From the NCBI GenBank assembly GCA_012519925.1, contig JAAYPF010000007.1, positions 16,232-80,231 of the forward strand: a DNA stretch of 64,000 nt, in the 5' to 3' direction. Below are positions 1 to 64,000 of the stretch, piece by piece. The translations under genes and the position numbers were made by a program. The notes below the pieces were generated by a model. It saw nothing but the letters and a program-made list of their open reading frames with translations. It was not told the origin of the DNA and did no database searches. Within the stretch, counting starts at the first letter, position 1. Each line of letters starts with the position of its first letter. This stretch comes from Clostridiaceae bacterium (GTDB lineage Bacteria; Bacillota; Clostridia; Acetivibrionales; Acetivibrionaceae).

Positions 1-433
1 GATTGGAAAAACAAAAAGCGATGCTTTAAATCTTCTAGCGGAGAAAAAGTTGGCAATTGGAAATATTAATCCAAAAGATACTACAAATACAGTAGATAAA
101 ATTGTAAAACAGGAACCTAAGGCGGGAGAGACCATCAATGAAGGGCAGCCTGTAGATATTTACCTTGAAGAGATACGATTGAACGAGAAAAATGAAAAAA
201 TTGTGGCTAGTCCTTTGATGTTGACGGATGCTGATTCCTATGCAGAGTTTATAAGCGTTGTGGTTATTATTACGAAATCCACTACAAAGACTGAGGAACA
301 GCTATACAGCGAAATAAAAAGAAAAACCGATTTTCCATTGACTTTATCAATCCCAGTACCTAAAGATGGTAGTACAGAAGTTGAGGTTTTCTTAAACAGC
401 GAAATATATTCGCAATATACTATAGAGTATTAG
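1..433 (+). CDS. prkC: PASTA-domain Ser/Thr kinase, C-terminal part (5'-truncated by window edge)
   Basis: Frame is open from base 2 (IGKTKSDALNLL...); PASTA-like repeat (LAIGNI...IVKQEPKAGETINEGQPVDIYL); lies before rsgA-rpe-thiN as in the conserved Firmicute cluster. Confidence 0.8.
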   Translation, partial: IGKTKSDALNLLAEKKLAIGNINPKDTTNTVDKIVKQEPKAGETINEGQPVDIYLEEIRLNEKNEKIVASPLMLTDADSYAEFISVVVIITKSTTKTEEQLYSEIKRKTDFPLTLSIPVPKDGSTEVEVFLNSEIYSQYTIEY

Positions 434-467
434 TTTTATTGAATAGAGCCAAGAGGAGGAAGAATGC

Positions 468-1355
468 TTGATACCAGGTCTAATCATTAAAGGTATAGGA
501 GGGTTTTATTACGTAAAAACCGATTTAGGAATATTTGAGTGCAAGGCACGGGGGATATTTAGAAAGGACTCCTTTACGCCTTTACCCGGAGATAAGGTAT
601 CAATATCTGTTTCAAACGAGGAGAATAAAATTGGAAACATTGAAGAGATTTCTCCTCGTACAACACAGCTTACTAGACCAGCGGTTGCAAATGTGACTCA
701 AATTGCAATCGTTATTGCGATAAGATCTCCTCAGCCCGATTTTATGTTGTTGGACAAGCTTCTTATAACTGTTGAGCGAAAAGACATAAGTGCAATAATA
801 TGCCTTAATAAAATAGATCTTGACAAAGAAGCGGAATATATAAAGATAATTGAAGCCTATAAAAAGGCTAAGTATAAGGTAATAGCACTTAGTTCTATGA
901 ATGGTGCAGGCTTTGGTGAATTAGAATTTGCCTTAAAAGGTAATACTACTGTTTTTGCAGGACAATCGGGAGTGGGAAAGTCTACAATTCTCAATAAGGT
1001 TTTGGATTCATATGTAATGGAGACGGGTAAGGTAAGTGACAAAATTGAAAGAGGTAGACATACAACTAGGCATGCAGAACTTATTGAGCTAAAGTCAGGT
1101 GGTTTTGTAGTAGATACTCCTGGTTTTAGTTCATTTGATATATCTGGGTTTGAAGCTAATGAACTTCAAAATTATTATCCAGAGTTTCATGAGTATTTTG
1201 GTAAATGCAAATTTACTGGCTGTATGCATATTAGTGAGCCATCCTGTGAAGTTAAAGCTGCCCTTGAAAAAGGAAGGATAGATAGACGAAGATATGAGAG
1301 GTATGTGGAGTTTTGTAATGTGCTCAAGGAAAATCAGCGAAAGAAGTATTATTAG
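468..1355 (+). CDS. rsgA: Ribosome small subunit-dependent GTPase A
   Basis: OB-fold N-terminus, NKID, GQSGVGKS, GRHTT, DTPG motifs and C-terminal CKFTGCMHISEPSC zinc finger. Confidence 0.97.
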   Translation: MIPGLIIKGIGGFYYVKTDLGIFECKARGIFRKDSFTPLPGDKVSISVSNEENKIGNIEEISPRTTQLTRPAVANVTQIAIVIAIRSPQPDFMLLDKLLITVERKDISAIICLNKIDLDKEAEYIKIIEAYKKAKYKVIALSSMNGAGFGELEFALKGNTTVFAGQSGVGKSTILNKVLDSYVMETGKVSDKIERGRHTTRHAELIELKSGGFVVDTPGFSSFDISGFEANELQNYYPEFHEYFGKCKFTGCMHISEPSCEVKAALEKGRIDRRRYERYVEFCNVLKENQRKKYY

Positions 1356-1475
1356 GAATATTCAAGTATAAATATGCTTGCATTTTGCTTGTGATTTTGT
1401 ATATAAAGGATTTGATAAAAATCAAAAATTGTTTTAAGCCTAATCTTTATGTATTTTGAAGGGAAGTGTTTAGAG

Positions 1476-2135
1476 TTGATTAAAATTGCACCATCCATAC
1501 TTTCAGCAGATTTTGCGAAATTGGGTGATGAAATAGTTAGAATTGATAAAGCAGGAGCGGATCTGGTTCACATTGATGTTATGGACGGACATTTTGTACC
1601 TAATATTACCATTGGACCACCTATTATAAAGGCTTTAAGAAAAGTAACAAAATTACCCTTTGATGTGCACCTAATGATAGAAGATGCCGACAAGTATATT
1701 GATAATTTTGTTGATGCTGGTGCCGATATAATTACGGTACACGCTGAGGCATCACCTCACCTGCACCAAACCCTACATAAAATAAAAAAGCGTGGAATAA
1801 AAGCAGCTGTATCTTTAAATCCTGCGACATCAATACATACAATCGAATGGATTTTAAATGAGGTAGACATGGTACTTGTTATGTCTGTTAATCCCGGTTT
1901 TGGAGGACAGAAATATATTGAGGCTACTACTCAAAAAATAAAGAAATTAAGAGAAATATTGGTTGCTAGAGGTATAGAAATTGATATTGAAGTAGATGGC
2001 GGAATAAACTTAAGTAATATATATGAAATTACAAGGGCAGGGGCTAATGTGATAGTGTCAGGTTCTACAATATTTAACTCACAGGATACTACAAAAATAA
2101 TAAAAGAACTGCGTGAAAAAGCATTTAAGATGTAG
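1476..2135 (+). CDS. rpe: Ribulose-phosphate 3-epimerase (likely TTG start at 1476; ORF track starts at 1449)
   Basis: [43 protein letters not shown] motifs. Confidence 0.97.
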
Positions 2136-2165
2136 AGTTTGAAGTTTACTAGGAAGGTTTAATAT

Positions 2166-2801
2166 ATGACAGCATTAATTGTGTGTAGTGGGAGTATAGA
2201 AGATTATTCCTATCATATGAAATATTTTGAAGGGGCACAGTTTATTATATGTGTTGACGGAGGGGCTAAGCATATTAGAAAATTTGGTCTTGTTCCGGAT
2301 ATATTGATAGGAGATTTAGATTCTATATCTAAAGAAGATTTAGATTATTTTAAAGATTTGAAGGTTAAAATTATTAAGTATCCAAGTCAGAAAGCTATGA
2401 CAGATACGGAAATAGCGGTTAATTATGTTGTTGATAACGGATATAAAGAAGTGGTTATTATTGGTGGAATAGGGACAAGGATTGATCATTCATTGGCAAA
2501 TATATTTCTTCTTAAACAGATGCTCGATAAGGGGATAAAAGGCACACTTGCAAATGAGAAAAACGAAATAACTTTGATTAAAGATGGAATTAAGATCAAA
2601 AAGGAGAAGGGTGCTAAGCTGACTTTATTGCCGTTGACAAAGGTGGTTGAGGGAATAACTACTAAGGGTCTATATTACCCTCTCGATTGCGAGGATATTG
2701 AGCTAGGATCAAGCAGAGGGGTAAGCAATGAATTTGAGGATGAGTTTGCTGAAATTTCAATAAAAAGTGGTATATTAATTGTAATAAAATCAAGAGACTA
2801 G
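2166..2801 (+). CDS. thiN: Thiamine pyrophosphokinase
   Basis: VDGGA, GDLDS, TDTEIA, GGIGTRIDH motifs; position after rpe. Confidence 0.93.
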   Translation: MTALIVCSGSIEDYSYHMKYFEGAQFIICVDGGAKHIRKFGLVPDILIGDLDSISKEDLDYFKDLKVKIIKYPSQKAMTDTEIAVNYVVDNGYKEVVIIGGIGTRIDHSLANIFLLKQMLDKGIKGTLANEKNEITLIKDGIKIKKEKGAKLTLLPLTKVVEGITTKGLYYPLDCEDIELGSSRGVSNEFEDEFAEISIKSGILIVIKSRD

Positions 2802-2826
2802 AAAATAACCTATACAATAAAAATGT

Positions 2827-2864
2827 AAAAAATCTCGGGCTTATGTGACCCGAGATTTTCTTTT
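2827..2864. terminator. Intrinsic terminator between convergent thiN and aminotransferase genes
   Basis: AAAATCTCGGG (2829-2839) / CCCGAGATTTT (2849-2859) stem with flanking A and T tracts. Confidence 0.85.
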
Positions 2865-2927
2865 ACGCAACTTTTCGGACGAAGTGAAAGAGGCAAAAAC
2901 GGAGGGGATAGATGCCCCAGAGTTTTT
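2861..2927 (-). repeat. Intergenic repeat family A, copy 1
   Basis: Reverse complement AAAAACTCTGGGGCATCTATCCCCTCCGTTTTTGCCTCTTTCACTTCGTCCGAAAAGTTGCGTAAAA aligns with 13934-14008 and 28748-28813. Confidence 0.8.
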
Positions 2928-2953
2928 ATTTAACGCCTATTTATAGAAAATTT

Positions 2954-4144
2954 TTATTTATTGAGATTATAGTCCTTTGCTAAAGACTCAAAGGCAGAAA
3001 AAGAATTCTTTATTGTATCAATGCCTACACAGTAAGCCATTCTAAAATACCCCGGAGCACCAAATCCTTTACCGGGAACTAACAAAAGATTGTATTTAAC
3101 TGCACTCTTAATAAAAGCTACATCATCTTCTATTGGAGATTTTGGGAACAAGTAAAAAGCTCCTTCAGGCTTTAAGCATGAAAAACCAAGGCTTATAAGC
3201 TTGTTGTATAAAGTATCGCGTCTTTCTTTATATATATTTACATCAACAGTAGAATCTAGTGTAGCACCAATTACTTTTTGAAAAAGAGCAGGAGCATTTA
3301 CATAGCCTAAAGTACGATTACAGAAGGCCAGACATGATATGACAAGGTTTATATCCTGTATTTGAGGATTTACTGCAATGTATCCTATTCTTTCTCCTGG
3401 TAGAGACAGAGATTTACTGAAAGAGTTTATTGCAAAGGAGTTTTTGTATAGTTTTAAAATACTTGGAAGCTCTACATTGTCATAAACCAGTTTTACATAG
3501 GGTTCATCCGATAAAACAAATATAGTGGAGTTAAATTGTTCTTCTTTTTCTCTGAGAATATCAAAAAGCTTTGTTAAAGTCTCTTTACTGTAAATATGAC
3601 CCGATGGATTATTAGGAGAGTTTATAATAATAGCCTTTGTTCTCTCTGTAATTTTACTTTTAAGCACATCGAGATCAGGATCAAAAGAATCCTTCATCGG
3701 AGGCACAACAATTGTCTTACCTCCATGATTTTCCACATAAAAGTTGTATTCTGCAAAAAAAGGAGCAAGTATAAGTACTTCTTCACCAGGATTTAGAATG
3801 GATTTAAGTACTACATTGAGTCCTCCTGCAGCACCACAGGTCATCAAAATATGTTCGGAGGATAATGATAGTCCAGTTTCATTACTGATTTTGTCTGCAA
3901 TTTTTTGTCTTACATATTCATATCCTGCATTACTCATATACCCATGCATTCCTTGATTGCTTTCTAGAACTATGTTTTTTAAGGCTTCCTTAACTTCTTT
4001 TGGAGGCTCAGGATCCGGATTTCCTAAAGTGAAATCATAGACCTTATCTTTTCCATGAATTTTCCTGAGTTCTTCTCCCTGTTCGAACATGGCCCTTATC
4101 CATGACGCGTTTGAAAGATTGGTTGTTACTTTTTGTGATAGCAT
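2954..4144 (-). CDS. PLP-dependent class I/II aminotransferase (aspartate aminotransferase-like)
   Basis: GNPD, NSPNNPSG, SDEPY, SFSKSLSLPGERIGY (PLP lysine), YFRMAY motifs. Confidence 0.92.
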   Translation of the reverse strand: MLSQKVTTNLSNASWIRAMFEQGEELRKIHGKDKVYDFTLGNPDPEPPKEVKEALKNIVLESNQGMHGYMSNAGYEYVRQKIADKISNETGLSLSSEHILMTCGAAGGLNVVLKSILNPGEEVLILAPFFAEYNFYVENHGGKTIVVPPMKDSFDPDLDVLKSKITERTKAIIINSPNNPSGHIYSKETLTKLFDILREKEEQFNSTIFVLSDEPYVKLVYDNVELPSILKLYKNSFAINSFSKSLSLPGERIGYIAVNPQIQDINLVISCLAFCNRTLGYVNAPALFQKVIGATLDSTVDVNIYKERRDTLYNKLISLGFSCLKPEGAFYLFPKSPIEDDVAFIKSAVKYNLLLVPGKGFGAPGYFRMAYCVGIDTIKNSFSAFESLAKDYNLNK

Positions 4145-4170
4145 ATTAAAGTCACTCCTTATCTACTTTT

Positions 4171-5940
4171 CTATTTATATTTTAATTTTTTTATTTTGTT
4201 TTCACTGGGGGTAACAATTATAGTTTTATAGTTAACGTAAATAACCATGCCCGGTTTGGCACCTTTTTGCTTCTTAACATTTTTAACTTGGGTATAATCC
4301 ACTTCAACATGGGAGGAGAGCTTACCCTTACTGTGATAGGCAGCAATCAAAGCAGCCTCAACAAGAGTGTTATCTGGAATTTCTCCTATTTGCTTTCTTA
4401 CAATAACATGAGAACCCGGTATATTTTTTGTGTGCAACCAAATATCGTTAGAAGAAGCTGTTTTCAAAGTTAATATATCATTCTGCACATTATTTCTTCC
4501 TGCAAAAATGTCGTAACCATCGGAGGATCTATACCGATATGGTTCTAAGGTCTTGTTATTTCTTTTGTGTTTTGCACTCTTTCTTTCATTCAGATACCCA
4601 ACACTAACAAGCTCCTGCCTTATTTCTTCTATTTCCTGAGTATTGTCTGCACAGTCAAGATTTTGAAGCACACTTTCAATATATTTAAGTTCATTAAAGG
4701 CCTCTTCTAATTGAGTAAGTGTAAAATTATATGCGTTTTTTGCCTTTGAAAATTTCTTAAAATACCTTTGAGCATTTTCTTGCGGTAACATGTTTTCGTC
4801 AAGAGGTATATCTATATATTCTTCGTTTTCACTATAGTAGTTGAGTAGAGAAACCTTTTTTGAATTTCTTGGAATACTATGTATGTTTGCAGTTATAAGT
4901 TCTCCGTATAATTTAAATCTATCACGATCAGCGGCTTCTCTCAATGTATCCTGGTGGATGGTAATTTTCTTATTGCATCGTTCTAAACTGTTATTTAGTA
5001 CTTTATTAAGAGCACTCTTTTTTTGTATAAGTCTTTCAGCATTATCTTTTGATGTATAAAACAAATCTAAAGCATTGCTGATGGAAGAGTGATATTCAAG
5101 AATCGGATATTGAGATATTTTTAAGGAATGAAAATCTATAGGTTTTGTTTTCATTTCATCCCCCCATACGATACAAGGAGAAAAACTTGAAGCAGATATC
5201 TTAGAAATAATTATCTTTAAAGAATTTTTGATTTCTTTAAGTTGTGCATCGGTTAAATCATCGATAAGTGTTTTGCCATCAATTTGGGCTCTATAACATA
5301 CTTCTTCACAAAGAATAGGACTAAAACCTCTTATACTATTTAAGAGATATTTAGAAATACGAAGTCCACCTTGATTTCTTGCATTTATGAAAAGGGTATC
5401 TAGATTGATATCCTCAGGGCTTTCCTTATCCTGACCCGGTGGAAGCGTGTATGGTCTTGCAGGCATAACTTCTCTCACTCTGCTTTTATCTATATCGATG
5501 TGTTTGATAGAGTCAATAATTATGTCTAAATCGTTTAGAAGCATTATATTACTATGCTTTCCCATTATCTCAATAAGCAGTTTTTTATATGTAGTATCTC
5601 CCATTTCGTTAACCGCTTCGACATGAACGGAAATGATCCTTTCAAAATCGAAGAATTCAACTTTTATTATTTTACCTCCGGACAAATGCTTTCTTAAAAG
5701 CATACAAAAGACGGGAGGATTCATAGGGTTTTCCTTTGATAAATCGGTCAAATGAATCCTAGGATAACTCGCATTAGCAGAGAGAATTAGCTTATAATTC
5801 TGACCCTTAGCTCTTATATGAATTAGAATTTCATCATGTTCTGGCTGATATATTTTATCTATTCTTCCACCTATCAAGTCATCAGATAACTCTATTACTA
5901 CATTTTTAGCTACAACTCCATCAAAAGGCAATTTACGCAC
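4171..5940 (-). CDS. rqcH: Ribosome quality control NFACT protein (RqcH/Rqc2, FbpA family)
   Basis: NFACT-N (GGRIDKIYQP...DFERII), coiled coil with NAQRYFKK, NFACT-R (GRNNVQNDILT, WLHTKNIPGSHV, VDYTQVKNV). Confidence 0.93.
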   Translation of the reverse strand: MRKLPFDGVVAKNVVIELSDDLIGGRIDKIYQPEHDEILIHIRAKGQNYKLILSANASYPRIHLTDLSKENPMNPPVFCMLLRKHLSGGKIIKVEFFDFERIISVHVEAVNEMGDTTYKKLLIEIMGKHSNIMLLNDLDIIIDSIKHIDIDKSRVREVMPARPYTLPPGQDKESPEDINLDTLFINARNQGGLRISKYLLNSIRGFSPILCEEVCYRAQIDGKTLIDDLTDAQLKEIKNSLKIIISKISASSFSPCIVWGDEMKTKPIDFHSLKISQYPILEYHSSISNALDLFYTSKDNAERLIQKKSALNKVLNNSLERCNKKITIHQDTLREAADRDRFKLYGELITANIHSIPRNSKKVSLLNYYSENEEYIDIPLDENMLPQENAQRYFKKFSKAKNAYNFTLTQLEEAFNELKYIESVLQNLDCADNTQEIEEIRQELVSVGYLNERKSAKHKRNNKTLEPYRYRSSDGYDIFAGRNNVQNDILTLKTASSNDIWLHTKNIPGSHVIVRKQIGEIPDNTLVEAALIAAYHSKGKLSSHVEVDYTQVKNVKKQKGAKPGMVIYVNYKTIIVTPSENKIKKLKYK

Positions 5941-6119
5941 CTCGTTTCTGTGTTAAAAAACTCCAATTTACCCTAAAACATTTCAAAATACTTTAGTAGT
6001 TATTTATAGTTTAAATCTTATGAAATCAAGATTTTTGAAATAACCTTAAGTAAAATATTATTTAAATTAGTATAACACTTCATACGCTTATTAACAAACA
6101 AAATTATGGATGTGATACG

Positions 6120-7883
6120 TTATAAAGAATTAGAGGAAGTTCCTTTATAAATAGGGAATTTGATAGTGAATTTGCTCCCATGCATTTCCTTAGATTCAAC
6201 ATCAATTGTACCGCTAAATTCTTTTACTATTCCATAGGTTATAGAAAGTCCAAGTCCGGTGCCTTTATCTACCTCTTTTGTTGTAAAGAACGGGTCAAAT
6301 ACTTTGTTTATTATTGAATTAGGAATTCCGATTCCATTATCGGATATTTCGATAATTACATCTTCTTTGTGGGAGTATATCTTTATGACAATTTTTTTAT
6401 CAATAGATTTGATCGAATCGGAGAAGTCACTGTCAATTCTTGTTTTGCAAATTACACTTTCCAATTCATCTACAGCATCACGAGCATTTCCTATTAGATT
6501 GAGATAAATTTGTTCTAACTTGTTATGATCTGCAAGTATTAAGGGCAAATCGTCGTCAAGTTTTAGTTCAACAGTTATGTTCTTTTTTATAAGTTGTTCG
6601 CCTATTAACTTAAATACATCAAGTAGGGGTTGTTTTACATTAACCTCTTTTTTTGTGTCGTCGGATTGCCTTGCAAAAGTTCTTAAGTGGCTGATAATCT
6701 TGTTAATCCTTTCAACCTGGTCTACTATTGAATATAGTTTTTCTGATAGCATTTCTTCGGTAAGTTTATTACGGTTTTTAGCGAGTATCAAACCTTGAGT
6801 TATCAGGCTGATTCCTCCTAGTGGTTGATTGATTTCATGTGCTATACCAGTGGCCATTTCTCCAAGTGTTGCAAGTTTCCCCGATTGTATCAAAAGGGCA
6901 TCTTTTTCCCTAAGCTGTGATGTTCTTACTTTGACCATACGCTCAAGATTGTCGGCATATTCCCGGATTTCTTCCACTAACCTTTTTCTCTGTATGCCCG
7001 CAGTTATTTCATTAGCTATTAGGCTTAGAACTTGCGTTTCTTTTGTGAAAAAATTCCTTTTAGATGATGAGGTAACAATGTGAAGTATACCAATCAAAGA
7101 GTCATCGGAGGTAAGCGGGATGTGAATTATAAAATTGTCATCTTCAACTAATCTGCTTGTATCGATATATTTAGAAATAGCATGTTTATCTAGCGGCTCT
7201 GAATTTATTATAAACTGCGAATAGGTTTCATAGCAGCTTTTTATATCGTTGTTTATTTTTGACGCATCCGAACAATATATACAATCGTGGTTTAAGCATT
7301 TGTTGCATAGACCAATCTGGGAATTGATGTTGAAATTGTTGTAAAGGTAGTCAAATATGCAGATGAATGCAATGGGAACATCTAAAACAGTGCTTATAAT
7401 ACTGCAAATGGATTGACACATCTCATCAATGTCATTAGGTGAATTAACAATTTGGGTTATTTCAAGAAGTAAATTTCTATACTGCTCTTCGTAAGTTGCT
7501 TTTGTGATGTCTCTTACTATGATCAAAAGACCGCAAAAATCACCTCTAGAAAGCCTTGGTGTTATAGATACCGATAGAGGTTTAGTTTGACCGTCCTTGG
7601 TTTTACCTATCATTTTGTAATCTGTGGTATTTGTTTTTAAAGCATTTTCCACAAGAAAGATATAGTCGATTTCGTTTCCCATTTTCTTATTTAGTCCTAA
7701 AGGTATATGCTTACCTAACATTTCAGAAGGAGAGTATCCATAAATAAGCTGAGCACCTTTATTCCACAAAACAATTTTATTGTCCATGTCTGTGGCAATT
7801 ATGCCATATTCGGTGGAACTTGTAACAATACTTTCAAAAAAATCTGCGGTGCTGATTTGATCGGAAAAAATATGGTATTTCAT
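6120..7883 (-). CDS. Cytoplasmic sensor histidine kinase, PAS-GAF-HisKA-HATPase
   Basis: PAS (IVLWNKGAQLIYGYSPSEMLGK), GAF-like middle region, H-box AHEINQPL, N-box NLIGNARDA, DNGIGI, FDPFFTTK, GTGLGLS; no obvious transmembrane segment. Confidence 0.92.
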   Translation of the reverse strand: MKYHIFSDQISTADFFESIVTSSTEYGIIATDMDNKIVLWNKGAQLIYGYSPSEMLGKHIPLGLNKKMGNEIDYIFLVENALKTNTTDYKMIGKTKDGQTKPLSVSITPRLSRGDFCGLLIIVRDITKATYEEQYRNLLLEITQIVNSPNDIDEMCQSICSIISTVLDVPIAFICIFDYLYNNFNINSQIGLCNKCLNHDCIYCSDASKINNDIKSCYETYSQFIINSEPLDKHAISKYIDTSRLVEDDNFIIHIPLTSDDSLIGILHIVTSSSKRNFFTKETQVLSLIANEITAGIQRKRLVEEIREYADNLERMVKVRTSQLREKDALLIQSGKLATLGEMATGIAHEINQPLGGISLITQGLILAKNRNKLTEEMLSEKLYSIVDQVERINKIISHLRTFARQSDDTKKEVNVKQPLLDVFKLIGEQLIKKNITVELKLDDDLPLILADHNKLEQIYLNLIGNARDAVDELESVICKTRIDSDFSDSIKSIDKKIVIKIYSHKEDVIIEISDNGIGIPNSIINKVFDPFFTTKEVDKGTGLGLSITYGIVKEFSGTIDVESKEMHGSKFTIKFPIYKGTSSNSL

Positions 7884-9044
7884 TTATTCAACCTCGATTC
7901 CTAACAAAGTAATATCATCAAAAAAAGTATTGTTGGAATAATCTTTAACTGCTTGAACCGCCTTTTCTAAAGTAACTGCAAGTGTAGCATCAGTATTGTT
8001 TTTAAAGTGGGACAAAAGTGAATCATCCCCAAAACATGGAGTTTCTTCATCCGGGGCAGCTTCAATTAGCCCATCGGTAAAAAGCCATATTTTATCATAT
8101 TGACACAATTGATTGACGCAACAGCTGTAGGTGGCATCTTCAAATGTTCCTAAAATAGGTCCTGTAGATTCTAAAGGAATATGGCTGCCGTCTTTTCTCA
8201 CTATATACTGGTTAATATGCCCTGCGGATACGGTATAAAGAATTTTGCTCTCTTTATCTATAAAACCTAGTAGCAAGGTTGCAAAGACATTGGTGGCTGT
8301 ATTTGATAAAAGCACCATGTTAAGGTCAAGAACAATTTCAGGAAATCTCCTTTTATTTATACCTTGCTTATAATTATATTCAATGTTTTGAAGGAAACTT
8401 TTAATTATAGTTGAAATTACTGAAGCAAGTATTCCATGACTTGATACGTCAAACACATAGAAACAAATATAGTCTCCAATGTCGGCAACATCATACATAT
8501 CACCGCCTACGGAATCACAGCTTTTGTACTCTACAGCAAAATTATAACCGCTAATGTTAGGGAGTTTTTTAGGAAGCATATTTATAAGAATTTTTTCGGC
8601 CGAATCATGAAGTCCTTGGAGATAATTTTTGTGTTCTAAAAGTTCTCTGTGAATACGGGCATTTTCTAAAAGCAGGTTTTTCTTGTTTACGGCATTATTG
8701 ATTGCTATAGCAAGATTATCCGCTTTTACTGGCTTTTTTAGATACTCAAAGGCCCCCTCTTTCATGGCTTGAATTGCATTTTCAAGGTCACCGTGACCTG
8801 TAAGAATAATTACACCCATTTCAGGCATTATTTTTTTTATTTCCCTCAGTACTTCCATTCCAGAAATGGTGGGCATTTTCATATCGGTAAGAACTACATC
8901 AATCATAGAATAATTCTCTTTGAAATAATTGAGCCCTTCCTCACTACTTGAAAAAGTAATCACTTCATTGTTATCAAGCTCGAGAACAAATTTTATATTG
9001 TCTAGGATAGTTCTTTCATCATCTATAACAAGTATTTTGGACAT
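7884..9044 (-). CDS. Response regulator receiver fused to PP2C/SpoIIE-type phosphatase
   Basis: REC (VIDDE, TDMKMP, KPV) plus PP2C motifs GGDMYD, DVSSHG, TDGLIEA, DDITLL; stop codon directly abuts the kinase ATG. Confidence 0.92.
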   Translation of the reverse strand: MSKILVIDDERTILDNIKFVLELDNNEVITFSSSEEGLNYFKENYSMIDVVLTDMKMPTISGMEVLREIKKIMPEMGVIILTGHGDLENAIQAMKEGAFEYLKKPVKADNLAIAINNAVNKKNLLLENARIHRELLEHKNYLQGLHDSAEKILINMLPKKLPNISGYNFAVEYKSCDSVGGDMYDVADIGDYICFYVFDVSSHGILASVISTIIKSFLQNIEYNYKQGINKRRFPEIVLDLNMVLLSNTATNVFATLLLGFIDKESKILYTVSAGHINQYIVRKDGSHIPLESTGPILGTFEDATYSCCVNQLCQYDKIWLFTDGLIEAAPDEETPCFGDDSLLSHFKNNTDATLAVTLEKAVQAVKDYSNNTFFDDITLLGIEVE

Positions 9045-9109
9045 TTATCTTATTCCTCCCTTTAATATTATAGCAATTTATAAATTAAATTTCCATAGAT
9101 GAAAAGTTG

Positions 9110-9118
9110 TGCTATAAT
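9110..9118 (+). promoter_or_regulatory. Extended -10 sigma-A promoter for the DUF503 gene
   Basis: TGcTATAAT 43 nt upstream of the ATG. Confidence 0.55.
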
Positions 9119-9161
9119 GTAACAGGAAATTTTTTATTGTTATAAAAGCTAGAGGTGAAAA

Positions 9162-9452
9162 ATGGTTATAGGAGTTTGTAAGGTGGTTTTAGTAATAGAC
9201 GATGTTTTTTCACTTAAAGAAAAAAGACATATTGTAAAGAGTTTGATAGGAAGAATTAAATCTAGGTTTAATGCTTCGGTTGCAGAAGTAGATCTTAATG
9301 ATAAGTGGAAGAGAGCTGTAATTGGAATTTCTTGTGTGTCAAATGAATCTGGACATGCTGATAGCATGATGGCCAATATAGTTAATTTTATTGAGAATGA
9401 TGGAAGAACAGTGCTTTTTGATTATAGCACTGAGATTATACATGTAGATTGA
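9162..9452 (+). CDS. ylxP: DUF503 family protein (YlxP-like)
   Basis: SLKEKR...KSRFNASVAEV...W.RAVIGISCVSN signature; RBS GAGGTG. Confidence 0.85.
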   Translation: MVIGVCKVVLVIDDVFSLKEKRHIVKSLIGRIKSRFNASVAEVDLNDKWKRAVIGISCVSNESGHADSMMANIVNFIENDGRTVLFDYSTEIIHVD

Positions 9453-9476
9453 TTTTTGGATAAGTATCAAAAGTTA

Positions 9477-9505
9477 TTGCATAATGTGTGCAAATACATT
9501 AGAAT
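9477..9505 (+). promoter_or_regulatory. Sigma-A promoter of tRNA-Ala
   Basis: TTGCAT-17 nt-TAGAAT, 12 nt before the tRNA. Confidence 0.7.
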
Positions 9506-9517
9506 ATAACTATGTGG

Positions 9518-9593
9518 GGGGCTATAGCGCAGCTGGGAGCGTATCACACTGGCAGTGTGGGGGTCAGGGGTTCGAACCCCCTTAGCTCCACCA
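9518..9593 (+). tRNA. tRNA-Ala (GGC)
   Basis: GGGGCTA/TAGCTCC acceptor stem with G3:U70, anticodon loop CTGGCAG, TTCGAAC T-loop, encoded CCA; 76 nt. Confidence 0.98.
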
Positions 9594-9620
9594 TACATAA
9601 CTCAAATTTCGATACAATTC

Positions 9621-9646
9621 AAAGTCACTGCTTTTAAGTGGCTTTT
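9621..9646 (+). terminator. Terminator after tRNA-Ala
   Basis: AAAGTCACT / AGTGGCTTT stem with a short T tract. Confidence 0.6.
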
Positions 9647-9844
9647 ACTGTACATTACAGTTCAAATCTATTATAATTTAATTATAACATTATGTTTCCA
9701 ATAAATTTAAATTACTTAATTTTCATTAATATAAACTAAATTTAGAGGAATTTTTTACTGCACTTTTTTGCAATCTAGTTAAGGATTTAGAACAAAAGGG
9801 CTAATACCCCTAAGTTAATTTTATCCATTAAAGGGGATGGAGAA

Positions 9845-10843
9845 ATGAAAAAATCTCTTGATAGTGAAAATGAATTACAAAGTAAGAACATTGAGAAGGA
9901 TTACATCTCTATTGTTATACCTTGCTATAACGAAGGAGAATTGCTCTTTGTATTACACGACAAATTATGTGAAATAACAAAGTTAATGCCTAACAGTAAT
10001 TTTGAGTTCATATTTGTGGATGACGGTTCAAAAGACAAGACTATGGAAACCATTAAGACGCTTGCATCAAAAGATGCACGAGTCAAGTATATATCCTTCT
10101 CTCGAAATTTTGGTAAAGAGTCTGCTATGCTAGCCGGCATGGAAATGTCAAAGGGGGATTATGTTGCTATAATAGATGCGGACATGCAGGACCCACCGAC
10201 ACTTATTCCGGAAATGTATCAAGGTATCAAAAAAGAAGGATATGATTGTGTAGCTGCAAGGCGAGTTAACCGCATTGGTGAACCGATGATCCGGTCTTTT
10301 TTTGCAAGGCAGTTCTATAAAATAATGCGAAAGCTCAGTAAGACTGAAATTGTCGATGGAGCTAGGGACTTTAGATTGATGACCCGACAAATGACAAACG
10401 CAATACTTTCAGTATGTGAATACAACCGTTTTTCTAAGGGAATTTTTTCTTGGGTCGGTTTTAATACAAAGTGGTTGGAATATGAAAACATTGAGCGTGC
10501 AGGTGGTGAGAGCAAATGGTCCTTTTGGAAGCTCTTTATCTATTCTATAGATGGGATAGTAGCATTTTCTACTGCACCCCTTGCATTATCATCATTATTG
10601 GGTATTTTCTTTTGTGTTATTGCTTTTATAGCAATAATATTTACTATTGTCCGACAAATTGTTTGGGGAGGGTCTGCCTATGGCTGGTCTTCAACTATAT
10701 GTATTATTTTGTTTTTAGCTGGTATACAGTTGTTTTGCATTGGGATTTTAGGACAGTATCTTTCTAAGACATATTTAGAGACAAAAAGACGTCCTATTTA
10801 TATTGTAAAAGAAAAAGGTGGTGACATTGATGAAGGGAAATAG
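9845..10843 (+). CDS. GT2 polyprenol-phosphate glycosyltransferase (GtrB/CsbB-like)
   Basis: VIPCYNE, FVDDGSKD, FSRNFGKE, DADMQDPP, GDFRLM-type motif, RFSKG, two C-terminal TM helices, ETKRRPIY. Confidence 0.9.
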   Translation: MKKSLDSENELQSKNIEKDYISIVIPCYNEGELLFVLHDKLCEITKLMPNSNFEFIFVDDGSKDKTMETIKTLASKDARVKYISFSRNFGKESAMLAGMEMSKGDYVAIIDADMQDPPTLIPEMYQGIKKEGYDCVAARRVNRIGEPMIRSFFARQFYKIMRKLSKTEIVDGARDFRLMTRQMTNAILSVCEYNRFSKGIFSWVGFNTKWLEYENIERAGGESKWSFWKLFIYSIDGIVAFSTAPLALSSLLGIFFCVIAFIAIIFTIVRQIVWGGSAYGWSSTICIILFLAGIQLFCIGILGQYLSKTYLETKRRPIYIVKEKGGDIDEGK

Positions 10844-13142
10844 ATGCAAAACGATTATTATTGCAACTCTTTGTTTTATGCTGCCAGCCATTATAGTTCT
10901 AATAGCTTTTGCAAAGATGAGAATGGCACCTTTTGGTGAGAGTTCAACAATGATCATGGATATGTCTGAACAGTATGTTGAGTTTCTATGTGGTTTAAAA
11001 AGCGGGGATGTTTTATTTTCATGGTCTAAGGCTTTAGGAGGAAATTATATAGGTGTATTTACATATTATGTATCTAGCCCCTTTTCATTTCTAACACTGT
11101 TTTGTCCAAATTCTCATATGCCTATTGCTGTATTGTTTTTGACAGTTTTAAAAATAGGATTGGCTGGATTGTCATTTAGTTTATTGCTACGTTACAGATT
11201 TGGTAGATATGATCTGTCTACCGTGTTGTTTTCGATGTTTTATGGACTTATGTCCTATAATATAGGATATTCAATGTGTATCATGTGGCTAGATGGTGTT
11301 ATCTGGCTTCCGTTGATAATTATTGGTATCGAAAAAATACTTGAGGACAAAAAAAGCTGGTTTCTAACATTCTGCTTATTTATATCTTTTATATCAACCT
11401 ATTATATTTCATATATGACGGGATTATTTACTGCTATCTATTTTCTCTATCGTTGTTTTGAGAAAAAAATTAAAATTAAACAGTTTTTTAGCTACTTAGG
11501 TAAATTTATATTGAGTGTTATTGTGGCGGCTTCTTGGGGAGCATTTTTATTGCTTCCGACACTAATTTCACTTTTTCAGGGCAAAATAGGTTCAATTAGT
11601 ATGGATTACTCAGGAATATTTAATTTTTCATTATTTGAGTCTAAGCTTAGATACAAATTTCTACCTGGAGGCTATGATTCAATTACAAATTCAGGTACAC
11701 CTTTTATTTACTGTGGTCTTTTAGTATTTTTATTGTTTTTGGTCTTTTTTGCCATAAGAAAAATAAGCTTACGAAGCAAAATTTCCACTGCACTTTTCAC
11801 AATCCTTATGTTTTGCAGCTTGTGGTTTTGCAAACTTGATAAAGTGTGGCATGCTTTTCAATATCCAAATTGGTTCCCTTACAGGTATTCTTTCTTGTTT
11901 TCATTTTTGATTATTATTACTGCATATAGAGCTTTTATAGAATTTAAGCTTAATAGGAGAACTATAGCTATTATACTTCTTATAATTTGCTCTGTTGATA
12001 TGTACGGCAATACAATAGGTATTCTTAAGGGATTAGACAGAGAATTCAGGTATTCAACCTATGAGAATTATCATGGCTATAAGAAAATGATTGAACCTCT
12101 AGTAGATGAAACAAAAAAGGATAAGGATGTTTTTTTCCGCATGGGAGCTACTTTTGAACGGACAAAGAATGAACCTATAGGATTTGGTTATAAGGGAATA
12201 ACCCACTATAGTTCAACCTATAACAGGCATGTTAATAATTTTCTTCAAAGAATGGGAATGGCTCAGGCATGGCTATTTAGCTCGTATTTTGGCTCTACTA
12301 TGGTGACGGATGCTTTATTTTCTGTAAAGTATGTTATTTCCGAGCGTCCTATGTCGCCAGATTACAGCATAATTAAGCAAAGCGGTAGGGCTATTTTATC
12401 TCGTAATCCCAATGCACTTTCAATCGGTATAGCTGCAAAGAGCAAGTCACTTAAGGAGTTTACTTTCAGTAATAATCCTTTACAGGCACAGAACTCCTTG
12501 GTTAAAGCCTTGACTGGGACGCAGGAGGATTGTTTTGTTTCTTTAGATGCTACAGAAACGTATAATGACAATATTGTTGAACATACTATTGTTTCAAACG
12601 GAATGCCTATATATGCACATTTTGTTTCTAATCAAGATGGTGGAGAGTTATTAGTCAATGGAAGGCGTATTTCGGGACTCTTTTCAAATGAAACAAGATG
12701 CATTCAGTATATTGGTACATTTCCTCAAGGAGAAAATGTGAGTGTTGAAATTAGGCATAACTCAAACGCATATGGGGAATTTTACTATCTGCATACTGAG
12801 AACTTTGAGAGGATTGTGTCAGCGTTAAGAGCCTCGGAATTATCAGTAGATTATTGTTATAACGGACGTATTGGAGGAACAGTAACTGCTAATGAAGGTG
12901 ATATGCTATTTACAACAATTCCCTATGATAAAGGGTGGAAGGCGTATGTTGACGGCAAGCAAGTGCAATTGAAACCTTTTGCTAATTCACTTATTACAAT
13001 ACCCCTCACAGCAGGAACACACGAAATCAAACTGACTTATATACCGACAGGTTTTATTGAAGGTGTTTGTATATCCGTGATTCCAGGACTTTTGGCTTTA
13101 GTAATATTTTTTATAACTAAAAAGTTTCGACGGGCTGTTTAA
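10818..13142 (+). CDS. yfhO: YfhO-family multi-TM GT-C glycosyltransferase
   Basis: DMSEQY early loop, YYVSSPF, MWLDGVIWLP, YISYM, WHAFQYPNWFPYRYSF, C-terminal TIPYDKGWKAYVDG; overlaps the GT2 gene end. Confidence 0.85.
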   Translation: MVTLMKGNRCKTIIIATLCFMLPAIIVLIAFAKMRMAPFGESSTMIMDMSEQYVEFLCGLKSGDVLFSWSKALGGNYIGVFTYYVSSPFSFLTLFCPNSHMPIAVLFLTVLKIGLAGLSFSLLLRYRFGRYDLSTVLFSMFYGLMSYNIGYSMCIMWLDGVIWLPLIIIGIEKILEDKKSWFLTFCLFISFISTYYISYMTGLFTAIYFLYRCFEKKIKIKQFFSYLGKFILSVIVAASWGAFLLLPTLISLFQGKIGSISMDYSGIFNFSLFESKLRYKFLPGGYDSITNSGTPFIYCGLLVFLLFLVFFAIRKISLRSKISTALFTILMFCSLWFCKLDKVWHAFQYPNWFPYRYSFLFSFLIIITAYRAFIEFKLNRRTIAIILLIICSVDMYGNTIGILKGLDREFRYSTYENYHGYKKMIEPLVDETKKDKDVFFRMGATFERTKNEPIGFGYKGITHYSSTYNRHVNNFLQRMGMAQAWLFSSYFGSTMVTDALFSVKYVISERPMSPDYSIIKQSGRAILSRNPNALSIGIAAKSKSLKEFTFSNNPLQAQNSLVKALTGTQEDCFVSLDATETYNDNIVEHTIVSNGMPIYAHFVSNQDGGELLVNGRRISGLFSNETRCIQYIGTFPQGENVSVEIRHNSNAYGEFYYLHTENFERIVSALRASELSVDYCYNGRIGGTVTANEGDMLFTTIPYDKGWKAYVDGKQVQLKPFANSLITIPLTAGTHEIKLTYIPTGFIEGVCISVIPGLLALVIFFITKKFRRAV

Positions 13143-13167
13143 TAAATTATGCTGTTAGAATTACCTT

Positions 13168-13199
13168 ATAGGCAAGAGGATCAATTCTTGCCTATTCTT
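13168..13199. terminator. Terminator between yfhO and the convergent small ORF
   Basis: ATAGGCAAGA / TCTTGCCTAT 10-bp stem. Confidence 0.7.
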
Positions 13200-13285
13200 A
13201 TTATACATTAAGATTTTTTTAAAGACTATTTAATGCAGTTTTCACAACGTAGTGGAGAGGTCGGTCTAAATAGTGCAAGGCTGAA

Positions 13286-13576
13286 TTACACTTCGCTTAA
13301 ACCGAGTTTTCTCAAAAACCAAACACAGAATTTTTGCAATTTTGTTTTGGGCTTTTCTATAGGTATGGCTACACCGTTTACTATTCTATAGCATAATTCC
13401 GAGGAAATAAAATGTATAGCACCAGTGTCAAATTGAATTCTAAGAGCCAATGTTTCATTTTTTACATGGGTGTCTATAACTATAGCTTTTCTATAAACAT
13501 CCTTTGAGCAGGGAGCTAATACCGTGTCACCGAGGTTAACAAGCTTATATACACGGTTCTTTCTTGATTTTTTCAT
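13286..13576 (-). CDS. Hypothetical 96-aa protein, possible Tudor/SH3-like barrel
   Basis: Protein-like composition; GDTVLAP...YRKAIVI...IQFDTG pattern; no strong RBS seen. Confidence 0.55.
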   Translation of the reverse strand: MKKSRKNRVYKLVNLGDTVLAPCSKDVYRKAIVIDTHVKNETLALRIQFDTGAIHFISSELCYRIVNGVAIPIEKPKTKLQKFCVWFLRKLGLSEV

Positions 13577-13756
13577 GGAATACGCACATCGCTTTTTATA
13601 TTATCCTATAGTTAATATATTCTTCTAATACTATAAAATTCACATTTTTACTTGGGGAATTTTTATAATTGTCTTAATTTAAATGAATTGTTATTAAAAA
13701 TTAATATTCTATTCACAAATTATTAATTAATAAATGTTAAACTTAAAATATAATAA

Positions 13757-13915
13757 GTGAAAACGTTTTTATTATTCTCCCTCCATATATAAGAGATAAT
13801 TAATAGAATGTTCATAATTTATTAATTATATGAAGTTATTATTTGATTAACAGGTCGGAAGACCTTTGAATATATTACTCCCTTGATAAGAGCTTAACTA
13901 AGCTCTTGTTTTTTT
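13757..13915 (+). ncRNA. Candidate small RNA ending in an intrinsic terminator
   Basis: TATAAT at 13749-13754, GGAA tetraloop hairpin 13852-13865, two CTCCCT motifs, terminator AAGAGCTT-AACT-AAGCTCTT plus T7; no plausible ORF. Confidence 0.35.
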
Positions 13916-13933
13916 AAAAAAAGCTAACTTTAA

Positions 13934-14008
13934 AAAAACTCTGGGGTATTTATGCCCTTACGTTTACGCTTCTTTCACTTCGTTCAAAAGAAGCGAAAGA
14001 AGCGTAAA
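13934..14008 (+). repeat. Intergenic repeat family A, copy 2
   Basis: AAAAACTCTGGGGTATTTATGCCC...TTTACGCTTCTTTCACTTCGTTCAAAAGAAGCGAAAGAAGCGTAAA; aligns with 2861-2927 and 28748-28813. Confidence 0.8.
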
Positions 14009-14010
14009 CA

Positions 14011-14040
14011 AAAAGTTGACTTAAATAGTCAACTTGAAAA
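14011..14040 (-). terminator. Terminator of the 66-aa ORF
   Basis: AAGTTGACT / AGTCAACTT stem with T tract on the minus strand. Confidence 0.7.
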
Positions 14041-14080
14041 TTTCGTCTAAATTAATTCTAAAAAAATCTCATTAATAGCA

Positions 14081-14281
14081 TTAGCATTGTACTATCATGC
14101 GTTTTTTCATGTTTTCATATATGCTCTTATACATTCTGAAGGTTTTTGCTGCATCTACATCTTCACAGTTTACGTCAGGATGATACTTTTCGAGTATGCC
14201 ATTCCAGCCTATTTTGAGTATTTCTGCCTGAATTTCATTGAACTTTGTTATCAGCTGTTGCTTGTTTTGTGCTGATTCCAT
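14081..14281 (-). CDS. 66-aa protein with a J-domain-like YHPD motif
   Basis: RBS AAGGGGGA 7 nt before the ATG, own terminator, KYHPDVN...AAKTF...IYENM resembles DnaJ helix II-HPD-helix III. Confidence 0.7.
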   Translation of the reverse strand: MESAQNKQQLITKFNEIQAEILKIGWNGILEKYHPDVNCEDVDAAKTFRMYKSIYENMKKRMIVQC

Positions 14282-14548
14282 AAGAATTCCCCCTTAAAAA
14301 ATAAAATACTATATATAAAGTGCAAAGCTAATATAGTATCGTAATACATTCTCTGTCTATTTCTTATTTAAATTATACCACGTATTATTTCGTCAATCAA
14401 TATGCTACTAAATGTATTTTAAATATCAACTCCAAATTAATTATAAAAAAGCTCAAGATACGTAATCTTAAGCTTTCTTAAAAGCATTTGAAATAATCTT
14501 TGGTCTAATATATTTTATTGAACTTTAAAAAACCAAATTCGATAATTA

Positions 14549-14686
14549 TTATCTTTTCTTTTTCTTCTTAGATTTTGACTGCAAATTCTCTAAATTTTTG
14601 TTGGCAGAACGCATAAGAAAGAAAAATGAAACACCTATTAATAAAACACCTGCAAGTAAATAAAGCAAATTCCAGTATGCTGGCAT
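14549..14686 (-). CDS. Small single-pass membrane peptide (about 45 aa) with lysine-rich tail
   Basis: RBS GGAGGTG before the ATG at 14686; hydrophobic LLYLLAGVLLIGVSFFFLM followed by a basic C-terminus. Confidence 0.65.
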   Translation of the reverse strand: MPAYWNLLYLLAGVLLIGVSFFFLMRSANKNLENLQSKSKKKKKR

Positions 14687-14947
14687 AGCATTTTCACCTC
14701 CAATAGTTAATAAAAGTTTATCATATATTTTTCTTGAAATCAATTGTTATAAGAGAAGAAAATAATCACCTAAATGATAAAATAAGTTTTTTTAGAGAAA
14801 CTAATATTAAAGGATCTAATAAATAACTAGTCAATGGGGGAAAAAGTCTATAATAGGCATTTAAAAAGTTAAGATTTAAAAGGGGTTGCGACTTGATTAT
14901 TGAAAGAATTTTTGAAATTGCCTAAAGAAAAATAGTAAGGAGTAAAT

Positions 14948-15991
14948 ATGAAAGCAGTTGTGATACTTGGTGCAGGTTTTTCGAAAAATTCCGGCTTACC
15001 TGTACAATCTGAGATACCAGAATTATTGATAAAAGATCAATGTGATAATCCCTTTGAAAACAATGTTTCACATATAATAGAAAGGTTTTATGAAGATGTA
15101 TTCGGTTTTTCAAGGGGAGCAGTACCGCCGAGTTTAGATGATGTTTTAACTTGCATCGATATATCTACAAATACAGGACATCATTTAGGTATAAAGTATT
15201 CACCTATACATCTTAGAGCTATAAGAAGATTTGTTATTTATAAACTGTTTAAGGTTTTAGAGGAAAATTATAGATATTCTGAAGAGGTTTTTATCCTTAT
15301 CAGCAAGATTTTGAAGAGATATACACAAGTGGATTTTGTTGTACTAAATTGGGATACTGTTTTGGAAAAATATATAAAAATCATTAATAGCGATTATACA
15401 ATTGATTACTGTAATGAAGGAAAAGATATAAGAAGTACAAGTTCCGCTAAATTTTCTGAAGCAATAAGGGTAATAAAAATTCATGGTTCTTGTAACTGGT
15501 TATACTGTGATAATTGTAGAAATTTGTTTAATGATAGTTACAACGATGTTCCTCTTACAAAAAAGGTAGGCTTTAAAGTGACGGATTTTGAACTTTTAGG
15601 TGATTTTGACCCAAAAATCACAGAAGTTATCGATGGTGAAAGATGTGTAATGTGTGGGGATCATATATCCTCACACATTGCTACGCATTGCTTTAGAAAG
15701 TCTTTTAGAGAAAACTCCTTTCCTCATTTATGGGATAGGGCTGAGGAGGCACTGACAAACTCGGATAAATGGATTTTTATAGGATATTCTTTGCCGCAAG
15801 CAGATTATGAGTTTAAGCATCTTATAAAAATTTCTGAACTTAAATTAAGACATAGGAGAAAAAGAGGACCTGAAGTGGATGCTGTTCTCCTAAATAGCAA
15901 AACTACAGCAGCAAACTATGAGAGTTTTTTTGGACATAATATAGGATGGATATGCAATGGCGGTATAACCGAATATAGCAAATATGTTTAA
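14948..15991 (+). CDS. SIR2-family (SIR2_2-like) protein with zinc-ribbon cysteines
   Basis: GAGFS, LNWD, IHGS, CDNC...CVMC, IGYSLPQADYEF; RBS AAGGAG. Confidence 0.8.
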   Translation: MKAVVILGAGFSKNSGLPVQSEIPELLIKDQCDNPFENNVSHIIERFYEDVFGFSRGAVPPSLDDVLTCIDISTNTGHHLGIKYSPIHLRAIRRFVIYKLFKVLEENYRYSEEVFILISKILKRYTQVDFVVLNWDTVLEKYIKIINSDYTIDYCNEGKDIRSTSSAKFSEAIRVIKIHGSCNWLYCDNCRNLFNDSYNDVPLTKKVGFKVTDFELLGDFDPKITEVIDGERCVMCGDHISSHIATHCFRKSFRENSFPHLWDRAEEALTNSDKWIFIGYSLPQADYEFKHLIKISELKLRHRRKRGPEVDAVLLNSKTTAANYESFFGHNIGWICNGGITEYSKYV

Positions 15992-16017
15992 TTGTACTTA
16001 ATATTTTTGACTATTGC

Positions 16018-16026
16018 TGATATAAT
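16018..16026 (+). promoter_or_regulatory. Extended -10 promoter for engB
   Basis: TGaTATAAT 39 nt upstream of the ATG. Confidence 0.5.
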
Positions 16027-16065
16027 ATATAACTGTAAGAAACATAAAAAATACGCTAAGGAGTA

Positions 16066-16653
16066 ATGGATTTGAATATTAATAATGCCAGATTTGAAAA
16101 AGGTGCTGTTAAGCCTGCACATTATCCTGACAACAACATACCAGAGATAACCTTTGTTGGCAGATCAAATGTGGGCAAGTCGTCTTTAATAAATGCTTTA
16201 CTTAATAGAAAAAGTTTGGCAAGGGTTGCCTCAAAGCCTGGAAAGACGAGGGAAATAAATTTCTATAATATCGATGACACAGTTTACTTTGTTGATTTGC
16301 CGGGGTATGGCTATGCAAAAGTATCAAAGGATGTTAAGTATTCGTGGGGAGAATCGATAGAGACTTATTTGAACAGCAGCAAAAAGATAAAGCTTGTAAT
16401 TATGCTTGTGGATATAAGACATTCACCGTCGGAAGATGATAAAATGATGTCTGCGTGGTTGACAGAATTATCATTTCCTTATATTGTTGTTGCTACAAAA
16501 AAGGATAAAATACCGCGTGCAAAGCTAAAGGAAAGACTTGCTGATATATCAACGAGTTTAGGACTTAATAATGACACTCTATTAATTCCGTTTTCTTCAG
16601 AAACTAAGGATGGTAGAGAAGAAGTGATGAATTATATTAATTCAATTTTATAA
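16066..16653 (+). CDS. engB: Ribosome biogenesis GTPase EngB/YsxC
   Basis: GRSNVGKSSL, KPGKT, DLPGYGYA, TKKDK motifs. Confidence 0.96.
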   Translation: MDLNINNARFEKGAVKPAHYPDNNIPEITFVGRSNVGKSSLINALLNRKSLARVASKPGKTREINFYNIDDTVYFVDLPGYGYAKVSKDVKYSWGESIETYLNSSKKIKLVIMLVDIRHSPSEDDKMMSAWLTELSFPYIVVATKKDKIPRAKLKERLADISTSLGLNNDTLLIPFSSETKDGREEVMNYINSIL

Positions 16654-16767
16654 TTCAATTATTAAGGAGTATATGTACAAGACTGCATGCAAATTAGCTA
16701 TAAAAATGGAAAATATGTATTTACATATTAATTTTAGTAATATATAATGTTATCGAAACAACTGAAT

Positions 16768-16857
16768 AAATTGCTAGGGGTGCCATTTGGCTGAGAAAGA
16801 GTAAATCTCTTGACCCTTTGAACCTGATGCGGTTAATGCCGACGTAGGGAAGCTAAA
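16768..16857 (+). promoter_or_regulatory. TPP (THI-box) riboswitch
   Basis: GGGGTGCC...GCTGAGA...GACCCTTTGAACCTGATGCGGTTAATGCCGACGTAGGGAAG consensus upstream of the thi operon. Confidence 0.96.
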
Positions 16858-16879
16858 GTAGATATGTAATGCATTTATG

Positions 16880-16908
16880 ACGCTTGCCTTTATTGGCAAG
16901 CGTTTTTT
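16880..16908 (+). terminator. Riboswitch expression-platform terminator
   Basis: ACGCTTGCC / GGCAAGCGT stem plus T tract between aptamer and thiS. Confidence 0.88.
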
Positions 16909-16925
16909 GTGTTGTTTGAGAGGGG

Positions 16926-17135
16926 GTGAAGTTATTGAATATTACTTTAAATGGTAACAGGGTTGAAATTGAAAAGCCGGTCACATTAATGGAACTATTA
17001 GAGTTAAAAGGTATAGAAGTTGAAAAGATTATAGTTGAGTACAATTATGACATCTTAATGAGAGATGATTGGAAGATTACTGCTTTAAAAGAGAATGACA
17101 ACATTGAAGTATTAAGATTTGTAGGGGGAGGTTGA
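16926..17135 (+). CDS. thiS: Sulfur carrier protein ThiS
   Basis: Ubiquitin-like size, IVEYN, C-terminal RFVGGG. Confidence 0.93.
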
Positions 17136-17140
17136 GGAAT

Positions 17141-17911
17141 ATGCAAGATAAATTAACTATTGGGGGAATAGAGCTAGGTAGTAGGTTGCTGTTAGGTACT
17201 GGCAAATTTCCATCAAATGCAATTATTCCTCAGGTTATTAAAAGTTCAGGGGCTAAGGTGATTACCGTTGCCTTAAGAAGGATAGATTTTGACTCGGAAG
17301 ATGAAAATATCCTAAAACATATACCTAAGGATTGTATTCTTATGCCTAACACATCGGGAGCAAGAAATGCCGACGAGGCTGTACGGATTGCAAGAATTGC
17401 CCGTGCAGCCGGTTGTGGAAATTGGATAAAAATTGAGGTTATATCGGACAACAAATATCTTTTGCCGGATAATTTTGAAACTATTAGAGCAACAGAAATA
17501 TTGGCAAAGGAAGGTTTTACGGTACTTCCTTATATGAGTCCGGATCTTATGACAGCAAGAAGGCTTAAAGATGCAGGTGCTTCAGCAGTGATGCCGTTAG
17601 GTGCTCCTATTGGAACTAATAAGGGTTTGAGGACAAGAGAACTGGTGAAGATATTGATTGATGAAATTGATTTACCTATTATAGTGGATGCTGGATTGGG
17701 CAGACCATCAGAAGCTGCAGAAGCAATGGAATTAGGTGCTGCGGCAGTGCTTGTGAACACAGCTATTGCTACTTCCGATGATCCTATTAGTATGGGAGAG
17801 GCTTTTGGACTTGCGGTTTTAGCAGGCAGAAAAGCATTTCTTTCTGGTGCTGGTGCAGTAAAGGATTTTGCAGAAGCATCATCACCGCTTACAGGCTTTC
17901 TTGGTACATGA
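17141..17911 (+). CDS. thiG: Thiazole synthase
   Basis: [42 protein letters not shown]. Confidence 0.96.
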
Positions 17912-17944
17912 CGAATTATGTTTGTATGAAAAGAGGCGTTAATA

Positions 17945-19048
17945 ATGAGCTTTTACGAAAAATACTTGGAATACAGGGATTTTGATTTTGAGGAATTTGC
18001 CAGCAACCTAACAGACGATTATATTATTAAGGTTATTAATAAAGAGAGAATAAACGAGTTAGAGTTTCTTAGTCTATTATCCCCTAAAGCAGGTAAATAT
18101 ATTGAGTTTATGGCACAAAAATCAAGAAAATTAACATTGCAACACTTTGGAAGGGTTATTTTCCTTTATACTCCCATATATGTGGCAAACTACTGTGTGA
18201 ATCAATGTGTGTATTGTGGCTTTAATATTTCAAATAATATTGTTAGAAAGAAATTGACTATAGAGGAAGTGGAACAAGAGGCTAAAATAATCTCTGATAC
18301 CGGACTTAAGCATATACTGCTTCTGACTGGAGAATCAAGACTTCACAGTTCACTAGATTATATTAAGGAATGTGTAACAGTTCTGAAGAAATACTTTAGC
18401 TCAATATCCATAGAAGTATATCCCCTTGAGATGGATGAATATAAAGAACTTGTGGAAGCAGGTGTTGATGGATTTACAATGTATCAAGAAGTGTATAACG
18501 AGGATGTCTATGGACAGCTCCATCTAAAGGGACCTAAGAAGAACTACAGATATAGAATTGATGCACCTGAAAGAGCATGTGTTGCGGGAATGAGGAGTGT
18601 TAATATAGGAGCGTTATTAGGGCTTGATGACTGGGAAAGAGAAGCGTTTTTTACCGGAATTCATGCACAATATCTTCAAAACAAATATCAGGATGCCGAA
18701 ATAAGTGTATCTATACCTAGAATGAGACCATGCAACGGAGCATTTCAGCCTAAAGTGAATGTGAATGACAAAAATTTTGTTCAGATAATATTTGCCTTTA
18801 GATTGTTTATGCCTAGAGTAGGTATAACTCTATCCACAAGAGAACGTCCAGAGTTTCGTGACAACCTTGTCGGACTTGGTGTTACAAAAATGTCAGCTGG
18901 TTCATCAACAGAGGTTGGGGGACATGCAATTGATTCTAAGAGTGAAGGACAGTTTGATATATCGGATACAAGAAATGTTGAGCAAATAAAAGAGCTAATC
19001 TATAGTAAGGGTTTTCAGCCTGTATTTAAAGATTGGCAACAAATTTAG
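17945..19048 (+). CDS. thiH: 2-iminoacetate synthase (radical SAM tyrosine lyase)
   Basis: [45 protein letters not shown]. Confidence 0.95.
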
Positions 19049-19060
19049 GATGGTGGTTGT

Positions 19061-19672
19061 ATGAATGCTTTTGAAAAGGGGCTTTGCGACTACATAGAAA
19101 AAGAGTGCTTAGAAAAAATTCAGAAGTTAAAGATTGGAATCGCGGGAGCTGGAGGTTTGGGGTCAAATTGTGCTTTGAACCTTGTAAGAAGCGGATTTAA
19201 GAGCTTTAAAATAGTGGATTTTGATGTTGTTGAGGCTTCAAATTTAAACCGGCAGTTTTACTTTTTGGATCAATTAGAAACTCCAAAGGTGGAGGCACTT
19301 AAATCAAATCTTTTGAGAATTAATCCTGACTTAGAAATAGAAGCTATTAATACTAGAATTGAGCGAGAAAATATAAACCAGCTATTTGAAGAATGTGATA
19401 TTGTAGTGGAAGCCTTTGACAAGGCTAAGTATAAGACAATGCTAGCAGAATGCCTTTCTTCTTCGGGAAAGCTGATTGTATGTGCATCAGGACTAGGCGG
19501 ATGGGGGAAAAGTGATGATATCAGAGTGAAAAAAGTACATAAAAATTTCTATATGGTAGGGGATTTTGTAAGTGAAGTTAATGCTGATACACCCCCCATT
19601 TCTCCTAGAGTAAATATTGCTGCAGCAAAACAGGCAGATATAGTCTTAAGCATTGCAATGGAAAATCTATAG
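19061..19672 (+). CDS. thiF: ThiS adenylyltransferase
   Basis: GAGGLGS, DFDVVEASNLNRQ, VEAFD, SGLGG. Confidence 0.92.
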   Translation: MNAFEKGLCDYIEKECLEKIQKLKIGIAGAGGLGSNCALNLVRSGFKSFKIVDFDVVEASNLNRQFYFLDQLETPKVEALKSNLLRINPDLEIEAINTRIERENINQLFEECDIVVEAFDKAKYKTMLAECLSSSGKLIVCASGLGGWGKSDDIRVKKVHKNFYMVGDFVSEVNADTPPISPRVNIAAAKQADIVLSIAMENL

Positions 19673-19745
19673 AAATAACAATTACGAAGAAAGAGGGTTT
19701 TATAGAATTTTGAAATTAGCTAAATAAGTTGTAGGGTGTGATTAA

Positions 19746-20393
19746 GTGGGGAAACGTAAGGGTATCATTGACACCGACCTATACTGCATAACTTCAGAGG
19801 AACACTCTAGAGGCAGAACTAATATAGAGGTTGTCAGGGAGATGATAAAGTCAGGTGTTAAAGTAATCCAATACAGAGAAAAGGAGAAAAGCCTTTTACA
19901 TAAGTATAATGAATGCTTACAAATTAGGGCTATGACACAAGAGGCCGGTGTTACATTTATAGTTAATGATAATATTGATATAGCGATTTTGGTGAAAGCA
20001 GATGGAGTGCACATAGGTCAGGATGATCTTCCAATTGAGAAAGTAAGGGAACTGGTGGGAGAGAAAATGATAATAGGTTTATCAACCCATTCGCCTAAAC
20101 AAGCAGAAGAAGCAGTAAATAGGGGAGCCGATTATATAGGTGTTGGTCCAATTTATAAAACCTATACCAAAAAAGGCGTGTGTGATCCAGTAGGTCTTAA
20201 GTATCTCAGCTATGTTGTTGGGAAAATTTCCATTCCCTATGTAGCCATAGGTGGAATCAAGGAGGACAACGTATTTGAGGTGTTAGAAAGGGGAGCTAAG
20301 TGCGTGGCAATGGTGACTGAGATTGTTGGAGCAGACAACATTGGTAAGAAAATTAAAGAAATAAAAGAGAAAATGAAAAGAGGTGCTTTATAG
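19746..20393 (+). CDS. thiE: Thiamine-phosphate synthase
   Basis: [38 protein letters not shown]. Confidence 0.95.
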
Positions 20394-21691
20394 TGTATAC
20401 AACGCAAATGGATGCAGCAAAAAAGGGTATAGTTACTAAGGAAATGGAAATTGTAGCTAAGAAGGAAGGCATGTACATAAAGGAACTTCTCGAGCTTATG
20501 GCACAAGGTAAAGTTATAATTCCTGCAAACAAAAATCATATAGCCCTTGATGCAGAAGGTATTGGCCGTGGAATGAGAACTAAAATAAACGTGAACATCG
20601 GAATTTCAAAAGACTGCTGCGATTTTGATATTGAATTGGATAAAGTAAGGAAGGCTCTTGAATTAAAGGCTGAGGCTATAATGGATTTGAGTTCTTATGG
20701 TAAAACTCAGGAATTTAGAAGAAGGCTCGTTTCCATGTCTTCTGCCATGATAGGTACAGTACCTATATATGATGCGGTGGGTTTTTATGATAAAGAACTT
20801 TCAGACATAACAGCTGAGGAATTCCTAGATGTAGTAGAAAGGCATGCTACTGACGGGGTTGATTTTATGACCATCCATGCGGGAATAAATAGGGATACGG
20901 CAAGGCTTTTTAAGAAAACAGGAAGACTCACAAATATTGTTTCAAGGGGCGGAGCACTTATGTTTGCATGGATGGAGGTCACTGGAAACGAGAATCCCTT
21001 TTATGAATACTATGACAAAATACTTGAGATTTTTTCTAAGTATGATGTTACTATGAGTCTTGGGGATGCATGCAGGCCTGGAAGTATAAATGATTCAACC
21101 GACGCTTCCCAGATTGAAGAATTGATAGTACTAGGAGAACTTACGAAAAGAGCTTGGGAAAGAAATGTTCAGGTGATGATAGAAGGCCCGGGGCATATGG
21201 CTATTAACGAGATAGCAGCAAATATGGTACTTGAAAAGAGGCTTTGTCACGAGGCACCCTTTTATGTACTAGGACCGATTGTTACTGACATTGCTCCTGG
21301 ATATGATCATATAACAAGTGCAATTGGTGGAGCAATTGCAGCTGCAAACGGAGCAGATTTTTTATGCTATGTTACTCCAGCGGAGCATTTGAGATTACCT
21401 GATATTAATGATATGAAGGAAGGCATAATAGCCACAAGGATAGCAGCCCATGCGGCAGATATTTCAAAGGGAGTCAAAGGTGCTAGGGATTGGGATTATA
21501 GAATGAGTGAAGCAAGGAGAAATTTAGACTGGGAAAGGATGTTTGAATTAGCAATAGATTGTGAAAAGGCTAAAAAATATAGAGAAAGTTCTATTCCTGA
21601 AAATGAAGATACATGTACAATGTGTGGTAAAATGTGTGCAGTACGGAATACAAATAAGATTCTAAAAGGTGAAAAACTCAATATACTTTGA
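20393..21691 (+). CDS. thiC: Phosphomethylpyrimidine synthase
   Basis: [43 protein letters not shown]. Confidence 0.97.
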
Positions 21692-21710
21692 GAAGCATAA
21701 ACTAATTAAC

Positions 21711-21739
21711 TATGGGGGCAAAGGGGGGGAGCCCCCATA
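21711..21739. repeat. G/C-rich hairpin resembling the 3' module of repeat family B
   Basis: TATGGGGGC-AAAGGGGGGGA-GCCCCCATA; compare GGGGGTTAAACGGGGCGTAGCCCCC at 30408-30432. Confidence 0.45.
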
Positions 21740-22141
21740 ATATATAAAAATTTGGAGCTTACAAAAGTTAATATAAAATACTCCAATAAAACTTCTCGAT
21801 ACAAGTATTTCCTTCGATGTAAATATTTTGCTTAGAGTTTTCAATAAAAAACTGCAGCTAATTTCTGCCGCAGGCAAAATATAAAGTATAGAGGAAAAGT
21901 ACGTTTGCCGTACAGTTATATTATATAGATATATGAGCAAAATGTTAATAGGTAATATATACAAGAATGTTCTCAGATAGGTGAAGATTTCTGTTAAAAA
22001 TACATAAATCTATTTTAAACAGTATTGTTACGAATGCTAAAACGAAGTATGAGACCTAGATAGTAATAGATAAATATTTTTACAATATCTAATAACAATG
22101 TAATTTATTGGTTTGTAAAATTCATAGGACAATCCCAAAAA

Positions 22142-22195
22142 AGGAATAATAAAAAAGATTTTGTGAATGAACCACAAAATCTTTTTATTATTCCT
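22142..22195 (-). terminator. Long-stem terminator downstream of the SASP gene
   Basis: AGGAATAATAAAAAAGATTTTGTG / CACAAAATCTTTTTATTATTCCT near-perfect inverted repeat. Confidence 0.7.
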
Positions 22196-22286
22196 AATTT
22201 ATCAACAAAATATTTATTGATAAATATGCAACATTCAGATAACTAATATATTTTACAGTCTTATAAAGACCATTAAAAAAATAGCT

Positions 22287-22484
22287 CTACTTGTTAGATA
22301 ACTGTTGTTCTGCCATCTGAATTAACTTTTTAGTAATATTTCCACCAATTTTACCAGCATCTTTAGATGATAAATCACCGTTGTATCCTTGTTTTAAATT
22401 TACGCCAACTTGCGATGCAATTTCATACTTCATTTTGTCAAGAGCATTTGATGCACCGGGCACAACTTTTTGATTATTAGCCAT
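22287..22484 (-). CDS. Alpha/beta-type small acid-soluble spore protein
   Basis: ALDKMKYEIASQVGV, GDLSSKDAGKIGGNITKKLIQMAEQQ; RBS GGGAGGTG. Confidence 0.95.
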   Translation of the reverse strand: MANNQKVVPGASNALDKMKYEIASQVGVNLKQGYNGDLSSKDAGKIGGNITKKLIQMAEQQLSNK

Positions 22485-22883
22485 ATTGTATCACCTCCCT
22501 TGTTGGAATTAACTGCACTTAATTGCAAACATTCAGTAGTGAATCAAGTTTAGCCAAAGTAAAACTTTTTGATGCTTTGAAACATTTCAAAAAATTATCT
22601 ATACAATAATCAGATTAAAGCCTATCATGAAAGCTAAAGAGCTCTCAAATTTAGGAACATTATTTTGCAATGCATAAACGTAAATCAGATTTTTTGAAAT
22701 GGCGATTGCAAAGTTTTTTTGGAATCGTCTTAATTTTATTTACCTGAACAATATTATTTTGAGACAAAAATGAAACTTTTATGATATGAATTTTATAGCA
22801 AACTTTTTTGAAGGAATTTGAATTTGAATTGGAGAATAAATAATTAACGCTAAGTATAAGTGCTTTCTACTATTGGAGGTATT

Positions 22884-23405
22884 ATGTATATAATTAATGC
22901 CAAGTCCGAGGATATATATTTAATGGATATAAATCCCGCTAATTTGAAATATATGCTTCAATGGTATAATGATGAGGAATTTAGATATGCCACAGGGGTT
23001 GACGGGGATATAGAAATATACCAGTTAGCACAGATGTACAATATAGCCAAACAAGGTGAGAATCACTTCTGGGCAGGTGTTTTTATTACGTCTACAAGTG
23101 AAATGATTGGTATTATAAGGGGACAAATAAAAAAAACTTATCAGGCATCCCTTTGGATTAATACTCTGATTATAGATAAACCCTATCAAAATAAAAGATA
23201 TGGGACTAAAGCAGTAAATTTACTTATAAATTATGCTAAGCTAAAAAATAATGTTTCAAGAGTATACATAGCTGTTTCAGAACAAAACACAGGGGGTTGT
23301 AAATTTTGGACAAGCATGGGTTTTGAGCATTTTAGACGTATAAACAATTGTATTAGGCTTGGTGGAGAGTCATTAAATGCCATAATAATGTATAAACTGG
23401 TGTAG
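22884..23405 (+). CDS. GNAT-family N-acetyltransferase
   Basis: LIIDKPYQNKRYGT acetyl-CoA motif and N...KFWTSMGF; RBS GGAGGT before ATG 22884. Confidence 0.85.
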   Translation: MYIINAKSEDIYLMDINPANLKYMLQWYNDEEFRYATGVDGDIEIYQLAQMYNIAKQGENHFWAGVFITSTSEMIGIIRGQIKKTYQASLWINTLIIDKPYQNKRYGTKAVNLLINYAKLKNNVSRVYIAVSEQNTGGCKFWTSMGFEHFRRINNCIRLGGESLNAIIMYKLV

Positions 23406-23559
23406 TTTGTGATGCTATTTGTTCTACAGTCCTAGTGAAAATAGTCGATATATACTATAAGGAAAGTTTCAATTTGAGACGGTTATATTATGTAAACCAA
23501 AGAAAAAACGTGTTACAATTGATACAGGAGGTGTTTTGAGTGTTTAGGATATTTATGGT

Positions 23560-23588
23560 TTGACAAAGAAAACTCATACATGTATAAT
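23560..23588 (+). promoter_or_regulatory. Consensus sigma-A promoter of the NlpC/P60 gene
   Basis: TTGACA-17 nt-TATAAT. Confidence 0.85.
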
Positions 23589-23685
23589 GGGTTTGTCTAA
23601 TTTAAGGAAAGTCCTACAATATACGAGCAGATAATTTGTAAGCTTATAAGGATACAAAAGAAAGATATAAAGTAGGAGGTTAAGT

Positions 23686-24801
23686 ATGTTAAAGTGCAGT
23701 AAAGTAATTTTGTGTTCAGCAGTTTTAAACCTTTCGATTTTTCTTACGGTTTCTCTTTCTTATGCAGATGTCGATAAAAATACCACAGATCAGAGAAATT
23801 CAAACTTTCGAGATAATTCAATTATATCACTCAATATAGAAAATATGTTTAAGAACTCCCAAGCAACGATAGAAGAAAATATAGGTAATTGGTACAAAGT
23901 TAGTCTAGACGGCAAATCGGGTTGGATGTATGGAGAGGTTTTTCCAGTAGAAATTATAAAAGCTTCTCAAGATGCCAAAAGTTTAGAGCAACCCGAAGCT
24001 CCGACGCAAAAGTCACAGGATGAGAAAGATAAAAAGGATGAGGAAAAAGCTTCCACAACAGTAGAAAGTACCGATGAAAATAATGAGGAGGTTCAACAAG
24101 AGGTTGATCCCGAAAGCGAGGAAGCTACAAATCAAGCAGATGCAGATGTTGATGGTTCAAATAAGTCAGAGACTCTTGCAGCAGTGATTGAGGGAATAAT
24201 TACTGGAGATAATGTTAACATTAGAAAAGGACCAGGGACAGATCACGAAGCAATCAATCAAGTAAATACCAGTGACAAAGTAGAAATTTTAGGTAAATCC
24301 TCTGATTGGTACAATATTAGAACAAAAGATGGAGTAGAAGGTTGGATATATAGCCAATATGTATCCTATGGTTCTTCGTTTGCATCAAGAGGGGAAACAT
24401 CCAATTCGGATACTTCAGACATGGGGACTAAAATAATTGCCTATGCAAAAGACTTACTTGGAGTCAAGTATGTGTATGGAGGAACTTCAAGAAAAGGTTT
24501 TGATTGCTCAGGTTTTGTATGGTATGTATATAATAATTTCGGAATAAAGCTAAACAGAGTTGCATCGGATCAAGCAAAACAGGGAACTAAGGTGTCAAAA
24601 TCTAAGTTACAACCTGGAGATTTGGTTTTCTTCGATACAAACGGAGGTATGAACCATATTAATCATGTAGGAATTTATATTGGAAATGGCAGTTTTATTC
24701 ACGCATCCTCTGGAAGTAAGGCGAAAAAGGTTGTTATCAGCGATATAAACAGCGGTTTTTACAATGGATGTTATATGACTGCAAGAAGAATTCTTAAATA
24801 A
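23686..24801 (+). CDS. Secreted SH3b-NlpC/P60 peptidoglycan endopeptidase
   Basis: Signal peptide, SH3b (VNIRKGPG...WYNI...EGWIYSQY), acidic linker, YVYGG...FDCSG...HVGIY...FIHASS. Confidence 0.92.
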   Translation: MLKCSKVILCSAVLNLSIFLTVSLSYADVDKNTTDQRNSNFRDNSIISLNIENMFKNSQATIEENIGNWYKVSLDGKSGWMYGEVFPVEIIKASQDAKSLEQPEAPTQKSQDEKDKKDEEKASTTVESTDENNEEVQQEVDPESEEATNQADADVDGSNKSETLAAVIEGIITGDNVNIRKGPGTDHEAINQVNTSDKVEILGKSSDWYNIRTKDGVEGWIYSQYVSYGSSFASRGETSNSDTSDMGTKIIAYAKDLLGVKYVYGGTSRKGFDCSGFVWYVYNNFGIKLNRVASDQAKQGTKVSKSKLQPGDLVFFDTNGGMNHINHVGIYIGNGSFIHASSGSKAKKVVISDINSGFYNGCYMTARRILK

Positions 24802-24813
24802 GACATTACAACT

Positions 24814-24848
24814 AAAGATCTCAGGGACCTTTGTTCCCTGAGATTTTT
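24814..24848 (+). terminator. Terminator after NlpC/P60 gene
   Basis: ATCTCAGGGA / TCCCTGAGAT stem plus T tract. Confidence 0.85.
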
Positions 24849-24970
24849 CACTAGTTTGGAAGGTATATAAAAGTAAACAGTTTTATAGCTCGATTTTTTC
24901 ACTACCTGAAAGTAGAAAATTAAGTATTAATAGCTCTTTAGTATTTAATCACTTCGATAGGGGTGAATAT

Positions 24971-27403
24971 ATGAACAGACCACTTGTTTTGTTGAGCATA
25001 TCTTTTATGTCAGGTATATTACTTGCAAATCTTACTCGTTCTTATTGGTTTATGCTCTATTCCTGTATATTGCTTATTCTTTCGGCTATTGTGTATAGTA
25101 GGTTTAGAGATGGTCTAAAGTTTTTACTGTCTGGAATTATAATTATATATCTTTTTGGCGGTTTATATTATTTGTATACATATAATCAAAATGCAGATAA
25201 GTTCATTAAGTATGCAGGAGAACAAGTTTATATAAAAGGATATATAGATTCTGCTCCAAATGTTGATAGCAGTAAAGTGGTATACCAGCTCAAAACAGAA
25301 GAGGTAGGTATTCAAGGTCATAAAGAGCTAGATAAAGTTAAAGGAAAGATTATGTTATCTACATCTAGCCAAAACAGCGATTTTATAGATTATGGCACAG
25401 AAGTAACAGTAAGTGGAACCTTGAATATTCCCAAAGACAGAACCAACCCTGCGGGCTTTAGTTATAGGAGTTATTTAAGCCATAACGGAATTTCAGCAAC
25501 TATTTTTGTTATGGATTACAACATAAAAATTGGCGATAAGAATAAAGGGAATTTTTTGATACAATTAGGTTTAGATCTAAGAGCTAGAATTGTTAATGTA
25601 ATAAACAGAAGTTTACCGCCTCAACAAGCAGGATTGTTAAATGGTATGTTGATAGGCTACAAACAGGATTTGAGTGAAGAGGTACAGGAGGCCTTCAGTA
25701 TTTCGGGTTTGAGCCATATAATGGCAGTTTCCGGAAGTAATGTGGGGTTTATAGTGTTACCCCTTGTGTTTTTATTTAAAAAACTTAAAATACGACAAAA
25801 GTACGCGAATATAGCGATAATTGTAGTTTTGATACTGTTTATACTTGTTACAGGGTTTGAACCCTCAGTTTTAAGAGCTGTGATAATGGCTATTGTAATT
25901 TTAATTGGACAGATGATTTGGAGAGATACTGAGATTTTTACAAGCATATCCTTTGCAGCACTGGTTTTGCTTTTGTATAATCCCGGAATTCTTTTTAATA
26001 TAGGTTTTCAATTGTCTTTTGCTGCTACTATTTCTTTGGTGTTATTCTATAAGAACTTAAAACAGATGCTTAGTTTTAAGTTTATCCCGTCCTTCATTGT
26101 GGATGTACTTGCGGCAACAATATCAGCACAGATAGGTGTATTGCCAATTACCGTTTTTTATTTTAATACAGTATCTGTGGTTTCTATTATATCTAATTTA
26201 CTTGTTGTACCTGTAGTAGAGTTTATTACTATTCTAGGTTCGCTTATGGCCATATTAGGGCAAATACATATTGTTTTCTCTATACTTTTGGGATATATAA
26301 ATAATGTGTTATTGAGTTTTGTTCTTTATGTAACTAAGTTTTCTGCAGATATGCCATGGGCAGTTAAAACAATTATTACGCCCTCCATCCTTATGGTTAT
26401 TTGCTATTATGCAGTTATTATGTATTTCTTCTGGTACAGACCTAAATATAATACGAAATTAAATATAAAATATTGCATTATAGTGTTTTTATTGATATTT
26501 GGAACATTTATTTTTAGTGCACTTATTCCAAAAGGACTTGAGGTTGTATTTCTTGACGTTGGACAGGGTGATTCCGCCTTTATACGGACGAGCAAGGGTA
26601 AAACCATATTGATAGATGGAGGAGGGTACAGCAGTGCGTCAGCTAACAGTACAAGTGTAGGTGAAAATATTGTTATTCCCTTTTTACTTGATTATGGAGT
26701 TGATAGGGTAGACTTAATTGTTGCAACTCATGGGCATGATGATCATATGCAAGGATTGATACCCGTAATGAAAAAAATGAAGGTGGGTAACTTGATTATA
26801 CCGCAAGTACCTCTTGATAGTGGATTGAAAAAATTGTATGATATAGCACAAGAGGAGAAAATAAAAGTGCAGATGTGTGCAAAAGGTGACGTGATTAAGC
26901 TTGATAATTGGACGCGTCTTGATGTATTATGGCCTAAGGAAGATGCACTTATTCGAGAATCAGCTTCAAATAATAACTCATTACTGTTAAAATTAAGTTT
27001 TAGGGATGTCAAAATACTATTTACAGGAGATATCGAAAAAGAAGCTGAAGAAATTATTATAAAGGACAATGTGGATTTGAAGTCGGATGTATTGAAGGTG
27101 GCTCATCACGGATCTGATACATCAACAACTGAGGCTTTTCTAGAATGCACAAATCCTGATATAGCTGTTATAAGTGTTGGAAAAAACAATTTTGGGCATC
27201 CGTCTAAGGTTGTACTAAATAGACTTGAAGAAAGACAAATTATAGAATTTCGTACCGATCATGATGGTGCAATAGTGCTAAAGACATATGGTAGTGATAT
27301 CAAAGTAAAAAGAACTGTAAGAAATAACAAAAATAAATTTCTTCTTCTTTCACTTATAAGATATCTAGTGGATGGTTTATTTTATCCAATTTCTCTAAAG
27401 TAG
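24971..27403 (+). CDS. comEC: Competence protein ComEC/Rec2
   Basis: OB-like N region, SHIMAVSGSN, PSVLRA, GFQLSF; metallo-beta-lactamase domain DVGQGD, LIDGG, THGHDDH, TGDIE, HHGS. Confidence 0.95.
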   Translation: MNRPLVLLSISFMSGILLANLTRSYWFMLYSCILLILSAIVYSRFRDGLKFLLSGIIIIYLFGGLYYLYTYNQNADKFIKYAGEQVYIKGYIDSAPNVDSSKVVYQLKTEEVGIQGHKELDKVKGKIMLSTSSQNSDFIDYGTEVTVSGTLNIPKDRTNPAGFSYRSYLSHNGISATIFVMDYNIKIGDKNKGNFLIQLGLDLRARIVNVINRSLPPQQAGLLNGMLIGYKQDLSEEVQEAFSISGLSHIMAVSGSNVGFIVLPLVFLFKKLKIRQKYANIAIIVVLILFILVTGFEPSVLRAVIMAIVILIGQMIWRDTEIFTSISFAALVLLLYNPGILFNIGFQLSFAATISLVLFYKNLKQMLSFKFIPSFIVDVLAATISAQIGVLPITVFYFNTVSVVSIISNLLVVPVVEFITILGSLMAILGQIHIVFSILLGYINNVLLSFVLYVTKFSADMPWAVKTIITPSILMVICYYAVIMYFFWYRPKYNTKLNIKYCIIVFLLIFGTFIFSALIPKGLEVVFLDVGQGDSAFIRTSKGKTILIDGGGYSSASANSTSVGENIVIPFLLDYGVDRVDLIVATHGHDDHMQGLIPVMKKMKVGNLIIPQVPLDSGLKKLYDIAQEEKIKVQMCAKGDVIKLDNWTRLDVLWPKEDALIRESASNNNSLLLKLSFRDVKILFTGDIEKEAEEIIIKDNVDLKSDVLKVAHHGSDTSTTEAFLECTNPDIAVISVGKNNFGHPSKVVLNRLEERQIIEFRTDHDGAIVLKTYGSDIKVKRTVRNNKNKFLLLSLIRYLVDGLFYPISLK

Positions 27404-27570
27404 TTTTTTACGGAGATTTTTGTTGTAAACAAGTTGTAGCAATACTTAAATAGAGAATTCAGAGCCTAGAGTGGATCAATATTCTGAATACTATGGTTCT
27501 GAATTCTTGTGTTATGGCTCACAATAAAATAAATGTGATATATAATTTTAATTTAGATAAAGGTGATTAT

Positions 27571-28584
27571 ATGAGTGTTGATGTTCTTAAGAAAGACATT
27601 AAAAGTAAAGAACTTAAGAATCTATATCTTTTCTATGGGCAGGAAGAATTCTTGAAAAAATATTATCTCGAAAGTATCGAGAAGGCTATTGTTGAAAATG
27701 ATCTTTCGTCGATGAACAAACTTGTCTTAGAAGGAAAATTCGAAATGAGCAAAATAGAAGAAGCTTGTGAGACTATGCCGGTTTTTTCTGAAAAGAAACT
27801 TGTTATTGTTAAAAATTCAGGTTTGTTCAAGTCGGCTAAAGATGGCTCAAAACAACAAAGTGCAAGAGATAGTATTATTAATTATTTAAAAAATTTGCCC
27901 TCCTATACGGTGCTTGTATTTTATGAAGAAGAAATTGATAAAAGGCTTAAGACTGTGGATGTAGTCAAAAAGAACGGGCTTGTAGTAGAGTTTCCTTTTC
28001 AGAAGCCCGCAGAATTAGTTAAGTGGGCTATAAAAGCTATAAATACTCACAAAAAGGAAATAAGTTTTGCAGATGCCTCTTATTTGATTGAACTTTGTGA
28101 ACAGGGAATGACAGAGATACTCAATGAAGTAAATAAACTGGTTATGTTTGTTGGGGAGAGAACAAAGATTACTGTACAGGATATTGAAAAGGTATGTACA
28201 AAATCTGTAAAGAGCAGGATATTTGATTTAACCGATGCGGTAGCCGAGAAAAATCTCGACAAAGCTCTCAAACTTCTGAATGATATGATTATATTAAGAG
28301 AACCTCTTCCAAAAATCCTATTTATGCTTACGAGACAGTTAAGACATGTGTTAGAGATGAAGCTTCTTACTTTAGAAGGTATGAGCGTTAAGGAAGCTTG
28401 TACAAAAATAGGAATCACACCCTATGCTGGGGGTAAGGTATCCTCTCAGGCAAAAAGTTTTAGTACCGACCAATTAAAAGAAGGTATTAAGGAAGCTTTT
28501 GAACTTGATCTTGCAATAAAAACAGGAAGAATAAATGATAGAGTTGCGGCAGAATTGCTTATAAATAAGCTTGCAAACGGTTAG
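27571..28584 (+). CDS. holA: DNA polymerase III delta subunit (likely ATG 27571)
   Basis: LYLFYGQEEF, PVFSEKKLVIV, IFDLTDAV, DLAIKTG; position comEC-holA-rpsT. Confidence 0.93.
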   Translation: MSVDVLKKDIKSKELKNLYLFYGQEEFLKKYYLESIEKAIVENDLSSMNKLVLEGKFEMSKIEEACETMPVFSEKKLVIVKNSGLFKSAKDGSKQQSARDSIINYLKNLPSYTVLVFYEEEIDKRLKTVDVVKKNGLVVEFPFQKPAELVKWAIKAINTHKKEISFADASYLIELCEQGMTEILNEVNKLVMFVGERTKITVQDIEKVCTKSVKSRIFDLTDAVAEKNLDKALKLLNDMIILREPLPKILFMLTRQLRHVLEMKLLTLEGMSVKEACTKIGITPYAGGKVSSQAKSFSTDQLKEGIKEAFELDLAIKTGRINDRVAAELLINKLANG

Positions 28585-28747
28585 TGTTTTTTTATAGGTA
28601 TTTGTACAAAAGTGCACGTTCTTAGGCTCTAAGCCTTGTTTAAAATGATGTAGTAGATAGCTATAAATGAGTGGTAGCTAGAAAGGATTTGTGAGCTGTG
28701 CTTTTCTAAATAATTTATAATAAAAGTAATGAACCTTCTTAGGAAAC

Positions 28748-28813
28748 AAAAACTCCGGGGCATCGAGCCCCGGAGTTTTTGCATCTTTCTCTTCGTTCGA
28801 AAGAAGCGTAAAA
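28748..28813 (+). repeat. Intergenic repeat family A, copy 3
   Basis: AAAAACTCCGGGGC-ATCGA-GCCCCGGAGTTTTT perfect 14-bp stem, then GCATCTTTCTCTTCGTTCGAAAGAAGCGTAAAA. Confidence 0.8.
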
Positions 28814-28839
28814 AAAACGTACTTTTATGTACGTTTTTT
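28812..28839 (-). terminator. rpsT terminator
   Basis: AAAAAACGTAC / GTACGTTTTTT stem right after the rpsT stop. Confidence 0.8.
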
Positions 28840-28840
28840 G

Positions 28841-29110
28841 CTATTTGGTTTTATTTGCAGCGTTATATGCCTTAGCAAGCTTAGACTTTCTTCTCGCAGC
28901 GGTGTTCTTGTGTAAAACATTCTTTGCTGCAGATTTATCTATAGTCTCAAACGTACTATTGAGAATAGTAGCAGCTGAAGCGTCATTAGTAGCTATTGCT
29001 TGTTTACATTTTTTGATAGTACTTTTCAAAATTGATTTATTAATATTATTCTTAAGAGTCTTAGCATTAGTTACTTTTACTCTTTTTATAGCTGATTTTA
29101 TATTTGGCAA
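28841..29110 (-). CDS. rpsT: 30S ribosomal protein S20 (TTG start)
   Basis: PNIKSAIKRV...IDKSAAKNVLHKNTAARRKSKL; RBS GGAGGTG. Confidence 0.97.
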   Translation of the reverse strand: MPNIKSAIKRVKVTNAKTLKNNINKSILKSTIKKCKQAIATNDASAATILNSTFETIDKSAAKNVLHKNTAARRKSKLAKAYNAANKTK

Positions 29111-29248
29111 TCCATTCACCTCCTGCGAGTTAATTAACAAGAAGTATTTTAACACGAAAGAAAATAAAAAGCAAGGTATTTAAAATGAAAAGTGTGAAAA
29201 AATATTGAGGTGGGACAATACAATTTTTTATTTTGAAAAGATGAAAGG

Positions 29249-30262
29249 ATGAAACTGATGATTCAGACCAGAAGTATTAGAACAGACTTAGCACTTGAAG
29301 CTCATGAATATGTAAGGGAACAGGGACAAGCAAAACTTGCTTCGGTATCGCCGGATTTACCTGGAGTAGAAATTGAAAACGCAGGTACTCAAGATATAAA
29401 GATAACAAGGGTAAGGGTGACTTCTCCAACTGGTGAGGTATCAATAGGAAAGCCTATGGGAAATTATATAACCCTTGAAGTTCGGAGACTAAACGAAAAT
29501 GACCAGGTGTTGTATGAAGATACATGCAAAGCACTTTCGCAAGAGCTTGTAAGAATCTTGAAGCTTAGAGAAAAATCCACTGTATTGGTGGTTGGTCTTG
29601 GGAATTGGAATGTAACACCGGATGCATTAGGACCGAAAGTGACGAGTGGATTGATGGTAACAAGACATCTGTTAGAGTACGTACCAAAGCAAGTTGACCA
29701 AGGAGTAAGACCTGTTTGTGCTATTGCTCCAGGTGTATTAGGAATAACTGGGATTGAGACTGGAGAAATAGTGAAAGGAATTGTTGAAAGGATAAAACCC
29801 GATGTAGTAATAGCAATTGACGCTCTTGCTTCAAGAAAAATGGAACGTGTTAATACAACTATTCAAATTGCAGACACAGGAATTTCTCCTGGTTCAGGAG
29901 TAGGGAATAAGAGAATGGAGATTTCCGTAAACACTTTAGGTGTTCCCGTTATTGCAATAGGTGTTCCGACGGTTGTGGACGCAGCAACAATGGCAAATGA
30001 CACCATAGACCTAGTTATAGATAATTTAATTAATGAGGCTAAGGAAGATAAGCAATTTTACAATATGCTCAAGAATATTGATCGAAACGAAAAATACCAA
30101 TTGATACAAGAAGTGCTAGAGCCGTATATAGGGAATCTCATTGTAACACCAAAGGAAATCGACGATGTAGTAGATAGAATTGCAAAAGTTATAGCTAATG
30201 GACTAAATATTGCACTTCATCAGGGAATAACCCTTGATGATGTTGATAGATATATACAGTAA
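29249..30262 (+). CDS. gpr: Germination protease GPR
   Basis: RTDLALE, VGLGNWNVTPDALGP, PGVLGITGIET, IDALASR, DTGISPGSGVGN, GVPTVVDA, VTPKEID. Confidence 0.97.
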   Translation: MKLMIQTRSIRTDLALEAHEYVREQGQAKLASVSPDLPGVEIENAGTQDIKITRVRVTSPTGEVSIGKPMGNYITLEVRRLNENDQVLYEDTCKALSQELVRILKLREKSTVLVVGLGNWNVTPDALGPKVTSGLMVTRHLLEYVPKQVDQGVRPVCAIAPGVLGITGIETGEIVKGIVERIKPDVVIAIDALASRKMERVNTTIQIADTGISPGSGVGNKRMEISVNTLGVPVIAIGVPTVVDAATMANDTIDLVIDNLINEAKEDKQFYNMLKNIDRNEKYQLIQEVLEPYIGNLIVTPKEIDDVVDRIAKVIANGLNIALHQGITLDDVDRYIQ

Positions 30263-30282
30263 CTAAGAAATTAATACTATCA

Positions 30283-30312
30283 AGAAAGGGCCGGGCAAAA
30301 AGCCCTTTTTTT
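30283..30312 (+). terminator. gpr terminator
   Basis: AAAGGGC / GCCCTTT stem plus T tract. Confidence 0.75.
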
Positions 30313-30313
30313 G

Positions 30314-30446
30314 TTTTCTAAGAAAGTGCATTGATTTTCTAAAAAAATAAAACCTTGAGTTGCAGAAGACGCAAGGCTTTCAAAAGAAATGTAAAAGTGT
30401 ACCATGCGGGGGTTAAACGGGGCGTAGCCCCCTTTATTCTCTTTAA
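30314..30446 (+). repeat. Intergenic repeat family B, copy 1
   Basis: Near-identical to 61457-61590 (2 mismatches in the first ~90 nt by manual alignment). Confidence 0.92.
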
Positions 30447-30681
30447 TCTGGTGGCTTAGTTCTTAGAATAATATGCATTTACACGGCGGTGAGTACCTAT
30501 TAAGCTTTGAAAGCTCTTTTAGACCCTCATTAATTTCATGCAATCACCACTATAGCTTTTACCGAGTCATTCCCCTCTCTTATGTCAATATAAGTGGGGA
30601 TGTTTTATGTTTAATGTAATACGTACATAATAAAAAATAATATCGAGTCACTTATTAACTAAGAAGGATTTTTTCACTATT

Positions 30682-30688
30682 TGTCGAA
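30682..30688 (+). promoter_or_regulatory. Perfect Spo0A box (TGTCGAA)
   Basis: Exact consensus match in the intergenic region before the GGDEF-EAL gene. Confidence 0.4.
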
Positions 30689-31205
30689 TATTATATATTA
30701 TTATTGTGTTTTATTATACCGATACATTTCAACAACAATACTTGCTAAAATTACCTTGATTCTGGTAAATTAAAGTATTTACGAAAGGTTGTATTGATTT
30801 TTATGGCGAGTTATGGAAAACTAAATTCCTGCCATACAAGTGTTTAAAGATACTACATCAATTCGTGAATCTAAATTGCGATCGGTACTGTCTACCAAAT
30901 TAACAAATTCCGCTTTTGCAGACAGTAGAAAATATCTTCTAAAAAAGTACCTTATAATCTTATCGTAAAAGATGTGTAGCATATAATTTTACTAAACAAA
31001 CTTTTTGAGAATAGTCGTATCAACTTTATGCAATTAATTGTCTTGCAGTTTACATCGACATCAGGAATACCCTTATATACTCGCTAAGAGATAACAAAAA
31101 ACTTTCTATTCATATATTAAAAACATCATCAAATTAAGTTTTTGTTTATCCCATATTGTGGCATAGTCTCAATAATTCATAAATTTCCAACATTCCTAAA
31201 GATAC

Positions 31206-31212
31206 TTCGACA
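31206..31212 (-). promoter_or_regulatory. Perfect Spo0A box (TTCGACA on + strand)
   Basis: Exact consensus match 75 nt upstream of the GGDEF-EAL start. Confidence 0.45.
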
Positions 31213-31287
31213 CTGGAAAAATCAGTTTATTTGTAAGGTTCTAATTTACAGGTTGAAGCGTATAGAAACCACCTTATTGAAAGGTAG

Positions 31288-33969
31288 GTGAGCACAATTA
31301 ATAATTCCAGCAAAAATTTATCAATAAAATCACCTTCAAATATACTAGTATTGTTACTTTTTCTAGCTATAAGTCTTTTTAGCAGAATACATAATATACC
31401 ATTCTCTTATGGTGTAAACTTCACTTTGAGTAGTTTGTTTATTTTTATAATACTAAGGTATTATGGGTTGATGGTTGCGTGTTCTGCAATAGGGATTATT
31501 AATATACTTGATTGGAGTTTATTTAATGGAAGCATATACACGATATTTATGTTTCTAGAGGTGTTATTAGTAGGCTGTTTGTGGAAAAAAAGGCAGCGAA
31601 ATTTATTTGTTCTTGATGCTTTTTATTGGGGTATAATTGGAGGTCCTTTTGCAACTTTAGTATTTTATATGATTAGAGGTACTGTTAATGTAGAAGGGTT
31701 GCTTATTGTTTCAAACATAGTTATAAATGGACTTATTAATGTGTTCCTTGCTGATATTTTGATTTCTTATATACCAATTCAAAGGATTTTTGGATATAGA
31801 GACAAAGGGCATATTGATTTAAACAAAATGATATTTCATTTAACAGTGGCAGCAGTTTTAGGTCCCTTTTTAGCATATACCTTTGTTGATACATGGTTTT
31901 CGAAGGCTAGTTTGGAGTTGGATATTTTTCAAAATATGAATTCCACTAAAGTAAATATAACTGAGAAGCTTAAGACCTGGGAAGACAGTGACTTTCAGAA
32001 GCTTCGCCTAAAATCTCCCATATATATAAATAGGTTTAAGACAGCTCTTAGCAGTAATCCATTAAATAATTCAGTTGAAGTATTGCTAGCGGATAATAAG
32101 AGTAATATATATTTTACAAGTAATGAGGATAAATATGGAAAAAACTACAACTGGAGAGAATGCGGAGTTTATTTAGAAATTGATGATAATGTATATGAGT
32201 GGTATCCTGAGTATAGCGGCGTAACAACAGATTTGAGCCGTTGGAGTAAAGCTTTTTATATAATGATTATTCCTTTTAATTCGGTGGATATTCAGCTACA
32301 AATAAAAGTTCCATTATCACAATACGCAGAGGATGTATGGAAGACCTATCTGAATAAATTTTTAATATTATTGTTTTTCTGCTTTGTATCGGCGATTATT
32401 TCGACGATGACTAGCACGTTTGTATCAAGAGATCTTTCAAAACTGACTAAAAGTTCAACGGGTCTTCCGGAAAAGCTTAAACGTCAAGAGGTAATTGAAT
32501 GGCCACGTACATCTATTAGTCAGGTTAATTCGTTAGTATCGAATTTTCAGGTTATGTCAGATAATCTTGTGGATTTATTTACTGAAGCGAAAATTATGAA
32601 TAATCAACTTTTATCACAAACAAAAGAACTGGAATTGTCAAGGGAAAAAATGAAGCACTTAGCTTATAACGATGTTTTGACAGGACTACCAAACCGACTA
32701 AGTTTTAATGTTTATCTCGAGAATCTTCTCAATACCGAACAAAGTAGAAATTTAGCAGTTATGTTTATAGATTTGAATAGATTTAAGCATATAAATGATA
32801 CTCTTGGTCATGAATATGGAGACATGTTGATAAAGGAAGTTGCAAAGAGATTGAGCTATTTTTTAAAAGATGACAGCTTTGTGGCAAGACTTGGAGGTGA
32901 TGAGTTTGTAGTTGTTTTAAATAATGCTGATATGAGGAGAGCAAAGAAATCAGCTATCTATATTAATAAAATACTTACAGAACCTTTCTTTATTAATCAA
33001 GATAATGAAATGCATGAATTATATGTGTCAGCAAGTGTAGGAATAAGTATGTGTCCTGAAGACGCTTTTGAAAAGTCAACATTATTAAAATATGCGGATC
33101 TTGCGATGTATGCTGCAAAAGAAAGCGGGGACAATACATTCAGATTTTACTCTGAAATAACCAAGTCAAACATGGCAGAAAAGCTTTTGCTGGAACAAAG
33201 TTTATGTAAGGCATTAGAAAGAAAAGAAATTATTATATATTACCAACCGAAAGTTAATGTTCAAACAAAGGAAATCACCGGTATGGAAGCGTTGATACGG
33301 TGGAATCATCCGCAAAGAGGTATGATATCACCAGCCCAATTCATTCCTTTAGCTGAAGAGACAGGTATAATAAATCAGATAGGAGAATGGGTTCTTATTG
33401 AGGCGTGTAAGCAGACTAAGAAGTGGCAAGATATGGGGTTCCCTAAAATGCGTATTTCAGTGAACTTATCCATTAGGCAGTTCTATGGGAACAATATTGT
33501 AAGGTTGGTTTCAAAAGCATTGGATATATCAGGTTTGGAGCCTAAATACTTGGAATTGGAGATTACAGAAGGTTTTCTTATTAAGAATACAAAGTATATT
33601 ATATCGATTTTACAGGAAGTTAGAGATATGGGTGTATATATATCAATTGATGATTTTGGTATTGGCTATTCATCCTTTTGCAGGCTTAAAGAACTTCCAG
33701 TACAGATTTTAAAAATAGATAAGAGTCTAATAACTGACATTTTAAAGGAGAAAATGAACGGTTCAATTGTAAAGGCTATTATAGAACTTGCCCACTCAAT
33801 GGGACTTAAAGTTGTGGCGGAAGGTGTTGAGACGATTGAAGAATTTCACGCATTGGCATTGTTAGAATGTGATGAAATTCAAGGTTACTTATTTTCAGAA
33901 CCACTGCCTGTAATTGAATTTGAAAAACTGGTAAGAAGCTTTGAATTTTGGGTGGATGTAACAAACTAA
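31288..33969 (+). CDS. Membrane-bound diguanylate cyclase/phosphodiesterase (multi-TM sensor, extracytoplasmic loop, GGDEF, EAL)
   Basis: DVLTGLPNR, DLNRFKHIND, ARLGGDEF; YYQPKV, MEALIRW, DDFGIGYSS, LKIDKS, AEGVET, IQGYLFSEP. Confidence 0.94.
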   Translation: MSTINNSSKNLSIKSPSNILVLLLFLAISLFSRIHNIPFSYGVNFTLSSLFIFIILRYYGLMVACSAIGIINILDWSLFNGSIYTIFMFLEVLLVGCLWKKRQRNLFVLDAFYWGIIGGPFATLVFYMIRGTVNVEGLLIVSNIVINGLINVFLADILISYIPIQRIFGYRDKGHIDLNKMIFHLTVAAVLGPFLAYTFVDTWFSKASLELDIFQNMNSTKVNITEKLKTWEDSDFQKLRLKSPIYINRFKTALSSNPLNNSVEVLLADNKSNIYFTSNEDKYGKNYNWRECGVYLEIDDNVYEWYPEYSGVTTDLSRWSKAFYIMIIPFNSVDIQLQIKVPLSQYAEDVWKTYLNKFLILLFFCFVSAIISTMTSTFVSRDLSKLTKSSTGLPEKLKRQEVIEWPRTSISQVNSLVSNFQVMSDNLVDLFTEAKIMNNQLLSQTKELELSREKMKHLAYNDVLTGLPNRLSFNVYLENLLNTEQSRNLAVMFIDLNRFKHINDTLGHEYGDMLIKEVAKRLSYFLKDDSFVARLGGDEFVVVLNNADMRRAKKSAIYINKILTEPFFINQDNEMHELYVSASVGISMCPEDAFEKSTLLKYADLAMYAAKESGDNTFRFYSEITKSNMAEKLLLEQSLCKALERKEIIIYYQPKVNVQTKEITGMEALIRWNHPQRGMISPAQFIPLAEETGIINQIGEWVLIEACKQTKKWQDMGFPKMRISVNLSIRQFYGNNIVRLVSKALDISGLEPKYLELEITEGFLIKNTKYIISILQEVRDMGVYISIDDFGIGYSSFCRLKELPVQILKIDKSLITDILKEKMNGSIVKAIIELAHSMGLKVVAEGVETIEEFHALALLECDEIQGYLFSEPLPVIEFEKLVRSFEFWVDVTN

Positions 33970-33989
33970 TAGCTGAAAGGAGTTTTAAA

Positions 33990-35297
33990 ATGGGAAAAGT
34001 ATTTAAGTTTGCTTTGATTTTGGCATTAGTGTTTAGTTTGACTCTTAGTATAGCATGTAATAAAAGGTTTGAAGATGTGGAGGGAACTACAGATACAACT
34101 GATAATGTGGGACAAGAGGCTCAGATTGAAGCTACCAAGCAGGATGTTGAAATTGAAATGTGGGGTTGGTTTAGCTTTGGAGGTTCTATCAGTACATTTG
34201 AAGAGAAGACTGGTATAAAAGTAAAAGAAAAAATTATTCCTTTTCACGAGTGCAAAAATGAATATATGAAGGCACTTGCAAATGGTACAGGACCTGATTT
34301 GCTTGTGTTTGATAGTAGTTTCTTTGGACAATATACAGTAAACAATATTCTTGAGAATTTACTTGATGAGCCTTATAAAGCAGAAAAATACAAGGGAGAT
34401 ATTATTGGTTGGGAAAGTGGTTTTTCCCTTGATAACAAACAATTACTGTCCCTTTCATATTCAACAGCTCCTTATATAACTATGTATAGAGAGGATATAA
34501 TGAGGGAAAATGGTTTTCCGTCGGAACCTGAAGAATTTGGAAAGTTTATTGAGCATCCGGATAACATATTGAAAGTGAGTAAAAAGCTTAAAGAACAAGG
34601 AAAATTTATTTTTCAATATCCTACTGATATAACAGATATAGTGGGTGCAACAATGGGCTATTTTGATGAGGAATTTAATTATATACGTGAAGGAGAGATG
34701 TATGCAAAAGCTATAGATATGGCACAAGAGATGTATGATAATGACTTGATATCAAATAAGAACTTTTGGAACGATACGGGTAAAAAAGCAGTTAATGAGG
34801 ATAAGCTTGTTATGTTTTTTCTAGCATCCTATGCGATGGATGAATTAGAGAAAATGGCTCCTGATCAAAAAGGAAAATGGAGAGTTACGACATCACCTTT
34901 AGGGATAGCGGCGTGGGGTTCGGATACAAGACTATCTATAAATGCCCATAGTGAACACAAAGAAGAAACATGGAAGCTTATTGAACATCTCGTAACTTCT
35001 GTGAATTGGACAGTTAATGTTGTGCCTTCGTATATTCCGGCTACAACATATAACGAATATTTGTCACAACAAAAAGACTTCTTTGGGGGACAAAATGTTT
35101 ATCCCATGTTAGTTGATTTAGCTATAAATATGAATCAATATAAATTGACTCCTTTAGATGAAGAAGTACGCGAGTTGTATCTAAAAGGGATTTGGCAATC
35201 ACTTTTAGATACAAAGAATTCACATGATAAGATTGAACAGATGAGAAAGGAAATAGAAAAAGAGCTTGAAGAGGAAAAGAATGTTTTATTAGAATAG
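33990..35297 (+). CDS. Carbohydrate-type extracellular solute-binding lipoprotein without adjacent permease
   Basis: RBS AAGGAG before ATG 33990, lipobox LSIAC, GPDLLV, YREDI, GKWRV, EETWKLIEHL patterns. Confidence 0.85.
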   Translation: MGKVFKFALILALVFSLTLSIACNKRFEDVEGTTDTTDNVGQEAQIEATKQDVEIEMWGWFSFGGSISTFEEKTGIKVKEKIIPFHECKNEYMKALANGTGPDLLVFDSSFFGQYTVNNILENLLDEPYKAEKYKGDIIGWESGFSLDNKQLLSLSYSTAPYITMYREDIMRENGFPSEPEEFGKFIEHPDNILKVSKKLKEQGKFIFQYPTDITDIVGATMGYFDEEFNYIREGEMYAKAIDMAQEMYDNDLISNKNFWNDTGKKAVNEDKLVMFFLASYAMDELEKMAPDQKGKWRVTTSPLGIAAWGSDTRLSINAHSEHKEETWKLIEHLVTSVNWTVNVVPSYIPATTYNEYLSQQKDFFGGQNVYPMLVDLAINMNQYKLTPLDEEVRELYLKGIWQSLLDTKNSHDKIEQMRKEIEKELEEEKNVLLE

Positions 35298-35432
35298 AAG
35301 AGCGAAGATAAACATAAGAATTATCCTTTCTTAACTAAACTTAATCATGTAAATATATTCTTGTGGAAAATAAACTTGTTTTATAGGATAATTAGTAGGA
35401 AAAGGGATAAAAATAAACAATCGGGGTATAAA

Positions 35433-36275
35433 ATGAAGGAAATATCTAGAATTATTAGAAAATTATATAACTCATATACAAAGATGCCAATGAAATTGAG
35501 ATTTTTACTTGTACTGACTTTTTTTGTGCTGCTTTTTGTTTTTAGTGTAAGTATCAACCAAAATGTGGTCAATGAAGAGAACCAAAATAATGAATCTAAT
35601 AATATTAAGAACGGCAGAGAAAATGGAGAAGGTAGGCCTAATGAAGTCGATAATTCCACACCAATTACTAAAGAGGTTACAGTTGTGATAGATCCCGGAC
35701 ATGGAGGAGAAGATTTAGGAGCTACAAAAGGTGATTTATACGAAAAAAAGCTGAATTTGGATATATCACTAAAGATGGGAAAATTACTCGAAGACTTAGG
35801 GGTTAATGTGGTTTATACTAGGGATAAAGACATTGACGTAGGTCTAGATGAAAGAGTCAATATCGCTAACAGAATTAATGCGGCACTTTTTATAAGTGTA
35901 CATAATAATTATATGCCAAATGATGCAGGATATAAGGGTACTGAGACTTTGTACTGTACCCCTGTTGATACTGACGAAAACAAGATGGACGGACAGAAAC
36001 TCGCAGCAATTGTTCAAAATAAACTTGTCAGTACATTAAAGACTGTAGACAATGGTACAATATACAGACCGAATCTTGTAGTGCTTAGAAAAACCAATAT
36101 GCCAGCTGTGATTGCAGAGATCGCTTATATGTCAAATTCCTCCGACAGAGCAAAGCTTACAGATGAGGGGTTTAGGCAGAAGGCAGCAGAAGCTTTAACG
36201 GAAGCAGTTATGGAGGCTTTTAAGTTTATGAAAGTGGAAAAGGATGAAAGCGGAGAATGGATGTTTATGGATTAA
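35433..36275 (+). CDS. N-acetylmuramoyl-L-alanine amidase (Amidase_3), membrane anchored (start uncertain: 35361, 35433 or later)
   Basis: VIDPGHGG, EKKLNL, ERVNIAN, SVHNN, LVVLRKTNMPAVIAEIAYMSN. Confidence 0.92.
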   Translation: MKEISRIIRKLYNSYTKMPMKLRFLLVLTFFVLLFVFSVSINQNVVNEENQNNESNNIKNGRENGEGRPNEVDNSTPITKEVTVVIDPGHGGEDLGATKGDLYEKKLNLDISLKMGKLLEDLGVNVVYTRDKDIDVGLDERVNIANRINAALFISVHNNYMPNDAGYKGTETLYCTPVDTDENKMDGQKLAAIVQNKLVSTLKTVDNGTIYRPNLVVLRKTNMPAVIAEIAYMSNSSDRAKLTDEGFRQKAAEALTEAVMEAFKFMKVEKDESGEWMFMD

Positions 36276-36300
36276 GGATTTTGTAATTACCTAAATTATA

Positions 36301-36375
36301 AAAAAGAAGGGAATTTCGAGGGTGCTGGAAAAAGTAAAACTTTTTTAGTGCCATCGGAATTTCCTTTCTTTTTTT
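36301..36375. terminator. Long imperfect inverted repeat after the amidase gene
   Basis: AAAAAGAAGGGAATTTCGAGGGTGCTGGAAAAAGT / ACTTTTTTAGTGCCATCGGAATTTCCTTTCTTTTT plus T tract. Confidence 0.6.
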
Positions 36376-36540
36376 GTATTATGAATGTATAATTTCTATT
36401 GAGGTTATTTAAAAAAATAACTGCTCAAAGGATGTTTGAAAAAAGTTGATTTTATTATGGTGGAAATATATATTGACTAATGAATTTTTTAAAACACCTG
36501 AGGTTATTCCAAAAAGAAAATATTATTCTAGGTGGTACAT

Positions 36541-37230
36541 ATGAAAAAAATATGGAAGTATCTTTTGATTTTAACACTCCTGATTGTTTTTTGGAATCAG
36601 ACAGTAGTAGGACCATTTAAAGCAGTGTCCTTGGTTTTTCATAAAGTCGGGCATGCATTGGCATCTGCATTATCTGGCTTTGGTGTATCGGCTTTCCGTA
36701 TGATATATGGAAATAGTGGGGATATAGTATTTGGTGCAAACAGCTGGATTGCAAGCTTTATTATTGCAAACAGCGGATATATTTCAAGTATATTATTTTG
36801 CTTGTTTATATTTTTTTTAAAAAAAACAAAACTAAAAAAGTACACGGTGGGAAGTATTACTATAATATATATAGCTATATCAATAGTATTTAATTCGTCT
36901 ATTAAAACATTAGTTACATCATTGGCGTTTTCTGGGATGGTAATTCTGATATTGATGATGCAAAAGGAAAGCCTAAATGACTTGATGATAGATATTATAG
37001 GAATGTCTATGGCGGCATATGTAATATATGATACATTTGTCAATACAATTCTATTGAAATTAAATGGACAGCTTTCAATAGTACAAAGTTGGGGCACACA
37101 ACCACCGGAGGATATAGTAAGACTTTCTGAGTTGACCGGTTTTCCAACACTTATATGGGGGGGAATCTGGTTGGCTATTACAGTTGTTTCGGTAAATATT
37201 TTATTAATTAAGGTGATTTCTAAAAAGTGA
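36541..37230 (+). CDS. Peptidase M50B-like membrane protein with degenerate HExxH (HKVGH)
   Basis: Multi-TM; FHKVGHALAS...IANSGY...YDT...DIVRLSELTGFP..IWGGIW. Confidence 0.7.
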   Translation: MKKIWKYLLILTLLIVFWNQTVVGPFKAVSLVFHKVGHALASALSGFGVSAFRMIYGNSGDIVFGANSWIASFIIANSGYISSILFCLFIFFLKKTKLKKYTVGSITIIYIAISIVFNSSIKTLVTSLAFSGMVILILMMQKESLNDLMIDIIGMSMAAYVIYDTFVNTILLKLNGQLSIVQSWGTQPPEDIVRLSELTGFPTLIWGGIWLAITVVSVNILLIKVISKK

Positions 37231-37248
37231 GTGGGTTTTTGCTATTAA

Positions 37249-39264
<2,016 letters not shown>

Positions 39265-39316
39265 AAGTTTTATAGTGTAAGCGTTATAGGGCACTTTATA
39301 ATAATAAGTAGTAAAG

Positions 39317-40174
39317 GTGGATTATATGAAGCTTAATAAAAGTGGCACGGAATTTTTTGTGTATGATAATATCGCTATAGATAAAGCTATTTCACGCACA
39401 ACACACATGGCTGTTTCTGCACATCATGATGATATCGAAATTATGGCTTATGATGGAATACAAAAATGCTTTGGAAGAGCGGATGAGTGGTTCATGGCTG
39501 TCGTTGTTACTAATGGTGCGGGCAGTCCAAGAAGTGGCGTTTATCAGAACTATACCAATGAAGAAATGAAGCAGATTAGAAAGATTGAGCAGAAAAAAGC
39601 AGCCTTTGTAGGAGAATATGGATTTTTGGCAATGCTTGATTATGAGAGTGCTGAAATAAAAGACAAATGCAATAATGAAGTTGTGGAAGATATTATGCAA
39701 CTTATTTCCGTTGCAAGGCCTAAAGTTATGTACACTCACAATTTAGCAGATAAGCATAGTACACACGTAGGTGTAGCGTTAAGACTTATCCGTGCAATAA
39801 GGGAATTACCCATTGATTATAGACCGGAAAAGCTATATGGGTGTGAAGTCTGGGGTAAAATGGATTGGATAAACGATAACGAGAAAGTGATTTTTAATGT
39901 TTCAGCACGTCCAAATATAGCACAATCGATTTTAGGGGTATTTGATTCTCAGATTTGTGGTGGAAAGAGATATGACCAGGCTGTATGCGGAAATCGACTG
40001 TCTAATGCAACGTTTTTGTCTTCTTTCAATGTGGATAAATATTCGTCAGTAATTTACGGTATGGATTTGACACCCCTTATCAAAGATGAAAATATGAGTG
40101 TTTCCGAATTTGTTAAAGGATATATTGATAGATTTAGTAAAGATGTAACCGGAAGAATTAACAAAATGATATAG
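39317..40174 (+). CDS. PIG-L/LmbE family deacetylase
   Basis: AHHDDIEI metal motif, VVTNGAGSPR, R..EQ..AA, THNLADKHSTH. Confidence 0.8.
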   Translation: MDYMKLNKSGTEFFVYDNIAIDKAISRTTHMAVSAHHDDIEIMAYDGIQKCFGRADEWFMAVVVTNGAGSPRSGVYQNYTNEEMKQIRKIEQKKAAFVGEYGFLAMLDYESAEIKDKCNNEVVEDIMQLISVARPKVMYTHNLADKHSTHVGVALRLIRAIRELPIDYRPEKLYGCEVWGKMDWINDNEKVIFNVSARPNIAQSILGVFDSQICGGKRYDQAVCGNRLSNATFLSSFNVDKYSSVIYGMDLTPLIKDENMSVSEFVKGYIDRFSKDVTGRINKMI

Positions 40175-40239
40175 CTGATGTAATTTGATTTTATTAGATG
40201 TGTTTTATATAAGGATTGTTATGACAAGGAGGTAAAGTT

Positions 40240-40527
40240 GTGGAGATCACTAAAAATACGATCGAACATATAGCAAATCTTTCTAGGTTAGACCTCACTG
40301 AAGAGGAAAAGTCCATGTTGCTTTTTGATATGAAACAAATCATAGCTTATATGGACAAGCTTAAGGAGCTTGATACATCAAAGGTTAAGCCCACAGCTCA
40401 TGTTATGCAAATAAACAACGTTTTTAGAGAGGATAAGTCAGAACCATCATATCCAAAGGAAAAGCTCCTTGCAAATGCACCTTTAAGCGAAGGGGGCTGC
40501 TTTAAGGTTCCTAAGGTTGTTGAATAA
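40240..40527 (+). CDS. gatC: Asp/Glu-tRNA amidotransferase subunit C
   Basis: IEHIANLSRL, NVFRED, LANAP, FKVPKVVE. Confidence 0.95.
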   Translation: MEITKNTIEHIANLSRLDLTEEEKSMLLFDMKQIIAYMDKLKELDTSKVKPTAHVMQINNVFREDKSEPSYPKEKLLANAPLSEGGCFKVPKVVE

Positions 40528-40707
40528 AATAATAGGTTAAAGGACAATCAAAATATATTAAAAATTTTACATATATTAGATATGGACAAAATGATTATTG
40601 ACTATTTCAAAAAATTAATTTGATGGCTTATGACTTAAATATTGAATTGGTCATTTTTTATAAAGTGGTATAAACTTATATAAAAGTGCGTTAAGGAGAC
40701 TAGATAG

Positions 40708-42189
40708 ATGGAATTATGCGAACTAACAATTCACGAAATGAATGAATTTATAAAGCACAAAAAGGTAAGTGCTGTTGAGATTACAAAATCCTTCTTAAGA
40801 AGAATTGAAAAAATAGATTTTACAATCGGAAGTTATTTATCCGTCTTAGGTGAAGATGCCGTCAAAAGAGCTGTAGAAGTCCAGAAAAGAATTGATAAAG
40901 GTGAAGTGAATTCTTATCTATCAGGAATACCCGTTGCCATAAAAGACAATATTTGTACAGAAGGAATAAAGACAACTTGTGCATCAAAAATGCTGCAAAA
41001 TTTTGTACCGCCCTACAATGCTACTGTAATAAAAAAGCTTTTAGAAGAAGATGCTGTCATTATTGGAAAGCTAAATATGGACGAGTTTGCAATGGGAAGT
41101 TCTACAGAAAATTCATATTTCAAATTAACTAAAAATCCTTGGGATATAGATAGGGTTCCCGGAGGGTCAAGTGGAGGTGCAGCCGCAGCAGTGGCAGCAA
41201 ATCTTACAGCATTTGCAATAGGGTCTGATACTGGTGGTTCTATAAGACAACCTGCATCGTTTTGTGGAGTTGTTGGCATGAAGCCTACATACGGGGTGGT
41301 TTCACGGTTTGGATTGATTGCTTTTGCCTCATCTCTTGATCAAATTGGACCTTTGACAAAGGATGTCACAGATTGTGCTATTGTATTAAACAGCATAACG
41401 GGATATGACCCAATGGATTCAACTTCTTTGAATTTTAAATATCCTGACTATACTAAAGCTCTTGTTAATGATGTAAAAGGATTAAAAGTTGGAATACCTA
41501 AAGAATATATGGGAAATGGCTTAGATTCTGAAGTGAAAACGGCTGTTTTAGAGGCAGTAAAGGTGTTAAAACAGCTTGGTGCACAATGCGAGGAATTTTC
41601 GTTTTCTCTTACCGAGCATGCTATTGCAGCATACTATATTATTTCATCGGCTGAAGGAAGCTCAAACCTTGCAAGATATGACGGAGTAAAATACGGTTAT
41701 AGAGCAGAGAAGTTTTCCGATCTTTTGGATTTATACAAGAAGTCTAGAAGTGAAGGTTTTGGTACAGAGGCTAAAAGGAGAATATTGCTTGGAACCTATG
41801 TATTAAGTTCTGGTTATTATGATGAATACTATAAAAAAGCATTACAGGTTAGGACATTAATAAAAAATGAATTTGATGAGGCTTTTGAAAAATATGATGT
41901 AGTTTTGGGTCCGGCTGCCCCTACAACAGCATATAAGTTTGGTGAAAATGCGGATAATCCTCTTGGGATGTATCTTGGAGATATATATACTGTTTCTGCT
42001 AATTTGGCAGGACTACCTGGATTGGTTGTACCTTGTGGATTTGACAGTAAAGGGCTCCCTATAGGTCTTCAGCTTGTAAGCAAACCTTTTGGTGAAAGCA
42101 CTTTACTTAAGGTGGGTTTTAGTTTTGAACAGAACACCGACCATAATAAAAAGGCGAGGATTAGAGGTGAATTGGAATATGGAATATGA
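40708..42189 (+). CDS. gatA: Asp/Glu-tRNA amidotransferase subunit A
   Basis: [49 protein letters not shown]. Confidence 0.97.
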
Positions 42190-43609
42190 AGTAGTTATAG
42201 GTCTTGAAGTTCATGCTGAACTTTCAACAAAGTCAAAAATATACTGTTCTTGTACAACAGAATTCGGAGGAGAGCCAAATACTCATGCCTGCCCTATTTG
42301 TATAGGTATGCCAGGAGTGCTTCCGGTTTTAAACAAAAAGGTTGTGGAATATGCAGTGAGAACTGGACTTGCTACTAATTGCCATATCGCACAGTTCAGT
42401 AAGCAAGATCGAAAGAATTATTTTTATCCTGATTTGCCGAAAGCTTTCCAGACTTCGCAATACGATATTCCAATATGTTCTAGTGGTCATATAGATATAG
42501 AAGTTGAAGGCAGGACAAAAAGAATTGGTATTACTAGGATTCACATAGAAGAAGATGCAGGAAAACTAATACACGATGATCAACAATCTGCTTCTCTTAT
42601 AGATTTTAACAGATGTGGAGTTCCTCTTATAGAAATTGTTTCTGAGCCAGATATGAGAAGTGCTCAAGAGGTTATAGCATATCTTGAAAGCCTTAAGGCA
42701 ATACTTGAGTACATTGATGTATGTAATTGCAAAATGCAGGAAGGCTCATTGAGAGCTGACGTGAACCTTTCGGTAAGGCCAATCGGACAAAAGGAATTTG
42801 GTACAAGAACTGAGATGAAAAATTTGAATTCCTTTAAAGCCATTGTTAGAGCTATTGAGGGGGAAACAAAGAGACAGATAGAGGCTATTGAAGGCGGAGC
42901 TGATGTTTTACAGGAAACACGGCGTTGGGATGATGTTAAGGGCATCAGTTACTCAATGAGGAGTAAAGAAGAAGCCCATGATTACAGATTTTTTCCAGAA
43001 CCTGATCTTATGCCTATAGTAATTGATGATAAGTGGAAGCAGGAGATTGAAGAAAGCTTACCAGAACTGCCGGAAGTTAGAAAAAAGCGTTATATAAGTG
43101 AGTTTGGACTTCCTAATTATGATGCATCTATACTTACAGGTTCAAAGGTGCTTGCCGACTTTTTTGAAGAGGCTGTGAAGAAATTCGAAAATAAAAAGGC
43201 TGTTGCCAACTGGATAATGGGTGATCTATTAAGGTTGCTTAAAGAGAAGGAGATGGAAGTGGAAAAAATCCCCTTTCCTGCCGAATACATTTCGAAGCTT
43301 GTTATGCTAATTGATAAGGGAACAATAAGTGGTACTATAGCAAAGAAAGTATTTGAAAAGATGTTTGACCAGAATAGAGATCCTGAAATCATTGTAAAGG
43401 AAGAAGGATTAGAAGTACTAAGTGATGAAAACACATTAGTGGTAGTTGTCAAAAAGGTACTTCAAAGTAATTCTCCATCGGTAGAAGATTATAGAAAGGG
43501 GAAGCAAAGAGCTTTCGGTTTTTTAGTTGGACAAGTGATGAAGGAAACAAAAGGTAAGGCTAATCCTAAGATAGTAAATAGAATATTGAAGGAAGAATTG
43601 GAAAAATAG
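42179..43609 (+). CDS. gatB: Asp/Glu-tRNA amidotransferase subunit B (ATG 42179)
   Basis: [59 protein letters not shown]. Confidence 0.97.
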
Positions 43610-43613
43610 TAAT

Positions 43614-43640
43614 AATGCGGCTGAAATAGGCTGCATTTTT
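43614..43640 (+). terminator. gatB terminator
   Basis: AATGCGGC / GCTGCATT stem plus T tract. Confidence 0.7.
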
Positions 43641-44000
43641 GTGTTCGGAGAAATTTTTACTTTTTCAAGATTAAGCTAAAGATTTGGACTTAACCTAAGC
43701 TTAATTGTGAAAAAAAGAAAAAATGATGGAACTCAATCTTGTATACAATAAACATTTTGTATATAATTAATACTTGGTAGAATAATGGTTTCAAGGTATC
43801 TGATACTATTACCTGGTGATAATTATCCGTTGATTTTTTCACACAACTGGTGATTAGAACTATTATTGTTTTAATGTAATATTGGTTGAAAAATGCAGTA
43901 TGCATTCAATAATATGTATTAATAAATTTGTGCATATTAATATCAAATAGTAACAGTTAAGGTAGAGTTGTATCGAAGTCAACTATAGTGATTTTCTTGA

Positions 44001-44134
44001 AGTATAGGAATTTATAAAAACACTAGTTTTTGTAAATTCCTATACTGGGGATTGACAAGAGGATTCACTTGTCCGTTTTAAGGAGGGTACACCGGATGCG
44101 AAGCATCCGTCGAAGGGAACCATAGGGTTCCCTA
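44001..44134. other. Four-hairpin element upstream of pta
   Basis: 21-bp stem 44001-44046; GACAAG/CTTGTC; CGGATGC-GAA-GCATCCG; AGGGAACC/GGTTCCCT. Confidence 0.6.
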
Positions 44135-44185
44135 GTGAACAAGAAAAGTCATGAGCGAATCGAATTTTCTTGATTGAATAAATAG

Positions 44186-45196
<1,011 letters not shown>

Positions 45197-45296
45197 AGAT
45201 AAAGCTTAAGAAGTAATAATAGATTTTTAAATTAATGAAAAATATTAAAGGGATTGAAAATATTTCACTCTCAAATATAGAATAGGAGATGTTACA

Positions 45297-46490
45297 ATGA
45301 AAGTATTAGTTATTAATACAGGTAGTTCCTCTTTAAAATATCAGCTTATTGATATGACAAATGAAAGTGTTCTTGCAAAGGGTGTGTGCGATAGAATTGG
45401 TCTTGAGCAGTCTTTCTTAAAACATTCAAAAATTGGAAGTGACACTGTTATTATTGAGAAGGATTTGTATAATCACAAAGTTGCTGTACAGGAGGTGCTA
45501 AGTGCTCTTACTGATAGTAAGACCGGTGTTATAGCTAGTATGTCCGAGATAGGAGCAGTTGGGCATCGTATTGTTCATGGAGGAGAAAAATTTAAAGATT
45601 CGGTTATAATAGATATTAACGTTATGAATGCGATTAAGGAGTGTATCGAACTTGCACCCTTGCATAACCCATCAAATATAATAGGAATTGAAGCATGTCA
45701 ACAAATTATGCCTGATATACCGATGGTAGCTGTATTCGATACTGCATTTCATCAAACGATGCCAGCTCATGCATACATATATGCTCTTCCTTATGAAATA
45801 TATGAAAAGTATCGTTTGAGAAAATATGGATTTCATGGCACTTCACATAAATATGTAGCTAATAAAGCTGCTGAAATGTTAGGAAGACCTATAGAAGAGT
45901 TGAAAATAGTTACTTGCCATTTAGGAAATGGTGCTAGTATATGTGCAGTTAAGAACGGAAAGTCCATAGAAACATCAATGGGATTCACCCCACTTCAAGG
46001 TCTTGCTATGGGTACAAGAAGTGGAACTATAGACCCAGCTGTTATATCCTTTTTAATGGACAAGGAAAAAATGACTGTTAAGGATGTAAGTGATTTCCTA
46101 AACAAGAAGTCTGGAGTTCTTGGAGTTTCAGGTGTAAGTAGTGACTTCAGAGATGTTCAGGAAGCAGCTGAAAATGGAAATAATAGAGCGATACTAGCAT
46201 TGGATATCTTCTGTTATAAAGTAAAACGCTTTATCGGTGATTATATAGGCATAATGAATGGTGCAGATGCTGTTGTATTTACTGCCGGAATTGGCGAAAA
46301 TAATGACTTGGTAAGAAGTAAGATACTAAAAGATTTGGATTTCTTAGGAATTGAAGTGGATATGGAAAAGAATAAAGTGATAGGTAAAGAAATAGACATA
46401 AGTGCACCGGGTTCAAGAGTTAAAACCATTGTTATACCGACAAATGAAGAGCTTGCAATTGCAAGGGAAACTCAAAAATTGTTAAAATAG
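45297..46490 (+). CDS. ackA: Acetate kinase
   Basis: [61 protein letters not shown]. Confidence 0.98.
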
Positions 46491-46609
46491 TTTTTCTTTA
46501 AATAAAGAAAATTTCCTTATAGAAGCGTTGTTTTCCTATTGACTAATATTAATGGAAAGCTAAAAAATGATTAAGCATTGAAGCTAAGAAAATTCCTTAT
46601 GTGTCGTTA

Positions 46610-46638
46610 TTGACAAAAGTTTCATTACTTAGTATAAT
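46610..46638 (+). promoter_or_regulatory. Consensus sigma-A promoter of yceD-rpmF
   Basis: TTGACA-17 nt-TATAAT. Confidence 0.85.
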
Positions 46639-46666
46639 ATTTTCTGTCGGTTTAAGAGGTGAGTAT

Positions 46667-47164
46667 ATGAAGGTTGATATATCGGATATACTTAAGGTTA
46701 ACGGTGCATCACTTGATGTTGATAGGGAAGAAGTTCTCAAAGGTTTTGATGAGTTAGAGGATGACTTTGTTATTGACATGCCGGTTAAGTTAAAGTGCAG
46801 ATTTACAAATATGGGCGACATTGTAAAAATGGACGGACGTTTAAAAGTTGATTACTTAGTTAAATGTTCAAGATGTTTAAAAGATGTTCGGTCATCTTTA
46901 GAAGTAGACCTTGAGGAAGAATTCGCTCGTGAGGGACAAATCGAGGATGAGGACTGTTATGTATATAGCGATAAAGTCGTCTTACTTGATAAAGTATTAA
47001 AAGATAATATAATTTTAAATCTGCCTACAAGGCATATGTGTAGAGTTGACTGCAAAGGGTTATGTCCTAAGTGCGGTGCTGAACTTAATACAAAGAGATG
47101 CAGTTGTAACGAAGAGGAAATGGACCCTCGTATGGAAGCTCTTAAGAATTTCTTCAATAAATAG
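46667..47164 (+). CDS. yceD: DUF177/YceD family protein (ATG 46667)
   Basis: CSRCL, CRVDCKGLCPKCG, DPRMEALK; directly upstream of rpmF. Confidence 0.9.
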   Translation: MKVDISDILKVNGASLDVDREEVLKGFDELEDDFVIDMPVKLKCRFTNMGDIVKMDGRLKVDYLVKCSRCLKDVRSSLEVDLEEEFAREGQIEDEDCYVYSDKVVLLDKVLKDNIILNLPTRHMCRVDCKGLCPKCGAELNTKRCSCNEEEMDPRMEALKNFFNK

Positions 47165-47222
47165 AAATTACTTAATTTATATACAAGTGACGTTTGTATA
47201 ATGATGAGGAGGTGTGTTATAC

Positions 47223-47402
47223 ATGGCAGTTCCAAAGCGTAAATGGTCAAAAGCAAGAACTGGTAGCAGAAGGGCTAACTGGAAGTTATCAGCACCTAAT
47301 TTAGTTGAGTGTTCACATTGCCACGCTCTTAAGATGCCACATAGAGTTTGTAAACAATGCGGTTTTTATGATGGTAAAGATGTAGTTCAAGTTGGATCTT
47401 AA
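47223..47402 (+). CDS. rpmF: 50S ribosomal protein L32
   Basis: MAVPKRKWSKAR...CSHC...PHRVCKQCGFYDG. Confidence 0.97.
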   Translation: MAVPKRKWSKARTGSRRANWKLSAPNLVECSHCHALKMPHRVCKQCGFYDGKDVVQVGS

Positions 47403-47408
47403 TAAATT

Positions 47409-47448
47409 TTAGTAAAAAGCAGCAGTGTACACTGCTGCTTTTTACTAA
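47409..47448. terminator. rpmF terminator (perfect 40-nt palindrome)
   Basis: TTAGTAAAAAGCAGCAGTGT / ACACTGCTGCTTTTTACTAA. Confidence 0.88.
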
Positions 47449-47583
47449 TTGTAAATTGCGTTTTAATACATTTTTATAGTGATGCTAAAATTTTAGCACA
47501 ATAAGGTCTGACACTATGGAATTTTCCGACAGACCTTTTAATATATAAATATGTTACAGTATGTTTAAATCTGGAGGTACCCT

Positions 47584-48975
47584 TTGAAAGAACAAGTTAT
47601 TCCTATTAAAAGTGTTTTGCCTGGAAGCATAGCCGAAGAGGGTGGAATCGAAGCAGGTGACGCAATCTTAAGTGTTAACGGTGAAAAAATCAGAGACATT
47701 TTTGATTATCGGTTTTTAATTACCAATGAAAATTTGGTGCTTGAGATTCTTAAGCAAGATGGTGAATTGTGGGAAATAGAAATTGAGAAAGAAGAATATG
47801 AAGACCTTGGACTTGAATTTGAAAGTTTGATGATAGATGATGCAAAAAGCTGTAAAAATAAATGCGTTTTCTGTTTTATAGATCAGCTGCCTAAGGGTAT
47901 GCGCGACACACTCTATTTTAAAGATGATGATTCGAGACTTTCTTTTTTTATGGGAAATTATATTACCCTTACCAATATGACCTTTGAAGATATAAACAGA
48001 ATAATTAAATATAAAATGTCTCCTATTAACGTGTCTGTTCATACTACCAATCCGGATCTGAGAGTATTTATGCTTAAAAATAAAAACGCAGGTGATGTCG
48101 TAGAAAAGATACAGAAGCTTATTGATGGGGGAATTGAAGTTAACTGTCAAATAGTTTTGTGTAGAGAAATAAATGATGAAAAAGAGTTAGAAAGGTCTTT
48201 GAAAGAACTAGGCGAGCTCTACCCAGGGGTCAAAAGTGTTTCTGTAGTTCCTGTAGGTATTACAAAGTATAGAGAGGGTTTATGTTACTTAAAACCTTAC
48301 GATATGGAAGCGTCTGCTAAAGTAATAAAACAGATAGAGAGTTGGCAGAAAAAGTTTTTGGATAAGTTCGGCAAAAGAGTGGTATATATTGCCGATGAAT
48401 TTTATATTATGGCAGAAGAAAATATACCTGCTTATGAGGCATATGAAGATTTTCCGCAGATTGAGAATGGAGTTGGTCTCATTGCCCAATTCAAACAAGA
48501 GTTTATGGAGTATTTAGAACAACTCGAACACCGTTCTTTTGAACAAGAAAACAAACTTGAACAAGAAAACAAACTTAAATTAAAGGGATCGAAGGATACT
48601 CAAAAATTTGAGCTTAGAAATATAAGTATAGCCACCGGAGTTTCTTCTTATTTACATATAAGGGAGATGGCAGAAAAACTTCAACAGAAATATAATCACT
48701 TAAATATAAAAATTTATAAGATAGAAAACCACTTTTTTGGGGAAAATGTTACAGTAACAGGATTACTTACAGGTCAGGATATACTAGAACAGTTGAAAGG
48801 CAAAGACCTTGGAGAGGAGTTACTTCTTTCTAGATCTATGTTAAGATCCGGTGAAGAAGTTTTGCTTGATGATTATACCATAAAAGATATAGAACAAAAA
48901 CTGAAGATTAATGTTAGTATTGTTGATAATAGCGGCAAAGATTTTATTGTAAAAGTACTTGGAAAAGAATTATAA
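47584..48975 (+). CDS. DUF512 family PDZ/radical-SAM-like Fe-S protein
   Basis: N-terminal PDZ-like segment, CKNKCVFC, DQLPKGMR..LYFKDDD.RLSF, QIENGVG, VTVTGLL. Confidence 0.88.
   Translation: MKEQVIPIKSVLPGSIAEEGGIEAGDAILSVNGEKIRDIFDYRFLITNENLVLEILKQDGELWEIEIEKEEYEDLGLEFESLMIDDAKSCKNKCVFCFIDQLPKGMRDTLYFKDDDSRLSFFMGNYITLTNMTFEDINRIIKYKMSPINVSVHTTNPDLRVFMLKNKNAGDVVEKIQKLIDGGIEVNCQIVLCREINDEKELERSLKELGELYPGVKSVSVVPVGITKYREGLCYLKPYDMEASAKVIKQIESWQKKFLDKFGKRVVYIADEFYIMAEENIPAYEAYEDFPQIENGVGLIAQFKQEFMEYLEQLEHRSFEQENKLEQENKLKLKGSKDTQKFELRNISIATGVSSYLHIREMAEKLQQKYNHLNIKIYKIENHFFGENVTVTGLLTGQDILEQLKGKDLGEELLLSRSMLRSGEEVLLDDYTIKDIEQKLKINVSIVDNSGKDFIVKVLGKEL
48541..48576 (+). repeat. In-frame 18-bp tandem duplication in the DUF512 gene
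   Basis: GAACAAGAAAACAAACTT x2 (EQENKL EQENKL). Confidence 0.9.
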
Positions 48976-49114
48976 TATATTGTGCTGTATGTTTCTAGAA
49001 AAGTGTATTATTTTCTTTTGAGAATTCATGTAGATTTGTATATTGAACTTGTATTTTCAAGGCAAAATAATAATATGAGTTTAATATGGTGATATATAAT
49101 TGGAGGGAAATACT

Positions 49115-50437
49115 TTGTCAAAACCGATTGTTGCAATTGTTGGAAGACCAAATGTTGGAAAGTCCACTTTTTTCAATTACCTTGCAGGGAGAAGAATATC
49201 AATTGTAGAAGATACTCCTGGAGTTACAAGGGATAGAATATATGCTGAGGTTGAGTGGAGGAATAGAAAGTTTACTCTAATAGATACGGGAGGTATAGAA
49301 CCCTACTCAGAGGACAAGATTATGCAGCAGATGAAGAGCCAGGCCGAAATAGCAATTGAAACTGCTGATGTAATTGTATTTATGGTGGATATGAAGGATG
49401 GTCTAACTGCTTCGGACAACGAAGTGGCTACTATGCTTAGAAAGTCTAAAAAACCTATTATTCTTGTAGTAAATAAGGTGGATAGAGTAGGTGAGCTTCC
49501 GGCTGAGGTGTATGAATTTTATAATTTAGGTATAGGAGAATTGATGACAGTTTCTTCTATCCATGGGCTTGGGATGGGAGATTTGCTCGATGAGATTTAT
49601 AAGCATTTTCCTGATGAAGATCATGAAGAATACGATGAGGAAGTAATAAAGGTAGCCGTTATTGGTAAGCCTAATTCTGGTAAATCTTCACTCATAAATA
49701 AGGTTTTAGGAGAAGAGAGAGTTATTGTGAGTGATATACCTGGTACTACAAGGGATGCTATAGATACCTATGTTGATAATGAGGAAGGTAAATTTGTCTT
49801 TATCGATACTGCAGGTATCAGAAGGCAGAACAAGATTTATGAAAACATTGAAAGATATAGCACTATAAGATCTTGGGCTGCCATTGAAAGGGCAGATGTA
49901 TGTCTTATAATGATAGATGCTGTAGAAGGTGTTACTGAGCAGGATACAAAGATTGCCGGTTATGCTCATGAACAGGGAAAAGCTTCAATTGTTGTTGTAA
50001 ACAAGTGGGATTTGGTCGAAAAAGATACCGGTACATTAGAAGAGTATCATAAAACGGTGCTTGAAAAACTGGGTTTTATGTTATATGCTCCTGTTTTATT
50101 CATATCCGCGAAAACCGGGCAAAGAGTTAATAGAATTTATGAGCTTATTAAGTATGTTGCGAATCAGGCTGCACTTAGAATTTCGACAGGAGTTCTGAAC
50201 GATTTACTTAATGAAGCTACTGCAATGGTTCAGCCACCATCGGATAAAGGAAAAAGACTTAAAATTTACTATATGACGCAGGCAAGTGTAAAACCACCAG
50301 TTTTCGTACTATTTATAAACAGTATGGAACTTATGCATTATTCCTATGAACGTTATTTGGAAAATCAACTTAGAAAAAGTTTTGGATTTGAAGGAACACC
50401 AATAAAATTCATACTCAGAGAGAAGGACAGGGAGTGA
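49115..50437 (+). CDS. der: Ribosome biogenesis GTPase Der/EngA (TTG start)
   Basis: Two GTPase domains ([16 protein letters not shown]; [16 protein letters not shown]) and KH-like tail. Confidence 0.98.
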
Positions 50438-51087
50438 TAATAGTGTGGGTTGTTATTAAAATACTTATTGCCATACTAGTAGGTTATTTGTTGGGAAGTG
50501 CTAATACCTCTCTCATTGTTGGTAAATTTTACGGAATTGATGTAAGAAAACATGGAAGCGGAAATGCAGGTTTGACAAATACTCTTAGAACTATAGGCAA
50601 AATAGCAGCACTCCTTGTTATTTTAGGTGACCTATTAAAAGGAGTTCTTTCCTGCCTTATCGGATACTTTATTTTAAAAGATATACAGTCTGTAGAATTT
50701 ATGACTATTGAGACTCCTTCGAATTTAGGTATGTTTTTTGGAGGCCTAGGTGCTATCCTAGGTCATAATTGGCCATTGTATTTCCGTTTTAAAGGGGGCA
50801 AAGGAATACTTACAACATTTTCAGTTGTAATGATGACGGCTCCATACATAGGACTTATCTTGCTTGGAATCTTTATTATTATAGTTGCCATAACTAGATA
50901 TGTTTCTTTAGGATCAATAATAGGTAGTGCATTATTCCCAGTTTTTATAGCGGTTTTTTATAAAAATATACTTTTTATTATTTTTGCACTATTTTTAGCT
51001 GTACTAGCGATAGGAAGACACAATCAAAATATTGTCAGACTGTTAAACGGTACCGAGTCAAAACTTGGTTTAAAAAAGAAAGCTTAA
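50434..51087 (+). CDS. plsY: Glycerol-3-phosphate acyltransferase
   Basis: [43 protein letters not shown]. Confidence 0.95.
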
Positions 51088-51108
51088 TGTTAAGGGGGCT
51101 TAAATACT

Positions 51109-52131
51109 ATGAATAGGAATATTGCAATTATTGGAGCAGGTAGTTGGGGAACAGCACTTTCCATTCTACTTGCGAAGTGTGGACACAAAGTAAAAATGTG
51201 GTCGGTCTTTAAAGATGAAATAGATATGATTAATGGAGCTAGAGAGCATATAGACAAACTTCCTGGAATTAAAATACCTGAAGGAGTTTTTGGAACTACA
51301 GATATTGAACAGGCAATAGATGGAGTTGATGCTATTACGATGGTAGTTCCTTCTCATACCATAAGAGCAAGTGCAAAGCTTATGTCAAAGTATGTAAAGA
51401 ATGGAGTTGTAGTAGTTTCCTGTTCGAAGGGAATAGAGGAAGGCACAGGACTAAGACTTTCGGAAGTCATAAAACAGGAAGTGCCCCAGTGTGAGCCTGT
51501 TGCACTGTCTGGCCCTAGTCATGCGGAAGAGGTAGGTAAAGAGGTTCCCACTGCAGTTGTGGCGGCATCTGAGAATATTAAAGCAGCAGAGTTTGTACAG
51601 GATGTTTTTATGTCTCCAAAGTTTAGAGTTTATACAAATACAGATATAATTGGTGTTGAGCTTGGGGGAGCTTTAAAGAACTCAATAGCTCTTTGTGCAG
51701 GAATATCAGATGGCTTGGGATTTGGTGATAACACAAAAGCTGCTTTGATGACCCGTGGGATTGCAGAAATCACAAGATTAGGAGTATCGATGGGAGCAAG
51801 AAGAGAGACTTTTGCTGGTCTTGCCGGAATTGGGGATTTAATTGTGACTTGCACTAGTATGCACAGCAGGAACAGGCGTGCTGGTATTCTTATAGGACAA
51901 GGTAAATCTCTCAAGGAAGCTGTCGAAGATGTTAAGATGGTAGTAGAAGGAGCCACTACAACAAAGGCAGCTTATGAATTAGCAGCTAAAAAGGAAGTGG
52001 TAATGCCGATTACTGCTGAAGCATATAATGTTTTATTTAAGGGCAAAAATGCAAAACAAGCCGTAGCAGACTTGATGACGCGTGATAAAAAGAATGAAGT
52101 TGAAATACTAGATGAGGGTAGTTGGCTGTAA
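51109..52131 (+). CDS. gpsA: NAD(P)H-dependent glycerol-3-phosphate dehydrogenase
   Basis: GAGSWGTA, SKGIE, SGPSHA, GGALKN, GDLIVTC, SRNRR, VEG. Confidence 0.97.
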   Translation: MNRNIAIIGAGSWGTALSILLAKCGHKVKMWSVFKDEIDMINGAREHIDKLPGIKIPEGVFGTTDIEQAIDGVDAITMVVPSHTIRASAKLMSKYVKNGVVVVSCSKGIEEGTGLRLSEVIKQEVPQCEPVALSGPSHAEEVGKEVPTAVVAASENIKAAEFVQDVFMSPKFRVYTNTDIIGVELGGALKNSIALCAGISDGLGFGDNTKAALMTRGIAEITRLGVSMGARRETFAGLAGIGDLIVTCTSMHSRNRRAGILIGQGKSLKEAVEDVKMVVEGATTTKAAYELAAKKEVVMPITAEAYNVLFKGKNAKQAVADLMTRDKKNEVEILDEGSWL

Positions 52132-52160
52132 AACTTTTCGTAAGGATAATTTGAGTTTTT

Positions 52161-52206
52161 AATATGTGTTGGTAAATAAAAAAGATTACCAACACATATT
52201 TTTTTT
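52161..52206 (+). terminator. gpsA terminator
   Basis: AATATGTGTTGGTAA / TTACCAACACATATT 15-bp stem plus T tract. Confidence 0.88.
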
Positions 52207-52502
52207 GTCCTTTTTGTAATAATAGAACATTCATTACAATATATTTATATTGATAAGGGTACTAGTACTTAAAACTTAAGTTAAACTTTTATAGGGTGAT
52301 TTCAAAAATAGCTTTGCAATTGCTGTTTAAAAAAATCTGTTGTATTGGTCTTTTAATACGTGGAGATTGAATAAGTTATTTTTGAAACGACCTAAACTAA
52401 AGGCAGTATTTTATTAGATATATGATAAACCTTTTAATTTACTGGCTTAAGTTTTGGGTGAATAGTTTTGAAATTGATATTTTCAAATAAAAGTAAGGGG
52501 GG

Positions 52503-53990
52503 TTGCGGGTGGAAAAATATAATATTTACCAGCAAATATCAGAAAGGACGCAAGGTGACATTTATATAGGTGTTGTAGGACCTGTGAGAACGGGAAAGTC
52601 AACATTTATAAAAAGATTTATGGATTTGCTGGTATTGCCCAATATTGAAAATGAGTATTCAAGAAGCAGAGCTAATGACGAGTTGCCACAAAGTGCTTCA
52701 GGACGCACAATAATGACAACAGAGCCAAAGTTTGTACCAAATGAAGCTATTCAGATTGCTCTTGATGAAAATGTACAGTTTAAAGTAAGATTGGTAGATT
52801 GTGTCGGATATCTTGTTAAAGGTGCACTAGGACATGTGGAAAATGATGCTCCTAGAATGGTTTCAACCCCATGGTTTGAACATCAGATTCCTTTTATCGA
52901 GGCTGCAGAAATAGGCACGAGGAAGGTTATAGATGAACATTCAACCATAGGCTTTGTCATTACAACCGACGGAAGTATAACGGATATAAGCAGGGAAGAT
53001 TATGTTGAGGCTGAAGAACGTGTAGTAAAGGAACTGAAGGAAATAAACAAGCCCTTTGTTATCATTTTGAATTCGAGAGACCCTTCGAGCGATGAGGCTG
53101 AACAGCTTAGAGTGGAACTCGAAGAAAAATACGGGGTCCCTGTAATTGGAACAAATTGTGCTCAGTTGAGGATTGAAGACTTAAATGCTATAATGGAAAG
53201 GGTATTGCTTGAGTTTCCTATCAGTGAAATAGGAATTAATATTCCTAGATGGATTGAATGCCTTGACGATGCTCATTGGCTGAAAATTGATATGATAAAC
53301 TCAATTAGAGAAACCTTTGATGGAATCACTAAAATTAGGGAAATAAAAGGTAGCTTAAATAAATTTGCTGATTATAAAACTTTTATTAAAAAAGCACAGA
53401 TTGACAATATAAATTTAGGTACAGGAAGTGCTTTAATAGAGATAAATGAAACAGATGGTTTATTCTACAGTATCCTAAGCGATATAACAGGCTTGGAAAT
53501 TGAGGGAGAATATAAGCTTATCAGCCTAATGAGGAAAATGGCAAAGATTAAGAAAGAGTACGAGAAAGTAGAATTTGCTCTTCATGAGGTTAAACTAAAA
53601 GGCTATGGGATAGTTACTCCTCAAATGAACGAAATGTCTTTAGAAGAACCAGAAATTGTTAAACAGGGTAGTAGGTTTGGTGTTAAACTAAGAGCTAGTG
53701 CACCTTCAATTCATATGATACGCGCCGATATCGAAACAGAAATAGCTCCATTAGTTGGCTCGGAAAAACAGTCAGAAGAGCTTGTGAATTACTTACTTAA
53801 AGAATTTGAAAATGAACCAGAGAAACTTTGGCAATCAAATATTTTTGGAAAGTCCTTGCATGAATTGGTAAGTGAGGGGCTGCAAAACAAATTGTATAGG
53901 ATGCCAGAAGATGCTCAGCTAAAACTTCAGGAGACTTTACAAAAGATAATTAATGAGGGAAGCGGAGGTTTAATTTGCATTATACTTTAA
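52503..53990 (+). CDS. spoIVA: Stage IV sporulation protein A
   Basis: GVVGPVRTGKSTFIKRF, DELPQS, TTEPKFVP, STIGFVITTDGS, GVKLRASAPSIH, C-terminal GGLICIIL. Confidence 0.98.
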   Translation: MRVEKYNIYQQISERTQGDIYIGVVGPVRTGKSTFIKRFMDLLVLPNIENEYSRSRANDELPQSASGRTIMTTEPKFVPNEAIQIALDENVQFKVRLVDCVGYLVKGALGHVENDAPRMVSTPWFEHQIPFIEAAEIGTRKVIDEHSTIGFVITTDGSITDISREDYVEAEERVVKELKEINKPFVIILNSRDPSSDEAEQLRVELEEKYGVPVIGTNCAQLRIEDLNAIMERVLLEFPISEIGINIPRWIECLDDAHWLKIDMINSIRETFDGITKIREIKGSLNKFADYKTFIKKAQIDNINLGTGSALIEINETDGLFYSILSDITGLEIEGEYKLISLMRKMAKIKKEYEKVEFALHEVKLKGYGIVTPQMNEMSLEEPEIVKQGSRFGVKLRASAPSIHMIRADIETEIAPLVGSEKQSEELVNYLLKEFENEPEKLWQSNIFGKSLHELVSEGLQNKLYRMPEDAQLKLQETLQKIINEGSGGLICIIL

Positions 53991-54075
53991 ATATGTTAGC
54001 GTGATAACCATCTTCGTATTGTCTCTCATAAAGTGATATAATAATAAATACTATGCTGGGGAATTGAGACAAAAC

Positions 54076-54139
54076 TAAGAAATTATGGTATCTTGCTAAA
54101 TGTTTGAGATAGTAAAATAATGGATACCATAATTTCTTA
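54076..54139. other. Perfect 17-bp inverted repeat with 30-nt loop after spoIVA
   Basis: TAAGAAATTATGGTATC / GATACCATAATTTCTTA. Confidence 0.75.
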
Positions 54140-54240
54140 TAGATTTGATTATTTTCGAAATAATAAATTTTTCTTGACTTTATATAGTGTTTGACACTAT
54201 TATTAATTTGTGATGATTTTTGTTAAATGAGCTAGGTGGG

Positions 54241-54264
54241 AAAAATTACATATATGTAATTTTT
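54241..54264. promoter_or_regulatory. Perfect 24-bp palindrome, candidate operator
   Basis: AAAAATTACATATATGTAATTTTT. Confidence 0.45.
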
Positions 54265-54747
54265 GGCTTAATAAGCTTTTGGTGGTTTCAATGTATATAA
54301 ATGTCAATTGATTGGTGTTTTTAACAATAACTACTCCCAGTTGGCTTTGAATAGGAATGTTTATTATAAATCGACTAAAAATTGTATGGATGAGGAAAAT
54401 TAGTAAAGTCGGATGTTGAAAAATAGATAAATATAGAAAAAAACGGACTATATTAGAGAAAAATGCCGTTAAATCGCCTGTGTTATAATATATTGCTTTA
54501 AAATAGCATTTTTTTACGTTGTATTTTTGGGGATAAGTTAATAATATTATTTAATGTATAAGTAATATTAGTGTCACTAGAATTCAGAATATAAAACTTA
54601 ATAACAGTTGATGCGTAAGCTGGCATGAATCCTATAAACTTAAAGATTGTTCTTAGTAAAAGTAAAGTATTATTACGTTGAATTAGTGTAGAGAGTAGTT
54701 AATACAGAAATATTGATTATACATTCATACATAATTAACTGGTTTAG

Positions 54748-54788
54748 AAGTTGAATTTTTTGCTGATTTGATTTAAAATATGATTAAG
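54748..54788 (+). promoter_or_regulatory. Sigma-A-like promoter of the sugar ABC operon, shared with 59879-59919
   Basis: TTGAAT-17 nt-TAAAAT; 32/41 identity with the block before the second sugar-binding gene. Confidence 0.6.
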
Positions 54789-54870
54789 TGATTATTCCAT
54801 ACTAATTTACATATAAAGCTTTTGTATGGTTTAATAAAGAAAACTTAAAAAAACAAGGGGGACAAAAACA

Positions 54871-56244
54871 ATGAATAGTAAGTTTTTAAGAAGAGCTGCA
54901 TCCTTAGCAGTAAGTGGTCTAATGATTACTTCGCTAATGGCGGGTTGCAACAATGAATCGAAGAATCCAGACAAGACAGCTGATCCAACACAACCACCAG
55001 TCTCTACAGATGCAGGACAATCAGCTAAAAAGCCAGAAGACTTTACTGGTACACTTGTAGTTGGACACTTTAACGACGATGAAGCATCAAAGCTTGTTGC
55101 TGCATTTAAGGAAAAGTATCCTAATGTGGACGTAAAATTGGAAATCACAGCTGACACAGATGGTGCCTATCAAACATTAATTACTTCAGCATTAAGATCT
55201 GGTCAGAACGTACCTGACGTATACGCATCAGAGGTAGCATTCGTTAAGAGATTTGTTAATCTCTCTGACGGTTATGAAGATCTTACACCTTATTTTGAAG
55301 GGGATTTAAAATCTAAATTAGTTCCTTATACAATTGATATCGGTACTAGTGATGACGGAAAAATCAGAGCATTATCCCATCAAGCAGCTGCAGCGGCTGT
55401 AGGATATAAAAGGGATATGGCTAAACAATATCTTGGAACTGATGATCCTGAAGAAATAGGTAAATTGTTCTCATCTGCAGATGAAATTGTTAAAACAGGT
55501 AAAAAGCTTCAAGAAGTAAGTGGTAAAAAAGCAATATTATTCCCGGGTATGGCTGAGTTAATGAGAATGTACTTAGGTGCTCGTGACCACGCTTGGGTAG
55601 AAGACGGTAAATTGACAATAGATCCTAAAATGGAAGAGTTTGTAGACGTTGCTAAGCAGTTGAGAGATGCAGGTGCTGAAGGCGGATTGCCAGCATGGGA
55701 ACCTCAATGGTCAGCAGCAATAACAGATGATATACATTTCGCATATGCAATACCAACATGGGGTGTGCCATGGATTATCGATGCTAACCAACCAGAAGAT
55801 AGAAAAAATAAAGGCGATTGGGGTCTTGCAAAAGCTCCAGCTCCATATACTTGGGGAGGTACTTGGTTTGGAATGTACAGTAAGAGTCCAAACAAAGAAC
55901 TTGCTTGGGAATTCATAAAATTCATTACTCTTGATGAAGAGCAATCAATAGCTTGGGCTAAGAAGAGTGGTGACTTTATAAGTAACCTTGCAGCTATCGA
56001 AACTCTATCAAATGATCCAGAAATGGTAAGTGAAACTACAAATCAAAACCCATATGAATTCTTTGGTCCTATGATAAAGGATATAAACGGTGCAATTATA
56101 ACAGAGCATGACGATAAGATTACAAATGCATTCCAAGATGCTATGCTTACGTATCTTGCAGGTAATACTACAAAAGACCAAATGTGGGCTCAGTTCAAGG
56201 ATCAAGTTAGAAGTGACCTTGGAGATAAAGTAACAGTAGAATAA
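54871..56244 (+). CDS. Sugar ABC transporter solute-binding lipoprotein (probable cellodextrin-binding CbpB-like by position)
   Basis: Lipobox LMAGC, flexible linker, YKRD, GDWGLA, WGGTW, AWEFIKF; followed by two permeases. Confidence 0.88.
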   Translation: MNSKFLRRAASLAVSGLMITSLMAGCNNESKNPDKTADPTQPPVSTDAGQSAKKPEDFTGTLVVGHFNDDEASKLVAAFKEKYPNVDVKLEITADTDGAYQTLITSALRSGQNVPDVYASEVAFVKRFVNLSDGYEDLTPYFEGDLKSKLVPYTIDIGTSDDGKIRALSHQAAAAAVGYKRDMAKQYLGTDDPEEIGKLFSSADEIVKTGKKLQEVSGKKAILFPGMAELMRMYLGARDHAWVEDGKLTIDPKMEEFVDVAKQLRDAGAEGGLPAWEPQWSAAITDDIHFAYAIPTWGVPWIIDANQPEDRKNKGDWGLAKAPAPYTWGGTWFGMYSKSPNKELAWEFIKFITLDEEQSIAWAKKSGDFISNLAAIETLSNDPEMVSETTNQNPYEFFGPMIKDINGAIITEHDDKITNAFQDAMLTYLAGNTTKDQMWAQFKDQVRSDLGDKVTVE

Positions 56245-56289
56245 TTGGCAATAAGGTAGTAAAAATATTTATTAATTTGAATTTCTCTA

Positions 56290-56321
56290 TTGCCCTATTA
56301 CCCATTTGGGTAGTAGGGCAA
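56290..56321 (+). other. Intercistronic stem-loop between binding protein and permease
   Basis: TTGCCCTATTACCCA / TGGGTAGTAGGGCAA, no T tract. Confidence 0.7.
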
Positions 56322-56347
56322 AGAATTAATATGGGAGGTTATATTCT

Positions 56348-57268
56348 TTGTTTAAGAGTTTATCTAAAAATGATAAATACGCCCATTACGGATATTTGTT
56401 TATATTGCCTTTTTTTATTGTTATGGCTATATTTATTGTATATCCTATACTCAATACTATTTACTTAAGTTTTACAGTTTGGGAAGGAGCTACTATACCA
56501 CCGGAATGGGTTGGCTTAAAAAACTATCGGAGACTTTTTCAAGATTTTTTGCAAGGAGGAATTTTTCCTCAAAGTATAAAAAACACTTGGATTTTGTGGA
56601 TATTTAATGTTATTCCTCAGTTTATAGGTGCTTTAGCTTTAGCTATCTTATTGACAGACAAACACAATAGGATAAAAGGAAAAGAAGGGTTTAGGGCTAT
56701 TTTCTATTTGCCAAATCTTATTACAATGGCTTCGGTAGGGGCTTTGTTTGCTTTTCTTTTAGGACATCCAAAAGGAGCTGTAAATGATCTTTTAGTGGCT
56801 TTTAATATATTGAAAGAGCCATTTAATTTTCTGCAGAATGCTTGGGCGACTAGGTTATCTATTTCTACAATTCTGACATGGATGTGGTTTGGATATACTA
56901 TGATCATATTTATGGCAGGAATAAAAGCTATTCCTGAGGAATTGTTTGAAGCAGCTAGGGTTGATGGAGCCACAAAATGGCAAACATTTAAGAGTATTAC
57001 TCTACCTCAGCTTAGACCTATTATGACTTATCAAGTTGTAACGTCGATCATTGGTGGACTTAGTATGTATGATATTCCACAAGTATTGACAAATGGTACA
57101 GGAGCTCCCCAAAATTCAGTAACTACAATGGTAATGCACATCTACAGACAAGGATTTACTAACTATAATTTAGGATATGCCTCGGCTGTAGCTATTGGAC
57201 TTTTTGTGCATATATTTATTGTTGTTTTTATAGCACTTAGATTTATTAATCCAAAAGAAGATGTATAA
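56348..57268 (+). CDS. Carbohydrate ABC transporter permease 1
   Basis: WVGLKNY, FRAIFYLP, EAARVDGA (EAA motif), ITLPQL, LGYASA. Confidence 0.93.
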   Translation: MFKSLSKNDKYAHYGYLFILPFFIVMAIFIVYPILNTIYLSFTVWEGATIPPEWVGLKNYRRLFQDFLQGGIFPQSIKNTWILWIFNVIPQFIGALALAILLTDKHNRIKGKEGFRAIFYLPNLITMASVGALFAFLLGHPKGAVNDLLVAFNILKEPFNFLQNAWATRLSISTILTWMWFGYTMIIFMAGIKAIPEELFEAARVDGATKWQTFKSITLPQLRPIMTYQVVTSIIGGLSMYDIPQVLTNGTGAPQNSVTTMVMHIYRQGFTNYNLGYASAVAIGLFVHIFIVVFIALRFINPKEDV

Positions 57269-57283
57269 GGGGGAAGAGATTTA

Positions 57284-58123
57284 ATGGGTAAAAAAGGTGC
57301 TTTTAGACTTAGTATAGGGGATATTCTTTTATACATTTTCTTAATAGGACTGGCAGTTATATGTTTTCTACCATTCTACTTTATGATTATAAATGCAACA
57401 CATGATAATGCCGCTATTGCTCGAGGAATGAACTTACTTCCCGGAAAATATGCTATAGACAATTATTTAAAGATGAAATCTAGGGTTAATATATGGATAG
57501 GCTTTAGAAACAGCCTTATTGTTTCTGGAGTTGGTACTGCTTTGCTTGCTTATTTCGGTACATTAACCGCTTACGGTTTTTCTAAGTACAAATTTGTTGG
57601 TAATAAGGCACTATTCTGGGTTATATTATGCTCTATGATGGTTCCGCCTCAACTTAGTGTAATTGGTTTTTATGATGTTGTTCAGAAGTTAAAATTGATG
57701 AATAATTTATTGGCGCTCATTATACCAATGATAGCTAGTGCTCAGTTTGTTTATTTTGTAAAGTTGTATTTAGATTCTGCACTTCCAGATTCTATTGTAG
57801 AGTCTGCAAGGATAGATGGAGCAACTGAAATTGGCATATTTAATAAAATGGTATTGCCAATAGCTAGTCCTTCTATCGCGACAATGGGTATGTTTAATTT
57901 TATAAACTCATGGAATCAACTGTTGATTCCTCAGATAGTTATAAGAGATGAAAAACTTAGAACTGTACCTATTATTGTTGCTAATGCAAAAGGTGTATAC
58001 AGGACAGACTTTGCAGCTGCGTATATGGCAATTGCTCTTTCTGTTGTACCTATATTAATAGCATTTGCTTTCTTTTCAAAATATATCATAGGTGGAGTTA
58101 CTGCTGGTTCAGTAAAGGGATAG
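57284..58123 (+). CDS. Carbohydrate ABC transporter permease 2
   Basis: FRNSLIV, AYGFSK, MVPPQ, ESARIDGA, SWNQLL, GSVKG end. Confidence 0.93.
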   Translation: MGKKGAFRLSIGDILLYIFLIGLAVICFLPFYFMIINATHDNAAIARGMNLLPGKYAIDNYLKMKSRVNIWIGFRNSLIVSGVGTALLAYFGTLTAYGFSKYKFVGNKALFWVILCSMMVPPQLSVIGFYDVVQKLKLMNNLLALIIPMIASAQFVYFVKLYLDSALPDSIVESARIDGATEIGIFNKMVLPIASPSIATMGMFNFINSWNQLLIPQIVIRDEKLRTVPIIVANAKGVYRTDFAAAYMAIALSVVPILIAFAFFSKYIIGGVTAGSVKG

Positions 58124-58164
58124 TAATAAGAGAGTATTGTCAAATTCGAAAAAAAATTTGGGTA

Positions 58165-58197
58165 AAAAAAGTGAGTAGGGTTTCTACTCACTTTTTT
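58165..58197. terminator. Bidirectional terminator
   Basis: AAAAAAGTGAGTAG / CTACTCACTTTTTT between convergent genes. Confidence 0.88.
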
Positions 58198-58357
58198 GTC
58201 ATTAATGGGTTTTGTTTTGCAACAGTATAGAAAAATATTATTATTTGCTAAAATGAATTAGTCAAAAATTTAAGGTGATAAAATAAAGAGATATCTTTAT
58301 TAACAAGAGTGAATAAGAAAATTTTAAAATTACAGCATATACCTAAAAAGAAGAGTT

Positions 58358-58864
58358 TTAACTAAAAGCTTTTCTATTAAAGGTTTTTATAATGCTTAGG
58401 AGCTCGCTGTCAGGTTCAAAGTATACAATAACCTTATTACTATTGTAATGGGTTACAAAAAAGTGTGCATCTTTCGAATTCATTGAACTTACAGCATAAA
58501 TTTTAGAAATTTCACTATTAACCGATAGTTTGTGCCTTTCACTTGAGACCTTATCAAGCATTTCAAACTGCCTGCAGCTCCCGAAAAAAACTCTCTTCCT
58601 TTTTCTTCTTGATATTATTTTAGTTATCTCTAAATCTCCAGATGTAAGCGAGTATTCATACTCAATATTTCTTCCTGTAATAATTATATAACCGGCATAT
58701 GCTATAGCTGCTACAAACGCTAACCCTACTCCAAAATATAGTGGTCCAGCTATTGATATTATTAAAAAAGCAACAATAAATGATATTATAATGGTACCCA
58801 AAATAATTAGGTAATCTTTATAATCTTTCTTTTTCTCAATGATTCTTTCAGTAAACAAATCCAT
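58358..58864 (-). CDS. Hypothetical membrane protein with two TM helices and PH-like tail (resembles DUF6106)
   Basis: RBS GGAG before MDLFTE; two hydrophobic helices, then IEYEYSLTSGDLEITKI...RKRK...FEPD. Confidence 0.7.
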   Translation of the reverse strand: MDLFTERIIEKKKDYKDYLIILGTIIISFIVAFLIISIAGPLYFGVGLAFVAAIAYAGYIIITGRNIEYEYSLTSGDLEITKIISRRKRKRVFFGSCRQFEMLDKVSSERHKLSVNSEISKIYAVSSMNSKDAHFFVTHYNSNKVIVYFEPDSELLSIIKTFNRKAFS

Positions 58865-59195
58865 TTTATCATCTCCATAGTTATAAGTATTTCTAATTTT
58901 ATCTTCAAACTGAATATAAATCAAGTGCTTAACTGATACAAACTAGAAAGCTAATTATTATACTTATTGAAATTAGTGTTCCTGAAATAGAATTTATTGA
59001 AGGGAGTACGGTAAATTATTAATAGTACGGTATACATAATTTTTAGTTGTAAATAAAATTCCTATGGGAATTTTACTTAAGTTAATGTAAAATATATAGT
59101 AATATAGCTTCTGATAATAAGTTTGTTATTACTATTTTTTACAAAGGGTTAAGGCATTCTTTCTAGAAGGGTGAAAGGAGTAAGTATTTAATATT

Positions 59196-59792
59196 ATGAT
59201 TAGAAAAAAGATAGAGAATTTTTGGTATTATCATAAAGTAAAAGTATTTGTAGGTATTTTTGCGTTTATAGCAATTCTTGTAATAAGTGCTGCTGACTCA
59301 GGTGGGGAAGCCGACCTTGAAATTGGTTATATTATTGGCGAAAGTGAAATTGTTTTACAGAATGTAAATGAAAAAATGTCTGCTTTAGAGGAGCTAATAG
59401 AAGCTAAAGATAAGCAAAAAGCTGTGATTTCAGTTGTTCCATTGACGAGTTCACGATTGGAGTTAGAGTTTGCTATAGGTATATCTCATATCCTTCTATT
59501 AGATAAAGAAACCCTAGTACCCTTTGCAAAATATCGATTTTTTGAGTCACTTGACAATTATGTAGATAAATACGATATTGATATTAGCGATTATGCAGAA
59601 GTGAAAGCAGATCCTGATAACAAAAATGAATATAGGGTTTATGCTTTGCCAGTAAAAGAAATGGATATACTTTTAGAAATGGGATTTCCTGAAGATTACT
59701 ATTTTACCATAAGACTTCCTAAGGAAGATGAAAGTGATGATGTTATGAGAAATAAAAATGCACATATTATTTTAGACTATCTTTTAGATTAA
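59196..59792 (+). CDS. Hypothetical membrane-anchored protein resembling a partial solute-binding fold
   Basis: ENFWYYHK plus TM helix; ILLLD...ESLDNY...VYALPV. Confidence 0.7.
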   Translation: MIRKKIENFWYYHKVKVFVGIFAFIAILVISAADSGGEADLEIGYIIGESEIVLQNVNEKMSALEELIEAKDKQKAVISVVPLTSSRLELEFAIGISHILLLDKETLVPFAKYRFFESLDNYVDKYDIDISDYAEVKADPDNKNEYRVYALPVKEMDILLEMGFPEDYYFTIRLPKEDESDDVMRNKNAHIILDYLLD

Positions 59793-59878
59793 TAGATTAA
59801 AAAAATATTGCTGTTTACTATTTAAGAAAACTTAAATTAGTAGCTTGTTGGCAATAAATTCCGTATAAAAAAGTATAA

Positions 59879-59919
59879 AAGTTGAAATTTTTCATGATTT
59901 AGATTAAGATAAAATTAAG
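59879..59919 (+). promoter_or_regulatory. Sigma-A-like promoter of the second sugar-binding protein
   Basis: TTGAAA-17 nt-TAAGAT; matches 54748-54788. Confidence 0.6.
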
Positions 59920-60044
59920 AGGTGATTTCTTTTACATAATTAAGTACATTCTATGTAAGTGATTTCTCGAAAAATTAAAGTATGGGTGTTTAGTATTTTG
60001 CAGGATACATGTTACAAATTTCATTATGTACTAGGGGGATAAAT

Positions 60045-61421
60045 ATGCTTAAAAAAGTAATTTTATTTTTACTAATTTCGTCGTTTTCGCTAAGCTTTGT
60101 TGCATGTGGTAAAGAAACTAAAACTCCGAAATCTACAACAGCACCTGATAATGTTCAAGAAAATAAAGAATTGCATGGATCGGCTTCTTTTTCGGGTAAT
60201 ATCAAGTTTTGGATTATGCCAAATAGTGCTTCTCCTGATAAAGACTTGTTGAGTGTGTGTCAACCTTTCCTAGATGCAAATCCGGAGGTGACAATTACAC
60301 CTACGGTTATAGGTTGGGAAGCTGCGTGGAGAAGACTTACTGCTGCAGCTACTACTGGAGATGCTCCAGATATAGCTCAGCTTGGAACAACATGGGTGGG
60401 TGCGATTTCCTACATGGAAGCATTGGAAGACTTATCTGAAGATATTGACTGGAGTAAGTTTCAAGCTTCAGTTTTAGACACATCTTCTCTTCTAGGTTCA
60501 GATAAAAAGACCGCAGTACCATGGTTTGCTGAGACAAGAGCGATTTTTTACAGAAAGGATGCTTGTGAAAAGGCAGGTGTTAATCCAGAAACTGATTTTG
60601 CTACTTGGGATAAATTCAAAGAAGCCTTACAGAAACTAAATAACATCGAAATTGATGGCGTGAAATTACCAGCACTTGGTATGCCTGGGAAAAATGATTG
60701 GAACGTTCTTCATAATTTCGCACCGTGGATTTATGGAGCTGGTGGAGACTTCCTGTCGGTTGATGGCAAAGAAGCTACATTTAATTCGCCACAAGCTTTA
60801 GAAGGCATTAAATTTTATTCAGAGCTTGCTTTGGAAGGGCTAATGGATAAAGCATCCTTAGAAAAGAGTACGAATGATGTCGAATTTGCATTTTCAAATG
60901 GAGCTTATGCTGTTTCGATATTAGGACCATGGAATATAACTACTTTTGAGAAAAATAAAGAGCAAGGAATTAATGAGCTTGCCGACAAGATAGGGGTTGC
61001 TTTGATTCCGGAAGGTCCTGGTGGTAGAAAAGCATTTTTAGGAGGGAGTACACTTTCTGTATTCAAATCATCAAAGAATAAAGAAGCTTCTATAGCACTT
61101 CTAGAATATTTAACGGATAAAGAAGCCCAAATCGAATATGCTAAAATTACCGGTAACCTCCCTACAAATAAGGAAGCTTATGGAGATGATTCGATATCAG
61201 GTCATGAGATGCGTAAGGTATTCAAAGAGCAAATGCAGTATGCAAAAGCTTATCCATCAATTGCTTCATGGGGACCTGCCGAGAATTATTTCAAAGAAGG
61301 GTTGAGCAAGATATGGGATAATGTCATGGGCTTAAATGGAGCATATAATTACGATGCTACTAAGAAAGCGGTTGATGAAGTAGTCGACAAGGTTAATAGT
61401 ATTATAGAAGAAACGAAATAA
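60045..61421 (+). CDS. Stand-alone sugar-binding lipoprotein (ABC family 1)
   Basis: Lipobox FVAC, APDIAQLG, VPWFAETRAIFYRKD, FLGGSTL, GNLP; followed by a terminator. Confidence 0.88.
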   Translation: MLKKVILFLLISSFSLSFVACGKETKTPKSTTAPDNVQENKELHGSASFSGNIKFWIMPNSASPDKDLLSVCQPFLDANPEVTITPTVIGWEAAWRRLTAAATTGDAPDIAQLGTTWVGAISYMEALEDLSEDIDWSKFQASVLDTSSLLGSDKKTAVPWFAETRAIFYRKDACEKAGVNPETDFATWDKFKEALQKLNNIEIDGVKLPALGMPGKNDWNVLHNFAPWIYGAGGDFLSVDGKEATFNSPQALEGIKFYSELALEGLMDKASLEKSTNDVEFAFSNGAYAVSILGPWNITTFEKNKEQGINELADKIGVALIPEGPGGRKAFLGGSTLSVFKSSKNKEASIALLEYLTDKEAQIEYAKITGNLPTNKEAYGDDSISGHEMRKVFKEQMQYAKAYPSIASWGPAENYFKEGLSKIWDNVMGLNGAYNYDATKKAVDEVVDKVNSIIEETK

Positions 61422-61428
61422 TATATAT

Positions 61429-61460
61429 AAGGATATTTTTGAAATATCCTTTATTTTTTT
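61429..61460 (+). terminator. Terminator of the stand-alone binding protein gene
   Basis: AAGGATATTT / AAATATCCTT stem plus T tract. Confidence 0.75.
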
Positions 61461-61590
61461 CTAAGAAAGTGCATTGATTTTCTAAAAAAATAAAACCTTG
61501 AGTCGCAGAAGACGCAAGGTTTTCAAAAGAAATGTAAAAGTGTACCATATGGGTTTTAAACGGGGCGTAGCCGCTTTTGTTCTTTTTTAA
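61457..61590 (+). repeat. Intergenic repeat family B, copy 2
   Basis: Near-identical to 30314-30446; AAAACCTTG-A-GTC-GCAGAA-GAC-G-CAAGGTTTT hairpin. Confidence 0.92.
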
Positions 61591-61681
61591 AAATGGGAAA
61601 TATATTGAAAAAATCCATCGAAGGATTTAAAATATATATGCATCTTATTATAAGAAAGACAAAAGTGGGGAAGGAAAATTC

Positions 61682-61987
61682 ATGCATGAATTAAGTGTAA
61701 ATTACTCTATTTCAGTTTTCTTCGTTGTATTATTATCGGCATCCGTATTAAATTTATTAAGACAGCATTTCATTTTTCAGGTTACAGGAATAGCCTTTTT
61801 ATTTATGTTTATGATTATTAAGGTATCAGCATTATTCAAATCAAATTCCGATATATTACTATCGGATTTGTATTATTCAATACTGCCAATTTTAACTGCA
61901 ATGGGAGCTTGTCTCGTTGCAATGGCTTTAGGCTTTTGGATATTCCCTCCTATAAGAAGAATTTTAAGGATAAAAATGGGCATATAA
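61682..61987 (+). CDS. Hypothetical small membrane protein (about 3 TM)
   Basis: Purine-rich RBS, hydrophobic segments, basic C-terminus. Confidence 0.55.
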   Translation: MHELSVNYSISVFFVVLLSASVLNLLRQHFIFQVTGIAFLFMFMIIKVSALFKSNSDILLSDLYYSILPILTAMGACLVAMALGFWIFPPIRRILRIKMGI

Positions 61988-62189
61988 AACCCATAAGAAC
62001 TTATGCTTTTTTTTCATTTCGTTAAGTAGAGATATTGAAAAATTTACATCTTCTAATTATATTTCCTTGCAAAGAGTACAAACAAATCATAAGGAGAGCT
62101 TTTGAAGTTAGTATAACAAAAATTACATAAAGGGTACAAGGTAAACATAACGAAATATTATGTAAACAACTAAAGTTAGGAGATGTAAC

Positions 62190-63260
62190 ATGAAGAGGAC
62201 TTTATTAGTGACAATTATTATTGCTACTTTCTTAATGAGTATTGGTCAGACCTTTGCGGCAGGCCAATATTTTTCAGGGGTGTGGGGTGTTACTTCAGCT
62301 TCAAAAATTGCTGTGAGCGGATTGACTCTGAATTTAGAGAGAGAACCTGTATCTATCAATAATCGTTTGCTAGTACCAGTGAGAACTGTTTTTTCTCAAA
62401 TAGGTGCAAAGATTGATTGGAACGAATCAAGAAACAGAGTGGTTATTACTAAAGACAATGACGAGATAATAATGTATATTGGTTATACAAACTGCTATGT
62501 TAATGGTGCTATAAAATCAATGGAAGTACCTGCCGTATTGTTTAATGGAACTGTTATGGTTCCTGTAAGATTTGTTGCAGAAGCATTTAATGTATTGGTA
62601 GGCTGGAGTGAAAAAAGCTCAACGGTTTATCTAGGAAAAATGCCCCAAGAGGTAATTGAAGAGATACCTGCAAGTGGGGGAAATGCTTCAAATATCAAAG
62701 GGCGAATTGTAGTAATTGATGCAGGACATGGAGGAACACAAACGGGTGCAGTTTATGGTGGAGTGAAAGAAAAGGATTTAAACCTTAGTATTGCAAAAAA
62801 ACTCAATGCAAAGCTTAAAGAACTAGGCATTGTGACTTATATGACAAGAAACGCTGATACAACATTAAGCTTATATGCAAGATCTGATCTTGCAAATAGG
62901 AATAATGCAGATTTACTCATAAGTATTCACAATAATGCAGGATTATTAAAGCATACTGGTAGTATGACATTGTATTACCCTAGTTCATCTAAAACAAAAA
63001 GAAATTTATCCTCCTATGAATTTGCAAATATTGTACAAAGGAATATGTGTAATACTTTAGGATCAAAAGATATGGGAGTTATTGAACGTCCTGGTTTGGC
63101 TGTATTAAGAACCTCTAATATGCCTGCAGTAATAGCCGAAATAGGTTATATGTCAAATGCTTCAGAACTTAGCAAATTAAAAACATCCGCTTATCAGGAA
63201 AAAGCAGCAGAAGCCTTGAAAAAGGCAGTAATTGAAAGCCTTGAAAAGATGTACAAGTAA
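62190..63260 (+). CDS. Secreted N-acetylmuramoyl-L-alanine amidase with copper-amine-oxidase-like N-terminal domain
   Basis: Signal peptide, RLLVPVR...GAKIDW...VMVPVRFVAEAFNVLVGW; IDAGHGG, EKDLNL, SIHNNA, AEIGYMSN. Confidence 0.9.
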   Translation: MKRTLLVTIIIATFLMSIGQTFAAGQYFSGVWGVTSASKIAVSGLTLNLEREPVSINNRLLVPVRTVFSQIGAKIDWNESRNRVVITKDNDEIIMYIGYTNCYVNGAIKSMEVPAVLFNGTVMVPVRFVAEAFNVLVGWSEKSSTVYLGKMPQEVIEEIPASGGNASNIKGRIVVIDAGHGGTQTGAVYGGVKEKDLNLSIAKKLNAKLKELGIVTYMTRNADTTLSLYARSDLANRNNADLLISIHNNAGLLKHTGSMTLYYPSSSKTKRNLSSYEFANIVQRNMCNTLGSKDMGVIERPGLAVLRTSNMPAVIAEIGYMSNASELSKLKTSAYQEKAAEALKKAVIESLEKMYK

Positions 63261-63271
63261 CATCTCCTCCT

Positions 63272-63311
63272 TAACCGGCATCGAAAAACAAGATGCCGGT
63301 TACTTGTTTTT
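63272..63311 (+). terminator. Amidase terminator
   Basis: TAACCGGCATC / GATGCCGGTTA stem plus T-rich tail. Confidence 0.82.
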
Positions 63312-63389
63312 ATGGTATAATACTATACATGTCAATTACAAATGAGAAATTATAGAAACTGCACAACTAGATATAGTTAGGGTGATAGG

Positions 63390-63803
63390 ATGAAAATAGC
63401 TGTTGTAGATGGACAGGGTGGAGGCATTGGCAAGGCCATTGTGGAAAAATTGAGAAGAGAATTACCAGAAGAAACATATATTATTGCTTTAGGCACAAAT
63501 GCGTTAGCCACAACTCTTATGCTCAAAGCAGGTGCTAACGAGGGTGCATCAGGAGAAAATGCAATAGTCGTCAATGCGGTAAAGGTGGATATAATAGTTG
63601 GTGTAATAGGCATAATAGTGGCAAATGCTATGTTGGGTGAATTAACACCTAAGATGTCAGAAGCCATAGCATCTAGCCCGGCTAAAAAAGTATTAATCCC
63701 CTTAAATCGATGTAACATCCAGGTGGTAGGAATAAATAATGATCCATTTCCTTACCATATAGATAGTGCTATTGACATAATCAAAAAGAACTTAAAGGGA
63801 TAA
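63390..63803 (+). CDS. DUF3842 family protein
   Basis: VVDGQGGGIG, ALGTNALAT, GASGENAI, ANAMLGELTP, KVLIP. Confidence 0.85.
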   Translation: MKIAVVDGQGGGIGKAIVEKLRRELPEETYIIALGTNALATTLMLKAGANEGASGENAIVVNAVKVDIIVGVIGIIVANAMLGELTPKMSEAIASSPAKKVLIPLNRCNIQVVGINNDPFPYHIDSAIDIIKKNLKG

Positions 63804-63869
63804 TCTATTCTAAGTATTATTAGGTTTTAGAATTTGGCATAGTAATTCCATGAAAGAATATTGTAAAAG

Positions 63870-64000
63870 TTATTGTAGCATATACATAAAGCTTGTTATA
63901 TTTTCATGTAAGATATCAGGATCCAATCTTCCTTTTTGAGCATCTGCAAATAGACTTTCATACGCTTCCAATGCTCTTTTTATATGTTGCTTTTTTTCAT
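63870..64000 (-). CDS. 3' end of an unidentified protein (truncated by window edge)
   Basis: Open frame EKKQHIKRALEAYESLFADAQKGRLDPDILHENITSFMYMLQ then TAA at 63872-63870. Confidence 0.55.
   Translation of the reverse strand, partial: EKKQHIKRALEAYESLFADAQKGRLDPDILHENITSFMYMLQ

Follow-up and report, generated by a model that had tools for sequence, protein, structure and literature searches.

The window analysed here, the whole stretch of 64,000 nucleotides from the genome of a Clostridiaceae bacterium, a cellulose-degrading anaerobe, encodes on its minus strand a response regulator followed immediately by a sensor histidine kinase. The genes, domains and control elements of this locus are:

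9067..9095, minus strand: promoter-like site ahead of the regulator gene, TGGAAA-17-TATAAT plus an extended -10 TG (by consensus match only)
7884..9044, minus strand: response regulator of 386 aa, with a REC domain (residues 4-115) and a PP2C/SpoIIE phosphatase domain (191-385) (ORF list, Pfam)
6120..7883, minus strand: cytoplasmic sensor histidine kinase of 587 aa, PAS-GAF-HisKA-HATPase_c (ORF list, Pfam, full-length AlphaFold model)
7500..7814, minus strand: PAS domain of the kinase, residues 24-128 (Pfam and orthologue alignment)
6984..7442, minus strand: GAF domain of the kinase, residues about 148-300 (AlphaFold secondary structure, Foldseek, jackhmmer)
6837..6839, minus strand: H349, the phospho-accepting His in the H-box AHEINQPL (invariant in orthologues, HisKA match)

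The kinase displays successive Pfam matches to PAS_9 (residues 27-128), GAF_2 (151-297, weak), HisKA (340-406, E 1.4e-10) and HATPase_c (452-578, E 1.4e-21), the last two marking it as a class I histidine kinase, and residues H349, N462, N466, D515, G519 and G541-G545 are invariant in its orthologues. There is no hydrophobic segment at the N-terminus and the sole hydrophobic 19-mer (from residue 159) belongs to the alpha1/beta1 core of the GAF domain; hence, the kinase is soluble, in agreement with the original prediction of a soluble kinase with a GAF-like segment, for which the structural model described below recovers a GAF fold. In the regulator, the REC domain (Response_reg, E 4.4e-27), with its acceptor Asp in VLTDMKMP, precedes the phosphatase domain (SpoIIE, E 6.5e-34). 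The regulator gene lies upstream, its stop codon abutting the kinase ATG, and a REC-PP2C gene is found directly upstream of the kinase in 14 of the 14 related loci with upstream DNA. Pattern searches for related loci relied on kinase-core patterns and returned only unrelated NtrB-type kinases when started from the full-length alignment, and gave no usable pattern when started from the GAF alignment.

This pairing has a parallel in the RsbK-RsbY-RsbV/W-SigB system of Bacillus cereus, in which a histidine kinase phosphorylates a regulator of the same REC plus SpoIIE/PP2C architecture that feeds a partner-switching module (PMC7522486), although RsbK itself is a membrane-bound hybrid kinase whose sensor domains are of other kinds. 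The suggestion that a metal-cluster GAF kinase driving a phosphatase would be an undescribed architecture is accordingly not upheld, as kinase-to-REC-PP2C signaling (PMC7522486), an Fe-S GAF kinase (PMC6949291) and Fe/Zn GAF domains (PMC4601167, PMC12754779) have each already been described.

The segment between the PAS and HisKA domains is recognized only weakly by sequence profiles: it scores 22.1 bits against GAF_2 (E 1.9e-4), under the gathering cut-off of 28.6 bits, and the matches to GAF_3 and GAF are weaker still. An AlphaFold model of this segment alone (pLDDT 88.6, pTM 0.87) nevertheless displays the six-stranded antiparallel sheet, helix pair and helical pocket lid that define the GAF fold. 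Its N-terminal half comprises alpha1 (152-166), beta1 (171-178), beta2 (183-190), a short helix (194-198) and beta3 (200-202), and its C-terminal half alpha3 (212-223), beta4 (227-230), alpha4 (235-239), beta5 (250-259) and beta6 (262-272), after which a signaling helix runs to the DHp domain. Foldseek searches with this model matched the GAF domains of Nlh2, PtsP, NifA, fRMsr and phytochromes with probability 1.00, the best figures being for Nlh2 (4g3v, E 2.8e-9, TM 0.67/0.74), and jackhmmer joined the segment to 1391 GAF domains. With the full-length model the Foldseek matches were dominated by the kinase core. Searches of PDB sequences, whether started from one GAF sequence or from a profile, recovered generic GAF domains only (Nlh1/2, PtsP), and in the printed alignments no conserved Cys or His position of the kinase stood opposite a ligand residue.

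The cysteines and histidines of the domain that bear on its function are:

7359..7361, minus strand: C175 on beta1, invariant and predicted to face the pocket (39/39 orthologues, 10/10 distant relatives, DCA)
7272..7307, minus strand: C193-NK-C196-LNHD-C201-IY-C204, part of the lid that links beta2 to alpha3 (codons, alignment)
7281..7283, minus strand: C201 on beta3, inside this string, invariant (orthologue and distant-relative alignments)
7233..7235, minus strand: C217 on alpha3, invariant, with predicted contacts to H254 and I266 (alignments, DCA)
7182..7184, minus strand: H234, a candidate member of the Cys/His pocket, in 38/39 orthologues (alignment, match to NorR D96, DCA)
7122..7124, minus strand: H254 on beta5, invariant (alignments, DCA)
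7080..7082, minus strand: H268 on beta6, invariant but for one Asn (alignments, DCA)

The original prediction centered on the CxxC-x4-CxxC string, which the minus-strand codons confirm: those at 7305-7307 and 7296-7298 (gca, hence TGC) encode C193 and C196, and those at 7281-7283 and 7272-7274 (aca, hence TGT) encode C201 and C204; the plus strand over 7272-7307 is free of ORFs of 50 aa or more. The further nearby cysteines that it pointed out are likewise present, MCQSIC containing C156 and C160, FICIF C175 and KSCYE C217. Cysteine is enriched here, making up 8 of 191 residues (4.2%) as compared with 1.1% for the genome's long ORFs, and the exact CxxCx4CxxC pattern occurs in just 2 of the 2515 genome ORFs of at least 150 aa, the chance expectation from Cys frequency being about 0.016 occurrences. 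This rarity of four cysteines within 12 residues is an argument for reading the contiguous string as the four-ligand Fe-S or Zn site, and in this one species its cysteines could make a small Zn knuckle or supply extra ligands. Conservation among homologues, by which the original prediction was to be judged, speaks differently for the two halves of the string: across 39 orthologues Cys is found at C201 in 39 and at C193 in 33, but at C196 in only 22 (Tyr in 10) and at C204 in only 5 (Tyr in 15); half of the string thus falls short. All four cysteines are found together only in the protein of this species, several of the closest sampled relatives (about 78-90% overall identity; P0002, P0005, P0006, P0007 and P0009) having Tyr at 196, and a function resting on these four would be missing from nearly the whole family. 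We therefore consider it very unlikely that the contiguous string is itself the site; the pattern is mostly a species-specific elaboration of a Cys-rich lid rather than a defining motif. What stands of the proposed metal or redox GAF kinase is a Cys-rich GAF site, with a probable metal or redox role, in a phosphatase-linked soluble kinase, and what falls is the four-Cys string as its unit.

A different set of residues is conserved. C175, C201, C217 and H254 are present in 39 of the 39 orthologues, H268 and H234 in 38 and H199 in 37, and C175, C201, C217, H254 and H268 are also invariant in six further relatives of about 30-47% identity and are kept in a genome of another family (47% identity). 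Besides these invariant five, C193, C156, H199 and H234 are usually conserved. The signal is thus borne by a pair of the "further nearby" cysteines (C175 and C217) and by histidines (H254 and H268) that the original prediction did not mention. The quartet C175/C217/H254/H268 is found in 47 of the 1391 collected GAF domains, every one of them from this orthologue group, whereas generic GAF domains typically have Y/A/F, V/A/I, G/A and S/A/N, respectively, at these positions; C201 sits in an insertion missing from 73% of generic GAF domains. The kinase family is confined to the Acetivibrio lineage, A. thermocellus included.

To place these residues relative to each other we used mean-field direct coupling analysis (DCA; Meff 1290, L 173) on 1306 unrelated GAF domains, with 49 members of the kinase family left out since their shared C/C/H/H could create couplings by descent; the ranks are almost unchanged with and without the family. 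Among the top-L pairs are: 1) 217-254 (rank 11) and 217-266 (rank 24); 2) 175-186 (rank 26) and 216-234 (rank 37); 3) 175-268 (rank 96), 254-268 (rank 98) and 175-214 (rank 127). The couplings thus predict that 217-254, 254-268 and 175-268 are in contact on the pocket face of the GAF domain. Weak hints in the same analysis place beta3, with C201, beside beta2, and C201 is possibly too far from H254 for the two to share one mononuclear site. The coupling partners of C156 and C160, A172 and S188, are on the other side of the sheet, facing alpha1.

These data bear directly on whether the conserved residues might be purely structural, packing the core of a lineage-specific GAF domain used for dimerization or for relay of a PAS signal, with no ligand at all. 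That the GAF core contains 5.8% Cys, with at least four per protein, against 0.27% in the rest of the protein, speaks for a metal or redox site, but buried cysteines are tolerated in anaerobes. I, V, L or M may stand in place of C160, and L, V or S in place of C156; both residues are at the back of the sheet and behave as part of the hydrophobic core, so that some of the cysteine richness is probably structural; the weak Pfam score of the domain, and a PAS domain upstream that could be the real sensor, point the same way. The quartet behaves otherwise: it lies on the ligand-pocket face and not on the helical face, it is more conserved than neighboring residues down to 30% identity, and invariant histidines where 1300 other GAF domains have Gly, Ala or Ser are unlikely packing residues. 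A purely structural role for the whole set hence seems quite unlikely.

A second anchor for the pocket comes from NorR and fRMsr, whose positions were mapped onto the kinase through the jackhmmer-built GAF profile; direct comparison of the family profile with the single NorR sequence by hhalign was uninformative (probability 0.4%). In NorR and PexR, both bacterial enhancer-binding proteins, a mononuclear non-haem Fe (or Zn) in the GAF pocket senses NO or H2O2, its ligands coming from beta5 and beta6 and from the loop before them (PMC4601167, PMC12754779); PexR ligates Zn/Fe via His, Cys and Asp (PMC12754779), and the Fe site of NorR is a mutagenesis-supported model. Of the E. coli NorR ligand set, the Fe ligand D96 falls opposite H234, and the remaining positions correspond to D213 (R75), S237 (D99), I252 (C113) and V270 (D131). 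C217 is 4 residues from the R75 position, H254 is 2 from that of C113, on the same strand face, and H268 is 2 from that of D131, so that the two histidines lie one beta-ladder step from their NorR counterparts. The kinase therefore shares the pocket with NorR but fills it with different residues, three Cys plus His in place of Asp, His and one Cys, with all positions but one offset, and NorR and PexR act as sigma-54 AAA+ activators rather than kinases. The clustering of the Cys/His set is thus a prediction from coevolution in other GAF domains together with the NorR alignment.

The three catalytic cysteines of fRMsr, the GAF-fold enzyme free methionine-R-sulfoxide reductase, are numbered Cys84/94/118 in the literature and 66/76/100 in the annotated MsrC; they map to K195, I214 and L245, in the lid and alpha3. 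As these are the same elements that carry kinase cysteines, as the extra lid cysteines are abundant and mobile, and as the fRMsr structures 3mmh, 1f5m and 4mmn are among the Foldseek matches, one might envisage a metal-free thiol switch, in which oxidative or sulfur stress leads to reversible disulfide bonds among the pocket cysteines (C175, C201, C217) and those of the lid, or to their sulfenylation or persulfidation, with the kinase responding. However, the cysteine positions of fRMsr differ from those conserved in the kinase, and a thiol switch leaves without obvious role the invariant H254 and H268 and the near-invariant H199 and H234, typical metal ligands; we regard it as unlikely.

Known redox kinases offer partial parallels. 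The NreB (PAS [4Fe-4S]) and AirS ([2Fe-2S]) kinases of staphylococci, which the original prediction had taken as comparators, are cytoplasmic and report O2 or oxidants through Cys-ligated Fe-S clusters (PMC4601167), but neither of their Cys patterns is present in the kinase and both signal to DNA-binding regulators. The PAS domain has a single cysteine, C117 (Cys in just 12 of the 39 orthologues, and thus not conserved), against four in NreB, the spacing CxxC-x(9-14)-CxxC is absent, and a regular-expression search for the AirS-type C-x7-C-x-C-x17-C found no match in the kinase; checks of the kinase for ferredoxin and radical-SAM motifs likewise found no canonical Fe-S spacing. A further parallel is the chloroplast sensor kinase CSK and its cyanobacterial counterpart Hik2, a soluble sensor of the histidine-kinase type in which a GAF domain at the N-terminus holds a redox-responsive [3Fe-4S] cluster controlling autokinase activity, with no canonical Cys motif, partly non-cysteinyl ligation and one identified Cys ligand, C19 of Hik2 (PMC6949291). 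CSK/Hik2 shares with the present kinase the soluble form, a GAF location of the site (putative in the present kinase) and the lack of a canonical Cys motif; it differs in having no PAS domain, another domain order and a transcription-related regulator or sigma factor in place of a PP2C output, and a Cys3His2 constellation has not been reported for it. A ligand set of C175, C201, C217 and a His is undescribed for any GAF domain.

The pocket might alternatively hold haem, another tetrapyrrole or a metabolite through its Cys/His residues. Haem is classically held by Cys/His pairs as axial ligands, in MsmS of Methanosarcina it is attached to a cysteine of a GAF domain, and phytochrome-type GAF domains hold a Cys-linked bilin; bilin-binding GAF domains are also among the Foldseek matches. 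In DosS/DosT of Mycobacterium tuberculosis, where, as inferred for the present kinase, GAF is the gas- or redox-sensing module of a histidine kinase, haem is bound in the GAF-A pocket through one His (PMC4601167). Against such an organic ligand, no ferrochelatase (PF00762) was found in the 99.98%-complete genome, the kinase has no CXXCH motif, five to seven conserved Cys/His exceed the needs of haem ligation, and sequence matches to chromophore-binding GAF domains, DosS/DosT included, do not rise above the general level of the fold, all of which makes this decidedly unlikely.

The analysis establishes the domain architecture, the conservation pattern, the gene linkage and, by alignment and coevolution, the location of the pocket; metal binding, the stimulus, which way the switch works and what the phosphatase acts on are inferred. 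We judge the chances evenly balanced that the Cys/His pocket coordinates a lineage-specific, redox-active metal center controlling the PP2C-linked kinase. Such a center would be either a mononuclear Fe/Zn site like that of NorR/PexR or an Fe-S cluster bound by both Cys and His, in which a "floating" additional cysteine of the lid (residues 193-230) completes the ligand set. The pocket would change shape when the center is oxidized, nitrosylated or lost through O2, peroxide, NO or an altered redox poise. From beta6 an unbroken helix (residues 273-349) leads to the DHp domain, and along it the change would reach H349, altering its autophosphorylation and the transfer of phosphate to the receiver Asp of the REC-PP2C regulator, which is co-transcribed with the kinase. 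The regulator's phosphatase domain might then target a phosphorylated STAS-domain anti-anti-sigma factor. The genome contains four STAS-domain genes, and the candidate substrates are the RsbV-like protein of an RsbV/RsbW/sigma module (G000:C233:42363-43834), which has no adjacent phosphatase, and the product of an orphan STAS gene (C66:44671-45006). Co-occurrence lends no support to a downstream target as it does not discriminate, an RsbW-like gene being present in 132 of the 149 genomes of the order and the kinase in 27 of the 149. We advance only tentatively, as possible though on the doubtful side, the specific form of the metal-center proposal in which an Fe-S cluster on C175, C201, C217 and H254 or H268 serves as a sensor of O2/ROS/NO or redox poise, switching the REC-PP2C phosphatase and, through it, a partner-switching sigma module in cellulolytic clostridia that are obligate anaerobes, among them Acetivibrio thermocellus.

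The literature on the putative A. thermocellus loci Cthe_0580-0584 (tags guessed from gene order by Cthe_0578) yielded nothing on the kinase or regulator, and neither is named in the main text of a paper on the transcriptome under redox perturbation. A. thermocellus, a biofuel organism amenable to genetics, has its ethanol yield limited by redox sensing and, as it has an orthologue, the hypothesis is quickly testable there. If there is no metal site, this is an ordinary lineage-specific sensor kinase. If a redox-active metal is bound, these proteins would constitute a well-bounded subfamily of Cys/His metal-GAF domains whose ligand set is defined and open to testing, which CSK/Hik2, with its one known ligand, still lacks, and would provide a direct oxidant or redox input to PP2C-based partner switching in strict anaerobes.

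The CxxC-x4-CxxC string at 7272-7307 lies within a 587-codon ORF (6120..7883, minus strand; ORF calling), and its minus-strand translation reads C193-N-K-C196-L-N-H199-D-C201-I-Y-C204. All four cysteine codons were verified against the raw sequence, and the further cysteines noticed in the original prediction are also present (C156 and C160 in MCQSIC, C175 in FICIF and C217 in KSCYE). Eight of the 10 cysteines of the kinase fall in residues 130-320, where cysteine content is 4.2% as against 1.1% in the long ORFs of the genome, and the exact string occurs in 2 of the genome's 2515 ORFs with 150 aa or more; hence the motif is real and not a chance pattern. The regulator gene and the domains of the kinase, as detected with Pfam, are:

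7884..9044, minus strand: response regulator with REC and SpoIIE/PP2C domains, directly upstream of the kinase
Kinase residues 27-128: PAS
Kinase residues 151-297: GAF, weak (22.1 bits versus the 28.6-bit cut-off)
Kinase residues 340-406: HisKA
Kinase residues 452-578: HATPase_c

The GAF region was modelled at pLDDT 84-94 in a full-length AlphaFold model of the kinase, and a GAF-only model (pLDDT 88.6, pTM 0.87) retrieved canonical GAF domains in Foldseek searches, with Nlh2 (4g3v; E 2.8e-9, TM 0.67/0.74) followed by PtsP, NifA, fRMsr (free methionine-R-sulfoxide reductase) and phytochromes. A sequence scan of the kinase found no hydrophobic segment at its N-terminus, and the protein is therefore cytoplasmic; its earlier description as a soluble kinase with a GAF-like segment thus agrees with both the predicted fold and the scan.

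Conservation of cysteines and histidines was counted in 39 orthologues with identity of at least 51%.

Residues conserved among the 39 orthologues
C156: 38
C160: 30, otherwise I/V
C175: 39
C193: 33
C196: 22, Tyr in 10
H199: 37
C201: 39
C204: 5, Tyr in 15
C217: 39
H234: 38
H254: 39
H268: 38

Conservation of the string itself is thus mixed, with C201 and C193 widely retained and C196 and C204 not; all four of its cysteines occur together in the window's protein alone, and several of the closest relatives sampled have Tyr196. In six more distant relatives (~30-47% identity), recovered by an exhaustive HMMER search, only C175, C201, C217, H254 and H268 of the listed residues stay invariant; C156 is replaced by S/V/L and C160 by I/L/V/M, C193, C196, H199 and C204 vary, and extra cysteines appear at shifting sites between residues 196 and 230. 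A genome of another family (47% identity) retains C175, H199, C201, C217, H234, H254 and H268 and lacks C156, C160, C193, C196 and C204. Across the 39 orthologues cysteine makes up 5.8% of the GAF core, with at least 4 per protein, versus 0.27% of the remainder. By this pattern of conservation the CxxC-x4-CxxC string amounts to an embellishment at species level, and the family signature is a Cys3His2 set (C175, C201, C217, H254, H268) plus two near-invariant histidines.

The position of these residues in the GAF fold was assessed by three indirect anchors, namely specificity, coevolution and known pockets. 1) Among 1391 GAF domains, collected by jackhmmer over the best 150 representative matches, C175, C217, H254 and H268 come together in 47, every one a member of this orthologue group; at the respective positions generic GAF domains have Y/A/F, V/A/I, G/A and S/A/N, and C201 lies in an insertion missing from 73% of them. 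2) Mean-field DCA was run on this alignment and then again with the 49 family members removed (Meff 1290, L 173), to exclude couplings due to common descent. The top L couplings then included 217-254 (rank 11), 217-266 (24), 216-234 (37), 175-268 (96), 254-268 (98) and 175-214 (127); C156 and C160 show couplings with A172 and S188, towards alpha1, and weak couplings set beta3, the strand of C201, beside beta2. Given these couplings and the alternation of strand residues, C175, H254, H268 and C217 are predicted to form a contiguous patch on the ligand-pocket face, with H234 adjoining residue 216; C156 and C160 would face the other, structural side. 3) In a jackhmmer profile the Fe ligands of E. 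coli NorR, D96, C113, D131 and R75, correspond to H234, I252, V270 and D213, which are 0, 2, 2 and 4 residues from H234, H254, H268 and C217 and share a strand or helix face with them; for fRMsr of E. coli, the counterparts of its three active-site cysteines are K195, I214 and L245, which belong to the lid (between beta2 and alpha3) and to alpha3.

As this patch is invariant, family-specific and predicted to line the canonical GAF pocket, a bound metal centre is its best explanation, which we rate at roughly an even chance. Precedents include the redox-active [3Fe-4S] cluster in the GAF domain of CSK/Hik2, which has no canonical motif (PMC6949291), the non-haem Fe of NorR (PMC4601167) and the H2O2-sensing PexR, which binds Zn/Fe2+ via H102, H120, C122 and D140 (PMC12754779). 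Such a centre may be either an Fe-S cluster, with the three invariant cysteines and one histidine or a floating lid cysteine as candidate ligands, or a mononuclear Fe/Zn site, the analysis favouring neither; taken alone, the Fe-S cluster is given a low probability. Haem in this pocket is less likely, because no ferrochelatase was found in the 99.98%-complete genome. A metal-free thiol switch is possible, as is a purely structural role of the conserved residues. The sensor originally proposed is upheld in part: what defines it is the Cys3His2(+2) pocket constellation rather than the reported motif, and no description of this constellation was found in the literature searched.

The stop codon of the regulator abuts the kinase ATG, and a promoter-like site lies upstream of the regulator gene. 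A GAF-only search recovered 42 full-length orthologues, from sources including Acetivibrio alkalicellulosi, A. mesophilus, Herbivorax and Hungateiclostridium (Acetivibrio) thermocellum. REC-PP2C directly precedes the kinase in 14/14 related loci with upstream DNA; A. thermocellus ATCC 27405 shares the order DUF503, REC-PP2C, kinase, NFACT, aminotransferase, as does a Clostridia MAG, in which an Aldedh/Fe-ADH gene takes the place of DUF503. The orthologue is single-copy and narrowly distributed: 27 of the order's 149 genomes carry it (16/21 in its own family, 7/9, 2/3 and 1/1 in three others, and none of 38 in either of two large families), as do 5 of 399 sampled across the class. Around the operon we also observed:

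9162-9452, plus strand: divergent 96-aa ORF, in the position of the DUF503 protein of A. thermocellus and the Aldedh/Fe-ADH gene of the MAG
4171-5940, minus strand: NFACT/RqcH-like gene
2954-4144, minus strand: aminotransferase
9845-13142, plus strand: 332-aa ORF, by eye family-2 glycosyltransferase-like, and a 774-aa ORF rich in hydrophobic segments, the two overlapping by 26 nt

The two minus-strand genes (span 2954-5940) follow the kinase in the same order in A. thermocellus and the distant Clostridia MAG, and a local sequence scan found no terminator-like site 3' of the kinase. At the related locus L107 (G171:C68), which belongs to the most distant of the genomes found, the regulator (63% identical to its counterpart in 6120-9044) is clearly better conserved than the kinase (47%); evolution is faster in the sensor than in the output.

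For that output, the earlier impression of an architecture not recognised as described does not hold, since RsbK-RsbY of B. cereus is already known as a kinase that phosphorylates a REC-PP2C regulator, the regulator then dephosphorylating RsbV-P (PMC7522486). STAS-domain genes number four in this genome and SpoIIE-type PP2C matches seven; the following modules were resolved:

Contig C244: SpoIIAA-AB-SigF module
Contig C233: RsbV-like, RsbW-like and sigma module without an adjacent phosphatase
Contig C66: PAS-PP2C (PAS by eye) and orphan STAS

Co-occurrence neither supports nor excludes the RsbW-like module as the target of the regulator, because almost every genome of the order (132/149) has the RsbW-like gene. 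At G000:C233:42363-44373 the C233 module is accompanied by a further small HATPase-like ORF and by eye adjoins a lysyl-tRNA synthetase-like gene; in many draft assemblies no more than 1.5-2.5 kb separate the RsbW-like gene from the end of its contig, pointing to a repeat nearby, e.g. an rRNA operon. On C66 (G000:C66:41575-45006) a 383-aa protein, with a PAS-like N-terminus by eye, a SpoIIE-type PP2C match at its C-terminal end and its own cysteine string CYKAIGRNAPCENC (C-x10-C-x2-C), lies 2 kb from the orphan STAS protein of 111 aa; the 383-aa protein may be another sensor phosphatase that carries cysteines. The kinase family is best read as a variant of GAF kinases already known to sense metals or redox state, and its phosphatase output is likewise of a known type.

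Follow-up and report, generated by a model that had tools for sequence, protein, structure and literature searches.

The window analyzed here, a stretch of 64,000 nucleotides from a Clostridiaceae bacterium, carries two adjacent genes, one for a membrane-bound GGDEF-EAL enzyme and one for a sugar-type solute-binding lipoprotein, which form a nonrandom, conserved unit and probably make up a single sensory device, in which the ligand-binding lipoprotein would dock on the ectodomain of the enzyme and switch c-di-GMP turnover. In this mechanism, the membrane-tethered lipoprotein would capture a ligand outside the cell, with an oligosaccharide as the most likely candidate, and dock, in its liganded or its unliganded form, on the predicted Cache/PDC-like ectodomain of the enzyme, a membrane-bound dimer. 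From there, the signal would pass through the last transmembrane helix (TMH) and a HAMP-like linker to the catalytic domains, where it would shift the balance between c-di-GMP synthesis by the GGDEF domain and hydrolysis by the EAL domain, with each binding state presumably favoring one of these activities. Such a device is of interest given that few of the inputs to c-di-GMP enzymes are known, above all in Gram-positive bacteria. The features of the pair are collected in Table 1.

Table 1. Positions of the gene pair, its domains and motifs, and the neighboring downstream gene in the window
Feature	Position	Strand	Details
Membrane sensor GGDEF-EAL enzyme	31288..33969	+	893 aa; open reading frame, Pfam GGDEF and EAL
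N-terminal bundle of ~7 TMHs	31339..31896	+	aa 18-203; AlphaFold2, hydropathy
Extracytoplasmic domain	31897..32340	+	aa 204-351; stalk helix and one small alpha/beta module, predicted Cache/PDC-like
Last TMH (aa 352-375) and HAMP-like helical linker (aa 376-455)	32341..32652	+	model, hydropathy
GGDEF domain	32662..33135	+	aa 459-616; Pfam 1.9e-42
KDDS replacing the RxxD I-site	32866-32877	+	aa 527-530
GGDEF motif	32893-32907	+	aa 536-540
EAL domain	33196..33903	+	aa 637-872; Pfam 1.3e-75
Shine-Dalgarno GAAAGGAG	33975..33982	+	7 nt ahead of the lipoprotein ATG, within the 20-nt gap
Putative transporter-less family-1 (CUT1-type) solute-binding lipoprotein	33990..35297	+	435 aa
Lipobox Cys23	34056-34058	+	Cys23 invariant in 31 homologs
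CwlD-like amidase gene	35433-36275		downstream of the lipoprotein gene

The junction between the two genes is as the original prediction had described it, with 20 nt between the TAA stop codon of the enzyme gene (33967 to 33969) and the ATG of the lipoprotein gene (33990), a ribosome-binding site for the latter, and no permease or ATPase gene next to the pair, whose 3' neighbors encode the CwlD-like amidase, an M50B peptidase, and LigA. No terminator-like site was found between the two genes or past the lipoprotein gene. At the other end of the pair, the annotated GTG start of the enzyme (31288) lies only 3 nt past GAAAGG and is replaced by GCG at the same site in the closest relative; an in-frame ATT at 31297, located 5 nt past AGGTGA, is conserved in a comparison with two relatives (L005 and L006), and the true start may be this ATT.

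Hydropathy and the AlphaFold2 model of the enzyme (pLDDT 83, pTM 0.78) agree with the several N-terminal TMHs and the large extracytoplasmic segment that had been predicted from the sequence. About seven N-terminal TMHs are followed by an extracytoplasmic stretch of ∼145 amino acids (residues 204 to 351) and a further TMH (residues 352 to 375), with K/R-rich loops on the predicted cytoplasmic side, a positive-inside pattern. The TMH bundle has no Pfam match beyond noise in any of 42 family members, and the N-terminal module of the window enzyme matched nothing from Pfam or NCBIfam. Its fold weakly resembles that of RibU, an ECF S-component (TM-score on target of 0.65, E value of ∼0.01), which we take as a description of its shape only and not as an assignment to that family. 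In the model, the ectodomain consists of helices up to residue 255 and then six strands between residues 264 and 342, and its Foldseek matches are the sensor domains of WalK, DctB, CitA, TlpB, and PctB. Pfam dCache_1 does not match the window enzyme and gave a single marginal match (E value of 0.028) among the 42 family members. The NCBIfam alignments begin at the last TMH (YfiN, residues 352 to 611; LapD, residues 349 to 874), and the subsequent linker, which is not matched by Pfam HAMP, has a conserved W405-P406 and N419.

In product-inhibited diguanylate cyclases, an RxxD I-site is found five residues before the GGDEF motif. The original prediction of an intact GGDEF motif without this site, with KDDS in its place, and of an intact EAL set was borne out residue by residue, and the absence of the I-site extends to the whole family, where G/SGDEF is kept in 43 of 43 enzymes and RxxD in none of the 43. 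The EAL set is complete (EALIR at 667, N726 in SVNLS, ELEITE at 756, DDFG at 788, KIDKS at 809, EGVE at 845, and QGY at 865), and each of the 36 family members with an EAL domain retains E[AVCS]L..R. With both sites intact, the motifs fit a bifunctional enzyme. The EAL domain is absent from seven relatives, in which the lipoprotein would gate synthesis only.

The lipoprotein begins with the signal peptide MGKVFKFALILALVFSLTLSIAC and matches Pfam SBP_bac_8 (1.6e-16) and SBP_bac_1 (3.5e-09). Its closest solved relatives by profile and fold are all carbohydrate binders, although they are only 16 to 19% identical to it, and no polyamine binder appears among its best 60 sequence matches or its best 50 fold matches. 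The fold is shared with the CUT1 oligosaccharide-binding proteins Lin1841, CebE, BlG16BP, and CbpB (TM-scores of 0.65 to 0.81; Foldseek E values of 1e-18 to 1e-21), with a profile E value of 9.5e-25 for Lin1841; these proteins are, however, encoded with permeases, which the window lipoprotein is not. Sequence and fold relatives thus agree with the carbohydrate-type binding protein of the original prediction, and by both measures the lipoprotein classifies as a member of the carbohydrate type (CUT1, family 1). From relatives at this distance, the ligand is most likely an oligosaccharide, and naming a cello- or xylo-oligosaccharide would be a guess. If the ligand is a fragment of a plant polysaccharide, the pair would make attachment, motility, or matrix formation in biomass-degrading Firmicutes responsive to the presence of substrate.

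To assess the conservation of the pair, we surveyed 79 loci seeded from the binding protein, clustering six neighbors at each. A full homolog of the N-terminal sensor fused to GGDEF, with or without EAL, lies directly upstream on the same strand at 43 of these loci. Among the enzyme-linked loci, the sensor enzyme is the sole conserved neighbor, while the flanks vary (gpr, SbcCD, SNF2, and others); no conserved third component or output gene emerged from the clustered neighbors of the 79 loci. In the tree of binding proteins, the permease-linked sequences from Paenibacillus/Lederbergia form a clade of their own (26 rows, SH-aLRT of 99), apart from 56 nontransporter rows, none of which is permease linked and 47 of which are encoded directly behind a homolog of this sensor enzyme; these pairs are spread over no fewer than 17 genera of Clostridia and Bacilli. 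Cultured hosts of the pair include Pseudobacteroides cellulosolvens, Clostridium paraputrificum, Paenibacillus caseinilyticus, and Evansella. Seen from the sensor, and within the taxonomic order to which the window belongs, the binding protein is encoded directly downstream of 33 of the 35 short-ectodomain sensors that could be assessed; two short-type enzymes (L179 and L187) are followed by a MASE3-SpoIIE gene instead. The gap between enzyme and lipoprotein genes spans −23 to 132 nt across the family, with a median of 12.5 nt, and the two genes overlap in 12 cases. Co-conservation, on whose presence the original prediction had been made to depend, is therefore evident from the binding protein (47/56) as well as from the sensor (33/35), and the separate clade of permease-linked homologs agrees with its view that the binding protein is not of the transporter-linked type.

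Binding proteins can share the permeases and ATPases of other transporters, which leaves room for the lipoprotein being an ordinary transport protein for an ABC permease encoded elsewhere, with its adjacency to the enzyme reflecting shared regulation. It has the SBP_bac_1/SBP_bac_8 fold of CUT1 transport proteins, and nested clades in the tree have left the enzyme, including a paralog in the genome of the window itself that is 42% identical and has no linked enzyme. We nonetheless consider this explanation improbable, since none of the 43 enzyme-linked loci has a permease within about 8 kb, the enzyme-linked proteins stand phylogenetically apart from the permease-linked clade, the position immediately downstream of the sensor is so consistently kept, often with overlapping genes, and every ABC permease pair of the window's genome is already supplied with its own adjacent binding protein. 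We likewise give little credence to a dual role, in which the lipoprotein would feed a sugar transporter and also report its occupancy to the enzyme. About 20 kb downstream of the pair, the window does encode a carbohydrate transporter and, with it, two more binding proteins, and MBP-Tar, ChvE-VirA, and CBP-ChiS are precedents for such dual use (PMC8050422). However, dual-use proteins are usually encoded with the transporter and not with the receptor (PMC8050422), whereas here the linkage in almost every genome is to the receptor.

Pairwise identities of the binding protein and of the ectodomain correlate with an r of 0.81 (Mantel, 0 of 500) and with a partial r of 0.45 given the GGDEF domain, a co-divergence that is to some degree expected for any two linked genes with a common history. 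In genomes with two or three pairs, each binding protein and each sensor are closest to those of the same pair elsewhere and not to their in-genome paralogs. Judged from these comparisons, enzyme and binding protein diverge together, and the pairs behave as units in multipair genomes.

The sensor module is also found in relatives with the architecture dCache_1-PAS-GGDEF-EAL (e.g., L110 and L192), which are homologous across its whole length (hhalign probability of 100, E value of 7e-45, 25% identity). In these alignments, the window ectodomain pairs with the membrane-proximal half of the longer dCache_1 ectodomain, whose approximately 110 additional residues correspond to a membrane-distal Cache module that the window family lacks. 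The dCache_1 relatives usually also differ by added PAS domains and are 940 to 2,005 amino acids long, and none of 12 loci with a full dCache_1 ectodomain has an adjacent binding-protein homolog. One possible, though on balance doubtful, history is that a double-Cache c-di-GMP sensor of this lineage lost its distal Cache module, which bound the ligand, and outsourced recognition to a recruited CUT1 lipoprotein that docks on the proximal module, with tandem or unlinked paralogs allowing one enzyme to read several breakdown products of plant polysaccharides. If so, extracellular oligosaccharides would act directly on a c-di-GMP lifestyle switch in polysaccharide-degrading Firmicutes, cellulolytic ones included, by way of an undescribed 7-TMH sensor scaffold found across about 2,000 sequence clusters.

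Two histidine-kinase relatives (L114 and L115) have a similarly short ectodomain and no binding protein nearby, suggesting that the sensor module can work alone and that primary sensing may fall to the TMH bundle. The bundle is conserved over roughly 1,000 to 2,000 sequence clusters, 975 of them strong and many without a binding protein; the N-terminal sensor module merits its own family definition. These observations, together with the control of WalK, the best fold match, by accessory membrane proteins, speak for a lipoprotein that is only an accessory (a stabilizer, inhibitor, or chaperone) with a pocket unused in signaling, while the multi-TMH bundle or a ligand-binding ectodomain acts as the true sensor. 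We find this rather unlikely, because the lipoprotein is modeled with two well-folded lobes (pLDDT of 89) and Trp, Asp, and Arg columns of the binding proteins remain invariant or nearly so down to 28% identity, which suggests that the pocket is maintained. Moreover, two binding proteins stand in tandem behind the sensor in at least three of the short-ectodomain loci from the taxonomic order of the window, and such duplications are more readily explained by a diversifying ligand input than by a structural role.

As a proposed ligand-gated switch, the pair has its nearest counterpart in design in NspS-MbaA, where an SBP_bac_8 protein is likewise encoded beside a GGDEF-EAL enzyme of the inner membrane whose extracytoplasmic domain is Cache-like. 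MbaA has two TMHs, compared to about seven plus one in the window enzyme, and the genes are ordered nspS then mbaA, whereas the enzyme gene comes first in the window. NspS binds polyamines, in contrast to the oligosaccharide binders that are nearest to the window lipoprotein; the latter is a lipoprotein because, unlike NspS, it belongs to a Gram-positive host. The ectodomain of MbaA is dCache-like (PMC8050422), while that of the window enzyme appears to be a single small Cache/PDC-like module. The NspS-MbaA system, found in Vibrio cholerae and also in Sinorhizobium meliloti, relies on NspS to switch the enzyme (PMC8050422; bioRxiv 10.1101/2025.02.13.638143), and MbaA itself is bifunctional and regulated by polyamines (bioRxiv 10.1101/2025.02.13.638143). 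In the ScrB-ScrC system, encoded by scrABC of Vibrio parahaemolyticus, a binding protein gates the cyclase and phosphodiesterase modes of a GGDEF-EAL enzyme and thereby motility versus matrix production (PMC8050422). The gating of a membrane GGDEF-EAL enzyme by a binding protein is what our proposed system would share with it; ScrB, however, is an SBP_bac_3 protein that responds to a signal which the cell makes itself by means of ScrA, as opposed to the SBP_bac_8/SBP_bac_1 type of the window lipoprotein, the sensor architecture of ScrC is different, and no ScrA-like synthase gene is conserved beside the pair among the clustered neighbors of the 79 loci.

Within Clostridia and Bacillus, three-component sets of the XylFII-LytS/YesN type have a transporter-less sugar-binding protein for which a membrane sensor provides the docking site with its ectodomain (PMC8050422). 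The window pair resembles them in its occurrence in Firmicutes and in the coding of such a protein with a membrane sensor, but XylFII is a Peripla_BP_4 protein and not of family 1, and these sets have their output through a histidine kinase and a regulator of the AraC type acting on a transporter operon, compared to c-di-GMP turnover for the window pair. Neither a histidine kinase nor a response regulator lies beside the pair.

In a 2021 review, the only GGDEF-EAL receptors listed as stimulated by solute-binding proteins are those of MbaA-NspS and ScrC-ScrB, which are both gammaproteobacterial (PMC8050422). Neither of these two Vibrio systems senses sugars (PMC8050422), and we found no characterized example of such a pair in Firmicutes in the literature, as the original prediction had supposed. 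Its designation as a new system nevertheless overstates the case, since the pair is a new family on a known design. By analogy, it is best read as a binding-protein-gated c-di-GMP switch that would work like NspS-MbaA or ScrB-ScrC while being a member of neither family. The family offers a compact two-gene system with natural variants, namely, cyclase-only enzymes, tandem binding proteins, and full-Cache relatives.

Upstream of the enzyme gene lies a 1-kb leader free of open reading frames, in which no Rfam family of regulatory RNAs was detected; a hit to FuFi-1 (E value of 0.3) is noise. About 300 nt of this leader are a dispersed repeat insertion that is absent from close relatives, which rules out this stretch as a conserved leader. 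In the genome from which the window was taken, the GGDEF domain is matched about 25 times and the PilZ domain 11 times, and there are 5 c-di-GMP-I riboswitches. Behind these riboswitches there is one clear gene only, coding for a transglutaminase-like protein and located after a tandem riboswitch.

The membrane GGDEF-EAL enzyme of the window and the solute-binding lipoprotein encoded behind it (referred to as the binding protein here) form a well-supported, co-conserved sensory pair, for which a binding-protein-gated c-di-GMP switch is the best-supported reading. All points of the sequence-level observation were confirmed, and the two genes are arranged as in the original prediction: a putative RBS lies in the 20-nt gap after the enzyme's TAA stop, a consensus scan gave no terminator-like site between or behind the genes, and ORF calls and Pfam placed a CwlD-like amidase, an M50B peptidase and a DNA ligase behind the pair, with no permease or ATPase gene among these downstream genes. 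The annotated GTG start of the enzyme appears doubtful from sequence comparison, given that it lies only 3 nt behind a putative SD (GAAAGG) and reads GCG in the nearest relative (L005), in which ATG, GTG and TTG are all absent from the first 45 conserved codons. Five nt behind AGGTGA, at 31297, lies an in-frame ATT that is kept in all three sequences compared.

Positions of the gene pair, its putative ribosome-binding site and the RNA features of the window
Feature	Positions	Strand	Basis
Enzyme ORF, 893 aa	31288-33969	+	ORF call
Binding-protein ORF, 435 aa, ATG at 33990	33990-35297	+	ORF call
Putative RBS GAAAGGAG	33975-33982	+	Within 20-nt gap after enzyme TAA stop
TPP riboswitch	16766-16867		Rfam, above gathering score
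Clostridiales-2 sRNA	44040-44120		Rfam, above gathering score
tRNA	9518-9590		Rfam, above gathering score

Seeding from the binding protein, of which the protein database holds 71 homologues, we scanned one genome per prokaryotic species and retrieved 79 loci with flanks, in which upstream enzymes were sought by tblastn with separate parts of the window enzyme. Near-full-length matches to its N-terminal sensor module were obtained at 41 loci and partial matches at 2 more, and at all 43 the sensor module and a GGDEF domain, with or without EAL, are encoded directly upstream of the binding-protein gene on the same strand. The median gap between enzyme stop and binding-protein start is 12.5 nt (range, -23 to 132 nt), with an overlap at 12 loci. 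Carriers include Acetivibrio, Pseudobacteroides, Clostridium, Sarcina, Natronincola, Holtiella and Cellulosilyticaceae among the Clostridia, and Paenibacillus caseinilyticus, Evansella, Halalkalibacter, Litchfieldia, Salipaludibacillus and Sporosarcina among the Bacilli. When six neighbors of each of the 79 loci were clustered, the enzyme (43 members) was the only conserved partner, all else being variable. One locus (L058) lies on a contig labelled Candidatus Udaeobacter (Verrucomicrobiota), and its binding protein sits on a zero-length branch beside Paenibacillus sp. Soil522; the contig probably entered that MAG by contamination.

In a maximum likelihood tree of the binding proteins (quick IQ-TREE search, with SH-aLRT as the only support measure), 26 permease-linked Paenibacillus/Lederbergia rows form a clade with a support of 99. 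The remaining 56 rows include 47 that are enzyme linked and none that is permease linked. Nine rows are unlinked. Eight of them fall into two nested orphan clades, one made up of L011, L012, L081 and the paralogue from the window's genome and the other of L016, L019, L020 and L022; the ninth is L064, whose contig starts at the binding-protein gene. Neighbors of the checked orphans include a pfkB kinase, a LacI regulator and an OmpR-type two-component pair.

The reverse search was seeded from the sensor. The sensor module is present in 25 of 149 genomes of the window's own order, and the regions downstream of 39 matches were fetched; after setting aside three cut by contig ends and one long double-Cache relative, 35 enzymes with a short ectodomain remained. 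A binding-protein homologue lies directly downstream of 33 of them, with two in tandem behind at least three, so that the predicted co-occurrence across genomes holds from both sides (43/79 and 33/35). The two exceptions, L179 and L187, have a MASE3-SpoIIE gene instead. In L187, from Pseudobacteroides cellulosolvens, the enzyme is split into ORFs of 439 and 387 aa, and in the same genome the binding-protein gene of one pair (L013) is split into ORFs of 106 and 309 aa; these could be pseudogenes or sequencing errors.

Pairwise identities of the binding protein and its partner ectodomain are correlated (r = 0.81; as high in 0 of 500 Mantel permutations), with a partial r of 0.45 once the GGDEF domain was regressed out, and in 30 of 42 pairs both proteins have the same nearest neighbor. 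Where a genome has two or three pairs, binding protein and sensor are both closest to the same foreign pair rather than to paralogues in their own genome, so that pairs are duplicated and passed on as units. This co-divergence at the sequence level supports a direct interface between binding protein and ectodomain but falls short of proof, because linked genes share history anyway.

The Pfam models place the GGDEF domain at aa 459 to 616 (1.9e-42) and the EAL domain at aa 637 to 872 (1.3e-75) of the enzyme. Motif inspection agreed with the earlier description of an intact GGDEF (aa 536 to 540) preceded by KDDS in place of RxxD, and of a full set of canonical EAL motifs. Hydropathy and an AlphaFold2 model (pLDDT 83, pTM 0.78) likewise bear out the several N-terminal TM helices and the extracytoplasmic segment between TM helices, with about seven helices, an ectodomain (204 to 351), a last TM helix (352 to 375) and a helical HAMP-like linker. 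Among the 43 family enzymes, G/SGDEF is retained in all and an I-site was found in none; 36 have an EAL domain with an EAL-type motif, and 7 are cyclase only. Lacking an I-site, the cyclase has no built-in product feedback, which fits control by the sensor.

The binding protein matches SBP_bac_8 and SBP_bac_1 (Pfam) and starts with a signal peptide and a lipobox Cys23 that is invariant in 31 homologues. By its model (pLDDT 89) and sequence profile, it is nearest to family-1 oligosaccharide binders, the solved relatives being 5ixp, the Bifidobacterium beta-1,6-galactobiose protein, CebE with cellotriose, Lin1841 with sophoro-oligosaccharides, GltA and CbpB with cello-oligosaccharides. Since these best relatives by model and profile are oligosaccharide binders (TM-scores of 0.65 to 0.81, at only 16 to 19% identity), a carbohydrate is the likely ligand class.

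The lipoprotein may instead serve transport by sharing the permeases of another transporter. Against this, each BPD_transp_1 permease pair of the window's genome (99.98% complete, 253 contigs) has its own adjoining binding-protein gene, including an Opp-like set with an SBP_bac_5 protein, and no permease pair without one is apparent in this genome. A transport-type arrangement in the same genome is exemplified by region 54900-61200 of the window, which encodes a complete carbohydrate ABC transporter (binding protein, ~54931-55935; permeases, ~56640-58080) and a second binding protein of 475 aa at about 60267. The own-genome paralogue L002 (contig C50:584-1912) is 42% identical to the window binding protein and neighbors a class II aldolase (AraD-like) gene and a sugar-kinase-like gene, with no enzyme gene visible in the 583 nt that remain upstream before the contig ends. 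The relatives that carry the pair also carry its orthologues (L012, L081); L002 may feed the same enzyme as a second, unlinked input, or may be independent.

Pfam searches gave no match to the sensor module in the window protein and nothing above noise in 42 relatives. In the model, the ectodomain fold is similar to that of the single Cache/PDC sensor domains in WalK, DctB, CitA, TlpB and PctB, and the TM bundle shows a weak likeness to ECF S-components. A profile comparison with a 1,242-aa relative was collinear throughout (E, 7e-45) bar one block of ~110 residues, found in the long protein only and inside its Pfam dCache_1 match; of a double Cache, the window's family therefore retains the membrane-proximal half alone. 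Such long types belong to a large family of 940 to 2,005 aa (L109-L119, L192) that shares the unannotated 7-TM bundle and carries a full dCache_1 ectodomain, PAS and GGDEF-EAL; none of 12 long-type loci has an adjacent binding-protein homologue. Among 1.84 billion cluster representatives, the module occurred in 2,159 clusters (975 at E <= 1e-30), the best 150 of which are about half short type (600 to 620 or 850 to 915 aa) and half long types with the insertion (940 to 2,005 aa). In an even, phylum-wide sample of 400 genomes, the short type was found in the window's genome only, long GGDEF-EAL relatives in 12 others and histidine-kinase versions in two. The latter (L114, L115) lie beside an OmpR-type regulator; they have a similarly short ectodomain without a binding protein, so that this scaffold is able to signal by itself, and the TM bundle too may sense something.

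In a 2021 review of receptors stimulated by binding proteins, MbaA-NspS and ScrC-ScrB are the only GGDEF/EAL cases listed; both are gamma-proteobacterial with dCache-like ectodomains, the former using SBP_bac_8 (polyamines) and the latter SBP_bac_3 (PMC8050422). No system like this pair is mentioned in a 2022 census of c-di-GMP sensory inputs (PMC8846402), and a full-text literature search found no paper on the family. By analogy, the pair may work like NspS-MbaA, as a proposed binding-protein-gated GGDEF-EAL switch, but it differs in the type of binding protein, in receptor architecture and in the ectodomain. To this design the family adds a new sensor scaffold and a carbohydrate-type binding protein, as well as a contrast between Cache-truncated members with a linked binding protein and full-Cache members without one.

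In the proposed mechanism, the tethered lipoprotein would report ligand occupancy to the small ectodomain, and the last TM helix and HAMP-like linker would relay this signal to the GGDEF-EAL tandem. The original prediction is supported in part: linkage, tree and co-divergence uphold its sensory pair, while we infer ligand, contact, switch direction and phenotype. With about 25 GGDEF-domain matches, 11 PilZ-domain matches and 5 c-di-GMP-I riboswitches in the genome, the pair is one of many c-di-GMP inputs. Two of these riboswitches lie in tandem (L194, C86:11751-12009; 86 and 81 bits) and are followed by a gene for a 292-aa transglutaminase-like protein; no long ORF is evident behind the three others.

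An insertion at 30313-30610, in the ORF-free leader that separates gpr from the enzyme gene, is absent from the two closest relatives and has no Rfam match. It consists of dispersed repeats, with a second copy at about 61457-61587: one unit of ~127 nt has at least 18 genome copies (92 to 98% identity), several at contig ends, and another of ~110 nt has about 10 (73 to 87%). By sequence, the insertion looks like a MITE/REP-type intergenic element.
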